This document shows, in pieces, positions 1-64,000 of a stretch of 64,000 nucleotides of DNA. The notes under the pieces were generated by a model that was given only the letters and a program-made list of their open reading frames with translations, ran no database searches and was not told where the DNA came from. Numbering within the stretch: position 1 is the first letter of the stretch; every line of letters begins with the position of its first letter. This stretch comes from Alphaproteobacteria bacterium (lineage in GTDB: Bacteria > Pseudomonadota > Alphaproteobacteria > UBA828), in NCBI GenBank assembly GCA_965237415.1, contig CBDEFM010000002.1, positions 3,744,001-3,808,000 of the forward strand. The letters are read 5' to 3'. Made by a program: the position numbers and the translations under genes.

Positions 1-306
1 CGCCGACATTACCACCGTCGCAGTCTGCGCCTGCATGCGGGAGAGCGCCGCGGCCGCCATGGTGCCGACCACCGTGGAGACCAGGCCCACGGTGCCGGTG
101 ACGATCATGCTTTTCTCGAAGGCAATCCAAAATTTCGGATTCTCGTAGACCTTGACGAACCACTCGGTGGTGAGCCCGGTGATCGGGAAGGTGAGCAGCG
201 ACTTGTCGCTGAATGCGAAGAGCACGAGCAGGACCAGCGGCGACAGCATGAAGATGACCGTGAGCGCCGCGATGATCCGCCACGTGAGCGTTCGGGCATC
301 GGTCAT
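1..306 (-). CDS. Polyamine-type ABC permease (PotC-like), runs off the left edge
   Basis: Manual translation MTDARTLTWRIIAALTVIFMLSPLVLLVLFAFSDKSLLTFPITGLTTEWF; ATGA overlap with the upstream permease stop. Confidence 0.85.
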   Translation of the reverse strand, partial: MTDARTLTWRIIAALTVIFMLSPLVLLVLFAFSDKSLLTFPITGLTTEWFVKVYENPKFWIAFEKSMIVTGTVGLVSTVVGTMAAAALSRMQAQTATVVMSA

Positions 307-1148
307 CGTGGCCGCAACGCTCCGCGCAGGATCAACGCCACGAATCCGACGATGACAACGCAGATGGCGATGACCGTGAACGCCATCGCCGAGCCCATCG
401 CCGGGTTCGTGCGGCTTCCGTATTGGTATTCGATGAACGTGCCGATCATCGAGGTGTGCGGTCCGCCTACCAGCTTCGGTGTCACCCAGTCGCCCGCGGC
501 GAACAGGAAGGTGAGGGCGAAGGCGACGACGAGGCCAATCCGGCACTGCGGCAGGATGATGTCCCAGAAGACGCGGAAGGGGCCCGCGCCCAGATCGCGG
601 GCGCCGCGCAGCGGATCGTCGTCGACCGTCCGCAGCGCGCCGTAGATCGGCAGCACCGCGAGCGGCAGCGTGTAGTGCGTGAGCGTGATGACGACGGCGA
701 TCGGACTGTAGAGGAGGGCGGTGATCGGCTCGTCAATCAGCCCGAGCGACATCAAGGCCGTGTTGAGGAGGCCGCTCTGACCGAGGATCGTCTTCCAGAC
801 GTAGATCTTCGCGAGATAGCCGCCGAACAGGGTGACAAGGGCCACGAACAGGAGCGGCAGCCCGAAGCGCCCGGCCTTGAAGCGGATCACATAGGCGAAC
901 GCGAAGGCTATGGCGGTGGTGACGGCCGCGATCAGCGTCGCCTGGCCGAACGTGAAGATGAGCGATATCGAGTATTCGTCGAAGACACGGATGTAATTGT
1001 CGGGGATGAAGTCGGGGACGACGGAGAAGGCCTTCTTGCGCCAGAAGCTGACCGCGAAGAAGTAGACCAGCGGCGCGGCGAAGATCAGCATGAACACCGC
1101 GACCGACGGCAGCAGCAGCCAATTCCTCGATACGTTCCCCCTTATCAT
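303..1148 (-). CDS. Polyamine-type ABC permease (PotB-like)
   Basis: Hydrophobic ORF with EAA-like loop (GARDLGAGPFRVF); start MIRGNV overlaps the ATPase stop. Confidence 0.9.
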   Translation of the reverse strand: MIRGNVSRNWLLLPSVAVFMLIFAAPLVYFFAVSFWRKKAFSVVPDFIPDNYIRVFDEYSISLIFTFGQATLIAAVTTAIAFAFAYVIRFKAGRFGLPLLFVALVTLFGGYLAKIYVWKTILGQSGLLNTALMSLGLIDEPITALLYSPIAVVITLTHYTLPLAVLPIYGALRTVDDDPLRGARDLGAGPFRVFWDIILPQCRIGLVVAFALTFLFAAGDWVTPKLVGGPHTSMIGTFIEYQYGSRTNPAMGSAMAFTVIAICVVIVGFVALILRGALRPR

Positions 1149-2218
1149 TCGTCCGCCAAGATGCGCTGGTCGTCGTAACGCCATGCCACGAAGGCCTCGC
1201 TGCCGACTGGCAGACGCTCGCCCTCCTCGGCGCTCGAATCCTCCACGATCACCGTGACCGGTCCCACTGCGATCTTGTATTTGACTCGACCGCCGAGGAA
1301 GACGGCGTCCTCCACCTGCCCGGGGAGACAGATATCGAGGTCGGGGGGCCGTCCCTCCGATCCCGGCAACAGCCGGATAACCTCCAGCCGGACGACGCTG
1401 ACGACCGGCCCGTCGGGGCCGTCATGGGGAAAGCGCGGGCCGATATCGAGCACAACCTCACCGGCGGCGCGCCGTCCGGGAAAGACATTCGCTTCGCCGA
1501 TAAAGGTGGAGACGAAGCGTGTCCTGGGGCGGGCGTAGACCTCCTCGGCGGAGCCTTCCTGCACCAGCCGTCCGTTGTTCATCACCGCGATCCGGTTGGC
1601 GAGGGCCATCGCCTCGCCCTGGTCGTGCGTGACGAACACGAACGTCCCGCCGATCGAGTGGTGAATACGCCTAAGCTCCTCCTGCATGGCCTTGCGAAGC
1701 TGCAGGTCAAGCGCAGCCAGGGGCTCGTCGAGCAGCAGCACCGTGGGATGCATGATCAGCGCGCGGGCGAGCGCGACTCGCTGCGCCTGCCCGCCCGAGA
1801 GCTGGTTGATTCGCCGTTCCTCCAGACCCTCGAGATGGACGAGGTCGACGGTCTCCGCCACCTGCCGATCGATCTCGGCCTTCGCCGCGCGACGGATCTT
1901 CAGGCCATAGGCGATGTTCTGGCGCACGGTCATGTGGGGGAACAGGCCGTAGCTCTGGAAGACCATGTTGGTCGGCCGACGCTCGGGCCCGAGCCGGGTC
2001 ACATCGGTGCCTGCGATCTCGATCCGCCCGGAATCCGGCCGCAGGAAGCCGGCGATCATGTTGAGGATCGTGGTCTTGCCGCAGCCGGACGGGCCGAGGA
2101 TCGCCAGAAAATCGCCTGCGTAGATCGCGAGGTCGAGCGCTTGCACCGCGACGGTGCTGCCGAAGGACTTGGAAACTCCTGTGAGCTGAACCAACGGTTG
2201 GTTGGAACGTTGGTGCAC
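1145..2218 (-). CDS. Polyamine-type ABC ATPase (PotA-like)
   Basis: [24 protein letters not shown]-like C-terminus. Confidence 0.93.
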
Positions 2219-2235
2219 TCACGCTCTCCCACCCG

Positions 2236-2288
2236 ACGAGGGGGCGGCTCCGGTATGCCCGCAGAGCGACGCCAGGCCGCCCCCTCGT
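2236..2288. terminator. Intercistronic hairpin after the binding-protein gene
   Basis: 13-bp perfect inverted repeat ACGAGGGGGCGGC / GCCGCCCCCTCGT. Confidence 0.5.
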
Positions 2289-2318
2289 GATGCTACTCCA
2301 CGTTGCCGCGACCGGTCC

Positions 2319-3491
2319 TTAGGCTTTCAGGAACTCTTCCCAGCCGTCGAGGACCTGATCGTAGGTCAGGAACTCGCCGCGCTCGCCCTCCTCGAGCGGG
2401 AACATGCGGGTGTGACCGCCCGCTCTCTCGAAGAAGCTCCCGACGTCGTCGTAGGGATAGAACCCCCGCGCAGTATCGCTGAGAAGCGGCAGGGCCTCCT
2501 TGTTGGCGACCGCGGTCGCGTTGACCTCCGCATTGCCGGCCTGCGCCTCCTTGGACATCACGTGATTGAGGATCGCGTGATCCAACTCGATGTTGGGCGC
2601 GTCCTTGAAGATCGCATAGGTGTCGACGAAGTTGACCGTCCCCTCCTTGGGATAGGCCCACTTGATCGTGGGCGAGCCCTCGCCGGTCCAGGTGCTCACC
2701 GGCTCCCAGCTTATCGACATCAACACCTCGCCGCTGCCGAGCGAGGCGGCCAGCTCGCCGTAGCCGGGCGTGATCCTGAGCGCATGCTCCTTCTTGAACT
2801 TGATCATGAGATCGGTGGTTTCCCGCCATTTCTCCCGGGTGAGGTTCCAGGGCTCCCTGACGCCGAGCATCATGGCAAAGGTCATGAAGACACCGGTCGA
2901 GTCCTCGACAATGGTCACCTTGCCCTTGTATTCGGGATTGAACAGTTCCCACCACGAATCCGGCGGCTCCTTGATGACGTCGGCGTTGTACATGAGCGGG
3001 AGCGAGCCCCAGGTGAAGGGCACGGCATAGGCCTGCCCGTCGGGGTTGAGGTCGGGGACGCTCGCAAACTCGGGGAAGACCTGCTGCATGTTCGGCAGCT
3101 TGCTCATGTCGAGCGGCTCCAGCCATCCCTGGCGCGCTGCATGCGGGATGTGGAAGCTGACCGGCGTGCCGAGGTCCATGTTGCCGCGCCCGCCGCCCTG
3201 AATCGCCGACTGCCACTGTTCCGCCGATTCCATGTAGGTCGCCTGCAGGACAGCGTCGTTCTGGTCGAGGAAGCCGCCGACATTGGCAGCCTCGTCATAG
3301 CCGAGCCAGCCCATGTAGGCGACTTCCGTTGCGGCGAGTGCCTTGCGCGGCGAGAATCCGCCCGCGAGGCCGACGCCGGCAGTCGCCGCACTGAGGCCGA
3401 GAAAGCGCCGACGCGACATCGGTAGAAACTGACGCGCACGCACGATGCCCGACTGGCCGGGCTGCAAACGCTTGTTCTTCCAGTCCATCAT
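2319..3491 (-). CDS. Tat-exported PotD/PotF-like substrate-binding protein
   Basis: SRRRFL Tat motif; YAVPFTWG, PDSW and YPKEG motifs. Confidence 0.9.
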   Translation of the reverse strand: MMDWKNKRLQPGQSGIVRARQFLPMSRRRFLGLSAATAGVGLAGGFSPRKALAATEVAYMGWLGYDEAANVGGFLDQNDAVLQATYMESAEQWQSAIQGGGRGNMDLGTPVSFHIPHAARQGWLEPLDMSKLPNMQQVFPEFASVPDLNPDGQAYAVPFTWGSLPLMYNADVIKEPPDSWWELFNPEYKGKVTIVEDSTGVFMTFAMMLGVREPWNLTREKWRETTDLMIKFKKEHALRITPGYGELAASLGSGEVLMSISWEPVSTWTGEGSPTIKWAYPKEGTVNFVDTYAIFKDAPNIELDHAILNHVMSKEAQAGNAEVNATAVANKEALPLLSDTARGFYPYDDVGSFFERAGGHTRMFPLEEGERGEFLTYDQVLDGWEEFLKA

Positions 3492-3791
3492 GATTTCCTC
3501 CCTTGAAAAATTCGCTTTGTTCTTCCTGCTTATCCATGAAGCTCAGCAAGGCTGCCGAGACGCAACGTATGAGCCATCGCGGTTTCCAGTCGCTGTGCCA
3601 TATCCGAGTCCGCACCGTGCAACTCCCGCCTACGTCGTTGTGACCTCGTCGGACTTAGACACGAGCAGGAACAAGGCATCGGTGAGCGGACTTTCATGGA
3701 TAAGCAGGTTGTTCTTTGTCGTTTCGTTACGCCCGATTCTCCGGAGTGTATAGGCACCGCGCGGGACCGGCCAGCCCTCGCCTCTCCCCTT

Positions 3792-5288
3792 TCAGCGTGC
3801 TCGTTCGGTCGTAATTCCGGCATAGTCGCGAATGAACTCGCACACGTCGCCGCCGTTCCAGCTGCGATAAACCGCCTCCCTTATCACCGAGGGCGGGGTC
3901 GCGTTGTTGTGTTCGAACATGGCGACTCGGGCCGCATGGCCGCTGCAGCAGATGTCCCACACCAGATTGAAGAACCGGTTCTTCTCCCGCGCATCTACGC
4001 CGATGCCGGGGAGCCACTCGTCGAGCGTCTTGCCGAGCTCCGGGTTCTCCCACACCGCCTTCGGCCAGCGGCTGATGATGCCCTGGCCGCTCAAGTCCCT
4101 AAGCAGGTGGAGCACGCGGGGATAGGCTTCGGTCGAGTAGAGGCGCCCCGGAATGAGATACTCGTTGTTGGGAATCAGCACATCGTTGCGCATGTAGGAC
4201 TCGGCCTCGGAGGCGACCACCGACGCCTTCAGGAGCTGAGCGTACATGATCATCTCGGACACCGAGTGCCGAACCGACTGCACCGGCTCCGTGCCCAGGA
4301 TGTCGACCACGGTCTGCGCGACGGCGGCGAAGATCTCCCCGCGATAGGCGAGCCGGGAGAGGATGTGCCAGAAGGCGAGGACGCTGAACTCGGAATAGAG
4401 TCCCAGCAAGACCTTGTTGTTGAACCCGAATAAGTACTCGTTGGGAACGAACACGTGATCGAAGATCAACAGGTTGTCCATCTCCTCGCCGCGGGCATCG
4501 AGGGGGTGGTCCTCCAGTTCCGAGTCAGTGTTCACGGTAGGCTCCCGCAATAGCAGGGTGAGGCCATCCGCGTTCATCGGAAACGTGCAGAAAATCGCAT
4601 CGACGTCGTCGAGGTCCGGCGTGAAGACCGTGGCGCACGTGCTGAAGTGAGCGATGGCGCCGATGCTGGCGCAGGACTTGGCCCCACAGAGCACCAGGCC
4701 ATCCGGCCTCTGCTCGACGACGTGCAGGCGGGAGGATCGTTGGCCTCTAGGAACGCGCCGGTCGGACTGAACATCGACGCCGACATCGGCGCTGATCACG
4801 TTGTGCGCGCGACTCCGTGCGACGAAATTCTTCACGTTCTCGGCGTAAGCCGGATTGTCCGCCTCGATCTTGTCGGCAATGGAAAGGAAACCCATGGCCC
4901 AGGTCGAGCCATAGTCCGGCGGGCGGCCGAACACGCCGAGCGTCTTCAGGGTGCTGAGCCTGAGGGTCTCCCGCCGTCGGTGCAGGTGTTCGACCTTGGT
5001 CGGCACTTGCCAGCCCGTGGCATAGCGCTGCCCGTCGGCCTCATCGATATAGGTGGTCACGTCCCGCGAATCTGGCGCGAACTGCAGGTCGAAGATTTCC
5101 GCGACGGTGTCGACCGAGCGCGTGAGATGCGGATGGCTCGTCACGTCCTCGATCAGCTCGCCATTGCTGTCGAAGATGCGTCGGCCGTCGCGCAGGCTTT
5201 CCTTGTACTGCGCACCCGTCATCAGGTGCGGTTCGCTGCCGCTTGCCAGGACCTCCCGCAGCTTGGCCAACCCCCAGTCAGTCGTCAT
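3792..5288 (-). CDS. HpaB-family two-component flavin monooxygenase, oxygenase subunit
   Basis: MTGAQYKESLRDGR, GRPPDY and FDHVFVP motifs. Confidence 0.85.
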   Translation of the reverse strand: MTTDWGLAKLREVLASGSEPHLMTGAQYKESLRDGRRIFDSNGELIEDVTSHPHLTRSVDTVAEIFDLQFAPDSRDVTTYIDEADGQRYATGWQVPTKVEHLHRRRETLRLSTLKTLGVFGRPPDYGSTWAMGFLSIADKIEADNPAYAENVKNFVARSRAHNVISADVGVDVQSDRRVPRGQRSSRLHVVEQRPDGLVLCGAKSCASIGAIAHFSTCATVFTPDLDDVDAIFCTFPMNADGLTLLLREPTVNTDSELEDHPLDARGEEMDNLLIFDHVFVPNEYLFGFNNKVLLGLYSEFSVLAFWHILSRLAYRGEIFAAVAQTVVDILGTEPVQSVRHSVSEMIMYAQLLKASVVASEAESYMRNDVLIPNNEYLIPGRLYSTEAYPRVLHLLRDLSGQGIISRWPKAVWENPELGKTLDEWLPGIGVDAREKNRFFNLVWDICCSGHAARVAMFEHNNATPPSVIREAVYRSWNGGDVCEFIRDYAGITTERAR

Positions 5289-5617
5289 GACGGCCTCTCT
5301 CCGAGCTTGGCTTGCGACGGGCACCAGACGTTAGGGGGCGCCTCGGGCGCGGTGAGCCCCACCGCGCTCAAGCCAATGTTCCCTCGATGGGTTGCCCGTT
5401 GCGCGGATTGTTTCTCGCGGCAACGGCGCATCGAGGGTCGATCACTGTCTCTTGCGAATTGAGTTGCAATAAACCAGCATCGAAGCGCATCCCGTATCTG
5501 ATAGCGGCAATAGTCTACGGAATATTAGATCATGCTGCCAGTTGGCCACGCAATCGCTTCGTGCGGTCGACCCTCATCAGAACCCGGACCCCGCGCGGCG
5601 GGGGTGGAGGTTGACAG

Positions 5618-6220
5618 GTGACGAACCGGAGCACGCGTGACGCAACCGGACGACGGGGCAAAAACGCGAAGCGGGAGGATCGTCCCGCCTTCTCGCAGGC
5701 GGTCGACGTCGACGGCCCCAGCTCCTTCGACGATGCCCACGCCGCGAGTCCGCTATCGAACCTTGACGGACTGAACCGCGAGATCGTCTCCATGCTTCAG
5801 CTCGACGGGCGCCGATCGTTCGCCTCGATCGCACGCAAGCTCGACATCTCGGAAGGCGCGGTGCGCGCGCGGGTCAACCAGCTCCGGCGCGACGGCCAGC
5901 TTCGCTTCATCGCGGTCGTCGATCCAGTCCAGCTCGGCTACTCATCATGGTGCATGCTTGGGATCACCGTCAGTGCCGGGAACAGCCCGCACGAGCTCGC
6001 CCGCTACTTCGCCGCGCTCCCCGAAGTCACTTATGTCATGGTGGTTGCTGCCAAGTACGATCTGCTGGTCGAGATTTGCTGCCAGACGACCGCCGCGCTC
6101 GGCGAATTCCTTGAGCGCCATTGCTATGCCTCGGGCAAGATCGCTGCCGCCGAGGCCATGGTCGGTGTGAAGCTATACAAGTGGTTCGCGCCGATCCCGG
6201 GGGCGGAACCCGCGGCGTGA
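5618..6220 (+). CDS. Lrp/AsnC transcriptional regulator
   Basis: LQLDGRRSFASIARKLDISEGAVRARV HTH; divergent from the hpaB-like operon. Confidence 0.9.
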   Translation: MTNRSTRDATGRRGKNAKREDRPAFSQAVDVDGPSSFDDAHAASPLSNLDGLNREIVSMLQLDGRRSFASIARKLDISEGAVRARVNQLRRDGQLRFIAVVDPVQLGYSSWCMLGITVSAGNSPHELARYFAALPEVTYVMVVAAKYDLLVEICCQTTAALGEFLERHCYASGKIAAAEAMVGVKLYKWFAPIPGAEPAA

Positions 6221-6266
6221 GCCGGCAGAGGTGGATGCCCGGAGCCATGTCAAGGGAGGCTGAAGC

Positions 6267-7496
6267 GTGAAGACGCAACGAATTGCGCTCCGCGACCATC
6301 GCGGCGGAGCCTCGCCCGGCGCGACGCAAGCCGTCAGGGCAGGCGACCTCGTGTTCGTCGGCGGCCAGATGTCGGTCGACGAAAGTGGGCGCGTGATCGG
6401 CGACGACATCGCGACTCAGGCCGCGAACGCGTTCGATGCACTGGCGCGTGTGCTGGCGGAGGCTGGCGCCAGTATGGCCGACGTCGTCAAGCACAACGTC
6501 TACTTCGACTGCGAGGACGACGACGAGGCGATTGCCGCGTTCATGGCACAGATTGACCGGGTTCGTCTCGCGCATTTCTCCGATCCGGGACCGACGGCGA
6601 CCGAGACCCGGGTCGGTCTCGACCGCGAGGGCGCGCTGATCCAGGTTGAAGCCGTGGCCGCGCTCGATACGGCGCGCCGACGGCTGATGCCCGCCGAGCA
6701 TTGGGGTTGGAGCCAGGCGTTGCCGTTCTCGCACGGCTGGCGCGTGGGCGATGTGGTCTTCATCGGCGGACAGCGCTCGCTCGACCAAGCCGGCAGACTA
6801 CGTGGTGTGGGCGACATCGGCGCGCAGACCCACAATGTGTTCTCGAGCATGGAGCGGGTCCTCGAAATAGCCGGCGGCGACATCGCCAACCTTCTACGGC
6901 AGAACACTTATTACCGCTTCATCGGCGAAGGCTCCGATGTGACCGACTATTGGGAGCGGATGACGCGGGTGCGCATGGAGCACATGGTCAATCCGGGCAC
7001 CTGCGGCACCGGCGTGCGCGTCGGCGGCTTCGGGCGCACGGACGAGCTGATCCAGGTCGAGGGGATGGGCGTGATCGGCCACACGAAGCATCGCCTCATG
7101 CCGGCCGATCACTGGGACTGGTCCCTCCACAACCCCATGTTTACCCAGGGATGGCGCGCCGGCGACCTCGTCTTCGTCGGTGGCCAGATCTCCGCCGACG
7201 CCGAGGCGCGCGCTGTTGGCGCCGACATGGCTGCGCAGACCCGAAACGTTTACCGCTTCATCCGTAAGGTGCTTGACGAGGCGGGCGTCGATGAGAGCGA
7301 TGTCGTCAAGGTCAACAGCTACTACTATGCCGACGGCGATTGGAACGACATCTCGGCGGCAGCGGCAACCATCGCCGGCATCCACGAGGAGTTCTATCCC
7401 GAGCCGGGGCCGTCCTATACGGGCTGTCGTGTCACGGGCTTTGCCTTCGAGGACCTCCTCATCGAAATCGAAGCCATCGCCGTCACCCGCGACTGA
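6267..7496 (+). CDS. Three tandem Rid (YjgF/UK114) domains in one protein
   Basis: Three repeats of GD(L/V)VF(V/I)GGQ ... I(Q/E)(V/I)E. Confidence 0.85.
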   Translation: MKTQRIALRDHRGGASPGATQAVRAGDLVFVGGQMSVDESGRVIGDDIATQAANAFDALARVLAEAGASMADVVKHNVYFDCEDDDEAIAAFMAQIDRVRLAHFSDPGPTATETRVGLDREGALIQVEAVAALDTARRRLMPAEHWGWSQALPFSHGWRVGDVVFIGGQRSLDQAGRLRGVGDIGAQTHNVFSSMERVLEIAGGDIANLLRQNTYYRFIGEGSDVTDYWERMTRVRMEHMVNPGTCGTGVRVGGFGRTDELIQVEGMGVIGHTKHRLMPADHWDWSLHNPMFTQGWRAGDLVFVGGQISADAEARAVGADMAAQTRNVYRFIRKVLDEAGVDESDVVKVNSYYYADGDWNDISAAAATIAGIHEEFYPEPGPSYTGCRVTGFAFEDLLIEIEAIAVTRD

Positions 7497-7502
7497 GCTC
7501 GT

Positions 7503-8270
7503 TCAGATCCCGGCGGTGTAGCCCTCGTCGACCACCATGATCGCCCCGTGCATTGCGCGGCTATCGTCGCACGCCAGGAAGACTGCGACGCGGGCCATGT
7601 CGTCAGGCTCGGACCAGGCGCGGCGGCTCGGGGTTCGCGCAGTGATGGAGTCGATGTGAGCGGCGAACGCCGGATCGGCCCGCAAGTGCTCGTTGCCGGG
7701 CGTCGCAGTATGCCCGGGAGCAATGGCATTGACGTGGATTCCGTAAGGTGCCAGCTCGCAGGCAAGCGCCTTGGTGAGGGCGATCACGCCGGCCTTGGAG
7801 GCGCAGTAGACCGAGTGCGTGGCGATGCCCCCTAGGCCCCCGATCGACGAGATGTTGATGATCCGGCCCGAGCCGCGCGCCTTCATGTGCGGAACCAGGG
7901 CGTTCACGCAAAAGAATGTTCCCTTCACGTTGATGTCCATGATGCGATCGTAGGTGGCCTCGTCGGTCTTGCCGGCGGGCGTCGTATCGACGATGCCGGC
8001 GCAGTTGACGAGGATGTCGACACGCTCGAAGGCATCGAGCACCTCGCCCACCATTCGCCGAACCTCGCCGGACCGTGCAATGTCGGCGCAGAAGGCCTTG
8101 GCCGTGCCGCCCGTCCGTTCGATCGCGCTCACCACCGCCTGCGCCTTGCCGGGATCGGCGCTCGCGATCACCGCGACCGCCGCGCCCTCGGCGGCGAAGC
8201 GGCGCGCGATCGCCTCGCCGATGCCGGCGCTGCCGCCGGTCACGAGGGCGACCTTGTTCTCCAGCTTCAC
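7503..8270 (-). CDS. SDR oxidoreductase
   Basis: TGGSAGIG, NCAG, YCASK. Confidence 0.9.
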   Translation of the reverse strand: MKLENKVALVTGGSAGIGEAIARRFAAEGAAVAVIASADPGKAQAVVSAIERTGGTAKAFCADIARSGEVRRMVGEVLDAFERVDILVNCAGIVDTTPAGKTDEATYDRIMDINVKGTFFCVNALVPHMKARGSGRIINISSIGGLGGIATHSVYCASKAGVIALTKALACELAPYGIHVNAIAPGHTATPGNEHLRADPAFAAHIDSITARTPSRRAWSEPDDMARVAVFLACDDSRAMHGAIMVVDEGYTAGI

Positions 8271-8396
8271 AGTCGCTCCCGTCGTGGGCACGGGGGATCC
8301 CCCCACGGGACCGGACTCTAGCAGGCCCGCGCCTCTCCGGTCTCGAACGCCAGCGGGGCTTTGCGGCCTGGTCTTGCGCGTGCCAAGGTGGATCGG

Positions 8397-9710
8397 ATGG
8401 CTGAACGTCTCTTGTTCGACGGTGCGCAGCTGATCGACGGGACTGGTGGGTCGGTCATCGGGGACTCAATGGTCCTGATCGACGGCAGCCGTATCGTTTA
8501 CGCGGGTCCGCGCACGGCGCGCTTCGACGACGATGCCGCGGTTCGCGTCCCGCTCGCCGGCAAGACTTTGATCCCGGGTCTCATCGAGGCACACACCCAT
8601 GCCTGCTTCGATGCCGACATGCTCGCCTATGTGAAGAACGGGATCACGACGATCCGCTTCGCGGGCCTCGACCAGGGAGACGTGGTCAAGCTGCGCGACC
8701 GGGTTGAGCGGGGCGCGCTGATCGGTCCTCGCATCCTCTCCTGTGGACCGATGATCGACCTGCCGCCGATGGCGTATCCGGAATGGAGCGTCCCGGTCGA
8801 GACGCCGCGTGAGGCAGCGGAGACGGCGGAGCGGCTGATCGTCGAAGATGCCGTCGAGTACCTCATCCTCACTCAACGAGTCACCGCGCCGGTGATGCGG
8901 GCTGTCGTCGAGGCCGCTCACGCCCATGGCCGCACGGTGGTGACTCAGAGCTGGGCGCTCGACGGCCGTGAGGTCGCCGAGCTCGGCATCGACGAGGTGC
9001 ACAACACCTCGCGCATCTTCATCAGCAAGGAGTACCCCGCGGCGCAGCTTACGGACTATGCGACCATCGCGGAGCGGCTCGCGCTGACCGGACGCGGCTG
9101 GGCAACGATCGATTGGGACGCCACGACGCCGCTGATGGAAGCCATGATCCAACACGGCGTCCCCTACTGCGGCATGCACGTGATCGCCCAATTTCTGGTG
9201 GGGGAGGGAGTCCCCGAGCTCGAAGCCGATGCCAATTTCGCGGACATCTTCGGCCAAGCCGAGCGCACCGCCTTTCGCGACTTCGTGAAGCGGGTGAGCG
9301 GTATATGGACGGCCGAAGACTTGAATTATTGGGAGCGCGCCAACGACGCGCGCATGGAATGGATGCGGCGCTTCCGCGCCATGGGCGGCGAGCTCCTGGT
9401 CGGTACGGACACCCAATTCAGCGGCATCATGTTGCATCGGGAGCTTGCCAACATCGCCGCGTTGGGTGCTTCGCCGCTCGAGGTCATCGCCATGGCGAGC
9501 GGTGGCAACGCCCGTGCGATGCGCCTCGACGAGCTCGGCACGATCGGCGCGGGCAAGCACGCGGACATCGTCGTGCTCAACAGAGACCCGCTGGCGGACA
9601 TCGGCGCGCTGCGCGACATCGAGACGGTAATCAAGGACGGGGCGGTGCTCTGGAGAAGGCCGAAAGACGAATCAAGCGCCGAAGCGCGGCACTTCCCGTC
9701 CCCGCTTTAA
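8397..9710 (+). CDS. Amidohydrolase-superfamily protein
   Basis: PGLIEAHTH, GTD, G.IGAGKHADIVV. Confidence 0.85.
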   Translation: MAERLLFDGAQLIDGTGGSVIGDSMVLIDGSRIVYAGPRTARFDDDAAVRVPLAGKTLIPGLIEAHTHACFDADMLAYVKNGITTIRFAGLDQGDVVKLRDRVERGALIGPRILSCGPMIDLPPMAYPEWSVPVETPREAAETAERLIVEDAVEYLILTQRVTAPVMRAVVEAAHAHGRTVVTQSWALDGREVAELGIDEVHNTSRIFISKEYPAAQLTDYATIAERLALTGRGWATIDWDATTPLMEAMIQHGVPYCGMHVIAQFLVGEGVPELEADANFADIFGQAERTAFRDFVKRVSGIWTAEDLNYWERANDARMEWMRRFRAMGGELLVGTDTQFSGIMLHRELANIAALGASPLEVIAMASGGNARAMRLDELGTIGAGKHADIVVLNRDPLADIGALRDIETVIKDGAVLWRRPKDESSAEARHFPSPL

Positions 9711-9849
9711 AACACAATCTTATCTGATGGTCTTCCAGTGCCCGCGGGGGACTGGACCCCGACAACGATGCCCGCGCGCAGTCCGGCCTTAGAGCCGCGT
9801 CACTGACGTCAAAGGCCACCATCATAGGATCGGCGTATCGGCGAGGAAG

Positions 9850-10149
9850 GTGCCGCCGGCGGTGCTGGTGTTTCTCGATACCGCCTGCCCGGTCGCCACG
9901 CGGTATGTGCCCACGCTCAACGAACTCCATGCCGAGGCGCAGGCGAATGGTGTTGCACTCTACGGAGTCCTGTCGAACCCCACCGTCACCTGGCAGGAGA
10001 GCGCGGACTTCGTGGACGATTTCGGTATCAAGTTCCCGGTCATCCTGGACAGCACTGGTGATCTGGCCCTGCGTCTCGGCCCCCGCGTGACATCGGAATT
10101 CTTCGTGATCTCCACCGGCGACCGGCTCGTCTACCGGGCGCCGCAGTGA
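9850..10149 (+). pseudogene. Redoxin/thioredoxin-like fragment
   Basis: VLVFLDTACPVA...FGIKFPVILD; appears truncated at both ends. Confidence 0.6.
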
Positions 10150-11565
10150 TCGGCTCCGGCAGGCTGTCGCACGAGGAGGTCCAGCGGATGCGGCACGAAA
10201 TGCGCGACCGGCGAGGCGGAAACCGCCCGCTCCGCGTTCGGTGCCTTGCCGGCCGCGAGGGCGAGGCGATGGTCTGGGAGCTGCTGACCTGGCTGGCGCC
10301 GAGGTCACGGCACCTGCAAAGGCGCAGGCCTGCGGCGGTCCTTACCGGCGGAGCACGAACCACAGCGCGATCCCGTGATCGGGCGTCGCGTCATTGTCGG
10401 CAAGTTGGCGGCGGGTCCCGGCAAACGCCGAACCACGCCATTGCGCTTTTCGAACATCGAGCCGCCCTCCGATTTTCAGGGATCAACTGCATGCTCTTCC
10501 TGCATGGATGCGGCCGCGTTCCCGAACAGCTCCCAGGACCGAGTGCTGATGACACGAGTAAGATTTCCCTATGGCATCGCGGCTCCTTTCCGCGGGGCAA
10601 CTCTGTCACGAAGTGACGGCAGGAGACGTCATGGCTCTCGATGCGCGATGTCTTCCGAGCCCGGTGAGTGGATGTCCATCGGACGCGGACGAGAGATCGT
10701 CGGTTCGTTGAGTTGGTCCGCCTTCCCGCCACCTGAGATCGGCCTGTTCGTCGGCCGGAACGGACCGCGACGCGGTGGTCTCAGAATATTGAAACACCGG
10801 ATCGGGGCCGACGCCCGGCAGTCGGCGATATCTTCATCCTGGATGAGACCGGTGTGCGGAGTCCGACGTGTGTGACTGCCGATTCCGATAGCACCTGTTA
10901 CGGTAGCCAAAGCGGTGAAGGTTGGCGGCCGAAATTCGATAAGCTTCCGGTGGAGGCCGCAAGCTATTGGACGTCGCAACGCCTCGTTCGGATTGTGTTT
11001 CTTGGTATCAGATCGCAGGGGTGTCAAACGGTGGACAATCTTACGGCCATCGCCGCCTTGTCGCCTTGAGGAGGGCGCGCGCCCGCCGCTTGGCGGTGGT
11101 GAGCGCGGAGCGAGTGCCGTGGATCAGCAGCGCGCGTACTACCGCACCGGAGGCCGCAAGCCAGCGGTGCCCCGGCGCGGTGTGCAAATTTGGGTTACCG
11201 ATGACAGTGTGAGACGGACGGCCCAATTGGGGGTATTGCAGCGCAGCGCCCGCCGATCGCTCAAATGCGAGTGCCCGGGCGAGGCTGACGCGCGTTCCGG
11301 GCTGAGCCTGGGAAGTTATCTATGATCGTGTTGGTCGTGTTGGGCAGAGTGTGGGGCTGGCGGGAAATCAGGCCGAAAAGTCAATCGAATACGATGGGTT
11401 GCAGGAGAGCCCGAATCCCACCCCCTTACGCCGCCCGCATAGGACGAAGTCTGAGGTAAGGCCGAGTATGCCGAATAAGGTTTGAACCGTGCCTATCCGG
11501 TTAATGCAGACACACACTATATGTAGGATGCTTTGATTCGCCATTTCACGCACACAATCTACCCC

Positions 11566-12752
11566 TAGTCACCTGAATCTAAAGTTCGTGGCATAAGTTT
11601 TGATCGACGCGGAGGCAGAAGCGTTTGACGGCGGCGAGGATGTCGTCGGCCGATTTGGTCCACCTGAAGGGCTTGGGGTCTTGGTTGTGCTTTTCGATGA
11701 AGGCCCGGATATCGGCTTCGAGCTGGCGGGTGGAGGTGTGCACGCCGCGCTGCAACTGCTTTCGCGTCAACTCGGCGAACCAGCGTTCGACCTGATTGAT
11801 CCAGGACGCCGACGTCGGCGTGAAGTGGACATGCCAGTGCGCTCGCCGCGCCAGCCAAGCCTTGACCGCCGCGGTCTTGTGAGTGGCGTAATTGTCCATG
11901 ACGATGTGGACGTCCAGCCCCTCGGGGACCGAGCGGTCGATCTCTTTCAGGAAGTCGAGAAACTCCCTGGCCCGGTGGCGCCTGTAGCACTTGCCGATGA
12001 CGCGGCCCGTGGCGACATCGAGGGCTGCGAACAGCGAGGTGGTGCCGTGACGCTTGTAATCGTGCGTGCGCCGCTCAGGCATGCCCGGCAACATCGGCAG
12101 GACCGGCTGTGTACGGTCGAGCGCCTGGATCTGGCTCTTCTCGTCGACGCAGAGCACCAGCGCGCGGTCCGGCGGCGAGAGATAGAGCCCAACGATGTCG
12201 CGGACCTTGTCCACGAAGTGCGGATCGCCCGACAGCTTGAAGGTCTCCGAGCGGTGCGGCTGCAAGCCGAAGGCGCCCCGGATGCGCCAGATCGTCGTGT
12301 GCGAAAGGCCGCTTTCCCTGGCCATCGAGCGCAACGACCAATGGGTGGCGTCCGCCGGCGTCGCGCTGAGCGTCCGCTCGACAACCTTGGCCACCTGATC
12401 GTCCGTGAGCGTTCGCGGCCGTCCCGGCCGAGGCTCATCCGACAGCCCCTCGATGCGCTCCTTCAGGAAGCGGCGGCGCCACTTGCCGACCGTGTGCTCG
12501 TGCACGCCGATCTCGGCGGCCACCGCCTTGTTGGTCAGGCCGTCTGCGCAGCGCAGGATCATGCGGCAGCGATCGGAGATCGAGCGCGCGACCCGGCGCC
12601 GTCGAGCCTGACGCTCAAGATACGACCGCTCTTCATCGCTCAGAACCAAGACCGCCATCGGCCGGCCAGTACCACGCGCCATCGCAATGACCTCCACAGC
12701 CACACCACGATGAACAGCCTACACTGAGCCTTACTTCAGTGCCAGATGACTA
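11566..12752 (-). mobile_element. IS630-family element, apparently complete
   Basis: Ends TAGTCACCTGAATCT / CAGTGCCAGATGACTA, TA in CTAG context at both ends. Confidence 0.93.
11579..12682 (-). CDS. IS630 transposase
   Basis: HTH plus DDE motifs [24 protein letters not shown]. Confidence 0.95.
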
Positions 12753-12881
12753 GTCATCTGGCACTGAAGTTGAGATCATTATAGATTAGCAGTGCTGCCA
12801 CACTAAGTCGCTCTATTGTCGAAGAATTTAGTCGTTCAACATAGTTAGCTTTATGTGGCGAACTTCAGATTCAGGTGACTA
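12751..12881. mobile_element. 131-bp IS630-derived MITE, copy 1
   Basis: Carries both IS630 termini around an AT-rich core; identical in reverse complement to 51101-51231. Confidence 0.92.
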
Positions 12882-12969
12882 GTGTGTGTATGCGTAAAGC
12901 GGATAGACACGGTTTGAACTACATGGGCGGCTCACATCACTCGACCCACGCTATTCGGTCTTCGCGGCT

Positions 12970-13440
12970 TTGGCCGAACCGTTGCGCTATCGTCGTCTGT
13001 GTGCGGAGCACCAAGTGGCCGACCGCGTCCGTGAGCTGCTCGACACGATGGAGCTGTCGCCGGACTTGATGCTGAGGCGGCCCAATCAGCTCTCAGGCGG
13101 TCAGCGGCAGCGGGTCGGTATCGCCCAAGCCCTCACGCTCGACCCCGAGATCATTATCGCAGACGAGGTGACATCGGCCCTCGACGTCACGATCCAGGCA
13201 TAGATACTCGAGCTCTTCAAGCGGCTGCGAAGAGAGATCAGGTTGACGCTGATTCTCATTTCCCACGATCTTGGTGTCGTCGGTCACCTCAGCGATACAG
13301 TGAAGGTGCTACGGCACGGACGGCTCGTGGAATACGGCGCAGCGGACGATGCGTTCACGCGGCCACGCGACCCTTATACGAAGACCCTACTCGACTCGAT
13401 TCCAAGGCTGACTCGCCGCCTCGCGGCAACCGGTCGACTG
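12970..13440 (+). pseudogene. Peptide ABC ATPase C-terminal fragment
   Basis: [28 protein letters not shown] with TAG at 13201; no Walker A half. Confidence 0.85.
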
Positions 13441-15330
13441 GGAAAGCCGTCGCGACAAGGCTGGGAGAGATCGGTTCCATTGCCCAGCCGATCCATTCCC
13501 GCTGCCGCGCGCGATAGACGGCAATGCCATGGCCGTTGCGGAAGCTGCGTACCCGCGCTTCCGTCCAGGAGTTGCCTCGCCCGGTCTTCTTGCCGAGGCG
13601 GTTGAGCGTGGCCGCGATCCCGCCATCGGGCAGCTGCCTCGCCAGGCCACGAACCAGGTCGACCACCTCGGCGCTCGCCGCCCATCGATGCTGTCCCCTA
13701 CGGTTGCGTGGCACGCTCAGGCGCGTGTGGTCGCCGCCACGCCAGTGGAGAAGAAGGTCGATGCGGCCATCGGCCAGCGTGACGACGATCTCCGCGAGCA
13801 CCGACCGGAGGATGCCCTTGCGCGTCTCGGCGGTTGCATCGGGGTGCGTCCACGCCGTCGCAAGATCGTTACCCAGCGCCATCAGCCGCCCCTTCTCCTT
13901 GCACGACGGGACCTCGGGACGGGCGGCCGCGTTGGTGGCGAGCCGCTCCTCCTGCCGGCGCACCTCCGCCAGCCGGTCGTTCCACCGTCGCTCCAGCTCG
14001 GCCGCCACCAGGCGGTTGGCGGGATCGACGGTATCGTATTGGCGCTGTGCGAGTTCGGCCTCGTAGCGCGCCTGTGTCAGCGCCAGCTCCGCCTGCCGCC
14101 GGGTCTCGGTGTTGTCGCTCTCTCGCATCTCGATAGCGGCCAGCGCCGCCTCGACCCCGAGCGGGCACAGCAGTCGCAGCACGGCGTCGCCGACGGCGGC
14201 ATCCACCCGCAGGCCGCCGAAGCCGATGCAGCGCCCGGTTCCGTGGTTGACGTGTGCACCGTGGCAGCCGTAGCGGACGCAGTACCCCTTGGTCCCGCTG
14301 TAGTGGACATGCACGCGTCGGCCGCAGTGTCCGCAGCGCAGCAGGCCCGCAAGCAGCGCATCGCCTCGGCGGACGGCGCCCCTTGCCATCAGGCCCCGGC
14401 AGTTGGCGTTGTCGGCGATCAGCCGCTGGTTCCTCTCGAACTCGTCCCAGGAAACGTAGCCGTCGTGGTGATCCCGGATCAATACGTCCCACTCCGAGCG
14501 GTCGCGGCGGAAGCCGCGGGTCACGCGCTTGCGCCCGTTCTCGACGGTCACCCGGCTTTCCGTCCGGCCGAACGCGTACGCGCCGCCGTATACCGGGTTG
14601 GTCAACAGCTTGTGGACGGTGCCGTAGACCGGCGGCTTCCAGACAATGCGGCGCTCCTCGCCAACGATACTCACGGCCGGCAGCGGCACGTCCTCCTGCC
14701 TCAGCCACAGGTGAACCTGGCGGATGCTCCGGAACTCCGCGAACTTGCGGAACACGAGATCGATCGCCTCTCGCACGCGCCGATCGGGATCCTTGGCGAT
14801 CCGGTCGCGCCGGACCTTCACGTAGCCCACCGCGACGGTGAGGAACAGCTCGCCGCGGGACGCCTTCAGGCGAAGCGCTTCGAGCGAGCGCTGGCGCAGC
14901 GTCGAGAGCTCCATCTCCGACAGCGTCCCCTTCATACCGAGCAACAGCCGGTCGTTCGGCAGGCGAGGATCGTACAAGCCGTCATCGTCGCCCAGCAGAC
15001 AGCCCACAAGCGCGCAGAACTCCAGCAACGTGTGCCAGTCACGGCCGTTTCGAGCGAGCCTCGAAGCCTCCAGCGACAGCACGATGCCGACACGCCCTTC
15101 GCAGATCGACACCAGCAGCCGTTCGAAGCCCGGCCGCGACGTCCCGCCGCCGGAGCGGCCGAGATCCTCGTCGATCACCACGGGCTCGTCCCAGCCCAGG
15201 CCGCGGGCCCGATCCGCAAGTCCATACTGACGGCGGCGGCTCTCGTGATTGTTCCGCAGCTGATCCGGCGTCGACTGCCGGATGTAGACGACCGCGTCGC
15301 GCGCCAGGTGGTCAGGCGCGATCTTGTTCA
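13355..15330 (-). CDS. Large serine recombinase with its C-terminal HTH replaced by unrelated read-through
   Basis: YIRQST catalytic motif, CGHC zinc ribbon, coiled coil; diverges from copy 2 after IAVYR. Confidence 0.85.
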
Positions 15331-15497
15331 TCGCCTGCCTCCTTCTCCGTGGCCGTCCCGTCCGCCATGTCCTCGGTCGGGTTCGTCGCCGCTTCGAGCA
15401 GCAGCGCCGCAAGCATCGGGATCACCGCCCCGCGCATCGCCGGCGTCAGTGTCGGACCCGGCTCCAGCTGGTCCAGAAGGTCCCCCTGTCTTCCCAT
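15312..15497 (-). CDS. Small accessory ORF of the recombinase element
   Basis: MGRQGDLL...EAGDEQDRA, conserved in copy 2. Confidence 0.55.
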   Translation of the reverse strand: MGRQGDLLDQLEPGPTLTPAMRGAVIPMLAALLLEAATNPTEDMADGTATEKEAGDEQDRA

Positions 15498-15800
15498 GTC
15501 GCTCTCCCAAGTCCATGTGGGAGGGCAATGGTAGAACGGCGTCAAGCACCGAACGGAGGTCGCGCAAAGCGACCAGCGCGACGCGCGGCCGATCCGTCAC
15601 CGTCATCGCCGACGCGTCCGGGGAACACATCCAGGTCGGTATCTGCGCCAATGTGCCGTCCGGCTGGCGGACGACGTAGATCATGATCCCTTTGAAGCGG
15701 TGGCGCCGAACCACCTCCACGCGCTGGCCCGTCCGCGGGTGGAAGGGGTAGTGGATCTTGACCGGATCGCCCTGATAGCGGGCAGTATGTGGCTGTTCCG
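15327..15800 (-). CDS. DUF5372/Y4bD-like accessory ORF lacking its 5' start
   Basis: Frame open to the element end, includes IHYPFHPRTG upstream of the first GTG. Confidence 0.6.
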
Positions 15801-16503
15801 ACCGGCACGGGCAAGACCCATGTCGCCCTGGGGCTCGGGCTGGCCGCCTGCCAGAGGGGCCTCTCTACGGGCTTCACCACGGCCGCCGCGCTCGTGCACG
15901 AGTTGATGGAAGCCCGCGACGAGCGCCGCCTCCTGCGGCTCCAGAAGCAGATGGTCGCCTGCACGCTGCTAATCATCGACGAGTTGGGCTTCGTGCCGCT
16001 GAGCAAGACCGGCGCCGAGCTTCTGTTCGAGCTGATCTCGCAGCGCTACGAGCGGGGCGCCACGCTCATCACCTCCAACCTCCCCTTCGACGAATGGACC
16101 GGGACCTTCGGCTCCGAGCGCCTGACCGGGGCGCTGCTCGACCGTCTCACCCATCACGTCAACATCCTCGAGATGAACGGCGACAGCTACCGCCTCAGCC
16201 AGAGCCGCGCCCGCAGAAACAGCGCCGATAGCTGAACTCCGGCGCGCCACCGATCGGCCCCGGCCGGCAACGCGCCTCTAAGGCCCGGGTGGCGAGACTG
16301 ACCCCAACCCGACAAACCATGCCGCCCTGCGGGCGGGCGGCGGGCGCGGACCGCTTGAGCTCTGCATGGCTCCGCTGCCCGCTCCCGCCGAAAAACCCTC
16401 GCACCGCGTCTCCGAATCCCAGTCTCACGCCAAGCTCAGCCCACCAGCCCAGGTGGCAGTCTTTTGCGCCGCCCCTTGGCCGAATCTTCAACCGGCGTTG
16501 ACA
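15801..16503 (+). mobile_element. istB: IS21-family remnant: istB 3' part plus right end
   Basis: TGTGKTH, LLIIDELG, TSNLPF, ALLDRL; terminus ...GGCGTTGACA. Confidence 0.9.
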
Positions 16504-16889
16504 AACGAGACGAATAAGGACCCCCCGATTTCATCTCGTGGGACGGCTATGGCCGGTTGTGGTAGCAGTGCCTGTCGTGGCTGACACACGCGGCGAGTTT
16601 CTGATTCTGATCCATCACGTTGCCTGCTACAGGATCGCGTGCGGCAAGTCGGGCCACGCGTAGGCCAAGGCGGCCATAGCCAGGCACACGGTAAGCGCTG
16701 CGAGCACACCATCTTTCATTCATTGACGGGCTGCTGTTGAACGATCCTCTTGGAGGGGAGGATGAGGTAGTGCGCCACGATTTCTCGCTCTATTCCAACG
16801 TCGCCGCTCGATGCAGCGCTTCTTGCGCCTGTGCTTGTCAGCGGCGAAAGCGGCGGCCGGGCCTCGTGTAAAGCGGCCGGTACCGAGAG

Positions 16890-17624
16890 TCAGAAGTGCG
16901 ATTGATCGTCGACCACGGCCTCGTCGAAACCGAAATAGGCCTTTTCGAGCTGCTCGTCCGTGAGGTCGCTGCTCTTGCCCTCCAGTTCGATCTGGCCTCG
17001 GCGCATGATGTATATCCGATCACTGTTTTCCAACGCGCGGTGCGTGCTTTGTTCGACCACGAGCAACGTCATGCGCTCATCGCACAAGGCCCTCAGGGTC
17101 TCGTAGACCGTGTCCACAATCATGGGCCCAAGGCCGAGCGAGGGCTCGTCGAGCAGGATCAGGCGCGGACCCGTCATCAACGCCCGTGCGATCACCAGCT
17201 GCTGCTGCTCACCGCCAGACAGCTTGCCGCCGGGCGTCGACAGCTTGTCCCGTAAGAACGGAAAGATGCTCAGCATGCGTTGGAAATCCTCCTCGATACG
17301 GGAGCGATCGCGACGCATCTGGCTACCGAGCCGGATATTCTCCTCAACGGTCAACTGTGTGAACACGTTCCGGCCCTCCGGCACGAGCGAGAGGCCCATG
17401 CGGGCAATATTTTCCGGCGCGTGGCCCGTGATCGAGCGGCCCAGCAGCTTGATGGTTCCTTCCGTAGGAGTGAGTGAGCCCGCGATACTGCGTAACGTGG
17501 TTGACTTGCCCGCACCGTTGGGGCCGACGATGCAGACCATCTCGCCTTCGTCCACCCGAACCGAGACTCCACGTACGGCCCGCACGCGGCCGTAGCGGAC
17601 ATGGATGTTTTCAACTTCGAGCAT
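16890..17624 (-). CDS. Liv-type ABC ATPase (LivF-like)
   Basis: GPNGAGKST, LSGGEQQ, LDEPSLGL. Confidence 0.92.
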   Translation of the reverse strand: MLEVENIHVRYGRVRAVRGVSVRVDEGEMVCIVGPNGAGKSTTLRSIAGSLTPTEGTIKLLGRSITGHAPENIARMGLSLVPEGRNVFTQLTVEENIRLGSQMRRDRSRIEEDFQRMLSIFPFLRDKLSTPGGKLSGGEQQQLVIARALMTGPRLILLDEPSLGLGPMIVDTVYETLRALCDERMTLLVVEQSTHRALENSDRIYIMRRGQIELEGKSSDLTDEQLEKAYFGFDEAVVDDQSHF

Positions 17625-18375
17625 CTTGCGGTTTTGACCCCAGGTAGGCCCGGATCACGTCGGGATTGGTTTGGATCTCCCCCGGTGGGCCCTCAGCTAC
17701 CGAGTGCCCGCTCTCAATCACATGAATGCGCTCGCATACCCCCATGATCACGCGCATGTTGTGTTCGATCAACAGCACGCCGCAGCTGAAATCCGTCGGG
17801 ATACGGGCAATAAGCTGCATGACGTCGTCGCACTCGGCGTCGGTCAGGCCAGCAGCAGGCTCGTCTAGAAGCACGAATTGAGGCGCGCTTGCGAGTGCGC
17901 GGCCAATACCGACACGTCGCTCGTCGCCATACGGCAAGCTATCAGCGAGGTCGTACGCTTTGTGCTCAAAATGCATCCACTCCAGGATGTCCATGGCCCG
18001 TTTTTCCGCTGCCCGGCGCGTGAGCCCGTTTCCCACTGCGGCGATTTCGAGATTCTCTAGCACTGATAGGTCGCGGAACAAGCGGACCGCCTGGAAGGTG
18101 CGCGCGAGCCCCGCGCGACCGATCCTGTAGGGCGGCCAGTCTGTGATGTCACGACCGCCGAGAGTGACTGTTCCGGCTGTCGCCTTTTGAAAGCCGGTGA
18201 GCACGTTGACCAGCGTCGTCTTGCCCGAACCGTTGGGGCCGATGAGACCGAAGATCTCCGTCCGGCCGAGGGAAATGCTCAGACCGTTAAGAGCTGCCAA
18301 ACCCTCGAATTGCACCGAGATATCAAGTGCCTCAAGGAGCTCGGCATCCGAGCTGTCTGTCGAGGTCTCGCTCAT
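17611..18375 (-). CDS. Liv-type ABC ATPase (LivG-like), start uncertain
   Basis: GPNGSGKTT, ARTFQ, LPYG, LDEPAAG. Confidence 0.9.
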   Translation of the reverse strand: MSETSTDSSDAELLEALDISVQFEGLAALNGLSISLGRTEIFGLIGPNGSGKTTLVNVLTGFQKATAGTVTLGGRDITDWPPYRIGRAGLARTFQAVRLFRDLSVLENLEIAAVGNGLTRRAAEKRAMDILEWMHFEHKAYDLADSLPYGDERRVGIGRALASAPQFVLLDEPAAGLTDAECDDVMQLIARIPTDFSCGVLLIEHNMRVIMGVCERIHVIESGHSVAEGPPGEIQTNPDVIRAYLGSKPQDARS

Positions 18376-18433
18376 GTGCCGTTGCACGTCCTCCATTCGC
18401 CTCTGGGGCATGGTTTCAGTCTCCCGTCCGCGC

Positions 18434-19513
18434 CTACTCGGCACCTGCCTCGAGGGCTCGCGGCGGGACACTCCGGGCAGGCTTAGGCGGTCCGAAGGGC
18501 CAGGGTATCTCGCGTCCGCCCATGATGCCTGCCGGTCTGAAGATCATGATCGCCAGCATTACGCCGCCAAGAATAATCTCCTGCAAGCCCAGCGGTAACT
18601 GAATGAGCGCCGAGCCGATCTCCGCGCCCTTCTCTAGTTGGCGGAAGACTTCCGTCACCGCGGTGATGACGATAACCCCCACGACCGCGCCTGCCAGCGA
18701 GTTCTGGCCCCCCACGACGAGCATGGCGAGCGTGATGAAGGTGAGCTGAATCCAGAAAGCGTTGACGGTGAGTATCCCGAGGAAGTGACCGTGCAGCACG
18801 CCCCCAATGCCGACGACGAAGCCGCTTAGCGTGAAGGCGATGACGCGCTGCATGTAGACGTTGACGCCAAAGGCGCGCGCTGCCACCTCGTCCTCGCGCG
18901 AGGCACGCAGCGCCAAGCCCAAACGGGATATCTGGTAAAGGTAGGCGATGGCCAAGACGACCAACGCCCAATAGAACACGACCCACATATCGACATACAT
19001 TGGCAGCCCAATGATCGAGCTCGTACCCAGCGTGACCCTCTCCCAGTTGTTGTAGATGGTGTAGCCCATGGCCATCGCCGCAAACGTAGCTATGCTGATG
19101 GCGATAGGATTCGTGCGCATGATGGCCAGCGCGAGGACGAAGGAGACAGCAGCGGCGAGCAGCCCGGCGAGAATGAGTGCCGGCAGAGGATCGAGTTGTG
19201 CCGCGATCAGAAAGTCGGGCAAACCCGGCAACGTGAACCTCTTCAAGCTAGGCAGAAGGGTCAACCACGCCGCGGCGTAGGCGCCGATCATCATGTAGAC
19301 GATGCTGCCGAAGGAAAGAACGCCCGAATTACCCATGAAGATATAAATTCCGACGACGACGATCAGCTTGATAAGCCCGTCGGCGACCGTGCGCTGCATG
19401 AGGATACCTCCCGAAGCATCCACGGCAACGACGATGATCAGCAAGATGACGGCTAAGGACGCAAAGGGCCAAATCCGGCGCAGCTGCCTCTCAACCGGCC
19501 CCATTCCTCGCAT
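18434..19513 (-). CDS. Liv-type permease (LivM-like)
   Basis: GLALRASREDEVAA, FRPAGI. Confidence 0.9.
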   Translation of the reverse strand: MRGMGPVERQLRRIWPFASLAVILLIIVVAVDASGGILMQRTVADGLIKLIVVVGIYIFMGNSGVLSFGSIVYMMIGAYAAAWLTLLPSLKRFTLPGLPDFLIAAQLDPLPALILAGLLAAAVSFVLALAIMRTNPIAISIATFAAMAMGYTIYNNWERVTLGTSSIIGLPMYVDMWVVFYWALVVLAIAYLYQISRLGLALRASREDEVAARAFGVNVYMQRVIAFTLSGFVVGIGGVLHGHFLGILTVNAFWIQLTFITLAMLVVGGQNSLAGAVVGVIVITAVTEVFRQLEKGAEIGSALIQLPLGLQEIILGGVMLAIMIFRPAGIMGGREIPWPFGPPKPARSVPPRALEAGAE

Positions 19514-20428
19514 CTAGACGCGTTCCCTAACGGCTTTGGTCACGATCAGACCCTGCGGCCGGAAAATCAACACCAGGATAACGAAGCCGAAGACAAACGC
19601 GTCGCGTGTCAACTTGTAGTCATCCGGAAGTACGGTCTGAAGGGTAGTGCTCATCACGCCCACCAGGAAGCCCCCGGCCGCAGCCCCAAATAGACTTCCC
19701 ATGCCTCCGATTACCGTCGAGATGAAGGCAATAATCACCAGATTGAGGCTCATCCGAAAGCTCAGCACACCAGTTTGTGTGATGAAGATGAGCGAGACCA
19801 CAGCAGCCAACATGCCGCTTATGGCGAATGCCAATGCGATCACCGTGTTAGCCCGCACGCCCAGGAGGCGCGCCGTCTCGAAGTCCTCGGCTGCCGCGCG
19901 CATCTGGACGCCGTAAGCAGTGCGCTTCAAAAATAGTGCAAGGCCCCCCAGCAGCGTGATCGCCGCACCGATTGCTACGAGTTGGATGGCGGGAACGCGC
20001 AGTCCCACAAACTCGATGTGCCTGGCAAGCGAGATACCGACATTTACGGCTTTGGGGCGGCCGGTGTAGATCAAGATAATAATATGCTGAAACACGTAGC
20101 TGACCGCAAAAGATGCGATCAGTAAGCTCGCCATGTTCGCGCCCCTCAGCGGGCGAAACGCGATGACCTCGGTCAGGAGTGCGATGACGATAACGATCGA
20201 TATAATAGCTGGAATCAGAAAAATTGCAGGCCAAGTACCAATAAATGGGGTCGCTACCACGGCAGCAGCCGGCACGATAAGCGCATAGGCGCCTATGGTT
20301 ATGAAGTCGCCATGCGCAAAATTGATCAGTCTCAGGATGCCGAATATGAGACCGATCCCGAGTGCCGTTAGGGAATACATACTGCCGAGACTTATGGCAT
20401 CGATGGCAATCTGTACAACGAACGTCAT
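19514..20428 (-). CDS. Liv-type permease (LivH-like)
   Basis: INFAHGD, GGMGS, RPQGL. Confidence 0.92.
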   Translation of the reverse strand: MTFVVQIAIDAISLGSMYSLTALGIGLIFGILRLINFAHGDFITIGAYALIVPAAAVVATPFIGTWPAIFLIPAIISIVIVIALLTEVIAFRPLRGANMASLLIASFAVSYVFQHIIILIYTGRPKAVNVGISLARHIEFVGLRVPAIQLVAIGAAITLLGGLALFLKRTAYGVQMRAAAEDFETARLLGVRANTVIALAFAISGMLAAVVSLIFITQTGVLSFRMSLNLVIIAFISTVIGGMGSLFGAAAGGFLVGVMSTTLQTVLPDDYKLTRDAFVFGFVILVLIFRPQGLIVTKAVRERV

Positions 20429-20478
20429 GACGGATAATCTGCCATTCTCACGGGTGCATTCACACTCGTGTTAGCTCG

Positions 20479-20528
20479 GACATTGAATGTTGGATTAGGT
20501 TTTGACACTGAATGTTGGATTAGGCTTT
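20479..20528. repeat. 25-bp tandem duplication
   Basis: GACATTGAATGTTGGATTAGGTTTT followed by GACACTGAATGTTGGATTAGGCTTT. Confidence 0.85.
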
Positions 20529-20697
20529 AAGGGCGTAGGTGAACGCACGCATCTCCGGGCCGCCGCCGGTTGGGAAGGGAAGCTGCCACTCTCCCCGCCT
20601 AGAATCCCCGACAGGGCCGCGGAAAGAGACGAGGACGAGGCTCGGTCCGACGGCTCCGGAATGAGCCCCGTCCCCTTCAATTTAAGACGCTATACAA

Positions 20698-21969
20698 TCA
20701 GTCCCACGCCTTTAGCTTGCTGATATCCCAAGCTTTCTCTGCCCGGTACTTCTCAAGAAACTCCAGCTTACCTTTACCCTGCACCTCGAAGAAGGTGAAC
20801 GGCCTGCGGTTCTGGATGTGCGTGTCCGCTGTCCATGTGGTGACACCGATCAGGAGTGGTGCGTCCGTGAAGGTCTCCATCGCCTCGACGACCGCCATCG
20901 GCTCGTCTGTGCCCGCCTGCTCAAGTGCTTTGACGTAAGCTTGCACCATACTGTAGCCGAGGTAAACGTGCGAGGATGGCGGCATTTCACCGTACTTCGC
21001 CTGATAGCGCTCCAGGAACACCTTTTCCTGCGGCGTGAAGTTCTCGGGCGAGAAGACATTGCCATGCGTACCATGGTAATAGTTCTTGAGCCCCGGCACA
21101 GAGTCCATCCAGAACTGGCCCGCATAGGACTCTGAGGTTAGCACTGGTGTCTCGATTCCCGCAGCCCTGATTTGTCGCAGCGCGGAGGCGCCACCTGGGA
21201 TGTAGGAACAGATCATCATGACGTCGGGCTCGGGATCAATCGCCTTATACTGGGTAATCTGAGCGGCGATCGACGGATCGTCCTGCTTGAAGACATCCTG
21301 GCCGACAAGCTCGGCGCCCTCCAGTTCTTGCCAGCGCTCATTGAAGCCAACGCAAAGCGACTTGTCATACTCGATTGAGTTATCGAGGAGCGAATACGCT
21401 CGGCGCCAGCCCTTTCGATTATAGCCCCACTCGGCGAGCACATAGCCCTGGGCGTTGGCCGCGGTCGACATGGTAAAGATCGTCGGACCGATGCCCTGAA
21501 CGCCGATCTTGGGATCGGAACCGCATACGGAGACACCGACAATTCCCGCCGCCGCATATTGCAGGGCGGCAGGACCACCCATGTCGTAGTCGCACGAGAA
21601 GGCGGCAAATTTTGCGCCGCCTTGAACCATTTCAGCGCCGCATTTGGCGCCCTGTTCGCGGTCCGCTTTTGTATCGCACTTGATGATTTCCAGTTTGCGC
21701 CCACCAAGCACGCCGTTGTTCGTGTTAACCTGCGGAACGCCCAAAATGTCCGCGTCGATGAGCTGACCGGCGTTTACGTCGTCGACGGCGATCTCCATGG
21801 CTCTCTGTGGTTGGCCGTCATAGGTCAGCATCCAGTTCGAGAAATCCAGAGCCTGGCCGATGATGATCGGGTCGCTCTCGGCGCTCGCTTTCTGCGGCCC
21901 GACGAGAGCGCTCAGCGAAAGCACGAGGGCCAGCGCCGAGGTCAGAAGGGCAATCTTTGGCATTGACAT
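20698..21969 (-). CDS. Liv-type substrate-binding protein
   Basis: Signal peptide, GVLGGRKLEII, position in operon. Confidence 0.88.
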   Translation of the reverse strand: MSMPKIALLTSALALVLSLSALVGPQKASAESDPIIIGQALDFSNWMLTYDGQPQRAMEIAVDDVNAGQLIDADILGVPQVNTNNGVLGGRKLEIIKCDTKADREQGAKCGAEMVQGGAKFAAFSCDYDMGGPAALQYAAAGIVGVSVCGSDPKIGVQGIGPTIFTMSTAANAQGYVLAEWGYNRKGWRRAYSLLDNSIEYDKSLCVGFNERWQELEGAELVGQDVFKQDDPSIAAQITQYKAIDPEPDVMMICSYIPGGASALRQIRAAGIETPVLTSESYAGQFWMDSVPGLKNYYHGTHGNVFSPENFTPQEKVFLERYQAKYGEMPPSSHVYLGYSMVQAYVKALEQAGTDEPMAVVEAMETFTDAPLLIGVTTWTADTHIQNRRPFTFFEVQGKGKLEFLEKYRAEKAWDISKLKAWD

Positions 21970-22150
21970 CTCCCTAGGTGGCCGCGCCTCCCGGGTTTGT
22001 GCTTCTTGATTTTCCCCTGTCTTCGTCGCGCCACCGACACCCGCCGGGACGCAACGACGAGGCGGGTGCCACGTCTGTTGCCCCCCATTCTGACGGTTGT
22101 CGACCATGGTCGGCAAGGAGAATCCATCAGAAAAGAGAATCCATCAGAAA

Positions 22151-22300
22151 CCTGCCTATTCTTGATGATCCACCGTGGTCCGCACGTGTTCCTAACGTGT
22201 TCTGGAACATGAAGGTCATGATCATCGGGCTCAAGGTTGCGTTGCGCGTGCCCGGTCTTGAGTGACGAGGCGTGTCGCGAAGCGTTGGCCCAGAAGAGCT
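22151..22300 (+). mobile_element. Degenerate IS1595-like 5' end
   Basis: CCTGCCTAT end; diverged, frameshifted copy of 22685-22883. Confidence 0.65.
22188..22202. promoter_or_regulatory. Alphaproteobacterial LexA box
   Basis: GTTC-CTAACGT-GTTC. Confidence 0.6.
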
Positions 22301-22513
22301 CAAGCGGTCCGCGCGCGCCGGCCGCCCGCAGAGAGGCCATGGCATGGACTGGTTTGCCGGGTTGAAGTTTGTGCTGTCGACCGAGATTGGGAGGAGGAGG
22401 CGGTGGCAGCCCAGGTGCCGCCGCTGCCGCTGGGAATCTCACCCAGATTGACGCGCGGCTCTCACCCTGATCGCCGCGCCATAGGCGCGTGTGATTGCGG
22501 CTCTGGAGCGGCG

Positions 22514-22684
22514 ATGATCCCGGTTCCGAGCGGTGTGCGGGTGTGGCTCGCGACAGGTGCGACGGACATGCGTCGCGGCATGAACACGCTGGCGCTTCAG
22601 GTTCAGCAGGACCTGGGACGCGATCCCCATGCGGGGGATTTGTATGTGTTCCGCGGTCGCAGAGGCGACCTGATCAAGATCCTA
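22514..22684 (+). pseudogene. tnpB: IS66 TnpB accessory protein, N-terminal half
   Basis: MIPVPSGVRVWLATGATDMRRG...DLYVFRGRRGDLIKIL. Confidence 0.9.
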
Positions 22685-22883
22685 CCTGCTTATCCGTGTC
22701 ACTCCGCCTGTGGGGATGTATGTTCTCAATATGTTCTGTATGAGGGGGTCACGGTTATGGGGTTCAAGGTTGCATCGCGCGTGCGTGGTTTGAGCGACGA
22801 GGCGTTTCGCGAGGCCTTCGGTACCGAGGAGCAGTGCCGCGCGGCGCTGCTCCGGCTGCGCTGGCCGGACGGCTTCCTCTGCC
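22685..22883 (+). mobile_element. IS1595-like 5' end with transposase zinc-ribbon start (ATG 22757), cut by IS21
   Basis: CCTGCTTAT end; FREAFGTEEQCRAALLRLRWPDGFLC. Confidence 0.8.
22722..22736. promoter_or_regulatory. Alphaproteobacterial LexA box
   Basis: GTTC-TCAATAT-GTTC, 20 bp upstream of the transposase ATG. Confidence 0.65.
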
Positions 22884-23908
22884 TGTTAACGGCGGAGGAA
22901 TAATGCTCCACGCGGAGCGATCGGACGGTCCGGTCGCGGCGGCGCAAAAATGCGCCAACCATGGTCCTTTGTCGGTTGCGACGAGGGGCGGGGGATGTAC
23001 GGCGTGGAGCTCTATGCGGCGGTTCGACTGGCGGTTGTCGACGAGGGTTTGAGCCATCACGAGGCGGGCCGTCGGTTCGGCATCGACCGTCGCACGGTGA
23101 AGAAGATGCTGAGCTACTCGGCGCCGCCGGGCTACCGCCGGACGAAGCCGGTCAGGCGGCCCAAGCTGGACGGGTTCACCGGCATCGTCGACGCGATCCT
23201 GGAGGCGGACACGGATCCGGATGTGCCGCGCAAGCAGCGCCACACGGCGCACCGGATCTTCGAGCGGCTGCGGGACGAGTACGGGTTCACCGGCGGCTAT
23301 ACCATCCAGACCGTGTGAAAACGTCATTGAATTCAGATTTTCGAGTAAGTCTGCTTGATTTCTGAAAAGTGCAGCCTGCTAAGTCATTGATTTCATTAAC
23401 ACTGAAAATTCAACCAATGGGCTGAAATCACATTTCGAGCGATTCTCCGACGTTTTGACACAGTCTGCATCGTGAAGGACTATGTGCGTTCCCGGCGGCA
23501 ATCGACGCGCGAGGCCTTCGTTCCACTGCATCACCCGCCGGGCCATGCCCAGGTCGACTTCGGCGAGGCGGTGGTGGAGCTGCGGGGGCAGCGGGAGAAG
23601 GTCGCCTTCTTCTGCCTGATCCTGCCCCATTCCAACGTCTGGTTCGTCAAGGCCTATCCGAGGGAGACGACCGAGGCCTTCCTCGACGGCCATGTCAGCG
23701 CCTTCGCCTTCCTCGGCGGGGTTCCGCGCTCGATCCTCTACGACAACACCACCCTTGCGGTGGCGCGGATCCTGGGCGACGGCACGCGCCGCAGGACGCA
23801 GGCGTTCTCACATCTTCAGTCGCACTACCTGTTCCGCGACCGCTTCGGCCGGCCCGGCAAAGGCAACGACAAGGGGAAGGTGGAGGCCCTGGTGAAGACG
23901 GCGCGGCG
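22884..23908 (+). mobile_element. istA: IS21 partial copy: left end plus interrupted, truncated istA
   Basis: TGTTAACGGCGGAGGAATAATG end; near-identical to 28165-29018 in reverse. Confidence 0.92.
23307..23467. mobile_element. 161-bp MITE inside istA
   Basis: TIRs CAGACCGTGTGAAAACGTC / GACGTTTTGACACAGTCTG; CATC duplication; empty site ACCATCGTG seen in the intact istA. Confidence 0.92.
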
Positions 23909-24090
23909 TGTCAACGGCGGCGAGATTATGTACCGGCGCGGCGGCGTAAAAATGTACCACGGGCTCGGTGGTAGCTTGTCCGCGTAGTCCACGGGAGGGA
24001 CCCGCGCGCGCGGGTCGACGCGCCCTGTGCGCGGCTGGCGGCGGCCCGCGCGTGGGTGGGGCCTATGGGCCCACGGGGACAAGCGGGGGG

Positions 24091-24523
24091 TTATTCGGAC
24101 GGGCGCTGGCGTCGCGATCGGCTCTGCCTGAGCCGGTAGCTGTCTGCGTTCATCTCCAGGATATGGACATGGTGGGTGATGCGGTCGAGCAGCGCGCCGG
24201 TGAGGCGCTCGCTGGCGAAGACCGTTGTCCATTCCTGGAAGGGCAGGTTTGAGGTCACGATTGTGGCGCCGTTTTCGTAGCGCCGGCTGAAGACGTCGAA
24301 CAGCAGTTCGCTTCCGGTCTGCGAGAGGGGCACGTAGCCGAGCTCGTCGACGATCAGGAGATTGACCCTGGCGAGCTGGTCCTGGAGGCGGAGGAGCCTC
24401 TTCTCGTCGCGCGCCTCGATCATCTCGTGGACCAGGTGAGAGGCGGTGGTGAAGCGCACGGAGAGGCCCTTCTGGCAGGCGGCAAGCCCGAGGGCGAGCG
24501 CGACATGCGTCTTGCCGACGCCT
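24091..24523 (-). pseudogene. istB: istB 3' part
   Basis: GVGKTH, LLIVDELG, ALLDRI. Confidence 0.92.
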
Positions 24524-24525
24524 GA

Positions 24526-24998
24526 CGGAACAGCCACACACTGCCCGATACCAGGGCGGTCCGACGAAGATCCACTACCCCTTCCACCCCCGCACGGGCC
24601 AGCGCGTGGAAGTGGTTCGGCGCCACCGCTTCAAGGGGACCATGATCTACGTCGTCCGCCAGCCGGATGGCACGCTGGCGCAGATACCGACCTGGATGTG
24701 CTTTCCAGACGCGGCGGCGATGACGGTGACGGATCAGCCGCGGATCGCGCTGGACGCCCTGCGCGACCTCCGTTCGGACATCGACGCTGTTCTACCATCG
24801 CCCTCCCGCATGGATTTGGGAGGGCGACATGGGAAGACAGGGAGAGCTGTTGGAACTACTGGAGCCGGGTCCGGCACTCACGCCGGCGATGCGAGGGGCG
24901 GTAATCCCGATACTGGCGGCGCTGCTGCTCGAAGCGGCAGCGAACCCGACGGAGGACATGGCGGACGGGACGGCCACGGAGAAGGAGGCGGGCGATGA
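24526..24998 (+). CDS. DUF5372/Y4bD-like accessory ORF whose start lies at the other end of the element
   Basis: Open frame EQPHTARYQGGPTKIHYPFHPRTGQRVEVVRR; stop overlaps the recombinase ATG. Confidence 0.65.
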
Positions 24999-25014
24999 AC
25001 AAGATCGCGCCTGA
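24829..25014 (+). CDS. Small accessory ORF
   Basis: RBS GGAGG; conserved with copy 1. Confidence 0.55.
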   Translation: MGRQGELLELLEPGPALTPAMRGAVIPILAALLLEAAANPTEDMADGTATEKEAGDEQDRA

Positions 25015-27054
25015 CCATCTGGCGCGCGAGGCGGTCGTCTACATTCGGCAGTCGACGCCGGACCAGCTGCGGCACAACCACGAGAGCCGCCGTCGTCAGT
25101 ACGGCCTTGCGGATCGGGCTCGCGGTCTGGGCTGGGACGAGCCCGTGATTATCGACGAGGATCTCGGCCGCTCTGGAGGCGGAACGTCGCGGCCGGGCTT
25201 CGATCGGCTGCTGCTGGCGATCTGCGAAGGGCGCGTCGGCATCGTGCTGTCGCTGGAGGCTTCGAGGCTCGCTCGAAACGGCCGCGACTGGCACACGCTG
25301 CTGGAGTTCTGCGCGCTTGTGGGCTGCCTGCTGGGCGACGAGGACGGCTTGTATGATCCTCGCCTGCCGAACGACCGTCTATTGCTGGGTATGAAGGGGA
25401 CGCTGTCGGAGATGGAGCTCTCGACGCTGCGCCAGCGCTCGCTCGAGGCGCTGCGCCTGAAGGCGTCCCGTGGCGAGCTATTCCTCAGCGTCGCGGTGGG
25501 CTACGTGAAGGTCCGATGCGACCGGATCGCCAAGGATCCCGACCGGCGCGTGCGTGAGGCAATCGATCTCGTGTTCCGCAAGTTCGCGGAGTTCCGGAGC
25601 ATCCGCCAGGTCCACCTCTGGCTGCGGCAGGAGGAAGTGCTGCTGCCGGCCGTCAGGATCGTTGGCAAGGAGCGCCATATTGTCTGGAAGCCGCCGGTCT
25701 ACGGCACCGTCCACAAGCTGATGACCAACCCCGTCTACGCCGGCGCGTACGCGTTTGGCCGGACGGAGAGCCGCGTGACCGTCGAGAACGGACGCAAGCG
25801 CGTCACGCGCGGCTTTCGCCGCGATCGCGCGGACTGGGACGTGTTGATCCGCGATCACCACGAAGGCTACGTTTCCTGGGACGAGTACGAGAGGAACCAG
25901 CGTCTGATCGCCGACAACGCCAACTGCGGGGCTTGATGGCAAGGGGCGCCGTGCGCCGCGGCGATGCGCTGCTCGCGGGCCTGCTGCGCTGCGGACACTG
26001 CGGCCGGCGTGTGCACGTCCACTACAGCGGCACCAAGGGGTACTGCGTCCGTTACGGCTGCCAAGGCGCGCATGTCAACCACGGCACCAGGCCGTGCATC
26101 GCCTTCGGCGGCTTGCGCGTGGATACTGCGGTCGGCGATGCAGTGCTGCGACTGCTATCTCCGCTCGGCGTCGAAGCGGCGCTGGCCGCCATCGAGACCC
26201 GTGAGAGCGACAACGCCGAGATCCGACGGCAGGCGGAGCTGGCGCTGACGCAGGCGCGCTACGAGGCCGATCTGGCACAGCGCCAATACGATGCCGTCGA
26301 TCCAGCTAACCGCCTTGTCGCGGCCGAGCTGGAGCGACGGTGGAACGACCGGCTGGCGGATGTGCGCCGGCAGGAGGAGCGGCTCGCCGCCACTGCGGCC
26401 GCCCGTCCGGAGGCACCGTCATGCGCGGAGAAACAGCGCTTGATGGCGCTGGGCGATGATCTCTCGACGGCGTGGTCGCGCCCCGATGCCACCGCCGAGA
26501 CGCGCAAGGCCATCCTGCGCGCGGTTCTGGAGGAGATCGTCGTCACGCTGGCCGATGGCTGCGTTGACCTTCTTCTCCACTGGCGTGGCGGCGACCACAC
26601 GCGTCTGAGCGTGCCGCGCAACCGTAGGGGACAGCATCGCTGGGCGGCGAGCGCCGAGGTGGTCGACCTGGTTCGCGGACTGGCGAGGCAGCTGCCGGAC
26701 GGCGCGATCGCGGCCACGCTCAACCGCCTCGGCAAGAAGACCGGGCGAGGCAACTCGTGGACGGAAGCGCGGGTGCGCACCTTCCGCAATAGCCGTGGCG
26801 TTGCCGTCTTCCGATCAGGCGAGATGGCGGAGCGGGGCGAGCTGACGCTGACCGATGCCGCCGCACGGCTCGGCATCAGCAAGATGACGGTGCTGCGGTT
26901 GATTGCGGGCGGCACAATCGACGCCACGCAGGTGTGCAAGGGAGGGCCATGGGCCATCCCGGAGGCGCTGATAGACGCCCTGTACGGCACTGACCTGCGC
27001 CAATCGCGCCCGCTAACAGCCGATCCGAACCAGGAACAGCTGGATTTTCAATAA
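24995..27054 (+). pseudogene. Large serine recombinase with a 1-bp frameshift near 25928
   Basis: AACTGCGGGGCTTGATG versus AACTGCCGGGGCCTGATG in copy 1; C-terminal HTH and terminal QLDFQ. Confidence 0.9.
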
Positions 27055-27086
27055 CGTAGCGAGGTGTGCATTATGCACTCGGACTC

Positions 27087-27418
27087 GAGGGCCCGAGCAG
27101 GATCGCGTTCTCGCGCCGCTCGATCCACTCGCAGCGCGCCAACTCCAGCACCTGCGCCTTGTTCAGCGCGGGGATGGCCTTGAAGTCGAAGCTGTCGAGG
27201 CTCTTGGCGACCGGGAACTTCGCCGCCTTGATGCGCCGCTCGACCATGCGCCGTTCGCGATCGATCAGTTCCAGCTCCACCAGCCGGGCCAGGAACTGAA
27301 CATGATCCAGGGCCTCGGCCGCGCACTGGCGCGCCAGTTTCTCGTACTCGCGCAGAAAGGTCGGCAGCTTCAGCTTCTTCAGATGATGCTCGAGCAGGAT
27401 GCGCGGCGCCTCAGCCAT
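27087..27418 (-). pseudogene. istB: istB 5' part
   Basis: LKKLKLP...RRIKAAKFP...ENAILLGPS. Confidence 0.92.
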
Positions 27419-28907
27419 GGCCGGCGGCCAGCAGGGTGGCGTAATCGGCGCTACGGGTGGCGGCGACGAAGGGCTGGGGGAGGTGCGGATAGCGTGTCAG
27501 GTCGAGACGGGCCGGCCGCTTCTCGATGCGCGCCAGCAGCAGGTGCTTGACCGCATCGAAGCCGATCACGCGCCGCTTCACCGCGTCCTGCACCGCGGCC
27601 GTCACCTGGCGCTCCGGAAAGTCCTCCAGCAGGCGCAGCACCTGGATGTATTCGCGCTTGCCGCGCGGCCCGAAGCGGGCTTCGAGGAGGCGGCGCAGCG
27701 TGTCGAAGGCCGGATCGAGCTTCCACCCCCGCAGCGGCGCCGCCTGGTCCAGGGCGCCCGGCTTCCTCTCCAGCAACGACAGATAGTGCAGCGGGTCGTA
27801 GACGACGTCGCCGCGGACATAGGAGCGCCTATGGCGGGCGACGATCTCGGCGCCGAGCGCGATCTCGACCCGGTCGACATAGCCCTTGATCGTCACCTTC
27901 TTGTGGGCGTGCACCGCCGGCGCCGAGTAGTCCACCAACCGGTAGCGCACCAGGGCCGTCGAGGAGACCTGGCCCGGCACATGCTCGCAGGCCTCGAAGG
28001 GAGAAGCCGGCAGATCGCGCAGGGCGTCGAGATCGGCGAGCAGCGCCGCCGCCTGCTCCCCTGCCTCCAGCGCGTCGAGCCGCTCCAGGCACCGAGCCAT
28101 CAGCCGCTCGTTCAGGACCGACAGGTCATGCACCTTCGGGATCGGAACCATGAACCGGCGCCGCGCCGTCTTCACCAGGGCCTCGACCTTGCCCTTGTCG
28201 TTGCCCTTGCCGGGCCGGCCGAAGCGGTCGCGGAACAGGTAGTGCGACTGAAGATGTGAGAACGCCTGCGTCCTGCGGCGCGTGCCGTCCCCCAGGATCC
28301 GCGCCACCGCAAGGGTGGTGTTGTCGTAGAGGATCGAGCGCGGAACCCCGCCGAGGAAGGCGAAGGCGCTGACATGGCCGTCGAGGAAGGCCTCGGTCGT
28401 CTCCCTCGGATAGGCCTTGACGAACCAGACGTTGGAATGGGGCAGGATCAGGCAGAAGAAGGCAACCTTCTCCCGCCTGCCTCCGACCTCGACCGTCGCC
28501 TCGCCGAAGTCGACCTGGGCATGGCCCGGCGGGTGATGCAGTGGAACGAAGGCCTCGCGCGTCGATTGCCGCCGGGAACGCACATAGTCCTTCACGATGG
28601 TGTAGCCGCCGGTGAACCCGTGCTCGTCCCGTAGCCGCTCGAAGATCCGATGCGCCGTGTGACGCTGCTTGCGCGGCACGTCCGGATCCGTGTCCGCCTC
28701 CAGGATCGCGTCGACGATGCCGGTGAACCCGTCCAGCTTGGGCCGCCTGACCGGCTTCGTCCGGCGGTAGCCCGGCGGTGCCGAGTAGCTCAGCATCTTC
28801 TTCACCGTCCGGCGGTCGATGCCGAACCGCCGGCCCGCCTCGTGATGGCTCAGACCCTCGTCGACAACCGCCAGTCGAACCGCCGCATAGAGCTCCACGC
28901 CGTACAT
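27411..28907 (-). CDS. istA: IS21 transposase IstA
   Basis: AQVDFG, LYDN, KGKVE. Confidence 0.95.
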   Translation of the reverse strand: MYGVELYAAVRLAVVDEGLSHHEAGRRFGIDRRTVKKMLSYSAPPGYRRTKPVRRPKLDGFTGIVDAILEADTDPDVPRKQRHTAHRIFERLRDEHGFTGGYTIVKDYVRSRRQSTREAFVPLHHPPGHAQVDFGEATVEVGGRREKVAFFCLILPHSNVWFVKAYPRETTEAFLDGHVSAFAFLGGVPRSILYDNTTLAVARILGDGTRRRTQAFSHLQSHYLFRDRFGRPGKGNDKGKVEALVKTARRRFMVPIPKVHDLSVLNERLMARCLERLDALEAGEQAAALLADLDALRDLPASPFEACEHVPGQVSSTALVRYRLVDYSAPAVHAHKKVTIKGYVDRVEIALGAEIVARHRRSYVRGDVVYDPLHYLSLLERKPGALDQAAPLRGWKLDPAFDTLRRLLEARFGPRGKREYIQVLRLLEDFPERQVTAAVQDAVKRRVIGFDAVKHLLLARIEKRPARLDLTRYPHLPQPFVAATRSADYATLLAAGHG

Positions 28908-29024
28908 CTCCTGCCCCTCGTCGCAACCGACAAGGGACCATGAGTGGCACAATTTTGCGCCGCCGCGACCGGACCGTCCGGTCGCTCCGCGTGGAGCATT
29001 ATTCCTCCGCCGTTAACAGGGGAG

Positions 29025-29100
<76 letters not shown>

Positions 29101-29248
29101 GGTGCTGCGGCCGGCGATCCTCGCGCCGGCCGAAAAGCGCGCGGATCATGCGGCGGTGTGCGCCGCCCTGTCAAGCGGCGGTGCCGGTTCCGGGTATAGT
29201 CAGGGACGCAATGCGGCTGCACCGTCGGGGACGGCCCGGCGCCGCTTC

Positions 29249-29593
29249 TCAATCGCTCTCTAATCTTTCCGCGGGAGGGACGGTGTCGGTCACCAGGTCG
29301 CGGATCACCCGCTTGTTGCGCAAGGGCTCGAGCGTCATGGCGCCGGGCCTGAGGCGGGCCGTGCAGGCGTAAGCGGTCTCGCCGTCGATCCGCATCGTGC
29401 ATTCCTTGCAGACGTTCGCGTTCGTGCAGCTGTAGCGGAAGGCGAGCGACGGGTCGCGGTTCTCGCGCAGCCAGATCAAGCCGTCGAGCACCGAGGCACC
29501 CGTCTCGTAGGGCACCGTGAAGGTCTCGATATCCTGAGCGAGGCCGGGCCCGCTGCGGGCGATGCGCAAGGTGGCGGTGGCGGTGTTGCTCAC
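29249..29593 (-). CDS. SdhB/FrdB-like 2Fe-2S protein (N-terminal domain only)
   Basis: DPSLAFRYSC...CKEC...AC, IRDLV. Confidence 0.85.
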   Translation of the reverse strand: MSNTATATLRIARSGPGLAQDIETFTVPYETGASVLDGLIWLRENRDPSLAFRYSCTNANVCKECTMRIDGETAYACTARLRPGAMTLEPLRNKRVIRDLVTDTVPPAERLESD

Positions 29594-29597
29594 GGGC

Positions 29598-31217
29598 TCA
29601 GGCCGCCGCCGGGAAGGCCGGTGCAAGCACGCCGCCCGTGCGGGTCACCTGCTGGCTCATTGCGAGCGCGGGGTCCATGTCGGAAAAATCTTCTCGCTGA
29701 TGGGCGCCCCGGCTTTCGCGCCGCGCGAGTGCGGTTGCGGCGATCGCCTCCGCCACCTCGAGGCCCGCGCGGAGCGTGTACCAGTCGGCGAGCCCGGTGT
29801 CGTAGGCGCCGCAGGCGGGCACCGCGAGGCCGAGAAGCGCCTCGGAACGCATGCGGCGGATCCTCTCCACCGCCCCGTCGAGCCCCGCACCATCGCGGAG
29901 CGGGCCGACCTGCTCCCACATCAGTTGGCGCAGCTCGCGCGAGAGCGCCAGCGCCGACGGCCCCTCGCCCCGTGCCTCTTTCCGCTCCGCAAGCGTGTCG
30001 AGCGCCGGGCGCGCGGCGCCTGCGCGCCCGGCATCGGGTGTGCGCGCGGCGTCGGCCGCGGCATTCCGCCCGGCCCGGTGGCCGAACACGAGGGCCTCGC
30101 CGGCGGCGTAGAGCCCGGGCACGCGTGTCGCGAGCCGCGCATCCACCCCGATGCCGCCCATGTGGTAGTGGGCGATCGGCGCGACCTCCACCGGCGCATC
30201 GGTCAGGTCGATGCCGTTCGCGGCCAAGCGGTCGATCACCGGCCCGAAGGCAGCGCGCAGCGCGGCCTCGCCGACATGGGCGAACGAGAGGTAGGCGCCG
30301 CCGTGGGGCGAGCCCCGCCCGGCCCGGACCTCGTGCCAGATGGCGTGGGTGGCCGTGTAGCGGCCGGCATCGCTGCCGCCATAGCGCGGCAGGAACTCCT
30401 CCATCTCCCCATTCAGCAGCCGCCCGCCCAGCTTGTAGCGGAACGGGTCCCACATGATCGGGTCCATGCCGACGAGGCGGGGGAAGAGATGGCCGATGGG
30501 GAAGAACTGCACGAACTCCATGTCGATCAGCGCAGCACCTGCGGCGAGCGCGAAGGCATGGCCCTCGCCCGCCGTGTTGGCCGAGGCGCTGGAGCGCGCG
30601 TAGAGCCCCGTCAGCCCGCCGGTCGCGACCACCGTCGCCCGCGCCGCCAGCGTGACGGCGCGGCCGGTCTCCATGTCGAAGCCCACCGCGCCTGCGAGCC
30701 GCCCGTCGGCCATCGCCGGGTCGGTGACGACGAGGCCGGAGACGCGCCTGATCGCGTCTGCGCGCGCCACCCGGCGGCGGAGCGTGGCGGCAACCGCCGG
30801 GCCGGTGTTGAGGATGTCCACATAGCAGCAGCGCCGGCGCCGGTGGCCGGGGGCGGTGACCTGGGCAATCCGCCCGCCCTCCCGCGCCCAGCCGACCCTC
30901 CAGGAGTCCATCTCCCGGATCCGCACCGGCCCCTCCTCGCAGAGCAGCGCGGCGAGCCCCGGATCGCAGAGCCCGCGCCCGGCCTCCAGCGTGTCCTCCA
31001 GGTGGTCTTCGGCGCTGTCGGGCTCGGCCTCGCCGAGGGCGGCGGCGACGGTCATCTGCGCCATCACCGTGGCGCCGCCCCGGCCGACCATGTTGCGATC
31101 GGCGAGGACGATCCGGCCTGCCCCCGCCTCGGCCGCGGCGAGCGCCGCATACATGCCGGCGCCACCCGCGCCGATGACGAGCACGTCGGCCGCGATATGG
31201 GCGGGCGCTTGCGTCAT
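29598..31217 (-). CDS. SdhA/FrdA/NadB-family flavoprotein, probably inactivated by in-frame deletions
   Basis: GAGGAG, EFVQF, HYHMGG, RRESRGAH; RD and GANRL motifs absent. Confidence 0.8.
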   Translation of the reverse strand: MTQAPAHIAADVLVIGAGGAGMYAALAAAEAGAGRIVLADRNMVGRGGATVMAQMTVAAALGEAEPDSAEDHLEDTLEAGRGLCDPGLAALLCEEGPVRIREMDSWRVGWAREGGRIAQVTAPGHRRRRCCYVDILNTGPAVAATLRRRVARADAIRRVSGLVVTDPAMADGRLAGAVGFDMETGRAVTLAARATVVATGGLTGLYARSSASANTAGEGHAFALAAGAALIDMEFVQFFPIGHLFPRLVGMDPIMWDPFRYKLGGRLLNGEMEEFLPRYGGSDAGRYTATHAIWHEVRAGRGSPHGGAYLSFAHVGEAALRAAFGPVIDRLAANGIDLTDAPVEVAPIAHYHMGGIGVDARLATRVPGLYAAGEALVFGHRAGRNAAADAARTPDAGRAGAARPALDTLAERKEARGEGPSALALSRELRQLMWEQVGPLRDGAGLDGAVERIRRMRSEALLGLAVPACGAYDTGLADWYTLRAGLEVAEAIAATALARRESRGAHQREDFSDMDPALAMSQQVTRTGGVLAPAFPAAA

Positions 31218-31257
31218 CGCTGCCTTCTGCACCGCTCCTTGGGCCGCCGCGGCCCGA

Positions 31258-32694
31258 TCAGAGCGGCGGGCGGCGCTCGTCCCAGGGGCGGGCGCGCTCA
31301 TAGTCGGCGGCGGCGCGGAACACGCGCACGTCGTCGTAGGTGCGGCCCACGATCTGAATGCCCGTGGGCACGCCCGAGGACGCATAGCCGCTCGGTACCG
31401 CGGCGATGGGGCACTCCGGCACCAGATTGAACGGGTAGCAGAGCTGCCATTGCACGTAGATGTCGCCCGGCCAGTTGGCGACGCTCAGCGTCTTGCCGTT
31501 GATCCGAAAATCCGTGTTCTCGAGGTCGTGGTCGGCCGGCAGCGCCGGTATCGCGTTGGTCGGGCAGACGAGGATGTCGAACTCGTCGAGGATCGGCGCC
31601 AGCGTCTCGTACATTCTGCCGCGCACGGCATTGCACTGATAGAAGCGGCTCAGGCTGTGCTGGGAACCGCGCTCCAGGAGCCGGCGGACGAAGCCCTCCA
31701 TCTCGAATTTCCAGCGGGGATAGAGGTGGCCGGCGGCCGCCCAGAACAGGCCCTCCCAATGGGTGGTCCAGGCGTCGAGCACGGACATGTCCCAGCCGAG
31801 CTCGACCTCCTCGACCGTGCAGCCGAGGCTCCTGAACGCCCCGAGGGCTTCGCGGGTGTTCGCCTGCACCTCCTCGTCGATCTCGTAGTAGCCGAGGTCC
31901 ATGGAGAAGGCGACCTTCCACCCCTCGATGGGTTCGAGCTCGTCCGGGATCTCCAGCTTGGGGCGGATCGAGCAGATGTCGTCCGGGTGCGGCCCCGCCA
32001 TCACGTTCTGCATCAGCGCGCCGTCGGCGACGCTCCGGGTCATGGGCCCGTAGTGCAACAGCGATTCCCTGGGGTACGCGCGGTCGATCGGGTTGCGGCC
32101 GAAGGGCGGCTTGTAGCCGAAATGCCCGCAGCAGGCCGCCGGCATGCGGATCGAGCCGCCGCCGTCGGTGCCGTCCGCAAGCGTGGTCATGCCGGCCGCC
32201 ACCGCCGCCGCAGCCCCGCCCGACGAGCCGCCGGGGCCGAAGTCCAGGTTCCACGGGTTGCGCGTGTTGCCCCACAGATCGCTGCGGCAATGCGGCGCGT
32301 GGGCCATCTCCGGCGTGGTCGTCCGCGCATGCATGATCGCGCCCGCCTCCAGCAGCCGCGCCACGGTCGGCACCGAGCGATCTGGGACATGGTTTTCGAA
32401 CATGCGCGAGCCGAAGGTCGTGATCTCTCCTTCCACCGGGTGAAAGTCCTTGATGACGATGGGAACGCCTTCGAGGGGGCGCGTCTCGGCGCCGGACGCA
32501 TAGAGCGCCTCGGCCTCCTTCGCCTGCTCCAGCGCGCGCTCGTAGAAGGTATAGGTGTAGGCGTTGACCGCGGGATTGACCGCCTCCGAGCGGGCGATCA
32601 CGGCGGACATGAGCTCGACCGGCGAGAGCTCGCCCGACCTGAACTTGGCGAGGGCCTCTGTTGCGGTGGTGTAGCAGAGATCGTCCGACGCCAT
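31258..32694 (-). CDS. Amidase-signature enzyme
   Basis: IKD, GGSSGG, GTDGGGSIR. Confidence 0.93.
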   Translation of the reverse strand: MASDDLCYTTATEALAKFRSGELSPVELMSAVIARSEAVNPAVNAYTYTFYERALEQAKEAEALYASGAETRPLEGVPIVIKDFHPVEGEITTFGSRMFENHVPDRSVPTVARLLEAGAIMHARTTTPEMAHAPHCRSDLWGNTRNPWNLDFGPGGSSGGAAAAVAAGMTTLADGTDGGGSIRMPAACCGHFGYKPPFGRNPIDRAYPRESLLHYGPMTRSVADGALMQNVMAGPHPDDICSIRPKLEIPDELEPIEGWKVAFSMDLGYYEIDEEVQANTREALGAFRSLGCTVEEVELGWDMSVLDAWTTHWEGLFWAAAGHLYPRWKFEMEGFVRRLLERGSQHSLSRFYQCNAVRGRMYETLAPILDEFDILVCPTNAIPALPADHDLENTDFRINGKTLSVANWPGDIYVQWQLCYPFNLVPECPIAAVPSGYASSGVPTGIQIVGRTYDDVRVFRAAADYERARPWDERRPPL

Positions 32695-33011
32695 GATATC
32701 CTCCCCCGATTGCCTTTTGCGTTAGACGAACAGGAATTCCAGCGAAGGACAATGGCCGAAATGGAGTGGGCCCCTTGGGTCGGACAGGTGGCAGACACGT
32801 GACCGGCAGCGCGGGCCTGCTACCGTCGCGGCAGGCCGCGTGAGAAAGAGTGGACGGCTGCTTGTGCGGGAAGGAGTCGTCACTGAGCGGCGCGTGCGAT
32901 AGTTCCGGCCACCACACGAGCAGCGAATTGCTGACGCTGAAGCGATCGATTGACAACCCCGCCCTGCGGGGCGACTGATCCATCGGACCGCACGACAGAG
33001 AAGATCCCCAC

Positions 33012-33878
33012 ATGCCTGCACCCAGCATTCGCCCCCGCCGGTCGTTCATCTTCACACCGGGCTTGCGGCCCGAGATGTTTCCGAAAGCCCTGGCGACCGG
33101 GGCGGATATCGTCTGTGTCGAGCTCGAGGACGGGATCGCGCCCAAGGACAAGGCGGCGGCGCGGGCCAATGCGATGAAGCTCTTCGAGAGCCCGCAGGCC
33201 GATGACGGGGTCGAGCGGATCGTCCGCATCAACTCGCTGCGTGAAGGCTTCGGCATTGCGGATGTGCAGGCGGTCCTGACCGCCGACACACCCCCGCCCG
33301 CGCTGATGATGCCCAAGGTGCGCACGCCGGACGAGGTGGTGATCCTCGACAACCTGCTGACGGAGTGTGGCCACGACACCCGCCTCCATGTGATCATCGA
33401 GACCAATGCGGGGCTCGAGGCTGCCCATGACATCGCCCGTTGCAGCCCGCGCATCGACGCGATGTTCTTCGGCGGCGTCGACATGGCCGCCGAGCTGCGC
33501 TGCCGGAACGAATGGGAGCCGCTGCTCTATGCCCGCTCGCGCGTGGTCCACGCCGCGGCCAGCGCCGGGCTGGACGTGATCGACGTGCCTTACCTCGATC
33601 TCGAGGACCTGGACGGCATGAAGCGCGCCGCGATCCAGGCGCGCGATCTGGGCTTTTCCGGGAAGGGCGCGGTGCACCCCAAACAAATCGAAGCACTCAA
33701 TGCGGTGTTCACACCTTCGGCCGACCGGATTGCCCGAGCGCGGCGCATCATCGCCGAATTCGAGGCAGCCGATACCGGGCTGGTGGTCATCGACGGCAAG
33801 CTCATCGAGAAACCGGTTCTACGCGAGATGCACCGGATCGTGGCCATCGCCGCCCGCATCGGCGCCGAGCACGCGTGA
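33012..33878 (+). CDS. CitE/HpcH-family acyl-CoA lyase
   Basis: RRSFIF, LEDG, IET, GKGAVHPKQI. Confidence 0.9.
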   Translation: MPAPSIRPRRSFIFTPGLRPEMFPKALATGADIVCVELEDGIAPKDKAAARANAMKLFESPQADDGVERIVRINSLREGFGIADVQAVLTADTPPPALMMPKVRTPDEVVILDNLLTECGHDTRLHVIIETNAGLEAAHDIARCSPRIDAMFFGGVDMAAELRCRNEWEPLLYARSRVVHAAASAGLDVIDVPYLDLEDLDGMKRAAIQARDLGFSGKGAVHPKQIEALNAVFTPSADRIARARRIIAEFEAADTGLVVIDGKLIEKPVLREMHRIVAIAARIGAEHA

Positions 33879-34029
33879 GTGCAAACAACGGATTGGACGT
33901 GGAACTTGCCTGAGATCGAGGCGAGGCGGAGCCGAAGCCCGGCCTGTATTCCAGGCGCATCTGACCGGCTATAACGAGGTGCACCGCGTAAGGGGCGATG
34001 CGGCCCCCGACTGGGGCGGTGACGCCGCC

Positions 34030-34127
34030 GAGCCGCCCTCCGGCTGCCGCTCCCATCCGCGCTGCCTGCGGGCAGAGGCGATCTGCCGCACGGAGAAGCC
34101 GGCCTTTCGCGCTCGCGCCCGGCCACC
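34030..34127 (+). pseudogene. Peptide ABC ATPase C-terminal remnant
   Basis: PPSGCRSHPRC...IC. Confidence 0.55.
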
Positions 34128-34575
34128 TAGAGCATGTTCCGCTCCGACACGGTCGTATCCTGCAGCGGCGAAGTAGTTTTGGCACTCGGCCGGGCTGAAG
34201 ATGTCTATGGCGTGGCCGATGGCCTCCCAGAGTTCGGTGACGGTGCGGGCGGCGCGGCGCTTGAGATCGGCCTTGAACTTTGAGAAGGCCATCTCGATTG
34301 GGTTGAGATCGGGGCTGTCGGGCGGCGGGAAGCGCAGCTCGGCCCCGGCCCGGTGAATGGCCTCGCAGACGGCGGCGCTGCGGTGGGCGGGAAGGTTGTC
34401 CATTACCACGATGTCGCCGAGCTTGAGCGTTGGCACCTGCACCTTGTCTACGTAGGCGAGGAAGGCGGCTCCATGCATGGCGCCATCGAGCACCATGGGG
34501 GCGGTCGCTCCGCTCAACCTCAGTGCGCCGAGGAAGGTGGTGGTCTTCCGGTGTCCATAGGGCACAGGCGCGTGT
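34128..34575 (-). mobile_element. IS630-family remnant (different from 11566)
   Basis: VVMDNLPAH, SPDLNPIEMAFSK; end CTAGAGCATG. Confidence 0.85.
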
Positions 34576-34716
34576 CTGTGATGGCCGTGCAGAGCCGGCT
34601 TCGCGGCCACGTGCGCGTCTGTGATATCCTGCGTTCAGACCGTGGGGAGTCCACGCGGGAATCGCCGTCTGGGCCGGCCGCGGCAAACTCGAACCTAGGC
34701 AAGGGAGGCTTTGGCG

Positions 34717-35922
34717 ATGCGGACGAGCAAACATCTTTATCTCCACCTTTCGCGGCGCAACTTCATAAAGTGCGCTGCCGCGGGGACGGCTATCGTCGGC
34801 GCGCCCGCCATTCTCAAAGGGCTCACCCGCCGCGCGAAGGCCGCGGACGACGACACAATCCGGCTCCTCATCACCGGCCCCACCCTCATCCCCGGCGATT
34901 GGAGCGCGTTCGAGCGGGAAACCGGATTCAAGATGGAAGACACCGTGATCAAGGACGATCCCGGCATATTCCTTACCGAGATCCTGGTGAACGACGGCGG
35001 TGACCGGTTCGACATCATCGCCGCGCTCACGGGCGCCGAGCAGGAGTTGATCGACGGCGACGCGATCAAAGCGATTGAGACCGCGAACGTCTCGAACTGG
35101 GCCGACATTCCCGAAAGCATCACTCAAATGCCGTATCTCCAGCGCGATCTCGCGCCGGAAGGAGGTCGCGTGTGGGGCGTTCCGCTGGCGATGAACGCCG
35201 ACAGCTTCGGCTATCTGCCGGAGAAGTTGAACGAGCCGCGCCCGCCGGAGGAAGCCTCCTGGTCGCTGGTTTACGAGAGCGAGAAGACCCTGGGCCGCTC
35301 GTCCACCGGCGACAACTACATCTACCTCTGGGAAGCGCTCGCTTATCTCAAGAATTCCGGCCAGCTCGAGGTCAAGGACATCCTCGACCCGTCGCCGGAG
35401 GAATCTGCGGCGACCGCGGACTTCCTGATCGAGCGTAAGCAGGCCGGTCAGTTCCGCAACTTCTGGAAGATCTTCGACGACCAGGTCTCCGACATGAAGA
35501 ACGGCGAGGTCGACGCCATTCGCTGCTGGGAGCCGGCGGTTCGCGAGGCTAACAAGGCGGGCGGCGACTGGGTCTACGCCACCGCCAAGGAGTTCTATAC
35601 CAAGTGGATGCATGCCTGCTACATCCCGACCCAGGTTCACGACCGCGGTAATCTCGAGCAGGTTCACACGGCGCTCAATTGGATCCTGAGCGGCAGCTAC
35701 GCTGCGGGGATCACGCCGTTGCGCGGCTACGTCACGGGTCGGCCCGACCTCGCCAAGGACTACGCGGCCGAGCATGGGCTCGGGGACAATGTCGGGGTTG
35801 CGATCGACGAGGCCCTGGCCAAGGTCAGGCTCAAGTTCGCCAAGGAGGATTTCTGGTTTAGCGCCGTGCCGTCGAACCTGCAGGAGATGCAGGCGCAAAT
35901 GGACCGCGTGCTCAACGCATAG
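34717..35922 (+). CDS. Orphan Tat-exported PotD-like substrate-binding protein
   Basis: SRRNFI, WGVP; no permease alongside. Confidence 0.82.
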   Translation: MRTSKHLYLHLSRRNFIKCAAAGTAIVGAPAILKGLTRRAKAADDDTIRLLITGPTLIPGDWSAFERETGFKMEDTVIKDDPGIFLTEILVNDGGDRFDIIAALTGAEQELIDGDAIKAIETANVSNWADIPESITQMPYLQRDLAPEGGRVWGVPLAMNADSFGYLPEKLNEPRPPEEASWSLVYESEKTLGRSSTGDNYIYLWEALAYLKNSGQLEVKDILDPSPEESAATADFLIERKQAGQFRNFWKIFDDQVSDMKNGEVDAIRCWEPAVREANKAGGDWVYATAKEFYTKWMHACYIPTQVHDRGNLEQVHTALNWILSGSYAAGITPLRGYVTGRPDLAKDYAAEHGLGDNVGVAIDEALAKVRLKFAKEDFWFSAVPSNLQEMQAQMDRVLNA

Positions 35923-36065
35923 CGCTCCCGGCCGAATTTCAAGGGCGCTGCTCTCGTATTGCTGGCGTAGAGCGGCGTCCTTCGGCCGCGGGCATTGGCT
36001 GATCTATTCGAGCGAACGCAGTTGTTGTCCACCGCATTTGAAGGGACCCGTATGGGGGATCCCGG

Positions 36066-36836
36066 ATGAGATTGGCTGGCAAGAGCGCCCTCATAACCGG
36101 CGCCGCCTCGGGCATCGGCCGCGAGACCGCGCAACGCTTCGCCGAAGAGGGGGCAGCGGTCGTTTGCGTCGACCTCGACGGCGCGGGCGCCGCGCGCGTT
36201 GCCCACGCGATCGGCGGGAAAGGCGGCACGGCGCTCTCGGTGCCCGCAGACCTCACCGACGCGGACGAGGTCCGGGGGATGGCCGACGAGGCGTTGTCGG
36301 CACGGGGTGCGATCGACATCCTCGTGAACAACGCCGGCGTCTCCATCTTGGGCGGCGTCGCGGAGCTCACCGAGGCCGATTGGCAGCACGAGATCGACAC
36401 CAACCTAGCCAGCGTGTATCGGGTCTCCAAAGCGCTCTGGCCGCATTTCGTTGCGGCCGGCGGCGGCGCCATTCTGAGCACGGCGTCGATCGCCGGCGCG
36501 ACCGCGGTAACGCAGGGAGCCGCCTATGTCGCCTCGAAGGCGGGGCTGATCATGTTGACCCGGTGCATGGCGCTCGACGGGGCGGATTCGGGCATCCGCG
36601 CGAATTGCATCTGCCCGGGCTGGGTCGACACCCCACTGTTCGACGGCTTCCTGGCCCAGCAGCCGGAGCCCGAGACCGCCCGCGAGCGCGCCGCACGCCG
36701 CACCCCGCTCGGCCGTATCGGGACGCCGCGCGACATCGCCGACGGCTTCGTTTACCTCGCTTCCGACGAGGCCTCGTGGATTACCGGCACCGCGCTGGTA
36801 ATCGACGGCGGTCTCACCGCCGGCCTCGCGCCCTAG
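36066..36836 (+). CDS. SDR oxidoreductase
   Basis: TGAASGIG, NNAG, YVASK. Confidence 0.92.
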   Translation: MRLAGKSALITGAASGIGRETAQRFAEEGAAVVCVDLDGAGAARVAHAIGGKGGTALSVPADLTDADEVRGMADEALSARGAIDILVNNAGVSILGGVAELTEADWQHEIDTNLASVYRVSKALWPHFVAAGGGAILSTASIAGATAVTQGAAYVASKAGLIMLTRCMALDGADSGIRANCICPGWVDTPLFDGFLAQQPEPETARERAARRTPLGRIGTPRDIADGFVYLASDEASWITGTALVIDGGLTAGLAP

Positions 36837-36935
36837 TGGTGCGCGGCCGATCGCCATGATCCGACCGTCGACACAGCACCAGCGCGGGGGGACCGATACC
36901 ATGTGGGTTGATCGTAACCTGTGGGAGGTGGGGCG

Positions 36936-38753
36936 GTGAACGCACCTGGCACCGCGGCTCGGGTGCGTGACCCGTTCGGCTTCGAGCTGTTCAAGAACGC
37001 AGTCTTCGCGATTGCCGACGAGATGGCGCTGACGGTCTGCCGCACGACCTATTCGGCCGTGCTGCGCGACAACATGGACTTCTCGACTGCGTTGACCGAC
37101 GGCGAGGGCAGGCTAATCGCCCAGGGGCTCACTCTGCCCGCCCATCTCGGCTCGATTCCAACGGCGATCCTTTCGGTTCTGCGCCATTTCGGCGACGACA
37201 TGCACCCCGGCGACGTCTTCATTATGAACGATCCGTTCGATGGCGGCATGCACCTGCCGGACATCTTCGTGTTCAAGCCCCTCTTTCACGAGAGCAGCCG
37301 CATCGCCTTCGCCGCCACGGTCTGCCATCACGCCGATGTCGGTGGTCGTGTTCCCGGGTCCAACGCGTCTGACTCGACCGAGATTTATCAGGAGGGGGTC
37401 CGGATCCCGCCACTTCGGATGTATGAAAGAGGAAAGCGGAATGAAACGCTATTCGCGTTACTAGAAAAGAATGTACGCCTTCCCGTTAAACTGTTCGGCG
37501 ACCTGCGCGCTCAGCTCGCCGCCTGCCACATTGCGGAGCGACAGTTTCTGGAGTTGGTCGACCGGCATGGCGCCACAAGTGCACGAGAATATCTCCATGA
37601 GATTATAGATTACGCCGAGCGCCTTACGAGAGCCGCGCTACTCGACCTACCCGACGGCGAGGCGAGCTTCGAGGACTGGATCGACGACGACGGCGTCGAG
37701 CGCGACAAGCCGATCCGGCTCTTCGTGACCCTGCGCAAGACGGGCGACAGTCTTCACGCCGACTGGACGGGCAGCGCCCAACAGGTAAAGGGAGCAATCA
37801 ACAGCACCCTTTCCTGGACGAAGGCAGCAACCTACACCGCTATTCGTTCGGTGCTGCCACCGGGGATTCCGAATAACGAGGGCGTCTTCCGCGCCATCAC
37901 CGTCTCGGCGCCCGCCGGCACCATCACCAACGCGGTGCTGCCCGCGGCCTGCGCGGCGCGCGGCCTGACCGGATTTCGCATGGTTGACTGCGCTTTCGGC
38001 GCGCTCGCGATGATGCTGCCGGACAAGGTGTTCGCTGCCTCCGACGGTGGCGTCACCGGGATCACCTACGGCGGATACGACAATGCCCGCAATCCGTTCA
38101 TCTATGTCGACTTCACCGGCGGCACCTGGGGCGCGCGGCCCTGGGCCGACGGCCTCGAAGGTAACTCCAACATCTTCGCGAACTTAGCCTCGCAATCGGT
38201 CGAGGCCACTGAGGCCGAATACCCCTTGCAGATCCTTTCCTACGAGTTCGTGGCCGACCGCGCCGGCGCCGGAACCTACCGCGGCGGCGCGCCGTTCCGA
38301 CGCGAATACCGCTTCCTCGAGGAGGAGGGCCTGCTTCAGGTGCGCTCGGACCGGCGTACATTCCGGCCCTATGGGCTCTATGGGGGGAAGCCCGGCCAGC
38401 CGTCGCGCAACGTGATGAACCCGGGCCCAGACGAGCGCCCCCTGCCGAGCAAGCTGACCGAGACGATCAAGCGCGGCGAGGTGTTCCGCCACGAGCTCGC
38501 CGGCGCGGGCGGCTGGGGCGATCCGCTGGAGCGCGACCCGGAAGCCGTGCTCCGCGACCTACGCAACGAGCTTATCGGCGGGGATGCCGCGCGGGACGAC
38601 TATGGGGTGGTGATCGATACCGCATGTTGGCGGGTCGATCACGCTGCGACCAAGGAACGTCGGGCCGCACTCAGAGCGGCACGCGGCTGGGCAGAGACTC
38701 CGGTGGTGTTGTTCGACGACCAACCGGACACAACGGCCAAGGCCCGGCCATGA
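36936..38753 (+). CDS. Hydantoinase B/oxoprolinase-family subunit
   Basis: NDPFDGGMHLPD, EIYQEG, GGWGDP. Confidence 0.92.
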   Translation: MNAPGTAARVRDPFGFELFKNAVFAIADEMALTVCRTTYSAVLRDNMDFSTALTDGEGRLIAQGLTLPAHLGSIPTAILSVLRHFGDDMHPGDVFIMNDPFDGGMHLPDIFVFKPLFHESSRIAFAATVCHHADVGGRVPGSNASDSTEIYQEGVRIPPLRMYERGKRNETLFALLEKNVRLPVKLFGDLRAQLAACHIAERQFLELVDRHGATSAREYLHEIIDYAERLTRAALLDLPDGEASFEDWIDDDGVERDKPIRLFVTLRKTGDSLHADWTGSAQQVKGAINSTLSWTKAATYTAIRSVLPPGIPNNEGVFRAITVSAPAGTITNAVLPAACAARGLTGFRMVDCAFGALAMMLPDKVFAASDGGVTGITYGGYDNARNPFIYVDFTGGTWGARPWADGLEGNSNIFANLASQSVEATEAEYPLQILSYEFVADRAGAGTYRGGAPFRREYRFLEEEGLLQVRSDRRTFRPYGLYGGKPGQPSRNVMNPGPDERPLPSKLTETIKRGEVFRHELAGAGGWGDPLERDPEAVLRDLRNELIGGDAARDDYGVVIDTACWRVDHAATKERRAALRAARGWAETPVVLFDDQPDTTAKARP

Positions 38754-38860
38754 CCGCCTGTCCCGTTGGCGTCGATATTGGCGGGACGTTCGCCGACATC
38801 GTGCTGCTCGCCGGCGACGGCACGCTCATCACCAGGAAGGTCTAGTCCAGCGTCGATATG
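38750..38860 (+). pseudogene. Hydantoinase A N-terminal stub
   Basis: VGVDIGGTFADIV...TRKV*SSVD; remainder missing. Confidence 0.85.
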
Positions 38861-38967
38861 CCGTTGAGCCATAGGGGTGCGATTTACTCTCCTTGCAACC
38901 CCTCAAATTCAGCCGAAATTTCGGCCTCATTCGGCCCGGCGCAAGAGGCCGGCGCGGCTCTATGCCG

Positions 38968-39876
38968 CTACTCGGCGGCCAAACCTATGGGGCGAACGGT
39001 CTCGACTTCGCCCGGTGACGCGAGCTTCGCGCCCTGCGGCAGAACGGGCGGCTCGGCCGTCAGCGGCGCGTACAGATCAGGGCGCCGTTCGCGGAACATC
39101 AGCCACTGGCGCCTGAGCAGAAGGGCCTCGGCGATATCGACGGTGCCGACAATAAAATCCTCCTCGTCGAACTTCGCCTCATCCGTCACCATGCCGGATG
39201 CGTTGACGATCTTCGATCCGCCGAAGAACGAAAAATCCTTCTGTGTGCCCACTACGTTGCAGTAGACCGAGGGGAACAGGTTCTCCAGCGAGCGCGCCTG
39301 CAGAATGATCTTCCAGGTGTCCTTGGCGACGCTGGGGCCCGCCGAGATCACGAGATTGACCAGCGAGCCCATCACCGCATAGGTGCGCGTGAGCTCCGGG
39401 AAGCACGCGTCGTAGCAAATTTGCAGGCTGACCCGGCCGAACCGGGTGTCGAAGACCGGCGTGCGCTGCCCCGGCGCAAAATAGACGCCCTCGGTGTAGG
39501 GATGGAACGTGCCCAGGTGGATCTTGTCGTAGTACTCGACCATCCCTTCCGGACCGATGAAACAGAGCGAATTGTAGACGAGGTGGGGGTAGTCCTCTTC
39601 GAGGCGCGCCATGCCCATCACGATGTAGATGTCGTGCTTGCGCGCTTCGGCTAGCAGGCGTTCGGTGGCAGGACCTGGGATCGGCTCAGCGGTCGTCGCG
39701 TTCAACTCGTCGGCACGGTAGCCCTGAAGGTAAAGTTCGGGGAACATGACGAGGTCGGCGCCCTGCCCGGCGGCCTCGGCGATATAGGGCATCGCCCGCT
39801 CCAGATTGGCACTGGAATCACCGAGTACGGAATTGAGCTGGGCCAGTCCCACCTTGAAGCGATCCACGCGGCTCAT
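38968..39876 (-). CDS. Nitrilase-superfamily C-N hydrolase
   Basis: FPE, YDKIHL, ICYD catalytic triad. Confidence 0.92.
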   Translation of the reverse strand: MSRVDRFKVGLAQLNSVLGDSSANLERAMPYIAEAAGQGADLVMFPELYLQGYRADELNATTAEPIPGPATERLLAEARKHDIYIVMGMARLEEDYPHLVYNSLCFIGPEGMVEYYDKIHLGTFHPYTEGVYFAPGQRTPVFDTRFGRVSLQICYDACFPELTRTYAVMGSLVNLVISAGPSVAKDTWKIILQARSLENLFPSVYCNVVGTQKDFSFFGGSKIVNASGMVTDEAKFDEEDFIVGTVDIAEALLLRRQWLMFRERRPDLYAPLTAEPPVLPQGAKLASPGEVETVRPIGLAAE

Positions 39877-39923
39877 GACGCGTACTCCTGTCTGGACGGC
39901 ATCCTATCGTAACGAGTCGTCGT

Positions 39924-40925
39924 TCAGCTGGTCAAACCGGCCTCTCTTTGCGGATCGAGCAGGTGACAGCCCGCCTTTCCTGCGGCTGGAGTCGGATACT
40001 CCGGCGGCTGTTCGTCGTCGCAAATTGGCCCGATCCTTACCGGGCAGCGGGTGTGGAAGCGACAGCCCGCCGGGGGGTTGAGCGGGCTCGGGATTTCGCC
40101 TCTCAGCGGGATGCGACGGCGCTCGAGCGTCGGATCGGGAAGGGGCACCGCCGAAACCAGCGCTTGCGTATAGGGGTGGCTCGGCGTTTGCATCAGCGTC
40201 CGGCCGGGGCCGATCTCGACGATCCGGCCCAAATACATGACGGCGATACGATCGCAGAAATAGCTGACGACGCTGACATCATGGGCGATCAGAAAGAAGG
40301 TGATGCTGAGCTCGCGTTGCAGCCGCTTCATCAGGTTGAGGATCTGCGCCTGAATCGAGACGTCGAGGGCCGAGACCGGCTCGTCGGCGATGATGAATTT
40401 CGGTCTTAGTGCGAGCGCGCGGGCAATGCCGACGCGCTGTCGCTGTCCGCCCGAGAGCTGGTGGGGAAAGCGGTCGATGTGGCGCTCGTCGAGACCGACC
40501 TGGTGCAGGAGGCCGAGGATCGCAGCGCGGTCGCGATCGAGGCCGTGGGTGATCAGCGGCTCGGCGATGATGTTCCGCACCCGCAGCCGCGGATTGAGCG
40601 AGGACTTGGTGTCCTGAAAGATCATCTGCATGTCGCGCCGTACCGGACGGAGGTCCCGCTCCGAGGCGCGCGCGAGGTCGATTCCAGAGAAGACGGCCGT
40701 ACCGGCGGTGGGCTTGTGAAGCCGCATCAGCGTGCGGGCCAGCGTCGACTTGCCGCTGCCGCTCTCGCCCACCAGGCCGAACGCTTCGCCGCGGGCGACA
40801 GTGAACGAGACGCCGTCGACGGCCCGCACCACGCCGCCACCAGCACGCCATAGCGCGCCCTTGACCGGGAAGTGCGTCGCCAGATTGTCGACGCTCAGCA
40901 ATGGGTCCTGGGCGCCGGCGCTCAT
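39924..40925 (-). CDS. Peptide ABC ATPase (DppF-like)
   Basis: [29 protein letters not shown]. Confidence 0.93.
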   Translation of the reverse strand: MSAGAQDPLLSVDNLATHFPVKGALWRAGGGVVRAVDGVSFTVARGEAFGLVGESGSGKSTLARTLMRLHKPTAGTAVFSGIDLARASERDLRPVRRDMQMIFQDTKSSLNPRLRVRNIIAEPLITHGLDRDRAAILGLLHQVGLDERHIDRFPHQLSGGQRQRVGIARALALRPKFIIADEPVSALDVSIQAQILNLMKRLQRELSITFFLIAHDVSVVSYFCDRIAVMYLGRIVEIGPGRTLMQTPSHPYTQALVSAVPLPDPTLERRRIPLRGEIPSPLNPPAGCRFHTRCPVRIGPICDDEQPPEYPTPAAGKAGCHLLDPQREAGLTS

Positions 40926-41947
40926 GGCGCAGGCTCCGAGGCGGGGAGGAGCTGGCCGGTGGCCCGCGCCGGCTGCGGAAACGTCAATTCGCCTGCCAGA
41001 TGGCACGCAGCATGACGGCGTTCGGCGACGGCGCGAAGCTCCGGATGCTCCGTCCGGCAGCGCGACGCGGCATGGGGGCAGCGATCGGCGAACGCGCAAT
41101 GGTCTTGGGGACCGATCATGTCGGGCACGATTCCTTCGATGCTCTCGAGCTCCCGGTCCCGATCCGCCAGCGCCGGCGTGCAGCGCAGGAGGGCGTCGGA
41201 ATAGGGGTGGAGCGAGGAGGCGAAGAGATCGCGCACCGGCGCGTGCTCGACGATCTTGCCGGCATACATGACGTAGACGCGCCGGCACATCTCGGCGATG
41301 ACGCCGAGGTCATGGGTGATGAGCAGCAGCGCGATGCTGTCTTCTTCCACGAGCTGGCGCAGCAGGTCGAGGATCTGCGCCTGGATCGTCGTGTCGAGCG
41401 CCGTCGTCGGCTCGTCGGCGATCACGAGACGGGGCCGGCAGGCGATGGCCATGGCGATTAGCACACGCTGCCGCATGCCGCCGCTGAGCTGAAACGGGTA
41501 GGTCCTGGCCACATGGCGGGGGTCGGGAATGCCAACATGGGCGAGCAGCTCGTGGATGCGTGCGCGCGCAGCACGCGGTGAGAGCCGCTGATGCTGGAGC
41601 AGCACATCGCGGAGCTGCGTGCCCACGGGGAACAGTGGATTGAGCGCCGTCAGCGGCTCCTGGAACACCATCGACATGGCCGAGCCGCGCAACCGGCGCA
41701 GCTGTTCGGGGCTCTTGCTGCGCAGGTCTTCGCCCTGGAACAGGATCTGGCCGTCCGCGATCCTCGCCGGGCGCGGCACCAGCCCGAGGATGGAGTAGGC
41801 GGCCATCGTCTTGCCGCAGCCGCTCTCGCCCACCAGGCCGACGATCTCGCCGGCATCAATGCTGAGGTCGATTCCATCGACCGCGCGCAAGACCCCGCGG
41901 CGCGTCGGGATATGGGTGCGGAGACCACGGATCGCGAGCAGCGCCAT
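40922..41947 (-). CDS. Peptide ABC ATPase (DppD-like)
   Basis: [22 protein letters not shown]. Confidence 0.93.
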
Positions 41948-41954
41948 GCCGGCC

Positions 41955-42791
41955 TCAGAGCCTGTGCTGGTAGGGATCGATCGCGTCGCGCAATCCGTCG
42001 GCGATGACGAGCAGCGCAAGCACGACGATGACGATCGAAACACCCGCCAGGGTGGAAATCCACCACGCCTGGGCGATGTAGTCGCGGCCCGCGGCGATGA
42101 TGTTGCCGAACGAGGCGTCGGGCGGCGGTATCCCGAGGCCGACGAAGCTGAGACTGGCCTCGGCCAGCACCGCAAAGGCGAAGGTCAGCGCTCCCTGAAC
42201 CAGCACCGGTCCCATCACGTTGGGCACGACGTGGCGCACGGCGATGCGCGCCGGCCCTACGCCCATGATCCGCGCGGCATCGACATAGGCCTCCTGGCGG
42301 ATCTGGAGAACGCAACCGCGCACGATGCGGACGTAGATCGGGGCGAAAGCGGCCGTCAGCGCGATGATCGTGCTGCCGAGCCCGGCGCCGAGCGCGGCGA
42401 TGAGGCCGAGGGCGAGGACCAGAAAGGGAAACGCCATCATGACGTCCGACGAGCGCATGATGAGGTCGTCGAGGAAGCCGCCCCGGTAGCCGGAGAGAAT
42501 GCCAAACACCATGCCGATGAGCGCCGAGCACGCCACCACGGCGGCGCCCACGATCATCGACGATCGCGTGCCGTAGATGAGACGACTCAGCAAGTCTCTC
42601 CCGTACTCATCGGCTCCCAGCAGGTTGAGAGAGGTCGGCGGCGCGAGCGTCGCCCGCAAGTTCTGGATGTTCGGGTCATAGGGCGCGAGGACGGGCGCAG
42701 CAGCGCCGACGAAGATGTAGATGCCGAACATGATGAGCGACGCCACAAGGAGCGGGTTCTGGCGCATTTCCTGAGCGAGGGAGTCGAGCAC
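41955..42791 (-). CDS. Peptide ABC permease (DppC-like)
   Basis: LGADEYGRD, EASLSFVGLG. Confidence 0.92.
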   Translation of the reverse strand: MLDSLAQEMRQNPLLVASLIMFGIYIFVGAAAPVLAPYDPNIQNLRATLAPPTSLNLLGADEYGRDLLSRLIYGTRSSMIVGAAVVACSALIGMVFGILSGYRGGFLDDLIMRSSDVMMAFPFLVLALGLIAALGAGLGSTIIALTAAFAPIYVRIVRGCVLQIRQEAYVDAARIMGVGPARIAVRHVVPNVMGPVLVQGALTFAFAVLAEASLSFVGLGIPPPDASFGNIIAAGRDYIAQAWWISTLAGVSIVIVVLALLVIADGLRDAIDPYQHRL

Positions 42792-42804
42792 GCGTCGGAT
42801 CCCC

Positions 42805-43762
42805 TCAGGTGCGCCGGCCGAGCCGGACGCGCGGGTCGATCACGGTATAAAGCATGTCGACGGTGAGGTTGGCGACGACGAAGATCAACACCGTGACCAG
42901 CATGCATCCCTGCACCAGCGGGTAATCGCGGGAGAGCACCGCGTTCACCAGCAGCCGCCCCATGCCCGGGATGGCGAACACGGCCTCGACCACGAGCGCG
43001 CCGCTCATGAGATAACCGATCTGAATACCGATCACCGTGATCGTCGGTATCAGCGCGTTCCGCATTGCGTACTTCATCAGTACGCGGCGCTCTCGCAGCC
43101 CGCCGGCCCGGGCGGTGCGGATGTAGTCCTGCTCCAGAATCTCGATCAGGCTCGAGCGGTTCATCTCCATGATGAGCGCGGAGTAGGCAGCGCCCAGCGC
43201 AATTGCCGGCAGCACGATGTGGCGCAGGTGCTGGATAAAATCCTCGCCCGGCGCGACGTAGCCGAAGACCGGCAGGACGCGGAGATTGACTCCGAAGAGC
43301 AGTATCAGCATGAGGCCCAGCCAGAAGCCCGGCATCGCGAGGCCGACGAGGGCAATGAAGCGTCCGGTATAGTCGGCGAGCGTGTTGCGCCGCGTCGCCG
43401 AAATGATGCTCACCGGGATCGCGATCAGGATGGCGAAGACCAGGGCATAGCCGCTGAGGATGAGCGTGACCTGAAGGCGCTCGCCGATCAGGCTGGCGAC
43501 GCTCTGACTGAGCAGGATCGAGCGGCCGAGGTCGCCCGACAGCGCCCGCGTGATCCACAGGTAGTACTGGTGCACCAGGGGCTGATCGAGGCCGAGATCG
43601 CGCCGTAGTGTCTCGATCGCATCGGGCGTGCCTAGGGGCCCAAGCATCGCCCGCGCCGGATCGCCCGGCACCACATGCAGGATGAAGAAGATGACGAGGC
43701 TCGCCCCGACGAGAACGAAGATCGTCCAGACGAGCCTCGTAACCAGGAACCGCAGGTGCAAC
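42805..43762 (-). CDS. Peptide ABC permease (DppB-like), start uncertain
   Basis: PGDPA, GLDQP, DYIRTARAGG, DPRVR. Confidence 0.9.
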
Positions 43763-43861
43763 GGGCTAATGGTCAGATTCCGAAGCGCTCCCGAGCGTCG
43801 GACCCGAACCATCAAACCCGGCAACCATCGACGGTAGAACGAGCGCCCCTCCCCCGCGCGC

Positions 43862-45463
43862 TCAGCGATCCAGCCAGCACTCGTCCATCGGTCCCGCAAA
43901 CTCGTCGCGGAACCGGTAGCCGATCACGTCCTTGCGCATGCCCTCCACAAGGTTGGGGAAGACGAGAAACGCGACCGGGCATTCCTCCATGCAGATGCGG
44001 TTCGCCTGGTTGTAGAGATCGGCACGTGTCGGAATGTCGATCTCGCTGCGGGCCCGCTGGAGGAGGTCGTCGACCTCAGCGTTCGAGTAGTTGCCGACAT
44101 TATAGATTTCGTCAGTCACGAGCTGCTTGTACATCAAGGCGTCGGGGTCTACCCCGCCTCCCGTCCAGGAGGAATTGCCGATCCAGTAGTCCTTCGTGCC
44201 GTAGAAGTAGGCGGCAAAGGTGTTGAAGTCCGGCTTGACGATTTCGAGCTTGATGCCGATGGCGGTGAGCTGCGCGGCACAGGCATCGCCGACAAGGCCC
44301 CACGGGCGTTCGGTGAAGGTGTCGAAGCGGATGGTCTGGTCGAAGTCGAACCCGGCCTCCTCCAGCAGCAACCTGGCACGGTCGGGATCGTAGTACTGGT
44401 ACGGAATGTCGGCGTTCTCGCGATGGTAAGCCCCGAAGGCAGGCGAGAGCGCGTGATGGGCCGCCACCGCGAGGCCCTTGTAGATCCCGTGTGCGATGCC
44501 CTCGCGGTCGAAGGCCATGGAGAAGGCCTGCCGCACGCGCTTGTCGGTGAAGGGCTCGCGCTCGACGTTGTAGGCGACGTAATCCCAGATCGGCGAGGGC
44601 GTCGTCAGCAGCTTGAGGTCCGGGTTCGATCTGATCTGGTCGGCGAATTCCGGATTGGTCTGCATCATGTAGTCGAGGCCGCCGGTCTGCAGCGCCGCCA
44701 GCGCCGTCGATTGCTCGGGGATGATATGAACCTCGATCCCGTCGAGGTAAGCCGGCCCACCCCAATAGTCGTCGTTGCGCTCGAGCACCACCTTGTCGCC
44801 GCGCGTGTAGGAAACGAACTTAAACGGGCCCGTGCCGATGGAGCCCTTGAGCGGATCGGTCGCCATGTGCTTCTCGATCGCAGTCGGCGAGATGATGGGG
44901 AAAATCGAGCGCCGGAAGTTGGCGAGCTGAGGTGAGAACGGCCGCTTCATGCGCATCCGCACCTGATGCGAAGACAGGACATCCACCGCCTCGATCTCCT
45001 GGAAGTCCGCCACGTAGGGAGACGCCGTGTCCGGATTGAGGATGCGCTCGACCGTGAACTTGACGTCATCGGCGGTGAAGTCGGTGCCATCGTGGAACTT
45101 CACGCCCGTTCGCAGGTTGAAGATGTAAGTCTGCGCGTCGGGCTGTTCCCACGACTCGGCCAGGTCGGGCACGACATTGCGGTTGCTGTCGATGTTCACC
45201 AGGCCGTTATAGGCCAGGTAGCCGATTCGCAGTGTCAGCAGCGAGATAATGCGATGAACGTCGAAGGCGGGTGCGAACGGCTCCTCTGAAGTAGAGAGGC
45301 GCAGCACGCCGCCGCGTTTGGGTTCCGATGCCTGTGCCGTTCGGGAGCCTTGCAACGAGATCAGGCTGCCGCCGGCACCGACGACGAGCGCTCCGGCGCC
45401 AGTTTGGAGAACCCTGCGCCGGTCGATACCGGCTCTTCCAGTCTCTTTCTTCTTGTCCACCAT
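43862..45463 (-). CDS. Tat-exported peptide-family substrate-binding protein
   Basis: DRRRVL, LAESW, FHDG, IGTGPF. Confidence 0.93.
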   Translation of the reverse strand: MVDKKKETGRAGIDRRRVLQTGAGALVVGAGGSLISLQGSRTAQASEPKRGGVLRLSTSEEPFAPAFDVHRIISLLTLRIGYLAYNGLVNIDSNRNVVPDLAESWEQPDAQTYIFNLRTGVKFHDGTDFTADDVKFTVERILNPDTASPYVADFQEIEAVDVLSSHQVRMRMKRPFSPQLANFRRSIFPIISPTAIEKHMATDPLKGSIGTGPFKFVSYTRGDKVVLERNDDYWGGPAYLDGIEVHIIPEQSTALAALQTGGLDYMMQTNPEFADQIRSNPDLKLLTTPSPIWDYVAYNVEREPFTDKRVRQAFSMAFDREGIAHGIYKGLAVAAHHALSPAFGAYHRENADIPYQYYDPDRARLLLEEAGFDFDQTIRFDTFTERPWGLVGDACAAQLTAIGIKLEIVKPDFNTFAAYFYGTKDYWIGNSSWTGGGVDPDALMYKQLVTDEIYNVGNYSNAEVDDLLQRARSEIDIPTRADLYNQANRICMEECPVAFLVFPNLVEGMRKDVIGYRFRDEFAGPMDECWLDR

Positions 45464-45510
45464 TGAGTGCTGCCTCCCCTTGTCGCTTTTTTGCGTTGGA
45501 CCGTGCGTCC

Positions 45511-46521
45511 CTATTCGCCCCACACCTCCCTGAAGACCCTGACCCAGTTGCCACCGAGAATCTTCTTGGTTGTCTGTTCGCTATAGCCGCGCTCCAACAA
45601 ACGCCTGGTCAGGTTGCGAAGGCCGCGCGGCGTGGCGATGCCGTCGGGGTAGTGGTAGGGCGGCGGCGGATAGGACTCGGGCTGCCACGTGCCGCCCGCG
45701 ACGTGCTCCTCGTAGAGGCGCATGGCCTCTTCGTCGTCGGCGATCGGCGCCTGACCCCAGTAGTAGTCGAGGCCGAGGCCGACGTGATCGTCGCCGACGA
45801 GGTTCACGACATAGTCGATGTGGTCGATGAAGTCATCGAGAGTGGGCCGGGGCGAAGCGCTGACGAACGCCGGAAAGCCGACCATGCCGATCAGGCCGCC
45901 GGTCGCCGCAGCGCCCTTGATCTGCTCGTCGGTGATGTTGCGCCGCGAGTCCTTCACCGCCTTCGGATTCGAGTGCGAGAACACGACGGGTCGCGAGGAC
46001 GCCTCGATCGCATCCATCGTCGTGCGATAGCCGGTGTGGGTGCAATCGACGACGACGCGGGCCTCGTTGAGGCGCTCGATTACCCTGAGGCCGAAGTTGC
46101 TGAGCCCGGCGTCCGTTCGTTCTTCGCAGCCATCGCCGACACTGTTCTTGATGTTGTAGGCAAGCTGGATCATGCCGACGCCGAGGGCCTTGTACGCATC
46201 GATCAGGTTGATGTCGTCCTCGATCGGCTCGGTTCCCTGGAAATGGAAGAGCACACCGAACTTGCCGTCCGCCTTGGCGGAAGCGATGTCGGCGGCGCGC
46301 TTGATGAGGACAAGCCTCGGGTCCGAGTCGATGGCGCGGATCCATTCGCCCAGAACGCGAAGCGTAGGCCCGGCGCGCTCGAAGGCGCCGACGGTGGGGC
46401 CGGCCGCGGTGGCGCCGCCCTCGATCCACCAGTCTATGTATTGGCGGCGCAACATAAGCGGGCATACCGCATCGATCACGATGGCCTCGTCGTGGATGCG
46501 GTCGTGATCGAGCTTGGCCAC
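45511..46521 (-). CDS. Membrane-dipeptidase (M19) family protein
   Basis: DCTH, FSHSN, RNITD, HVGLGLD. Confidence 0.88.
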   Translation of the reverse strand: MAKLDHDRIHDEAIVIDAVCPLMLRRQYIDWWIEGGATAAGPTVGAFERAGPTLRVLGEWIRAIDSDPRLVLIKRAADIASAKADGKFGVLFHFQGTEPIEDDINLIDAYKALGVGMIQLAYNIKNSVGDGCEERTDAGLSNFGLRVIERLNEARVVVDCTHTGYRTTMDAIEASSRPVVFSHSNPKAVKDSRRNITDEQIKGAAATGGLIGMVGFPAFVSASPRPTLDDFIDHIDYVVNLVGDDHVGLGLDYYWGQAPIADDEEAMRLYEEHVAGGTWQPESYPPPPYHYPDGIATPRGLRNLTRRLLERGYSEQTTKKILGGNWVRVFREVWGE

Positions 46522-46572
46522 GCTTGGGGTCTCCCCGTCGGTGCGCCTATCAGGAAGCCGCGATCAGGCTCC

Positions 46573-47604
46573 TCACGTCCATACCTGTCTCGCCACCCGC
46601 GCGAAATTCTCGCCTAGAATGCCGCGCACATCCGCCTCCGAGTAACCTCGCGCGAGCAGGATGTCGGTGATCTCGAGCAACTGCTCGGGCTGCACGAACG
46701 CTGTCTCACCGAATGGCACGCCCTTGTTGGGCGGCCACATGTCCGTATTGGACAGCGTCCAGACCCCGACACTCTTGCTATCCCGGCAATAGTCGAGACC
46801 GATGCCGACGTGCTCCGGGCCGACGAGGTTCGCGATGTGGTCGATATGGCGCACGACGGTCTCGCTCGACGCCGTTTCGTCGCCGAGGAAGAAGGCAACG
46901 CCGTTAAAGCCGATGACACCTCCGCTCTTGGCGCAGGCCTTTATCTGATCGTCGCGAATATTGCGGTAGTGTTCGTGCACTGCATCCGCAAGGCTGTGCG
47001 AGAAGATGAACGGCGCCGTCGCCACCTCCATCGCCTCCATGGTCGTGCGATAGCCAGTGTGGCTGCCGTCGACCAGCATGCCGACGCGGTTCATTTCCTG
47101 CACGACGCGCACGCCGAAGCGGCTCAGGCCGGCATCGGTTCGCTCGGAGCAGCCGTCGCCCACCAGGTTCTTCTGGTTGTAGGCGAGCAGCATGTGACGC
47201 ACACCCAAATCGTAATAGGTCTGAACGAAATTGACTTCGCCTTCGAGCGGGTTGGTCTCTTGAAGATTGAAGGCGAGTGCGAATTTCCCCTCCCTCTTGG
47301 CCTGAAGAATGTCGTCGACCGACTTCACCAGCGCCAAAGTGTCGGAGCGCTCCTGGATATGCCGGGTCACCTCTGCGATTCGCCGCACGGAGCCCCCCAG
47401 CGAACCCGGAAAGTCGTTCACGGTGAGGGACGCGAAATCGACGCCGGCGCTCCGAAATCGCGGCAGAGTGACGTCCTTGTCTGCGTAGGAGGCGAGCCAA
47501 GGCAGCGTCATGTCCCAGACGAGCGCATCCTCGAACAATGCGATTGTCCGTTCGCTCACCCGTTCTCGAATGTCGGGGCGCAGATCAGCCGCTGTTTGGG
47601 TCAT
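46573..47604 (-). CDS. Membrane-dipeptidase (M19) family protein, paralog
   Basis: DGSH, FSHS, RNIRD, HVGIGLD. Confidence 0.88.
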   Translation of the reverse strand: MTQTAADLRPDIRERVSERTIALFEDALVWDMTLPWLASYADKDVTLPRFRSAGVDFASLTVNDFPGSLGGSVRRIAEVTRHIQERSDTLALVKSVDDILQAKREGKFALAFNLQETNPLEGEVNFVQTYYDLGVRHMLLAYNQKNLVGDGCSERTDAGLSRFGVRVVQEMNRVGMLVDGSHTGYRTTMEAMEVATAPFIFSHSLADAVHEHYRNIRDDQIKACAKSGGVIGFNGVAFFLGDETASSETVVRHIDHIANLVGPEHVGIGLDYCRDSKSVGVWTLSNTDMWPPNKGVPFGETAFVQPEQLLEITDILLARGYSEADVRGILGENFARVARQVWT

Positions 47605-48568
47605 CTAACCACCTCCATCCTCGCGGAGGCGCGCCGCTCCGGCGACGCGTTCTTGATCGCCAAAAAAGACTACTTGGCCCACCCATGGCCGTCAAATGTG
47701 GGCGCTGGTCTGGAACCCCCGGATTCATGCATCACACAACCCCATCTGAAGAAAGAGATGGACAAGCGCTTTCCTCAGTCTCTCGGCATGACATCAAATG
47801 CGCGATCGACCGCGTGGCGAAGAGAGGTGCAACGACTGAATGCATCGCCGCACAGCCTCCACGCGCCACCTCAGATGACGCGCGGGGGTGGGAATCGAGC
47901 TTTGCAGCAACCCATTGCATTTGTTTGATTTTTCGGCCCGCAATTTACCCAGCCCCACAGTCTGCCCAACGCGAACGGTCGGAACATGGCGTACTTCTCA
48001 CGCTGTTTCCGCAACCTACCACGATGGCGCCCCGGAAGGAGCTACCCACTCCCGCACAAGTAGATCGCATCTGCCCCCGCCCACTGCGTCGGGCCGGCTT
48101 CGCTGGATGCTGCTTATGTGTCGCGCCCGCAAGCTGCCCATCGCCCCGTAGCTGTTCTCCGGGACCGGTCTTGTGCAGAGGGCCGCAGGCTTCGCCTGAC
48201 GCCAAATTGCGACAGGCCGTACCTGGTGGTTTCACCGTGCACCAAGTTCCCCATGCGCCACCGGCCGCACCGCCAACTACTCGTCCAAATCGGCCACCCT
48301 CCATCCGCAACCGGCCGCGAGCAGGAGAGCGCAGAGGCCTGATTCGAGTAGTCCCATGGCTTTTCAGGTGCTCCGCTTGCCATTCGATGGATCCCGCTTC
48401 CTGCGGCGTCAGCTCCCGGCCATCCCGCCGGGCCCGGGCGCCGATGCGCACGGCGCCCATCGGAGACGAGAAGCAGGCTCTCAGGCGTCCGTTTCGAAAA
48501 CCGCGACGCCTGACTATCATACGGCTGATGAATCGGATCGGACTATCGTGGGGCCTGGGGAGGGCGTG

Positions 48569-49528
48569 ATGGACATCGGAATGACCATTCCCAATTACGG
48601 GCCGCTCGCTCGACGCGACGCCATCATCGCGATCGCGGGCCAGTCCGAGGCCCTTGGTTTCAGCATCATGGCGATTGCCGATCACATCGTCATTCCGAAG
48701 ACTTGGAACTCCTTCTATCCCTATTCGCCGACCGGGCGGGTCGACACTTTCGATGGCGGCGACTGCCTGGAACCGTTGGCGCTGATGGCGGCGCTCGCAC
48801 TCGCGACCGAAAAGGCGCAGCTGCTCACCGCCGTACTGGTGGTGCCCTATCGCCCGCCCATCTTGACGGCCAAGCAGCTCGCGACGATCGACGTCCTCTC
48901 CGAGGGGCGGGTCACCGTCGGCTGCGGGACGGGCTGGATGCGCGAGGAGTTCGAGGCGATCGGTGCCCCGCCCTATGAGGCGCGCGGCCAAGTAACGGAC
49001 GAGTATATCGAGGCCTTCCGGGCGATGTGGACGAGCGACGAGCCGACCTATGAGGGGGAGTACGCCCGCGTCGCGGACATCTATTTCCGTCCCCAGCCGG
49101 TCCGCAAGCCGCACCCGCCGATCTGGATCGGCGGTGACAGCATGCTGGCACTGCGCCGGACGGCGCGCCTCGGCGACGGCTGGCTGCCAGTCGGCCTCGC
49201 GCCGAAACGCCCGCTCAACACGATCGCTAGATATCGGGACGCAGCGGAGACCCTCGCCGACCTCGCGCGCGATGCCGGTCGCGACCCGGCTGAGATCGCG
49301 CTTACCTATTGGGCCATCTGGTATGACGAGACCAAGCGCGTCACCCTCGACGACGGCAGCCGCCACATCTTCACCGGCGAGGCTGCGGAGATCGCTGCCG
49401 ACATCAACGCGCTGGCCGAAATCGGCGTCAGCGCTGTCCTCTTCAGCTTCGTCCGAAGCACCCTCGACGAGACGCTCGCGAGCACCGAGCGCTTCGCGCG
49501 CGAAGTGATGCCGTTGGTTGGCAGTTAA
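48569..49528 (+). CDS. LLM-class (luciferase-like) oxidoreductase
   Basis: ADHIVIP, AKQLATIDVLSEGR, PIWIGG. Confidence 0.9.
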   Translation: MDIGMTIPNYGPLARRDAIIAIAGQSEALGFSIMAIADHIVIPKTWNSFYPYSPTGRVDTFDGGDCLEPLALMAALALATEKAQLLTAVLVVPYRPPILTAKQLATIDVLSEGRVTVGCGTGWMREEFEAIGAPPYEARGQVTDEYIEAFRAMWTSDEPTYEGEYARVADIYFRPQPVRKPHPPIWIGGDSMLALRRTARLGDGWLPVGLAPKRPLNTIARYRDAAETLADLARDAGRDPAEIALTYWAIWYDETKRVTLDDGSRHIFTGEAAEIAADINALAEIGVSAVLFSFVRSTLDETLASTERFAREVMPLVGS

Positions 49529-49785
49529 AAGTTGACGACTTTCGTGAGCTGGAGATGCTCATTGTCAGTCGGTGCGCGGGTCTTGCGCCGATCGACATGT
49601 CAACACAATGATTTCGCTGAATTCAGAGGGGTCAAGCGCCGACGCCGAACAACACCGTAGCGGCAAACGGGAGGTAAACGCATTGAACCGCACAGGCAGA
49701 ACAATGAGCCCGCGGGGCAACGGCTCAAAGGGTGTCGGGAACCGGTGGCAGGAAACCGCACAATCACGCGCCGGAGCAGACCAAT

Positions 49786-49970
49786 ATGGCTCATTCCGCC
49801 GTCCGCGACGTCCCCAAACTTACGGTCTCAACACGACTACGCAAGCCGACGCCGACGCATGATCCCGGCAAGGAGTACCAGTTTCGGTACCGGGCAAAGA
49901 AGCAGAGCTCGCCACCACGCGTCGTTAAGTTTTCTGGAGGACGCTCCAGCAGCATGCTGTTGTTCGCACT
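49786..49970 (+). pseudogene. PP-loop (PAPS-reductase-like) N-terminal fragment cut by an IS21 end
   Basis: VVKFSGGRSSSML abutting TGTTAACGGC. Confidence 0.5.
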
Positions 49971-50038
49971 TGTTAACGGCGGAGGAATAATGCTCCACGC
50001 GAGGCGACCGGGCGGTCCGGTCGCGGCGGCGCAAAAGT
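49971..50038 (+). mobile_element. Solo IS21 left end
   Basis: TGTTAACGGCGGAGGAATAATGCTCCACGCG...GCGGCGGCGCAAAA, as at 22884 and 29018. Confidence 0.9.
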
Positions 50039-50316
50039 GATGGGGTGGGATTCAGGCTCTGCCACAACCCATTGTATTCAGCCAACTTTTCGACCTGCTG
50101 ACTTGCCAGCCTCACGCTCCGCCCAACCCAATCGGCCGGAACACAGCGAAGTTCGCAGACCGTCGCCGCAGCGAATCGCGATGGCGCCGCGGAATGAGCC
50201 CGCCACGTCTGTGCCCGAGGAGAGATAGACGGGCTGGACGTCATACAGCGCTGCCGTGCCGCACGCGTCTGCGCCCAATATCGAAGTGATCTGCCGGCTT
50301 GAATGGATAGACGACT

Positions 50317-50871
50317 TCAATCCCGCTTGCAGCGGTTTCCGTTGTACGGGCGCCGGCCCAGCCGCTCTTGATAGTCGTGCGATTGCCAATTCGCGCGGAA
50401 CAGCCACTGCTTTTCCGTCTGCCGTTCGGCGAGCGCCGGGTCGATTTCCACTTCGTCGAAGCCGCTTCGCCGGGCCATGGCGTATTGATCTGCGAGGATG
50501 TGGCCTGACGCGCGGAGCCGGCCCCGGTAACCCAGCAGCCGCAACTGGCGAGCAAGCGAGAATCCCCGGCCGTCCATGTGCGACGGGAATACAATGCGAA
50601 TGAGGGCGATCCGCCCGAAGGCGGGCACGATTTCCTCGGCTAGTGCGGCGTTCTCGACATCCAGCGCGGCCCGGTCCGGCAGCGCGGGACAGTCGTTCTC
50701 TCCGCTCCACCGGGTGAATTCGCCGGACCAGCCATCTTCCTGGAACCCGTTGTCGCGGACAAGAATCCTGCGGTTCTGGTATCCGTTGCCCGAATTCGCG
50801 CACTCTTGGGCGGAGGTTGCCTGAGAGGGCAAGTCGCGTTGCGCCTCGGGGTTCGCTTCGCCGCGTGCCAC
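50317..50871 (-). CDS. DUF934 protein (cys operon), 5' end uncertain
   Basis: FP...DGRGFSLARQLR...LRASGHILADQ...GFD. Confidence 0.8.
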   Translation of the reverse strand: MARGEANPEAQRDLPSQATSAQECANSGNGYQNRRILVRDNGFQEDGWSGEFTRWSGENDCPALPDRAALDVENAALAEEIVPAFGRIALIRIVFPSHMDGRGFSLARQLRLLGYRGRLRASGHILADQYAMARRSGFDEVEIDPALAERQTEKQWLFRANWQSHDYQERLGRRPYNGNRCKRD

Positions 50872-50874
50872 GGT

Positions 50875-52672
50875 CTAGCTTCCTCTGGCAGGGGCGGCGT
50901 CGGGATAGAGCGCCGCCTGGAAGGGCTGCATGCCGACGCGCCGGTATGTCGCGAGAAAGGCTTCGTCCTCATCCGACCGGAGTTTGAGGTAGGTATCGAT
51001 CAGCCGGTCCACAGCAGGGACGACGTCATCTGCGGGAAAGCCCGGTCCCGTGCGGTCGCCGAGTGCAGCGGTTTCCGTTCCGTCACCGCCGAGAGTGATC
51101 TAGTCACCTGAATCTGAAGTTCGCCACATAAAGCTAACTATGTTGAACGACTAAATTCTTCGACAATAGAGCGACTTAGTGTGGCAGCACTGCTAATCTA
51201 TAATGATCTCAACTTCAGTGCCAGATGACTAGTAGTTCTCCACACCGGCACGATCGAGGCCGAGAATGCCGATGTGCCCGACATGGTGGTGCCCGCACGC
51301 ATTGACGCAGCCGGAAATCTTGATCTTGAGATCGCCGACCTGACGTTCGTCCCCGCGTTCCTTCATCCGGGTGGTAATACCCTGGGCGATCGGGATGGAA
51401 CGGGCGGTCGCCAGATTGCAGTAATCCATCCCGGGGCAGGCGATAATGTCCGATGCCAGACCGACATTGGCGGTCGCGAGGTCCGCCTCCCGCAGCGCCG
51501 CATGAACCGCCGGCACATCGCGCCTGTGCACGTGGCAGAATGCAGTTTTGCTCGTGGCTGATCCGGATCTCGTAATGCCCGTACCGCTCCGCCAGATCGG
51601 CGATGGTGCGCATCTGGTCTGCGCTGGCATCGCCCGGCGTTGCGCCATGGGCCTTGAGCGAGATGGTGACGATTGCGTAATCGGGATTCCGGTGCGGGTG
51701 CACGTTTGTGTCCACGAATGCCCGGAACACCGGATCTCTCGCCAGAGCCGCCTCGAAGGGTCCGGTGGGCGCCTGAATGTATGCCGACGCCGCGAACATC
51801 GCGCGTATGTCCTTGAGGAGCTCCTGGTCTGCGCCTCCGAATGCCTTCCGCTGAATCCGGAAGCGTTCCTCGACGCGGTCCCGAAAGGCCTCGATCCCGT
51901 GCTCGCGCACCGTGATCTTGATGCGCGCCTTGAACTTGTTATCGCGCCGCCCGATAGCGTTGTAGACCTGCAGGATGGACTCGACGTAGGGGAGCAGGTC
52001 CGCCTCGGGCAGGAAGTCACGGATGACCGATCCGATCACCGGCGTGCGCCCGAGCCCGCCGCCAACGGAGATTTCGTATCCGATCTCACCGGCCGCATTG
52101 AGGATCATGCGGATGCCGATATCGTGTGCGCGGGTCACGGCGCGGTCGACCGGGGAGCCGCTTACCGCGATCTTGAACTTCCTCGGCAGGAACGCGAATT
52201 CCGGGTGATCCGTCGACCACTGCCGGAGCAGCTCGGCGGTCGGGCGGGGATCGCTGATTTCGTCCGCGGCCGCGCCGGCGAAATGGTCGGCGGTGACGTT
52301 CCGGACGCAATTCCCGGATGTCTGGATCGCGTGCATCTCCACATCCGCGAGAGCGTCGAGGATGTCCGGCACGTCCTTCAGTTTGGGCCAGTTGAACTGG
52401 ACGTTTTGCCGTGTGGTGAAGTGGCCGTAGCCCTTGTCCCAGCGCTCCGCGATATGGGCCAGTCGCCGCATCTGGCGGCTGTCGAGCGTTCCATAGGGGA
52501 TGGCCACACGAAGCATGTAGGCGTGCAGCTGCAGGTAGAGTCCATTCATCAGCCGCAGCGGCTTGAACTCCTCCTCGGTCAGGGAGCCGTCGATCCGGCG
52601 CTCCACCTGCTGGCGGAACTGCGCGACCCGATTGCGCACGAATTCCCGGTCGAAGGTGTCGTATCGGTACAC
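50875..52672 (-). pseudogene. cysI: Sulfite reductase hemoprotein
   Basis: GLYLQLHAYMLR, TSGNC, CPG..YC, SGCVNAC; frameshift near 51535, amber codon and MITE at 51101. Confidence 0.92.
51101..51231. mobile_element. 131-bp IS630-derived MITE, copy 2
   Basis: Exact reverse complement of 12751-12881, TA flanks. Confidence 0.95.
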
Positions 52673-52675
52673 CCT

Positions 52676-52978
52676 TCAGCCCCCTGCTTGCTTGCCGTGG
52701 TGGTAGTTGGAGGGCCCGGTGGCGCGGAACGCCTCCCGGAAGTGGACCGGCTCGGGCCCCTGATGTCCTCCGGGCGCGGCGTCCGCCAGATAGGGGCCGA
52801 TGACGGCGTCCTCCTGCGCTCCGGCTTCCGCGAGGCAGCGGTTTGCCTCCGCCTCGTCCTCGAAGAGGCGCGCGGCACTCAGGCGGCGCGTCCAAGCGCC
52901 ATCCGGATCGAGGTAGACCACATCGCCATCGAAGAGGTCGTTCGCGGTCAGAACGCAGGGCCTGAAGGCGCGGGCCAT
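52676..52978 (-). CDS. DUF2849 protein
   Basis: VLTANDLFDGDVVYL...HFREAFRATGPS. Confidence 0.85.
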   Translation of the reverse strand: MARAFRPCVLTANDLFDGDVVYLDPDGAWTRRLSAARLFEDEAEANRCLAEAGAQEDAVIGPYLADAAPGGHQGPEPVHFREAFRATGPSNYHHGKQAGG

Positions 52979-54381
52979 CAGACAGCCTCCTGCCCGACCT
53001 CGAAGCCCACTTCTGCCTTCCGCATGGCGTCGCGCGGTAGGATGCCGAGCATCAGCACCACCGCCCCCGGAAAGTGCGCTTCGTCCAGCGCTTCGGGCAG
53101 CCGGAGCAGCGTCGTTGCAACGACCCGTTTGTCCGGGCGGGAGGCGTTCTCGACGATCGTGACCGGCGTCGATGGCACGGCCCCGCGCATCAGCAGGCGT
53201 CCCCGCAGGAAGGCGGCCGCCCGTTTGCCCATGTAGATCGCGGCGACGGATCCGGGGCGGGCCAGGGCAGCCCAATCCTGCTCGGCGAACCCATCAACGT
53301 CGCTGCCGGTGAGGATCCGAAGCTCCGAGTTCCGCCCGCGGCGTGTCAGCGAGACCCCCATGTCCGCGGCAGCACCGGCGGCGGCCGTGATTCCCGGAAC
53401 AACCTCCCAAGGGATGCCTTCGGCCTCCAGCGCCTCGATCTCTTCGTCCAGCCTACCGAACACCGCCGGATCGCCGGACTTGAGGCGGACCACATGGCGA
53501 CCCGCGCGGGCCTGGCGAACCATCAGCGCGTTGATGGATCCCTGCTGCCATGCAGGGCCGAAGCCCTTCTTGCCCGCGCAGATCCGCACTGCCTCGCGCC
53601 GCACGAGCTCAAGGACTTGCGGGGAGACAAGCCGGTCATGCACCACGATGTCCGCCTCGTGCAGACGGTTGCGGGCCTTGAGTGTCAGCAGCTCCGGGTC
53701 CCCCGGCCCGGCGCCGACAAGGGAGACCCAGCCGGCGGGGCGACCGCCCTCGGTAGTCTCGTCGAGAAGGGCGCTCAGGCAATCGCGCGCGCCCTTCTCG
53801 CCGTTTCGCGCAAAGGCGCAGGGGCCCTGCCGGGAGAAATACTCGGACCAGAAGGCGTGCTGCATCCGGGCCGGAAGGAGGCGCTCGGCCTGCGGCCGAA
53901 ATGCCTGTGCGATCCGGGCCAACGCCCCGAGTGAGCCCGGCAGCTGGGCCTCGAATACTGCCTTGAGGTTCCGCGCCAGCACCGGCGCCGTCCCTTCGGT
54001 TCCGATGGCCACGGTGAGCGGATCGCGGTCCACGATAGCCGGCGTGATGAAGTCGCTGTCTTCGAGATTATCGACGACGTTGACGGGGATTCTGCGCCGC
54101 CGGGCCAGCGCGGCGGCACGAGCATCCTCCTCGGGATCGTCGCTCGCGCAATAGAGGAGCGCCGCACCCTCCAGGTCCGTGCCCTCTACGCGGCGTTCGT
54201 CGTGGCGCAACGCGCCTTCGCGGTGCCACGACAGGATGTCCGGGTCCGGGTCGGGGCCGAATACGGTGATCTGCGCGTCGGTCTTCAGGAGCAGGCGCAG
54301 CTTGGCCGTCGCAGCGCGCCCCGCGCCGGAAACGACGACACGCCTGCCCGAGAGACGGAGGAAGATGGGGAAATGCTGCAC
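52978..54381 (-). CDS. cysG: Siroheme synthase
   Basis: HFPIFL, PAIVDR, GAGPGDPELLT, RLKSGDP. Confidence 0.93.
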   Translation of the reverse strand: MQHFPIFLRLSGRRVVVSGAGRAATAKLRLLLKTDAQITVFGPDPDPDILSWHREGALRHDERRVEGTDLEGAALLYCASDDPEEDARAAALARRRRIPVNVVDNLEDSDFITPAIVDRDPLTVAIGTEGTAPVLARNLKAVFEAQLPGSLGALARIAQAFRPQAERLLPARMQHAFWSEYFSRQGPCAFARNGEKGARDCLSALLDETTEGGRPAGWVSLVGAGPGDPELLTLKARNRLHEADIVVHDRLVSPQVLELVRREAVRICAGKKGFGPAWQQGSINALMVRQARAGRHVVRLKSGDPAVFGRLDEEIEALEAEGIPWEVVPGITAAAGAAADMGVSLTRRGRNSELRILTGSDVDGFAEQDWAALARPGSVAAIYMGKRAAAFLRGRLLMRGAVPSTPVTIVENASRPDKRVVATTLLRLPEALDEAHFPGAVVLMLGILPRDAMRKAEVGFEVGQEAV

Positions 54382-54526
54382 GGCGGCCACCTGTTGCCGA
54401 TTGCGCTTGGCGTAGGCGGATAGTACATATTTTCTAATAACTTGACAATACGCTTATAAAATAAGGATAAAGTCTATATAATACTACGAATATTAGTACA
54501 TTTTTCTACTTATGGCGGAGGTGGAG

Positions 54527-54988
54527 ATGGCTGTCCAGCTCGATGGCGTCGATCGGAAAATCCTTGCAGCGATGCAGGAGGACGCCTCGCGCTCCCTGGA
54601 CGACATCGCAGAGAGAGCCGGCGCCTCACGCACGCCCGTTTGGCATCGCATTCGCAAGCTCCGGGCTGCGGGGATCATCCGACAGAACACGGTTCTTCTC
54701 GACCCCGACAAGCTGGGGCTGGAGGCGTGCTTCTTTGTGCTCATTCGGACATCCGAACATCAGAAGGAGTGGCAGGACCGGTTCCTGGAGACTCTGAAGG
54801 GACGCCCGGAGGTGATGGAGGCTCACCGTCTGGCGGGTGACGTCGATTACATCCTGAAAGTCCGCGTGAGGAACGCCAGGGCCTATGACGAATTCTACCA
54901 GGCGCTCATTTCGCAGGTGAAGATCTTCAACATCACCGCGCTGCTTTCCATGGAGGAGATCAAGTCGACGACCGTGTTGCCTCTCTGA
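54527..54988 (+). CDS. Lrp/AsnC regulator divergent from the cys operon
   Basis: LDGVDRKIL, HRLAGDVDYILKV, MEEIK. Confidence 0.9.
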   Translation: MAVQLDGVDRKILAAMQEDASRSLDDIAERAGASRTPVWHRIRKLRAAGIIRQNTVLLDPDKLGLEACFFVLIRTSEHQKEWQDRFLETLKGRPEVMEAHRLAGDVDYILKVRVRNARAYDEFYQALISQVKIFNITALLSMEEIKSTTVLPL

Positions 54989-55199
54989 GCGCAAGATGCC
55001 TGCGCAAACCTGCAGACTTGGACCGCCGATATTGAGATTGATCTCGTCGCGGCGGAACGCCAGGCCGTCTATCCTGTGGCGCCGCCCGCCGTGGCGACGA
55101 TCCTGCCGGATCCGCCCCCATCCCATCGATGCGGTCTCATCCTGACACTGTCTCATCCCGACTCTTGACGGGCCGACCGACAATCGCGAACCGAGCGGC

Positions 55200-56625
<1,426 letters not shown>

Positions 56626-56671
56626 GGCCGATCCCGGACCCTATCAAGACCGCGCCCGGGACGCGCGGCGC

Positions 56672-57880
56672 CTACTGGGAGCGCACCAGGACGAGCGGTC
56701 CGTTCGGCATGTCGGGATTGAGCGATATTCGGTGCGCCGGATCGCGAAGCACATGCGCTCTCGCGAACCATCCCATGCGGAAGGTCCTCGGGTTGGGGTG
56801 CGGCGCGGTACACATTGCCTCTGCGCCGGATTCCAGATGGCTCTCGATCAAGCGTTCATACGCGGTGCGGAATTTTTCTGCGATGAAGGGCGCGATCGTG
56901 TGCGAGCCGCTCAGTCCTTCGAAATATCGGCCGGATTCGAAGACCGTCGCGATCGCCTCGGAGAACTCCTTCATTTGGGACGCGGCAACATCGACCATGA
57001 GCCCGCCATGTCCCGGACGCGCTGCGTGGCAGAATGCTGTGTCGGCAATATCGCGTACCGCGCGCTCAAGCTCATCGCCCGCGTCGACATGCCAGTGGGT
57101 GACGTTCCGCAGATGACGATGCACGGGAATTCCGTTGCGTCCGGGTGAGAGCGCGACCATGGCGGCTGTTTCCCGGCTCCCCTGAAAATCTAGCCGCTTC
57201 AAATCGGGTTGGCGCGCCAACGCCATTCCGGCGTCGGAGCCGCTGCCCTGAATCAGATTGAATACACCGCCCGGAGCGCCGGCGCGGTTCAGCGCATCGG
57301 CAAGAAACACAGGCGAGAGCGGCGCCTGGATCGAGGGATGAACGACCGCCGTGTTGCCCGCCGCCAAATCCAAGGCCAGGGTCCGGATGCAGAGCGTGAG
57401 CGGGCTGCTCCAGGACAGGATATGCCCGATTACACCTGGCGCGGTGTCGTCCGACGTCCCGGAAACACCCGTCAATTGCGCCCGGGTCTCGCGGATCGCC
57501 GACAGGGTGTCGTCCCTCGCTGCCTGCTGGGGCAGTCCGGTGTCACGGCAGATGACCGCCGCGACCTGCTCGATCCGGCTGGCAACGTCTTCCAGCGCAC
57601 CGTCGACAATCTCTGCGCGTCGGGGGTCCGAAAGCGGTGCCCAGCGGTCGATGGCGGTGCGGGCCGCTGACATCGCCGCGGCAATATCGCGGTGGGTGGA
57701 GAGCGGGACGGCGGCAATGACGGAGCTGTCGGAAGGATCGTAGATGTCGAACGAATAGCCTTCGCGCGTAAACCTCCAATTGCCGCCGATAAAGTTGCGT
57801 TCGGACTGTTCGTACCAGGGAAGTCCGGCGCCGGCGCTTTCGGTCGAAGCGAACGTGAACGCGCAGCCCGCCGGGGCCAC
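56672..57880 (-). CDS. Degenerate aldehyde-dehydrogenase-like protein, start uncertain
   Basis: [17 protein letters not shown]; no ELGG or GQxC motif. Confidence 0.7.
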
Positions 57881-58081
57881 CGCTGTGCCCCGGCCGTCCC
57901 CTTACGATATCACTGATCATCCCCGACGAGGCTGGCGGGAGCACTCTTCCCGTTCAACATGTCGTCGCCGACGAGACCCTGCCGGCGGCGCAGCGCTCAC
58001 GGTGGGGGTCGTAGGAACGGCGAAGGGAGAGGGTATGCGGCGGGCCGGCAACCGCGCGGGGCGCGGCTGCCGGGAGCGCCC

Positions 58082-59104
58082 TCAGGCATCGCCGCTCAGG
58101 CCCGCCTGCCACTTCAGTTCGGCCCAGCGCGCCAAGACGTCGTCGGCAATATTCTGGGCCGAAAGACCGTCGACGTTCGCTGCGATCATGTCCGATCCGG
58201 ATGTGATGATCGCCTCCGCATGGCCGTTCCATTTGGCGGCAAAATCGCGCAGGACATCCCGGTTCGCGGCATCCTCGGCGACGATGAGATTCATGGCCGC
58301 GACGGTCCAACGGTCATGTCGCTCGCAATCTTGATAGAGGTTCTCCAGCAGCAGGCCATCGAGCTCGTCGCCGGCCAGGCGCGCTGCGCGCGATAGCTGG
58401 TTGACGAAAAGATTGTCGCAGACCGGCCGGATAATCAGATTGAACGCGACCAGCGCTTCGTCCCACTCATAGACGAGGAGCAGCTTCTCCATGGCCTCGC
58501 GGACGGGCTGCCACGATGGCGCCTCTTCCCAGGTCGCTCGTTCGCCGCTGCCGAAGCCGTGCGACGGATGCTCCGTGCCGAGCTGCCGCGTCCGATAGGC
58601 GATGCGCTGGACGCGGCGAAGCTGATCGGCAACCTGAAACGACGCGCAATCAGCGACATAGGAAGACGCGGCAATCTGTTGGATGTAGGCCGACAGCATC
58701 TGCTGCACGTGCGTCAAATAGCGACAAGGCGTCATTGCCGTGAGCAGGAGCTGCAGGCACTCGTTCGTGAGGCGCCCGTCGCTCGTGTCTTCCTGGGTAA
58801 ATGAGGCAAGAAGCTTGTCGATATAGGCTTCCTGCGTGTCCTGCATCTTGACGTAGCTGTGGTAGGTGACCCGGTCCGGATCGCGGAAGGCATCCCAGTT
58901 CCCGACCTTGATCAAGATATCGTCCCGATATTTTTTGAGCCACACGTTGCCGTGGACGTCCGGCCCCATTTCCAGGGGCGTTTCGCCGGTCGTGTGGTTC
59001 AAGTTGTGGGTGACGATCTCGCAATCGCTGGGCTTGCCGGTCACATCGCCCAACGTGCTCCAGGTCTTCTTCCGCGGGCGCCGGCGTGCTGTTGTTTCGG
59101 CCAT
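58082..59104 (-). CDS. isoE: Diiron monooxygenase beta subunit (IsoE/XamoE-like)
   Basis: WDAFRDPD, QRIAYR, WQPVRE. Confidence 0.88.
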   Translation of the reverse strand: MAETTARRRPRKKTWSTLGDVTGKPSDCEIVTHNLNHTTGETPLEMGPDVHGNVWLKKYRDDILIKVGNWDAFRDPDRVTYHSYVKMQDTQEAYIDKLLASFTQEDTSDGRLTNECLQLLLTAMTPCRYLTHVQQMLSAYIQQIAASSYVADCASFQVADQLRRVQRIAYRTRQLGTEHPSHGFGSGERATWEEAPSWQPVREAMEKLLLVYEWDEALVAFNLIIRPVCDNLFVNQLSRAARLAGDELDGLLLENLYQDCERHDRWTVAAMNLIVAEDAANRDVLRDFAAKWNGHAEAIITSGSDMIAANVDGLSAQNIADDVLARWAELKWQAGLSGDA

Positions 59105-59139
59105 GATTTCCCCCAGTGTCTCTCTCGCTGCTGGAACCG

Positions 59140-59445
59140 TCAGTTGACGTAGTACCAGCGCATCTGCTCCGTGCTCGATTGCATCCGGCCCTTGAAGGAC
59201 GGCATCTCAACCTCAAGCATCGCGAGGTCGAAGGCACGGCCCAGGTGCTTTTCGATCGACGCCTTGGTCAGGACGCAATCGCGCTCTGTATGGATGCGGA
59301 CGTAGTCCTCGCGTTCGAAGACCATCACTTCGCGATCCGGATTGTCGTCGATCACGGCGTCGATCACCGCGTCGGCGAGATCGCCCGTCCGAATGATCGG
59401 GCCGACCAGATTTTCGTCCATATTCGCGAATTCGTCGGAGCTCAT
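59140..59445 (-). CDS. isoD: Monooxygenase coupling protein
   Basis: VGPIIR, DNP, YVRI, MPSFKG. Confidence 0.9.
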   Translation of the reverse strand: MSSDEFANMDENLVGPIIRTGDLADAVIDAVIDDNPDREVMVFEREDYVRIHTERDCVLTKASIEKHLGRAFDLAMLEVEMPSFKGRMQSSTEQMRWYYVN

Positions 59446-59469
59446 CGTCCTCGTTCCTTTCTCGCGCTA

Positions 59470-59832
59470 TCAGGCGTCGGGCTCGGAGCCTATGAAGACG
59501 CGACCGCCTTCCACCTTCACGGGAAACGTCTTCAGGCATTCGGTTGCCGGGTTCACCCCTTGGCCGCCGTCGGCACGAAATTCCCAGAGATGGGCGCGGC
59601 AGATGATGACACCGTCTTCGGTCAACTCTCCGTCTGCCAGCGGCGTGCTCTGATGCGGGCAAATGGCGTCGTAGGCGAAATACCGCCCGCCGTATCGAAC
59701 GAGCAGCACTTCGTGCTCCCCGACATCGAATGCGTCCATGTCGCCATCCCAGAGCTCGTCCTCGGCACAGAGATCGACGTATTCGATGTCGTCGGCCGCC
59801 GCCGCCGTTGCGGTCGCCGCTACTCCTTCCAT
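59470..59832 (-). CDS. isoC: Rieske ferredoxin
   Basis: CPH...CRAH, GVNP. Confidence 0.9.
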   Translation of the reverse strand: MEGVAATATAAAADDIEYVDLCAEDELWDGDMDAFDVGEHEVLLVRYGGRYFAYDAICPHQSTPLADGELTEDGVIICRAHLWEFRADGGQGVNPATECLKTFPVKVEGGRVFIGSEPDA

Positions 59833-60086
59833 CGCACGTCGAACCATTGAAGCGGCAGGATGTCCGTCGTCGCCATAAGCTCTTCGAGGCGCTGATCGCC
59901 CGGCAGGACCTCGCCGTTGAACAGGACCTCGTAGCCCTCGGCTTCCGGGTTTCCTGGCAGGCGCCGGCCCACGCTGTGCACTGCCACCTTTTCCGCGATC
60001 TGGTCGAAGGTGTCCTCGGTATCGACCGCCGCGAGGTGCGGAATGTGGTCGCCGACAAAGCGGCCGGTGATCGGGAAGAGAGCCAT
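59820..60086 (-). CDS. isoB: Monooxygenase gamma subunit
   Basis: MALFPITGRFVGD...HSVGRR. Confidence 0.88.
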   Translation of the reverse strand: MALFPITGRFVGDHIPHLAAVDTEDTFDQIAEKVAVHSVGRRLPGNPEAEGYEVLFNGEVLPGDQRLEELMATTDILPLQWFDVRWKE

Positions 60087-60133
60087 GTCATTACCTCCGC
60101 GCTGGAATTGCGGGTGGACTGGTGCCCTGCCGG

Positions 60134-61627
60134 CTATTCGGCAGCGGCCGGCATGTCCTTGTAGTCCTCGGCCCAGGCGTAGCCGTACACATCGTCGCCC
60201 ATGACGTCGGGCGTGATGCTCATCCACTCCAGCCCGCCCGCGAGGTTCATCGGCTGGATCATGCCGGCGATGAAGCGGTCGACGACGTTCATGTGGCCGG
60301 CGTAACGCTCCGGCTCGAGCTCGAAGATCCACTTCGAAATCTCGCTGTCGAATTGATAGACGCGGCCCTTGTAGATGACCTGGTGGCAGCCGAGATGATG
60401 GCGGTCTATACCGGAGCCGAGAGGCAGCTGCGTGATGTTGCAGAGCGACGGCAGGGTCTCGGGAAAGGTCTTCTCCATATTGCCGTCATTGACGTTCCTG
60501 ATGATCTCGTCCCAAAGATAGCCCCAGCTGTCTTCCCAGGTCGAATACTTCTCGTTGAGCCACTTGCGTTCGGCCTTCGAGACGCCGGCATTGGGCTTCC
60601 AGAAGAGCGTCGGCCGCCAGAACCAGGTGCCGATGTGCATGGAATGGTGCCCGTGATCCAGGGCTACCTGGAACTGCGGCCAGTACCAGGGCTTCTCCAG
60701 CCCATAGTCGCGCAGGATCCGCTCATGGTGTTTGACGATCCATTCGAGCATGAATTCCTTGAACGACATCTTCCGCTTGGCGAGCGGCGTGTAGTAGTCC
60801 ATCGACGTACCGGTCAGCGTCTGGAACAGGCGGAAGGTGCGCCAGAACGAAACGTCCAGGACTTGCTGGGCGCGCTTCGGATCGTGCTTGATGACGACGT
60901 CCAGCGTCGGGAATCCGATCTGGGCATGGCGTGCTTCATCCGTCTGAATGCTTGAGAGCATGTTCGAGAAGTTGACATCGCCCGCCTCCATGGCGTCCGA
61001 CGCCATGGCGATGAACTGGATGTTGGTGAAGCCGTGCTCGACCGTCAGTGAGGTCGCGAGCGACGCCTCCACGCAATCCGCGTTCAGCATCACGTCGTCG
61101 AAGAAATTGCGCACAGCCAGGACGCCCCACTCGTTGGTGTGAAACGCCTTCTGGCACCAGTCGAAGCGCGGATCCTCGTTCAGCAGATCGTGGCTGAAGC
61201 GCATATCCAACTGGGCGTGCCGAATTTCGTCGAGCATTCCGAACGCACAGAGACTGCGCCAGCGGGGGCTCGGCGCGAAGCGGCTGAAGCGGCTCTGCAT
61301 GGTCACCGCCATCTGCTCGACCATGCACGTCGTCCCCATGTGCAGATGGGAGGAGGCCTGGTGCCCTGCGTCGAGCTTGTCGTAGAGCTTGGCCCGCAGC
61401 ATGGCTTCGCGTATGGCGCTGACGCCGGCTTCCTTCTCGCGCTGCACCATCACATATTCGCGGTAGGAAACGCGGTACGGCTCGTCCCAGTCTTCCCAGG
61501 CGTCCAGCGGGATGCCTTTCGCACCGACCCATTCCTCGGGGAAGGCGTCCTCGCGGTCGACGTAACTCAACGTCCAGTCGAGGTCGCGAGAGATGTCGTA
61601 CCAGTCATCGCGATTCAGTAACGCCAT
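60134..61627 (-). CDS. isoA: Isoprene/alkene monooxygenase alpha subunit
   Basis: DEIRH and DEARH; LLNRDDWYD, HLHMGTTCMVE, WRPTLFWKPNAG match recalled IsoA/XamoA. Confidence 0.9.
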   Translation of the reverse strand: MALLNRDDWYDISRDLDWTLSYVDREDAFPEEWVGAKGIPLDAWEDWDEPYRVSYREYVMVQREKEAGVSAIREAMLRAKLYDKLDAGHQASSHLHMGTTCMVEQMAVTMQSRFSRFAPSPRWRSLCAFGMLDEIRHAQLDMRFSHDLLNEDPRFDWCQKAFHTNEWGVLAVRNFFDDVMLNADCVEASLATSLTVEHGFTNIQFIAMASDAMEAGDVNFSNMLSSIQTDEARHAQIGFPTLDVVIKHDPKRAQQVLDVSFWRTFRLFQTLTGTSMDYYTPLAKRKMSFKEFMLEWIVKHHERILRDYGLEKPWYWPQFQVALDHGHHSMHIGTWFWRPTLFWKPNAGVSKAERKWLNEKYSTWEDSWGYLWDEIIRNVNDGNMEKTFPETLPSLCNITQLPLGSGIDRHHLGCHQVIYKGRVYQFDSEISKWIFELEPERYAGHMNVVDRFIAGMIQPMNLAGGLEWMSITPDVMGDDVYGYAWAEDYKDMPAAAE

Positions 61628-61724
61628 CGTTGATTTCCTCCCATACGTGTCGGCCGGTCCGGTCGCTGCATTCCCCGATACGATGCGTGGACCCGATCGC
61701 TCCGGTCCGCGCAGGGCACAGCAG

Positions 61725-62438
61725 TTACACGTCGAAACGCGCCTTCATCCGGTCCAGGTAGCCCGTCAGGTTCGGCTTGCCCGCCGCATAGTCCTTGGTG
61801 TCGAAGTCGAACGGCGTGTCGATGATGTGGCGCAGGCTCGAGGCAACCGCCGCGTCGATCGAGCGGGGCTCGGCGCCCATCAGGAATCCGTCGCCGCCGA
61901 TCCGCGTATCGATCGCGTCGATGTCTTCGCGGGCTCGCCCGTAGATCACGTCGCCCGACATGCGGCCAAAACCGCTGTGCATTAACTGCGTGACGATGCG
62001 GTGGCGGAAATCGTCGGCGAAGGCGCGGAGCGGAGGCGGAATTTCATCGGTGCCGGCGATGAGCCGCAGATAGATTTCAAAGTTCGGAGTCTCGCACCAG
62101 CGCGGCTGGATGACGGTGGTCCAGTAGAGATGCTCGTCGATCAGACGGTTCCAGGCGTGCATGTCCGCCTTCTCGGCAGCGGAGGCGCCTCCGTCCAGCG
62201 AATCGCCGTACTTGCCCTTCTAGTAGTTGATGATGGCCGTGGAATCCGCGACCGACTCATCGCCATCCTCGATCATCGGCAGCTTGCCGTGCGGCGTATC
62301 CTGGTCGAGCCTCGTCAGGTCCTGGTTGACGAACTCGTGCTCGATCCCCGCCATCTTCATGTAGTAGATGACCTTGGTGACATACGGGCTGATGCACGGC
62401 ACCGTCCAGCCTGGCAGATACCCATAGACCTTGATCAT
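61725..62438 (-). pseudogene. isoI: IsoI-type glutathione S-transferase with internal amber stop at 62220-62222
   Basis: VYGY.P.W..P.ISPYVTK, QDL..LDQD.PHGKLP; frame continues INY*KGKYG. Confidence 0.88.
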
Positions 62439-62502
62439 GGTTGTTCCTCCGCTCTGCGCTTTCGCTCGTCAGGCATTCCAGGCGATGCCATAGTTATAGC
62501 CG

Positions 62503-63183
62503 TCACCACGCCAATTCTTCGCCGTTGGCATGCCAAAACCGGCCCGATGTCTCGAGGCTGAGGGCATCCATCCGCCGGATCAGCCCCTCCGCCGCCTCAT
62601 CCGGCGTGATGTATTCGAAGTCTCCCGGAATATCCTTGGTGAGGTCGGTCGCCACCATACCGGGATGCAGCGCCGCCACGGCGATGCCGCGCGCCGACAA
62701 GTCATGGTGGAGATTGAGGGTCACCATGTTGGCGCCCGCCTTCGAGGCGCGATAGGCGTACATCTGCCCGGAGCCGTTATCGGAAAGCGAGCCGACGCGG
62801 CTGGTAATCACGCCCACCTTGGCGTTCGCTGCCAGATAGGGGAGCGACGCCTCGATGGCCCGCAGGGGGCCGATGGTGTTGATCTCGATCTGCCGGCGCA
62901 GGTCGTCATAGTCGATCTTGCCCAGCTCATCGAGGCCGAGCACGCCGGCGACGTGGACGAGACAATCGATCTTGTCGTCGCGGCTGGCCAGCGCCTCCGC
63001 CATGTTCACCACCGCGGCTGCGGAGGTCACGTCGACGTTGGGGATCACGTCGATGCCGGCGCCGTTATAAGCCTCTCCCGGACCCAGGCAGACCGACACC
63101 ACCGTCTCCCCCCGCGCGGCCAATTGCCGGCAAATGGAAAGGCCGATCCCGCGATCAGCACCGATGATCAGATAAGTTGCCAT
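62503..63183 (-). CDS. isoH: IsoH-type SDR dehydrogenase
   Basis: GADRGIG, RRQIEINT.GPLR, SRVGSL.DN, HPGMVATDLTKD. Confidence 0.88.
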   Translation of the reverse strand: MATYLIIGADRGIGLSICRQLAARGETVVSVCLGPGEAYNGAGIDVIPNVDVTSAAAVVNMAEALASRDDKIDCLVHVAGVLGLDELGKIDYDDLRRQIEINTIGPLRAIEASLPYLAANAKVGVITSRVGSLSDNGSGQMYAYRASKAGANMVTLNLHHDLSARGIAVAALHPGMVATDLTKDIPGDFEYITPDEAAEGLIRRMDALSLETSGRFWHANGEELAW

Positions 63184-63229
63184 TCAGCCGCTCACCCCTG
63201 CTTCGGCCGATACCGGATCTCGCTTTACC

Positions 63230-63346
63230 CTAGGAGCCTGCGCCGCAGAACGCTTTTGGGCACCTTCAGACACCATAGGTAGTGGTGACGAATGATCTGA
63301 TACTACTACATATAGTAGTCAATTTTCCTACGGCGCAGGCTCCTAG
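63230..63346. mobile_element. 117-bp MITE sharing ends with the adjacent IS
   Basis: CTAGGAGCCTGCGCCG...CGGCGCAGGCTCCTAG. Confidence 0.9.
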
Positions 63347-64000
63347 GAGCGTGCGCCGTAGAAGTTTTGATGCTGGGCGATTGGCGCGGGGCCGCCGGAG
63401 AGGTGGGATTTTGGCCCGAGTGTGGACATCTGGCCCGCCCGGTCTGGGATGGAAATCCCTGACCGGAAGGCCGGAACGGAAGAGATTCGCGTTTCATACG
63501 CGGTCGATGGGCACTGCGCGCCCCGGAGCAAGTGCGTTGGCAGGCCAGCACCTGCCTCAGCACGTTGCCACCGTCCCCATCCGCTCGATGTTCAACGCCA
63601 AGCACACGAGGTCCCACTCGCCGCGCACCTTCGCCAAGCCTCGCAGGCTGAATCGTCGGAACCCGAGCACCTTCTCGATCCACCCGTTCGGCGCCTCCGA
63701 GAGCCACTTGCGTTGCGCGTACCGGGCTTTGCCCGCGGGGCTCGCCAGTTTCTCACCCATGCGGTGCGTGGCAGGGAGCCGGGCCGGGTCGACCGCCACC
63801 TGGGACTTGCCTTCACGCCCCAGCGCTACGTGCGCGTCGATGCCGCGGTCTTCCAGCTCCAACAGATCCGGCTCGTTGCAGTAGCCCGCATCGGCCAGTA
63901 CCACCGCAGGCTCGACCCCAAACGTCTCGTTGATCTCGTCGAGCATCCCCACCAGCTGACCCTGGTCGCTGGCCTGTGGCCCCACCTGAGCCGCGACGAT
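63343..64000 (-). mobile_element. IS1182-like element 3' part (transposase stop at 63557), runs off the right edge
   Basis: LADAGY, Y..RK...E..NG.I...LGFRRF.LRG; end CTAGGAGCGTGCGCCGTAG. Confidence 0.85.

Follow-up and report, generated by a model that had tools for sequence, protein, structure and literature searches.

The 2563-bp cassette described here, which interrupts the istB gene of an IS21 insertion sequence, is very probably a cargo-free integrative element, whose large serine recombinase (LSR) recombines attP, comprising the joined ends of the cassette, with an attB that encodes the Walker A motif of AAA+ ATPases. It should be emphasized that the catalysis of attP x attB recombination is inferred, and that the product of recombination was not seen in scans of loci and metagenomes. 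Judged from sequence alone, the cassette would thus be a parasite of other mobile elements, with relatives that appear to target P-loop codons in several bacterial phyla.

In the window (the whole 64,000-nucleotide stretch of DNA that was analysed) the cassette, termed copy 2, occupies positions 24524-27088 of the plus strand, including both copies of a GA core (24524-24525 and 27087-27088), and contains genes for a DUF5372 protein and for an LSR, the latter frameshifted, as well as a small conserved ORF. It enters istB within the Walker A motif G-P-x-G-x-G-K, at the third codon. The plus-strand junctions read ...GCCT/GA/CGGAAC... and ...ACTC/GA/GGGCCC..., respectively, and because the neighbouring bases differ between both partners the crossover is confined to GA; a position outside the 2-bp core is ruled out by these flanking bases. 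The N-terminal half of istB (27089-27418, minus strand, 110 amino acids) ends in ...LLGP, while the C-terminal half (24091-24523, minus strand) resumes with the third base of the Ser codon, continues as GVGKTH... and runs to the stop codon. Taking out 2563 bp brings G-P-S-G-V-G-K-T back in frame. Thus, the junction sequences and the translations of the two half-genes bear out the first-pass annotation, which described a 2563-bp cassette that splits istB with only GA repeated and whose removal restores GPSGVGK. The arrangement, in which a crossover sequence of 2 bp is found a single time in attB and recurs at each junction of the insertion, satisfies the criterion for conservative insertion by an LSR. 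The host element lies on the minus strand (23910-29018), carries terminal inverted repeats TGT[TC]AACGGCGG, positioned at 29018 and 23910, and is 2546 bp long without the cassette. It displays the features that define the IS21 family, namely istA (27411-28952, minus strand; domains rve and Mu-transpos_C_2), followed by istB (IstB_IS21 AAA+), and terminal inverted repeats. Activation of the IS21 transposase is attributed to IstB, its AAA+ regulator (PMC11208146).

The recombinase gene (24995-27054, plus strand) encodes, according to Pfam, Resolvase and Recombinase domains on 24995-25936 and Zn_ribbon_recom and HTH_17, the latter a C-terminal excisionase-type HTH, on 25933-27054. It is read in two frames because one base is missing near 25929 relative to copy 1 (see below), although an assembly error is not excluded. 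Resolvase (PF00239) was matched with E-values of 1.6e-22 and 1.1e-21, the catalytic serine (S20 of Y-x-R-Q-S-T) is invariant in 26 aligned sequences, and the Recombinase (PF07508) and zinc beta-ribbon (PF13408) domains, both C-terminal of the catalytic domain, score above their cut-offs. The best NCBIfam match was XisF (NF041201), but an XisF-type excision recombinase was rejected, as the score of 77.6 bits is far under the equivalog cut-off of 375 bits. IS607-type insertion sequences have a small serine recombinase with an N-terminal HTH, often together with tnpB. This class was also rejected, as the protein encoded here is ~685 amino acids long with the order catalytic domain, Recombinase, Zn-ribbon and C-terminal HTH, and there is no tnpB-like ORF.

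The specificity of the element was explored through the best 80 of 156 relatives found by pattern, whose recombinases are 57-99% identical and which derive from Pseudomonadota, Acidobacteriota, Dormibacterota and one MAG labelled Bacillaceae; a single orientation was tested. In this set the left junction continues as ..GK[STA] in exact register at 58 of 66 assessable loci, the right flank ends in G[PGAST] at 62 of 70, and both junctions were positive in 53 of the 60 loci that could be assessed on both sides. As ..GK[STA] is met at a frequency of 4.0e-4 per codon position across the 80 loci, the chance expectation (66 loci x 7 offsets) is 0.19 matches, compared with the 58 observed. The surveyed loci contain 43 distinct flank pairs; the elements are 2539-2608 bp long, with one outlier of 2787 bp, and 53 of 61 loci encode an intact recombinase of ~685 amino acids. 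Cultured bacteria that carry intact copies include Paraburkholderia sp. HD33-4, Caballeronia type strains, Sinorhizobium meliloti RU11/001 and Azospirillum sp. TSA2s. (The tree was a quick IQ-TREE run, from which rows with stops, partial matches and duplicates were excluded.) Among these best 80 of 156 relatives the targets are IstB (54 loci), from at least five IstB subfamilies, TniB (4), Lon/AAA proteins (4) and other P-loop proteins (5), and nine loci are non-P-loop sites. The proposal in the first-pass annotation that the element is specific for the Walker A codons of istB therefore stands for istB, which is split at the same codon in 54 of the 80 loci, but was too narrow, as tniB, Lon-like and other P-loop genes are also entered at codon 3. 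One and the same recombinase protein is encoded within two types of IS21 in a single genome (L067, L068); a second is found at istB, at a P-loop gene of helicase-like type and at non-P-loop sites (L019 = L022 = L023 = L024 = L031). Within the single orientation surveyed, the junctions are precise, register-exact and orientation-fixed in many unrelated target genes.

The core comprises the first two bases of codon x and is equal at attL and attR in 33 of the 43 distinct sites, with the concordant cores being GG (21), GT (6), GA (3), CT (2) and CA (1). The occurrence of GA in copy 2 and GT in copy 1, previously noted as requiring an explanation, is resolved because the core simply follows the target codon, whichever bases are present. 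We infer that the core is copied from the target rather than read by the enzyme, and that mismatched cores may be tolerated at some rate, which would leave different dinucleotides at attL and attR. The core of copy 1 does not agree with that of its empty site (AGC, 99.3% identical), which is what a mismatched-core event would produce. Across the survey, cores are discordant at ten of the 43 distinct sites; the serine integrases studied require matching central dinucleotides (PMC5062993, PMC3936721), and given that need the discordant sites were counted against the main reading.

The ends of the cassette also bear on how its genes may be expressed. ORF1 (24525-24998, plus strand, frame 0) encodes a putative DUF5372 protein whose conserved domain starts at 24570; the match to the profile (PF17342) is marginal and partial, covering residues 16-58 on profile positions 1-43 of 78, but exceeds the gathering score of 25 bits (26.4 bits, E 7e-6). 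Codon-position statistics indicate coding, through third-position variability, at 24571-24795, with no such signal beyond 24796, where the tail of the frame overlaps ORF2. The integrated ORF1 has no ATG, GTG or TTG upstream of the conserved domain, and its frame runs without interruption until a TGA that shares bases with the recombinase ATG, this ATGA being reached in 48 of 49 distinct sequences. The DUF5372-like and small ORFs proposed in the first-pass annotation are real, with the correction that the DUF5372 frame lacks a start codon in the left end. The left arm of attP (24526-24569, plus strand, 44 nt) carries the half-site CACACTGC at +12..+19 from the core, which in most relatives is CATACTGC. 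The right arm (27060-27086, plus strand) contains a conserved GAGGTG, then an ATG at 27073-27075, 14 nt before the core, a distance maintained in 60 of the 62 loci that were positive at the right junction (G[PGAST]); GCATTATG in this arm is also an inverted-repeat half-site. It may be inferred, but has not been shown, that the ribosome-binding site and ATG of ORF1 lie at the opposite end of the cassette, such that the gene is complete only in an excised circle.

It could be argued that the P-loop-targeting serine-recombinase element contains an ordinary ORF1 gene with a non-canonical or internal start, that GAGGTG..ATG is only a protein-binding site and that there is no circle-specific expression. 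This explanation is possible, if somewhat doubtful. The ATG is located within a symmetric half-site (CATAATGC versus CATACTGC, +12..+19 in both arms), and may thus be conserved for the binding of a protein and not for translation; GTG, TTG or ATG is present in 10 of 48 left arms. GAGGTG, however, has no counterpart on the left arm; the left-arm length variants of 41, 47 and 50 nt (compared with 44) are all multiples of 3 apart, and joining the ends generates an ORF1 of 155-172 amino acids, open from the right-end ATG, in 56 of 61 loci. Furthermore, an in-frame start is lacking in the flank at 40 of 48 distinct left junctions, and 38 of 48 lack one within the left arm. No attP junction was found in the 103 loci scanned for the two arm motifs at attP spacing. 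Nine metagenome contigs that fitted the attP motif pattern were dismissed as chance matches, as none encodes the recombinase or ORF1.

When ORF1 was co-folded with recombinase residues 300-600 the ipSAE was 0.78, compared with 0.00 for the best control; the partner pLDDT was no lower than 79, and runs had 85% or more of their contacts in common. Solved complexes attained this ipSAE mark in 58 of 80 cases and mismatched pairs in 2 of 110, a calibration that applies only approximately, as our own alignments were used for the co-fold. On the strength of this model, and in the absence of binding data, ORF1 is inferred to be a recombinase-binding accessory protein. The AlphaFold model of ORF1 has a mean pLDDT of 79.9, and a Foldseek search of the PDB returned no matches at E<=0.001, the best being SH3/Tudor/KOW-like barrels with E-values of 0.02-0.2.

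ORF2 (24829-25014, plus strand) encodes 61 amino acids with the motif ..DLF/DLL..LL.EA..DEQD and overlaps the recombinase start by 20 nt. This small ORF, listed in the first-pass annotation, is conserved, and it overlaps the open tail of the DUF5372 frame. The fact that the latter frame stays open raised the possibility that ORF2 is spurious, which was rejected as frame 1 is the conserved frame when both frames are compared in 20 loci. ORF2 matched no Pfam or NCBIfam family. Single-sequence folds predict that a hairpin, GCCCTCCC...GGGAGGGC (24803-24833, plus strand), pairs the Shine-Dalgarno (SD) sequence of ORF2. The SD window is paired at 0.73, compared with 0.64 when the upstream sequence was shuffled (46 sequences, Wilcoxon p 4e-4), a modest excess, and RNAalifold on a MAFFT alignment of the ORF2 leader gave no consensus structure and no pairs.

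In the mechanism that we propose for the integrative element, the crossover would fall on the first dinucleotide of the third codon in G-[PGA]-x-[GN]-x-G-K-[ST], placing the cassette genes antisense to the target gene. A preference is inferred for P-loop genes that belong to other mobile elements (istB, tniB) and are both dispensable and multi-copy, with insertions into essential genes expected to disappear. An occupied IS21 would take the cassette along when it multiplies or moves between genomes, and the hitchhiking suggested by the first-pass annotation finds support in Paraburkholderia sp. HD33-4, where the cassette is present in 11 of 11 copies of one IS21 and 13 of 13 istB matches are split. 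Synthesis of full-length ORF1 would require the excised circle, and translation of ORF1 may then switch on ORF2 and the recombinase, through the SD-sequestering hairpin and the ATGA overlap, for re-integration. More tentatively, and with considerable doubt, the cassette can be viewed as a hyperparasite that uses Walker A, biology's most conserved nucleotide-binding motif, as a portable landing pad and acts as a reversible switch on its host transposon. As such, the integrated cassette would silence IS21 because no IstB is made, while precise excision would restore istB and free IS21 to move. The circle alone would build the ORF1 start, leading to opening of the ORF2 hairpin, translation of the recombinase and re-entry into an istB copy. 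Cores would be inherited from the last target, and hence one lineage could follow Pro, Thr, Ser or Cys codons and cross from one AAA+ family to another (IstB, TniB, Lon), as well as between phyla.

In the window's own genome, copy 2 is 100% identical to a cassette at G000:C1:250299-252863 and differs at 2 of 2565 positions from one at C2:3638237-3640801; all three full copies have the same frameshift, and an intact copy is absent. The identity between the window and C1 copies continues into the flanks for 538 bp and 105 bp, before dropping to ~87%, which looks like a recombination tract. The near-identity of these full copies could reflect IS21 movement, homologous recombination or assembly polishing instead of integration, and the copies in the window are decayed (frameshift, truncation) relics or passengers, for which activity was not shown. 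The mosaic identity tracts beside identical cassettes, together with the absence of an active recombinase from this genome, might suggest homing-like spread through homologous recombination or gene conversion between IS21 copies, in which the recombinase takes no part in insertion. We regard this as improbable, as such spread cannot account for targets that share only the P-loop (<=45% identity; tniB; Lon), for the invariant 2-bp core, or for non-P-loop sites with the same 2-bp core at both ends, and no homing endonuclease was detected in a Pfam search of the cassette.

The remaining copies in this genome indicate that integration occurred more than once. Copy 1 (13516-15800, minus strand) is 90.5% identical to copy 2 (2062/2279 nt; ~91% over cassette positions 3-2286). 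It lacks the HTH region and attR because its 3' end is truncated, and its recombinase frame is open (15331-13532). The left end of copy 1 adjoins ACC GGC ACG GGC AAG at 15801, with the core, AC on the plus strand (15801-15802), leading into the C-terminal half of a different istB (15801-16235, plus strand; IstB_IS21 profile, E 4.7e-48). The C-terminal halves of istB beside copies 1 and 2 are only 72.9% identical (315/432 nt). Thus the diverged second copy, at the same codon of a different istB, is as initially described, and the suggestion of two independent insertions gains support from cassettes that are 90.5% identical beside such dissimilar istB halves; equal divergence throughout, which would have refuted it, is not found, because of this same disparity. 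A third, partial cassette (C2:66043-66742), 99% identical, adjoins an istB half whose protein is 45% identical to that in the window. Intact paralogous empty sites are present in the same genome: the istB half at copy 1 is 99.3% identical (437/440) to an intact istB at G000:C2:52324-53070, and that at the third cassette 99.3% identical (455/458) to one at C2:3075844-3076563. A single old insertion in an ancestral IS21, followed by duplication and divergence of the unit without site-specific targeting, can hardly be sustained, for although the IS21::cassette composite multiplies as a unit (11 identical occupied copies in HD33-4) and the window's genome holds three near-identical cassettes with a common frameshift, it is contradicted by the lower identity of flanks than cassettes, the 99%-identical partial cassette beside a 45%-identical istB, the targeting of the same codon in tniB and Lon-like genes, identical recombinases in different IS21 types and non-IS sites, and the intact paralogues of occupied halves.

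The cassette resembles SPbeta, with its recombinase SprA (YokA) and small partner SprB (YotN), in the combination of Resolvase, Recombinase and zinc-ribbon, in insertion within a coding sequence that excision would restore, and in what may be a small partner protein. A related preprint is available (10.1101/2025.01.03.631226), and SprA is the best solved-structure match of the recombinase (9dxh, E 5.2e-10). In contrast with the SPbeta system, to which its sequence relation is distant, the cassette is 2.56 kb without cargo, has an extra C-terminal excisionase-type HTH, targets a motif common to many genes rather than one locus, and has as its proposed partner a DUF5372 protein without a significant structural match. 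Developmentally excised elements (the fdxN element with XisF, skin and SPbeta) and 'regulatory switch' prophages are likewise LSR elements that interrupt a gene restored by precise excision; here, however, the interrupted gene belongs to another mobile element, and a switch role is speculative.

TnpX (Tn4451) and TndX (Tn5397) also mediate serine-recombinase movement between several targets with a 2-bp core. The core of these transposons is classically GA, and the circle joint of Tn4451 creates a promoter for tnpX, which parallels the circle-specific expression proposed for the cassette. The N-terminal domain of TnpX is a weak structure match to the recombinase (2mhc, E 2.9e-7). The TnpX/TndX transposons, in contrast with the cassette, carry cargo and are not known to target a sequence that encodes a protein motif. 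DUF4368, reported in 63% of the multi-targeting LSR clade (PMC10083194), was not matched in the Pfam search of the cassette ORFs, which sets the cassette apart from the TnpX/TndX clade. In the same study (Durrant et al. 2022), 12.4% of the LSRs predicted to be site-specific target the magnesium chelatase/ATP-dependent protease gene; diverse LSRs likewise use conserved coding sequence of an AAA+-type gene as attB. The main text of that paper contains no reference to IS21, IstB, Walker or ATPase, although IstB might be listed with the target Pfam domains in its supplementary tables. Our literature search, which did not extend to subscription journals, ISfinder or supplements, turned up no account of istB or Walker A codons being entered by a serine-recombinase element, and DUF5372 was not mentioned in the literature searched, again excluding subscription journals and supplements.

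If the integrative-element reading is true, these cassettes constitute a cargo-free serine-recombinase family whose attachment site is set by a protein motif (Walker A) and not by one gene, and a clear case of a mobile element specialised on the helper ATPases of others (IS21, Tn5053/Tn402-type tniB). They raise the question of whether excision of a resident element acts as a gate on IS21 activity. For integrase engineering, the predictable attB (~40 bp) of these naturally occurring recombinases, and the variety of central dinucleotides that they seem to tolerate, may be of interest. The element would also account for numerous 'recombinase family protein' genes that neighbour istA and interrupted istB pseudogenes, as exemplified in well-studied rhizobia, Azospirillum, Paraburkholderia and Caballeronia.

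The cassette is a large-serine-recombinase integrative element by its architecture and junction anatomy, and its insertion destroys the ATPase of the target. Copy 2 (24524-27088, 2563 bp, genes on the plus strand) lies within an IS21-family element (23910-29018, minus strand) that is bounded by terminal inverted repeats TGT[TC]AACGGCGG and encodes a 513-residue IstA (minus strand) with rve and Mu-transposase C-terminal domains. Translation of istB ends with ...LLGP in the N-terminal half (27418-27089, minus strand) and resumes with GVGKTH... in the C-terminal half (24523-24094, minus strand). The dinucleotide GA is present at 24524-24525 and again at 27087-27088, and is the only possible 2-bp crossover because the bases next to it in the target do not match those next to it in the joined cassette ends. 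The cassette encodes a DUF5372 protein (ORF1), a small ORF (ORF2, 24829-25014, plus strand) and a recombinase with Resolvase, Recombinase, zinc-ribbon and C-terminal excisionase-type HTH domains, the last gene being in two frames as one base is missing compared with copy 1. Copy 1 (13516-15800, minus strand), which is 90.5% identical to copy 2, adjoins ACC GGC ACG GGC AAG of a second, different istB; its missing right end and the missing istB N-half look like the result of deletion or rearrangement. Thus, the junction sequences and translations confirm the initial observation of an istB split by a GA-flanked cassette, with a second copy at another istB.

The first-pass annotation proposed that the element targets the Walker A codons of istB. 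A pattern-based scan covering a single genome for each species identified 156 relatives of the recombinase, and the best 80 of these, from Alpha-, Beta- and Gammaproteobacteria, Vicinamibacterales, Bryobacterales, Dormibacterota and one MAG labelled Bacillaceae, were fetched; four loci were too short for their junctions to be assessed. Left junctions were anchored on the DUF5372 start motif and right junctions on a conserved GAGGTG..ATG motif, and the opposite-strand reading of the flanks had to encode the two Walker A halves in exact register. Among these best 80 relatives the left junction met this test in 58 of 66 assessable cases and the right in 62 of 70, with both sides positive in 53/60 and at least one in 67/76. 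Since 4e-4 of the codon positions in the surveyed loci match the pattern, chance alone would give 0.19 hits. The target was IstB in 54 of the loci (tblastn with seven IstB types from the window's own genome, whose mutual identity falls to 30-45%), while Pfam assigned four sites to TniB (L044, L045, L046 and L065) and four to Lon-type or other AAA proteins (L016, L017 and L025, Lon_C and AAA; L056, AAA). Five further loci contained a P-loop half of no assigned family and nine were not at any P-loop. The proposed istB specificity is therefore upheld in substance but was drawn too narrowly, and we consider it very probable that the cassette is a serine-recombinase element that targets P-loops. 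At the tniB sites the motif is G-A-x-N-N-G-K, indicating that the fourth residue need not be glycine. At all P-loop sites the cassette genes run antisense to the gene that they interrupt, although only this orientation was tested. In a tree built by a quick method only, the TniB-targeting elements form one clade and three Lon-targeting elements another, with the rest of the family targeting IstB.

It should be emphasized that specificity is strong but not absolute, as identical recombinases are found within one Vicinamibacterales genome in istB and a second P-loop gene, and also at three sites without a P-loop. Loci L024, L031 and L081, from the genome that also holds L019, L022 and L023, have no P-loop at the site and GG at both ends. 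Apart from the core, these secondary sites have little in common; the recombinase protein is identical in L019, L022, L023, L024 and L031. Most family members look functional, and the recombinase ORF is ~685 aa in 53/61 loci. The gene is frequent among plasmid records from cultured bacteria: in PLSDB, 459 entries give a match at E<=1e-50, of which 36 have 60-80% identity; the remainder may include other subfamilies. The recombinase gene lies beside istA in Sinorhizobium meliloti pSmeRU11b and in an Azospirillum plasmid, annotated solely as 'recombinase family protein'. In L036 (2557 bp), L051 (2547 bp) and L079 (2545 bp) the entire short-read contig is the element, core to core, as expected of a multi-copy repeat with different flanks.

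The attB consensus, derived from 43 sites, spans ~40 bp and comprises the codons for ..L-L-G-P-x-G-x-G-K-T-H-L-A. The Gly and Pro codons, in GC-rich usage, surround the core with a near-palindrome (CCG-NN-CGG); the same CG-NN-CGG lies next to the core in the joined cassette ends, and both attP arms contain an 8-bp inverted half-site at +12..+19. We infer that only insertions into dispensable, multi-copy P-loop genes would survive, which would favour the helper ATPases that other mobile elements encode.

The difference between GA in copy 2 and GT in copy 1, flagged initially as needing explanation, is accounted for by the target codon. The core is always bases 1-2 of codon 3 in G-[PGA]-x-[GN]-x-G-K-[ST]. 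Pro codons give GG on the cassette strand, Thr codons GT, Ser codons GA (TCN) or CT (AGY), and Cys codons CA; copy 2 has GA because its target codon is TCA. Of 43 distinct sites, 33 have the same core at attL and attR, and 10 have different ones. At copy 1 the junction codon is ACC, and an intact paralogue that is 99.3% identical has AGC. It could be argued that the core of copy 1 acquired a chance substitution, but this is unlikely given that there are only three differences in 440 nt. Serine recombinases make a 2-nt staggered cut, followed by rotation and religation. An attP core unlike that of attB would thus yield heteroduplex junctions, and after replication attL and attR would each retain a different one of the two cores. 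By inference, both the discordant pairs and copy 1 fit such mismatched-core recombination, which would also let a lineage take on the core of its last target. Studied integrases are reported to be blocked by core mismatches (PMC5062993, PMC3936721), and tolerance in this element would therefore be unusual.

The genome from which the window derives (two contigs, C1 and C2) contains three full cassettes, at 100%, 100% and 99.9% identity, together with copy 1 and three partial copies. The suggestion of two independent insertions is borne out, as the istB halves beside copies 1 and 2 share only 72.9% nucleotide identity compared with 90.5% between the cassettes. The codon position is the same at C2:66043-66742, where a partial cassette with 99% identity to copy 2 adjoins an istB half of only 45% protein identity. 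For two of the three istB types, intact paralogues 99.3% identical to the occupied half are present, so that empty sites can be read directly. The recombinase frameshift is common to all three full copies, and this genome has no intact recombinase. Identity between the window and C1 copies continues into the flanks, for 538 bp on one side and 105 bp on the other, and then falls; within this genome, integration cannot be told apart from homologous recombination, movement of the IS21 or polishing of the assembly. The genome has undergone rearrangements that involve the cassettes. The partial cassettes at C1:22800-23297, C2:3147393-3147898 and C2:66043-66742 are each still joined to one istB half, and N-half and C-half identities between IS21 copies disagree (89% and 100%, for example).

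Hitchhiking on IS21, also suggested at first pass, finds support in Paraburkholderia sp. HD33-4, where all 11 copies of one IS21 type contain the cassette. All 13 IstB_IS21 matches in this genome are split, at profile positions 91-102, and no intact istB remains, although the IS21 reached 11 copies. One recombinase protein is common to both IS21 types. Two processes are therefore apparent, integration across IS types and multiplication of occupied copies. Multiplication without IstB might be explained by temporary excision of the cassette, by expansion of the IS21 before cassettes filled its copies, or by help from an element since lost.

No ATG, GTG or TTG precedes the conserved domain in the DUF5372 frame of the integrated element; the flank lacks an in-frame start before a stop at 40 of 48 distinct junctions, and the left arm lacks a start at 38 of 48. 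At the opposite end a conserved GAGGTG precedes an ATG exactly 14 nt before the core. As the left arm is 44 nt (variants 41, 47 and 50 nt), joining the two ends places this ATG in the DUF5372 reading frame, generating ORFs of 155-172 aa in 56/61 loci. The ORF1 frame stays open up to a TGA that overlaps the recombinase ATG in 48/49 distinct sequences. That ORF1 spans the joined ends is, on this evidence, slightly favoured. Alternatively, the right-end GAGGTG..ATG may be a binding site only; as the ATG also belongs to an inverted-repeat half-site, this less favoured reading stays possible. If ORF1 does span the junction, we infer that the full-length protein would be made efficiently only from the excised circle, and ORF2 and the recombinase likewise, through coupling. 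The final ~60 codons of ORF1 overlap ORF2, and the conserved frame there is that of ORF2. A hairpin just upstream of ORF2 (24803-24833, with a counterpart at that position in relatives) forms between the ORF2 Shine-Dalgarno sequence and a stretch of pyrimidines within the ORF1 coding region; sequences differ by lineage and the pairing persists, but the statistics are modest and RNAalifold returned no consensus structure for the ORF2 leader. The regulatory model is a hypothesis, and a full circle-specific switch is less likely than not. Co-folding of ORF1 (helix 66-90) with the zinc-ribbon/post-coiled-coil region of the recombinase scored 0.78 against 0.00 for the best control (partner pLDDT at least 79, contact agreement at least 85%), which supports, as a prediction, binding of ORF1 to this region. 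The mark was reached by 58/80 solved complexes and 2/110 mismatched pairs; as our own alignments were used for the co-fold, these counts are only a rough guide.

SprA, a solved large serine recombinase, is a distant relative of the cassette enzyme (E 5e-10), which scores far below the XisF cut-off and lacks the DUF4368 typical of the TnpX/TndX clade. Convergence of such recombinases on a conserved AAA+-type gene is already known (PMC10083194); the main text of that paper makes no mention of IS21, IstB or Walker motifs, although its supplements may bear on the point. A full-text literature search returned no description of this element or of DUF5372. We rate the enzyme class and mechanism as known, and the protein-motif-defined attB on other mobile elements and the minimal organization as new.

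Around the occupied IS21, a tRNA-Ala(CGC) gene (29025-29100, minus strand) ends 6 bp from the left inverted repeat, placing the IS21 directly beside it. The right end of the occupied IS21 is joined, end to end, by an inverted partial second IS21 (22882-23908). This retains the left end and the 5' part of istA, has lost an internal segment between 23306 and 23468, and is 96-97% complementary to 28159-29020. No resistance genes were seen among the ORFs scanned. An IS630-type transposase gene (DDE_3 and HTH domains) occupies 11579-12703 (minus strand). Read by eye, an ABC-transporter ATPase gene fragment (LSGGQRQR... signature; 12900-13500, plus strand) that contains an in-frame stop leads into copy 1 at its truncated end. 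A branched-chain amino acid ABC transporter operon (16890-22116) sits between the two cassette copies.

Follow-up and report, generated by a model that had tools for sequence, protein, structure and literature searches.

A small serine-recombinase element whose DUF5372 gene appears to be complete only in the excised circle

A mobile element of about 2.5 kb, found in the 64,000-nucleotide stretch of alphaproteobacterial DNA analysed here (referred to as the window, in which all coordinates are given), carries what appear to be the two parts of one gene at its opposite ends. A putative ribosome-binding site (RBS) and an ATG lie at the right end, behind the stop codon of a large serine recombinase (LSR), and a start-less reading frame for a DUF5372 protein (ORF1) opens at the left end. 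The initial annotation had proposed that the full ORF1 product is made only from the circle, and the sequence comparisons reported here support this claim, with caveats that arise from the geometry of the attachment sites. ORF1 probably encodes a cofactor specific to the circular state and doubles as an expression switch, favouring the rapid re-integration of a non-replicating circle.

The element and its insertion site

The element body extends over 24526-27086 on the forward strand (2561 nt, or 2563 nt counting one GA) and comprises ORF1, a small overlapping ORF2 and the LSR gene. It interrupts an IS21 istB gene at its Walker A codons, in antisense orientation, and has a GA dinucleotide at each junction (24524..24525 on the left, paired with 27087..27088 on the right, both +), which is the sole sequence common to the two. 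The left flank (attL side; 24091..24523, minus strand in the ORF list) is the C-terminal part of istB, beginning with GVGKT of Walker A, and the right flank (attR side; 27089..27418, minus strand) is the N-terminal part, ending in ILLGPS. The Pfam family IstB_IS21 is matched by the left half at profile positions 100-236 (E 1.4e-50; 24091-24537, minus strand) and by the right half at positions 2-101 (E 2.7e-22; 27071-27418, minus strand). In contigs of two runs the empty site is present, with 24523 joined to 27087 and 2563 nt skipped, at an ambiguity of 2 nt. Both the empty site in these contigs and the fact that the flanks together make up a single gene show the boundaries to be real. A dinucleotide shared by the two junctions and a precise empty site are the marks of LSR elements with a 2-bp crossover; the element is a minimal transposon-like unit that is driven by its recombinase and inserts in this manner.

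Three full copies, identical to each other (100%), are present in the genome, and homologous elements are 2558-2597 nt long. A second copy in the window (13516..15800, minus strand; 91% identical), with an intact left and a truncated right end, is inserted at the Walker A codons of another istB. Throughout, the target is the Walker A codons (GPxGxGK[ST]) of AAA+/P-loop genes, and the element is always antisense to it; Lon genes are also among the targets in some metagenome-assembled genomes. The flanking target sequence is semi-conserved among related insertions. No description of Walker-A-inserting elements was found in the literature, as far as the text passages of the sources go, and supplementary Fig. 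1e of PMC10083194 might show a Walker-A-like motif. A promoter and terminator scan of the linear sequence 24300-27300 returned none of either.

The LSR gene (24995..27054, +) lies in two frames in the window, 24995-25936 and 25933-27054, owing to one missing C after 25926. It is a single frame in homologs, is annotated as a 686-aa CDS in a plasmid copy, and has the additional C both in the run contigs and in the second copy of the window. If the 1-nt deletion, which is common to the three identical copies, is real, the window copy would be unable to excise by itself. The catalytic Resolvase domain (PF00239, E 1.6e-22), the Recombinase domain (PF07508, E 3.4e-12) and Zn_ribbon_recom (PF13408, E 5.9e-9) are all present, spread over the two frames, and are accompanied by a C-terminal HTH_17; DUF4368 gave no match at E values up to 0.1. 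An AF2 model of the C-terminal half, for which no solved relative was found by sequence, places two helices (79-120 and 127-156) after the zinc ribbon, in a model with pLDDT blocks up to 91, and thereby predicts a coiled-coil hairpin embedded in the zinc domain.

ORF2 (24829..25014, +; 61 aa) is read in the +1 frame from its own GGGAGGG and ATG. Its protein sequence is conserved in relatives, and it corresponds to a 59-aa hypothetical protein in NZ_CP039651.1. Neither ORF1 nor ORF2 belongs to a family in NCBIfam or PHROGs. Fused ORF1-ORF2 forms in the databases (P0004 and P0011) may be indel variants.

A gene apparently divided between the two ends of the element

At the right end, the LSR stop TAA (27052-27054) is followed by a Shine-Dalgarno-like GAGGTG (27061..27066, +) and, 6 nt further on, by an ATG (27073..27075, +), exactly as the initial annotation had it. 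This ATG, the proposed start of ORF1 in the circle, also ends the right half-site GTGCATTATG (27066-27075); 11 nt (27076-27086) separate it from the GA at 27087-27088. The left (P') arm core (24526..24546, +) consists of 11 variable nt and the half-site CAC ACT GCC C, which, in an alignment of 54 distinct left ends, is the reverse complement of the right-arm motif G.GCA..RTG. When the two ends are joined in silico through one GA, the ATG is in frame with HTARYQ and, further on, IHYPFHP (24570..24590, +), and the frame is open to the TGA at 24996-24998, giving 5 + 157 = 162 codons.

In the integrated copy, the ORF1 frame (24525..24998, +) contains no ATG, GTG or TTG in its first 15 codons (24525-24569), and the left flank adds no in-frame start back to a stop 24 codons upstream. 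The absence of a start upstream of YPFHP thus holds not only inside the element, as had been claimed, but for the flank as well. After the preceding stop, the first start in this frame in the ORF list is the GTG at 24606. It had been named as a possible alternative start and cannot account for the gene, as the most conserved residues of the protein alignment (Y18, H21, P22 and G25) lie upstream of it.

The frame has the proposed length of 162 codons, but its coding signature extends to about 24810-24830, and the last third (about 24830-24998) shows none in this frame. This tail overlaps the conserved ORF2.

Conservation of the junction in related elements

Relatives were gathered by means of the DUF5372 protein only. 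Both ends were recovered at 36 loci; one of these (L072) was dropped since its left end is cut by a contig start, leaving 35 usable. Also left out were L119 (G040), for which no matching dinucleotide could be set, L151 and L152 (G589), whose right end was not recovered, L138, which largely lacks the recombinase, and L139, which is internally deleted though a TC/TC crossover is present. The crossover dinucleotides are equal in 26 of the 36 loci, and Walker A is rebuilt from the joined flanks in 29.

For one element, the phase across the junction is by itself a one-in-three event, as the initial annotation had conceded. Among homologs, the in-silico circle brings the ATG into frame with the DUF5372 ORF in all 35 usable loci (29 distinct, from several phyla), and the in-frame junction recurs in three DUF5372-LSR clades that are more distant, as well as in a copy on an Azospirillum plasmid. 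Because the att geometry is invariant (11+2+11 nt), this constant phase is no independent evidence for a junction-spanning gene.

The same geometry underlies the strongest alternative, which is nevertheless unlikely: the junction ORF would be a by-product of the att sites, GAGGTG and ATG being parts of the right-arm LSR site and the 24-nt spacing a multiple of three by chance, and DUF5372 would be made from the integrated element, with initiation at a GTG or TTG on the boundary, inside the frame or at a near-cognate codon. In the clade of the window copy the right arm reads G.GCA..ATG and the left arm carries the reverse complement GGCAGTATG, so that the ATG and the left-arm CAT mirror each other at equal distance from the crossover. 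As part of an inverted repeat, the ATG can be invariant without any start-codon function. This explanation falls short in a distant clade (C2:2282691 of the same genome, G226 and G625), in which the right end retains GAGGTG and ATG, with TTA or TCA at the mirrored triplet on the left; with no mirrored ATG in the left arm, the ATG there is not just a matter of symmetry.

The region ahead of the ATG points the same way. Only the right arm has an invariant AGGT (22-25 nt from the crossover); the mirrored left positions have changed 6, 12, 4 and 6 times. Counted over 34 distinct right ends, the five positions of AGGTG show 0, 0, 2, 0 and 0 changes. Two loci (L077 and L115) have an altered half-site (GGGTA for GTGCA) and keep GAGGTG and ATG all the same. 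Among 45 LSR 3' ends that were collected without reference to the start motif, the start position is occupied by ATG in 44 and by GTG in one.

Coding signal and start codons around the junction

Variation at the left end follows codons. The R-Y-Q-G codons (24546-24557) show 10, 23 and 47 parsimony changes at codon positions 1, 2 and 3 (binomial p 2.8e-6), and HTARYQG shows 10, 27 and 51; the domain itself, used as a control (80 codons, 56 distinct sequences, several phyla), shows 472, 392 and 860. Third-position periodicity of the ORF1 frame can be followed from about 24556 onwards, which also speaks against initiation at the GTG at 24606. Between the His block and the IHYPFHP motif, each of the 54 distinct cases has either 30 or 33 nt, an indel that never breaks the frame. 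Judged by these signatures, the region upstream of IHYPFHP is coding, which argues against a by-product of the att geometry. The stops are distributed accordingly: between the ATG and IHY, a stop occurs in 0 of 28 distinct junctions when these are read in the junction frame, and in 24 and 12 of them in the other two frames. A by-product of the att geometry is easier to reconcile with the 11 nt on either side of the crossover, where the third-position excess is absent (16/39/22 on the left; 16/25/18 in the codons after the ATG).

Starts that the integrated form could use are found in a minority of elements. The boundary codon is GTG or TTG in 14 of 53 distinct left ends, a GTG lies two codons ahead of IHY in 3 of 53, and in three genomes of the distant clade a GTG directly precedes THPFHP. 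Three database proteins (P0002, P0003 and P0010) have likewise been called with a start one or two codons ahead of IHY. These cases would suit an integrated gene with its own initiation codon, but 37 of the 53 left ends lack any in-frame ATG, GTG or TTG from the boundary to IHY. In the gene table of the Azospirillum plasmid, ORF2 and the recombinase are listed, with no CDS for the ORF1 frame.

That the flank supplies the start for translation of integrated ORF1, as a target consisting always of antisense Walker A codons might allow, is very improbable. The flank is semi-conserved, as noted, and gene callers have assigned upstream starts to P0004, P0006, P0008 and P0012, but the database proteins have N-terminal extensions that bear no relation to one another. 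An in-frame ATG, GTG or TTG before a stop exists in only 9 of 57 distinct flanks, at varying distances, and is absent from the other 48; the ATG that arises from the conserved GKTH codons lies in another frame. A conserved in-frame start with a ribosome-binding site was not found in the flanks of most insertions. A 529-nt contig from an RNA library, which runs from the flank through attL (24461-24989), would fit transcription into ORF1 but may be DNA and is not counted as evidence.

Least probable of all is that the DUF5372 frame is a decaying remnant without a functional protein in this clade: the start-less window copy, its marginal match to half of the Pfam profile and the unconstrained tail could be read in this way, but the third-position excess in the domain, its 19 invariant alignment columns, a frame open in 35 of 35 loci and a confident model of a specific interface with the recombinase oppose it, and frequent stops or frameshifts in the domain were not seen across relatives.

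The DUF5372 protein and its predicted partner

ORF1 scores 26.4 bits against PF17342 (DUF5372; gathering cut-off 25), in a match that starts at IHYPFHP, of which Y, H and P are invariant, and that covers profile positions 1-43 of 78 only (ORF1 residues 16-58). Other DUF5372 copies in the same genome reach 82 and 75 bits, and the nearest Atlas clusters to ORF1 are DUF5372, at 0.94. The AF2 model of the domain has a mean pLDDT of 64.4; with it, a Foldseek search of the PDB returned nothing at E <= 0.001 and only weak Tudor/SH3-like resemblances. A literature search found no paper on DUF5372.

When the domain was modelled together with the C-terminal half of the LSR, the binding score was 0.77, compared with 0.00 for the best of three controls. 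In a benchmark, 58 of 80 solved complexes and 2 of 110 mismatched pairs attained that mark, counts that are rough for the present case, which used its own alignments. At least 84% of contacts are common to the runs, with a partner pLDDT of at least 76. On the LSR-C side the modelled interface takes in residues 20-26, 74-90, 159-198 and 214-224, which the AF2 model assigns to the zinc ribbon and to the foot of the helical hairpin (79-120/127-156); on the ORF1 side it includes residues 66-90. In serine integrases, the junction of DBD2 and the coiled coil is described as the hotspot for recombination directionality factors (RDFs; PMC11795197; PMC5814800). The earlier guess that ORF1 encodes a directionality factor agrees with this predicted binding at the zinc-domain/coiled-coil junction.

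Search for the circular form

The circle junction was sought with a regular expression and a terminal-overlap test in small contigs among 118 fetched loci, where it was not found. A degenerate two-arm pattern gave no match in IMG/VR, and the same kind of pattern gave none in the genome of the window and four element-rich genomes (0/5). No back-joining joint is among the joints listed for the contigs of four runs, although contigs cannot show rare forms.

Comparison with other systems

Tn4451 has ends with a GA dinucleotide, as at the crossover of the window copy. Tn4451 and Tn4453 (TnpX; cited in PMC13023037) are also alike in being small elements with a large serine recombinase, a circle and joint-dependent expression. 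There, the joint creates a promoter for the recombinase, whereas here it would create the RBS, start and first codons of an accessory gene. The window LSR further differs in having a C-terminal HTH_17 and no DUF4368 match, and the targeting of Walker A codons, seen here, has not been reported for Tn4451. In the multi-targeting LSRs, close relatives integrate into many genes through a shared motif (Durrant et al. 2022, PMC10083194). Their TndX-like clade is marked by DUF4368, found in 63%, a domain that the window LSR lacks. The text passages of this source make no mention of DUF5372 or of a junction-spanning gene.

Insertion sequences such as IS911, IS2 and IS30 form junction promoters in their circles. 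In excised integrative and conjugative elements, transcription likewise crosses attP, from promoters such as Pcirc in ICEclc and P3'end in ICEKp1 (PMC13023037). Both groups resemble the present element in a state-dependent expression of integration functions from the circle, but both are known to work only at the level of transcription, and neither is known to have a reading frame that spans the joint. A gene that is whole only in the circle and split by integration is known from the archaeal SSV-type integrases (passages of PMC7253208). Those are tyrosine recombinases, and integration cuts through the body of the integrase gene itself; the present element keeps its recombinase gene undivided, and accessory ORF1 loses only its initiation region, which sets it apart from the SSV type.

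Phages with integration-dependent immunity, to which the element had been likened for an attP within the repressor gene, offer an analogy and not a kinship. In such mycobacteriophages attP lies inside the repressor gene, so that integrated and free phage make different products. Integration there replaces the 3' end of the gene, both forms are translated and the integrase is a tyrosine recombinase, in phages as opposed to a 2.5-kb element.

In the classical picture, a cofactor that binds at the RDF site inhibits integration, which fits poorly with a product made only from the circle. DUF5372 would resemble the RDFs of serine integrases as a small putative cofactor that the model places on the corresponding part of the recombinase, but has no kinship with them in sequence or fold. 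Phage RDFs are made from the integrated prophage and drive excision, whereas DUF5372 can seemingly be made only after excision. Its effect may be opposite to theirs.

Proposed mechanism and significance

In the mechanism proposed for the divided gene, attP would sit within the first gene of the circle: the RBS, the ATG and four and two-thirds codons would come from the right end behind the LSR stop, and the rest of the DUF5372 frame from the left end. In the integrated element, 2.5 kb separates the two parts and the DUF5372 frame lacks a start. Recombination of attL with attR would produce a circle with one continuous gene, whose product would bind the recombinase at the zinc-domain/coiled-coil junction, where directionality factors act. 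Translation of ORF1 would also deliver ribosomes to the recombinase gene, because the end of the ORF1 frame and the LSR start overlap in ATGA (ATGA or GTGA in 43 of 49 loci). Re-integration would split the gene again and reset the switch.

A bolder generalisation can be put forward only tentatively, and it may well go too far. It would make all DUF5372 genes recombinase cofactor genes that straddle attP, put together by excision and disrupted by integration, with a product acting as an inverse directionality factor at the classical RDF site, either driving towards integration or blocking re-excision. Translation of the unconstrained tail would feed ribosomes into the recombinase gene and override ORF2, a would-be excision factor. 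The result would be a self-resetting toggle at the protein level, in a family preying on conserved motifs in transposition genes (IS21 istB and IS66 tnpC) and in Lon.

Serine integrases are prized since their directionality is set by a cofactor, and the choice between excision and integration by the transposon-like ones is poorly understood. If the proposed reading is true, the physical state of the DNA decides whether the cofactor gene exists. The logic would be compact, with about 30 nt of att site holding an RBS, a start codon and a recombinase half-site, and a junction switch of this kind would be attractive for synthetic recombinase switches. It also provides a first functional hypothesis for the DUF5372 family. 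By inserting into the Walker A codons of AAA+ genes, this group of elements would inactivate the helper genes of other transposons.

Architecture of the element and its ends

The 2.56-kb insert (24526–27086, plus strand) encodes three products: a DUF5372 domain in ORF1 (PF17342, 26.4 bits against a cut-off of 25), the 61-aa ORF2 in the +1 frame, and a large serine recombinase (LSR) with the Pfam domains Resolvase, Recombinase, zinc-ribbon and a C-terminal HTH_17. At the right end, the stop codon TAA of the LSR (27052–27054) is followed by GAGGTG (27061–27066) and, 6 nt further on, by an ATG (27073–27075), which lies 11 nt ahead of the right GA (27087–27088). The left GA occupies 24524–24525, and the first base of the element is 24526. 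The ORF1 frame is open from 24525 to a TGA at 24996–24998, running through HTARYQ and IHYPFHP (24570–24590), the motif that opens the DUF5372 match. Joining both ends in silico via a single GA places the right-end ATG in frame with ORF1. Re-reading the window thus bears out the initial annotation, both in its description of the LSR stop, GAGGTG, ATG, GA joint and ORF1 phase and in its claim that the integrated ORF1 lacks a start ahead of IHYPFHP: positions 24525–24569 contain no ATG, GTG or TTG, and in the flank the frame meets a stop 24 codons upstream with no start before it. The GAGGTG looks like a Shine–Dalgarno sequence. In the integrated copy, the right-end ribosome-binding site and ATG open a 37-codon frame into antisense istB (27073–27186), probably a meaningless by-product.

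Conservation of the junction plan

Relatives were gathered via the DUF5372 protein only, yielding 36 loci from species genomes and 61 from metagenomes. They belong to Alpha- and Gammaproteobacteria, Acidobacteriota (Vicinamibacterales, Bryobacterales), Thermodesulfobacteriota and Binatia. All 74 left ends (54 distinct) follow one plan: an antisense Walker A flank, a dinucleotide, 11 variable nt, and CAY ACT GCC CGN TAY CAR. To counter bias at the right ends, all LSR 3' ends followed by 45 nt or more were included (n = 45; 4 more are cut by contig ends); 44 carry an ATG and one (L058) a GTG in the same place, after an AGGTG-like run. Both ends are available for 36 loci, one of which (L072) had to be set aside, as the contig begins within its left end. 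Junction phase in homologs had been proposed at the outset as a check, and the in-silico circle is in frame in all 35 usable loci (29 distinct).

The junction dinucleotides are identical in 26 of the 36 loci and unequal in ten (L030, L031, L045, L047, L052, L061, L076, L082, L096 and the unusable L072); in these, copies in different targets may have recombined, mismatches may be tolerated, or mutations may have arisen later. In 29/36 loci, joining the flanks restores an opposite-strand G....GK[ST]. A copy on plasmid p1 of Azospirillum sp. TSA2s has the same junction plan; the p1 gene table, incomplete by design, contains ORF2 (59 aa) and a recombinase of 686 aa and no CDS for the DUF5372 frame.

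Junction gene or att-site geometry

The conserved phase is not by itself meaningful evidence. The spacing of ATG, 11 nt, dinucleotide, 11 nt and CAY is invariant, and the phase is therefore unable to vary. The left-arm block in reverse complement (GGCAGTATG) mirrors the right-arm GTGCAYYATG, so that in the clade of the window element the ATG is part of an inverted-repeat half-site, presumably bound by the LSR. Among the related ends, neither 11-nt stretch next to the crossover shows a third-position excess, changes at codon positions 1/2/3 being 16/39/22 on the left and 16/25/18 in the codons after the ATG. These three points favour the main rival reading, namely that the junction ORF is a by-product of att-site geometry, which we consider rather unlikely.

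Several independent signals point to a gene that starts at the junction. Codon-position changes, counted on a tree built from the DUF5372 domain, are 10/23/47 in the R-Y-Q-G codons (24546–24557; p = 2.8e-6 against one third, a value that overstates the evidence because the relatives are not independent), 10/27/51 in the seven HTARYQG codons and 472/392/860 in the DUF5372 domain as a control. The excess at third positions implies that a region only four codons from the boundary evolves like coding sequence. In the 54 distinct cases, the His block lies either 33 nt (41 cases) or 30 nt (13 cases) from IHYPFHP, never out of frame. Between the ATG and this motif, none of the 28 distinct junctions has a stop in the junction frame, whereas 24 and 12 of them do in the two other frames. 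No in-frame start lies between boundary and motif in 37 of 53 distinct left ends; the boundary codon forms GTG or TTG in 14, and a GTG stands two codons ahead of the motif in 3. Only 9 of 57 distinct flanks offer an in-frame start before a stop.

The right arm provides a further signal. Its AGGT, 22–25 nt from the crossover, shows 0, 0, 2 and 0 changes over 34 right ends, whereas the mirroring left-arm positions show 6, 12, 4 and 6 over 56 sequences; the right arm thus carries a constraint beyond half-site symmetry. In two loci (L077, L115), the half-site is altered and GAGGTG plus ATG are retained. Two more distant types, L120 and a clade in which extra genes separate DUF5372 from the LSR, keep the spacing on both sides of the crossover and a right-end GAGGTG..ATG in frame with the DUF5372 ORF. 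The extra-gene clade includes the source genome of the window (C2:2282691, TG/TG), G226 (TT/TT) and G625 (three copies, TT/TT). Its left triplet mirroring the ATG is TTA or TCA, so that this ATG is not a product of symmetry. The DUF5372 copies of the distant type in the source genome, C2:2282691–2282921 (plus) and C2:3091839–3092069 (minus), score 82 and 75 bits with PF17342; about 1 kb of extra genes separates them from the recombinase, and the same 11+2+11 plan is kept.

ORF2 and the link to the recombinase

Third-position periodicity follows frame 0 from ~24556 to ~24810, the ORF2 frame at 24826–24870 and the recombinase frame from ~25006. ORF2 (24829–25014, plus strand, 61 aa) overlaps the ORF1 tail and extends 20 nt into the recombinase gene. 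Its protein sequence is conserved across phyla; it has its own start after a purine-rich run, and a family search matched no known family. ORF2 is a candidate second cofactor, possibly an excision factor. The ORF1 tail shows no protein-level constraint, yet stays open, and in 43 of the 49 loci with a placeable recombinase start (57 distinct examined) frame 0 ends by overlapping that start in ATGA/GTGA. Both features suggest selection for translational coupling, with ribosomes running on from the start at the junction to that of the recombinase.

Insertion site, targets and copies

The flanks are the halves of one minus-strand IS21 istB, split in its Walker A codons (...ILLGPS / GVGKT...); they match Pfam IstB_IS21 at profile positions 2–101 (right) and 100–236 (left). 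The empty site is found in contigs of two public sequencing runs, which join 24523 to 27087 and skip 2563 nt; the 2-nt ambiguity of this joint fits a 2-bp serine-recombinase crossover. Flank depth in the runs is 10–40 times that of the element, indicating many IS21 copies without the insert. The element lies in an IS21 nest (22950–24540, 27071–28952), with a broken istA (about 22950–23987, plus) that faces the interrupted istB and, upstream of the latter, a full istA (27411–28952, minus). A 529-nt contig from metatranscriptome library X18 covers 24461–24989, leading from an istB flank of different sequence across attL and ending just short of the LSR start; it could be a transcript entering from the flank, or carried-over DNA.

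The source genome holds three full, 100% identical copies, each in the same istB context, which may thus have been copied along with IS21. The window contains a second copy (13516–15800, minus, 91% identity) inside another istB, and the genome also has a fragment of 99% identity within a third IstB-like gene, plus further fragments. In the three identical copies, one C is missing after 25926 (25926–25927), splitting the LSR gene into two frames. This C is present in the 91% copy and in five other homologs. Contigs of runs X2 and X4 also have it at full depth, and so does part of X1, which leaves two explanations for the frameshift: an error of assembly or a mutation confined to this strain.

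Throughout the family (L022–L118; in the window, 24500–24525 and 27087–27110), the target is the Walker A codons GPxGxGK[ST], always antisense, mostly in IstB-like genes of IS21-type elements. In three Vicinamibacterales MAGs (L029, L035, L037), it is a Lon protease gene (Pfam AAA, Lon_lid, Lon_C), which the insertion would split. The L120 element (G042:C10:159600-164900; TT/TT crossover) sits in an IS66-family transposase gene just ahead of its C-terminal element (flank, Pfam E 5.9e-20); the clades of DUF5372–LSR elements thus seem to differ in the transposon genes they attack.

The ORF1 product and a possible switch

The fold model of the DUF5372 domain is mediocre (pLDDT 64.4), and a search with it found no solved relative. 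A complex model with the C-terminal half of the LSR scores 0.77, against 0.00 for the best of 3 controls, and supports binding between the two. Of 80 solved complexes, 58 attain this mark, as do 2 of 110 mismatched pairs; these counts apply only approximately, since our own alignments went into the model. At least 84% of contacts recur between runs, and the partner pLDDT is 76 or higher. A sequence search found no solved relative of the LSR half, and the result is therefore unlikely to stem from structures memorised by the model. Predicted contacts (20–26, 74–90, 159–198, 214–224 of the LSR half) map, in its AF2 model, to the zinc ribbon and the base of the helical hairpin 79–120/127–156. A statement in PMC11795197 on serine integrases names an RDF hotspot in the equivalent region.

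In the integrated state, ORF1 would lack a start, and ORF2 and the recombinase would have their own ribosome-binding sites. In the circle, ribosome-binding site, ATG and ORF1 would form a single gene, the cofactor would be made, and translation of ORF1 would bring ribosomes to the recombinase gene. By analogy with known joint-dependent systems (TnpX, ICEclc, ICEKp1, SSV), we expect a circle-specific product to favour integration. For TnpX, a promoter that serves the recombinase is reportedly formed at the joint. Pcirc of ICEclc and P3'end of ICEKp1 are promoters that read across attP in the excised elements (PMC13023037), and SSV-type integrases have attP inside the integrase ORF (PMC7253208), which integration splits. 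Alternatively, the ORF1 product could act in the opposite direction as a classical RDF, which would need a different life-cycle logic.

A literature search found no paper on DUF5372 and no account of a serine-recombinase attP across which a reading frame is assembled, or of elements aiming at Walker A codons. State-dependent expression through a circle joint and genes split by attP are already known. What is new, as far as this search reaches, is a cofactor whose initiation region is merged with a recombinase half-site, the cofactor role itself being predicted from the complex model.
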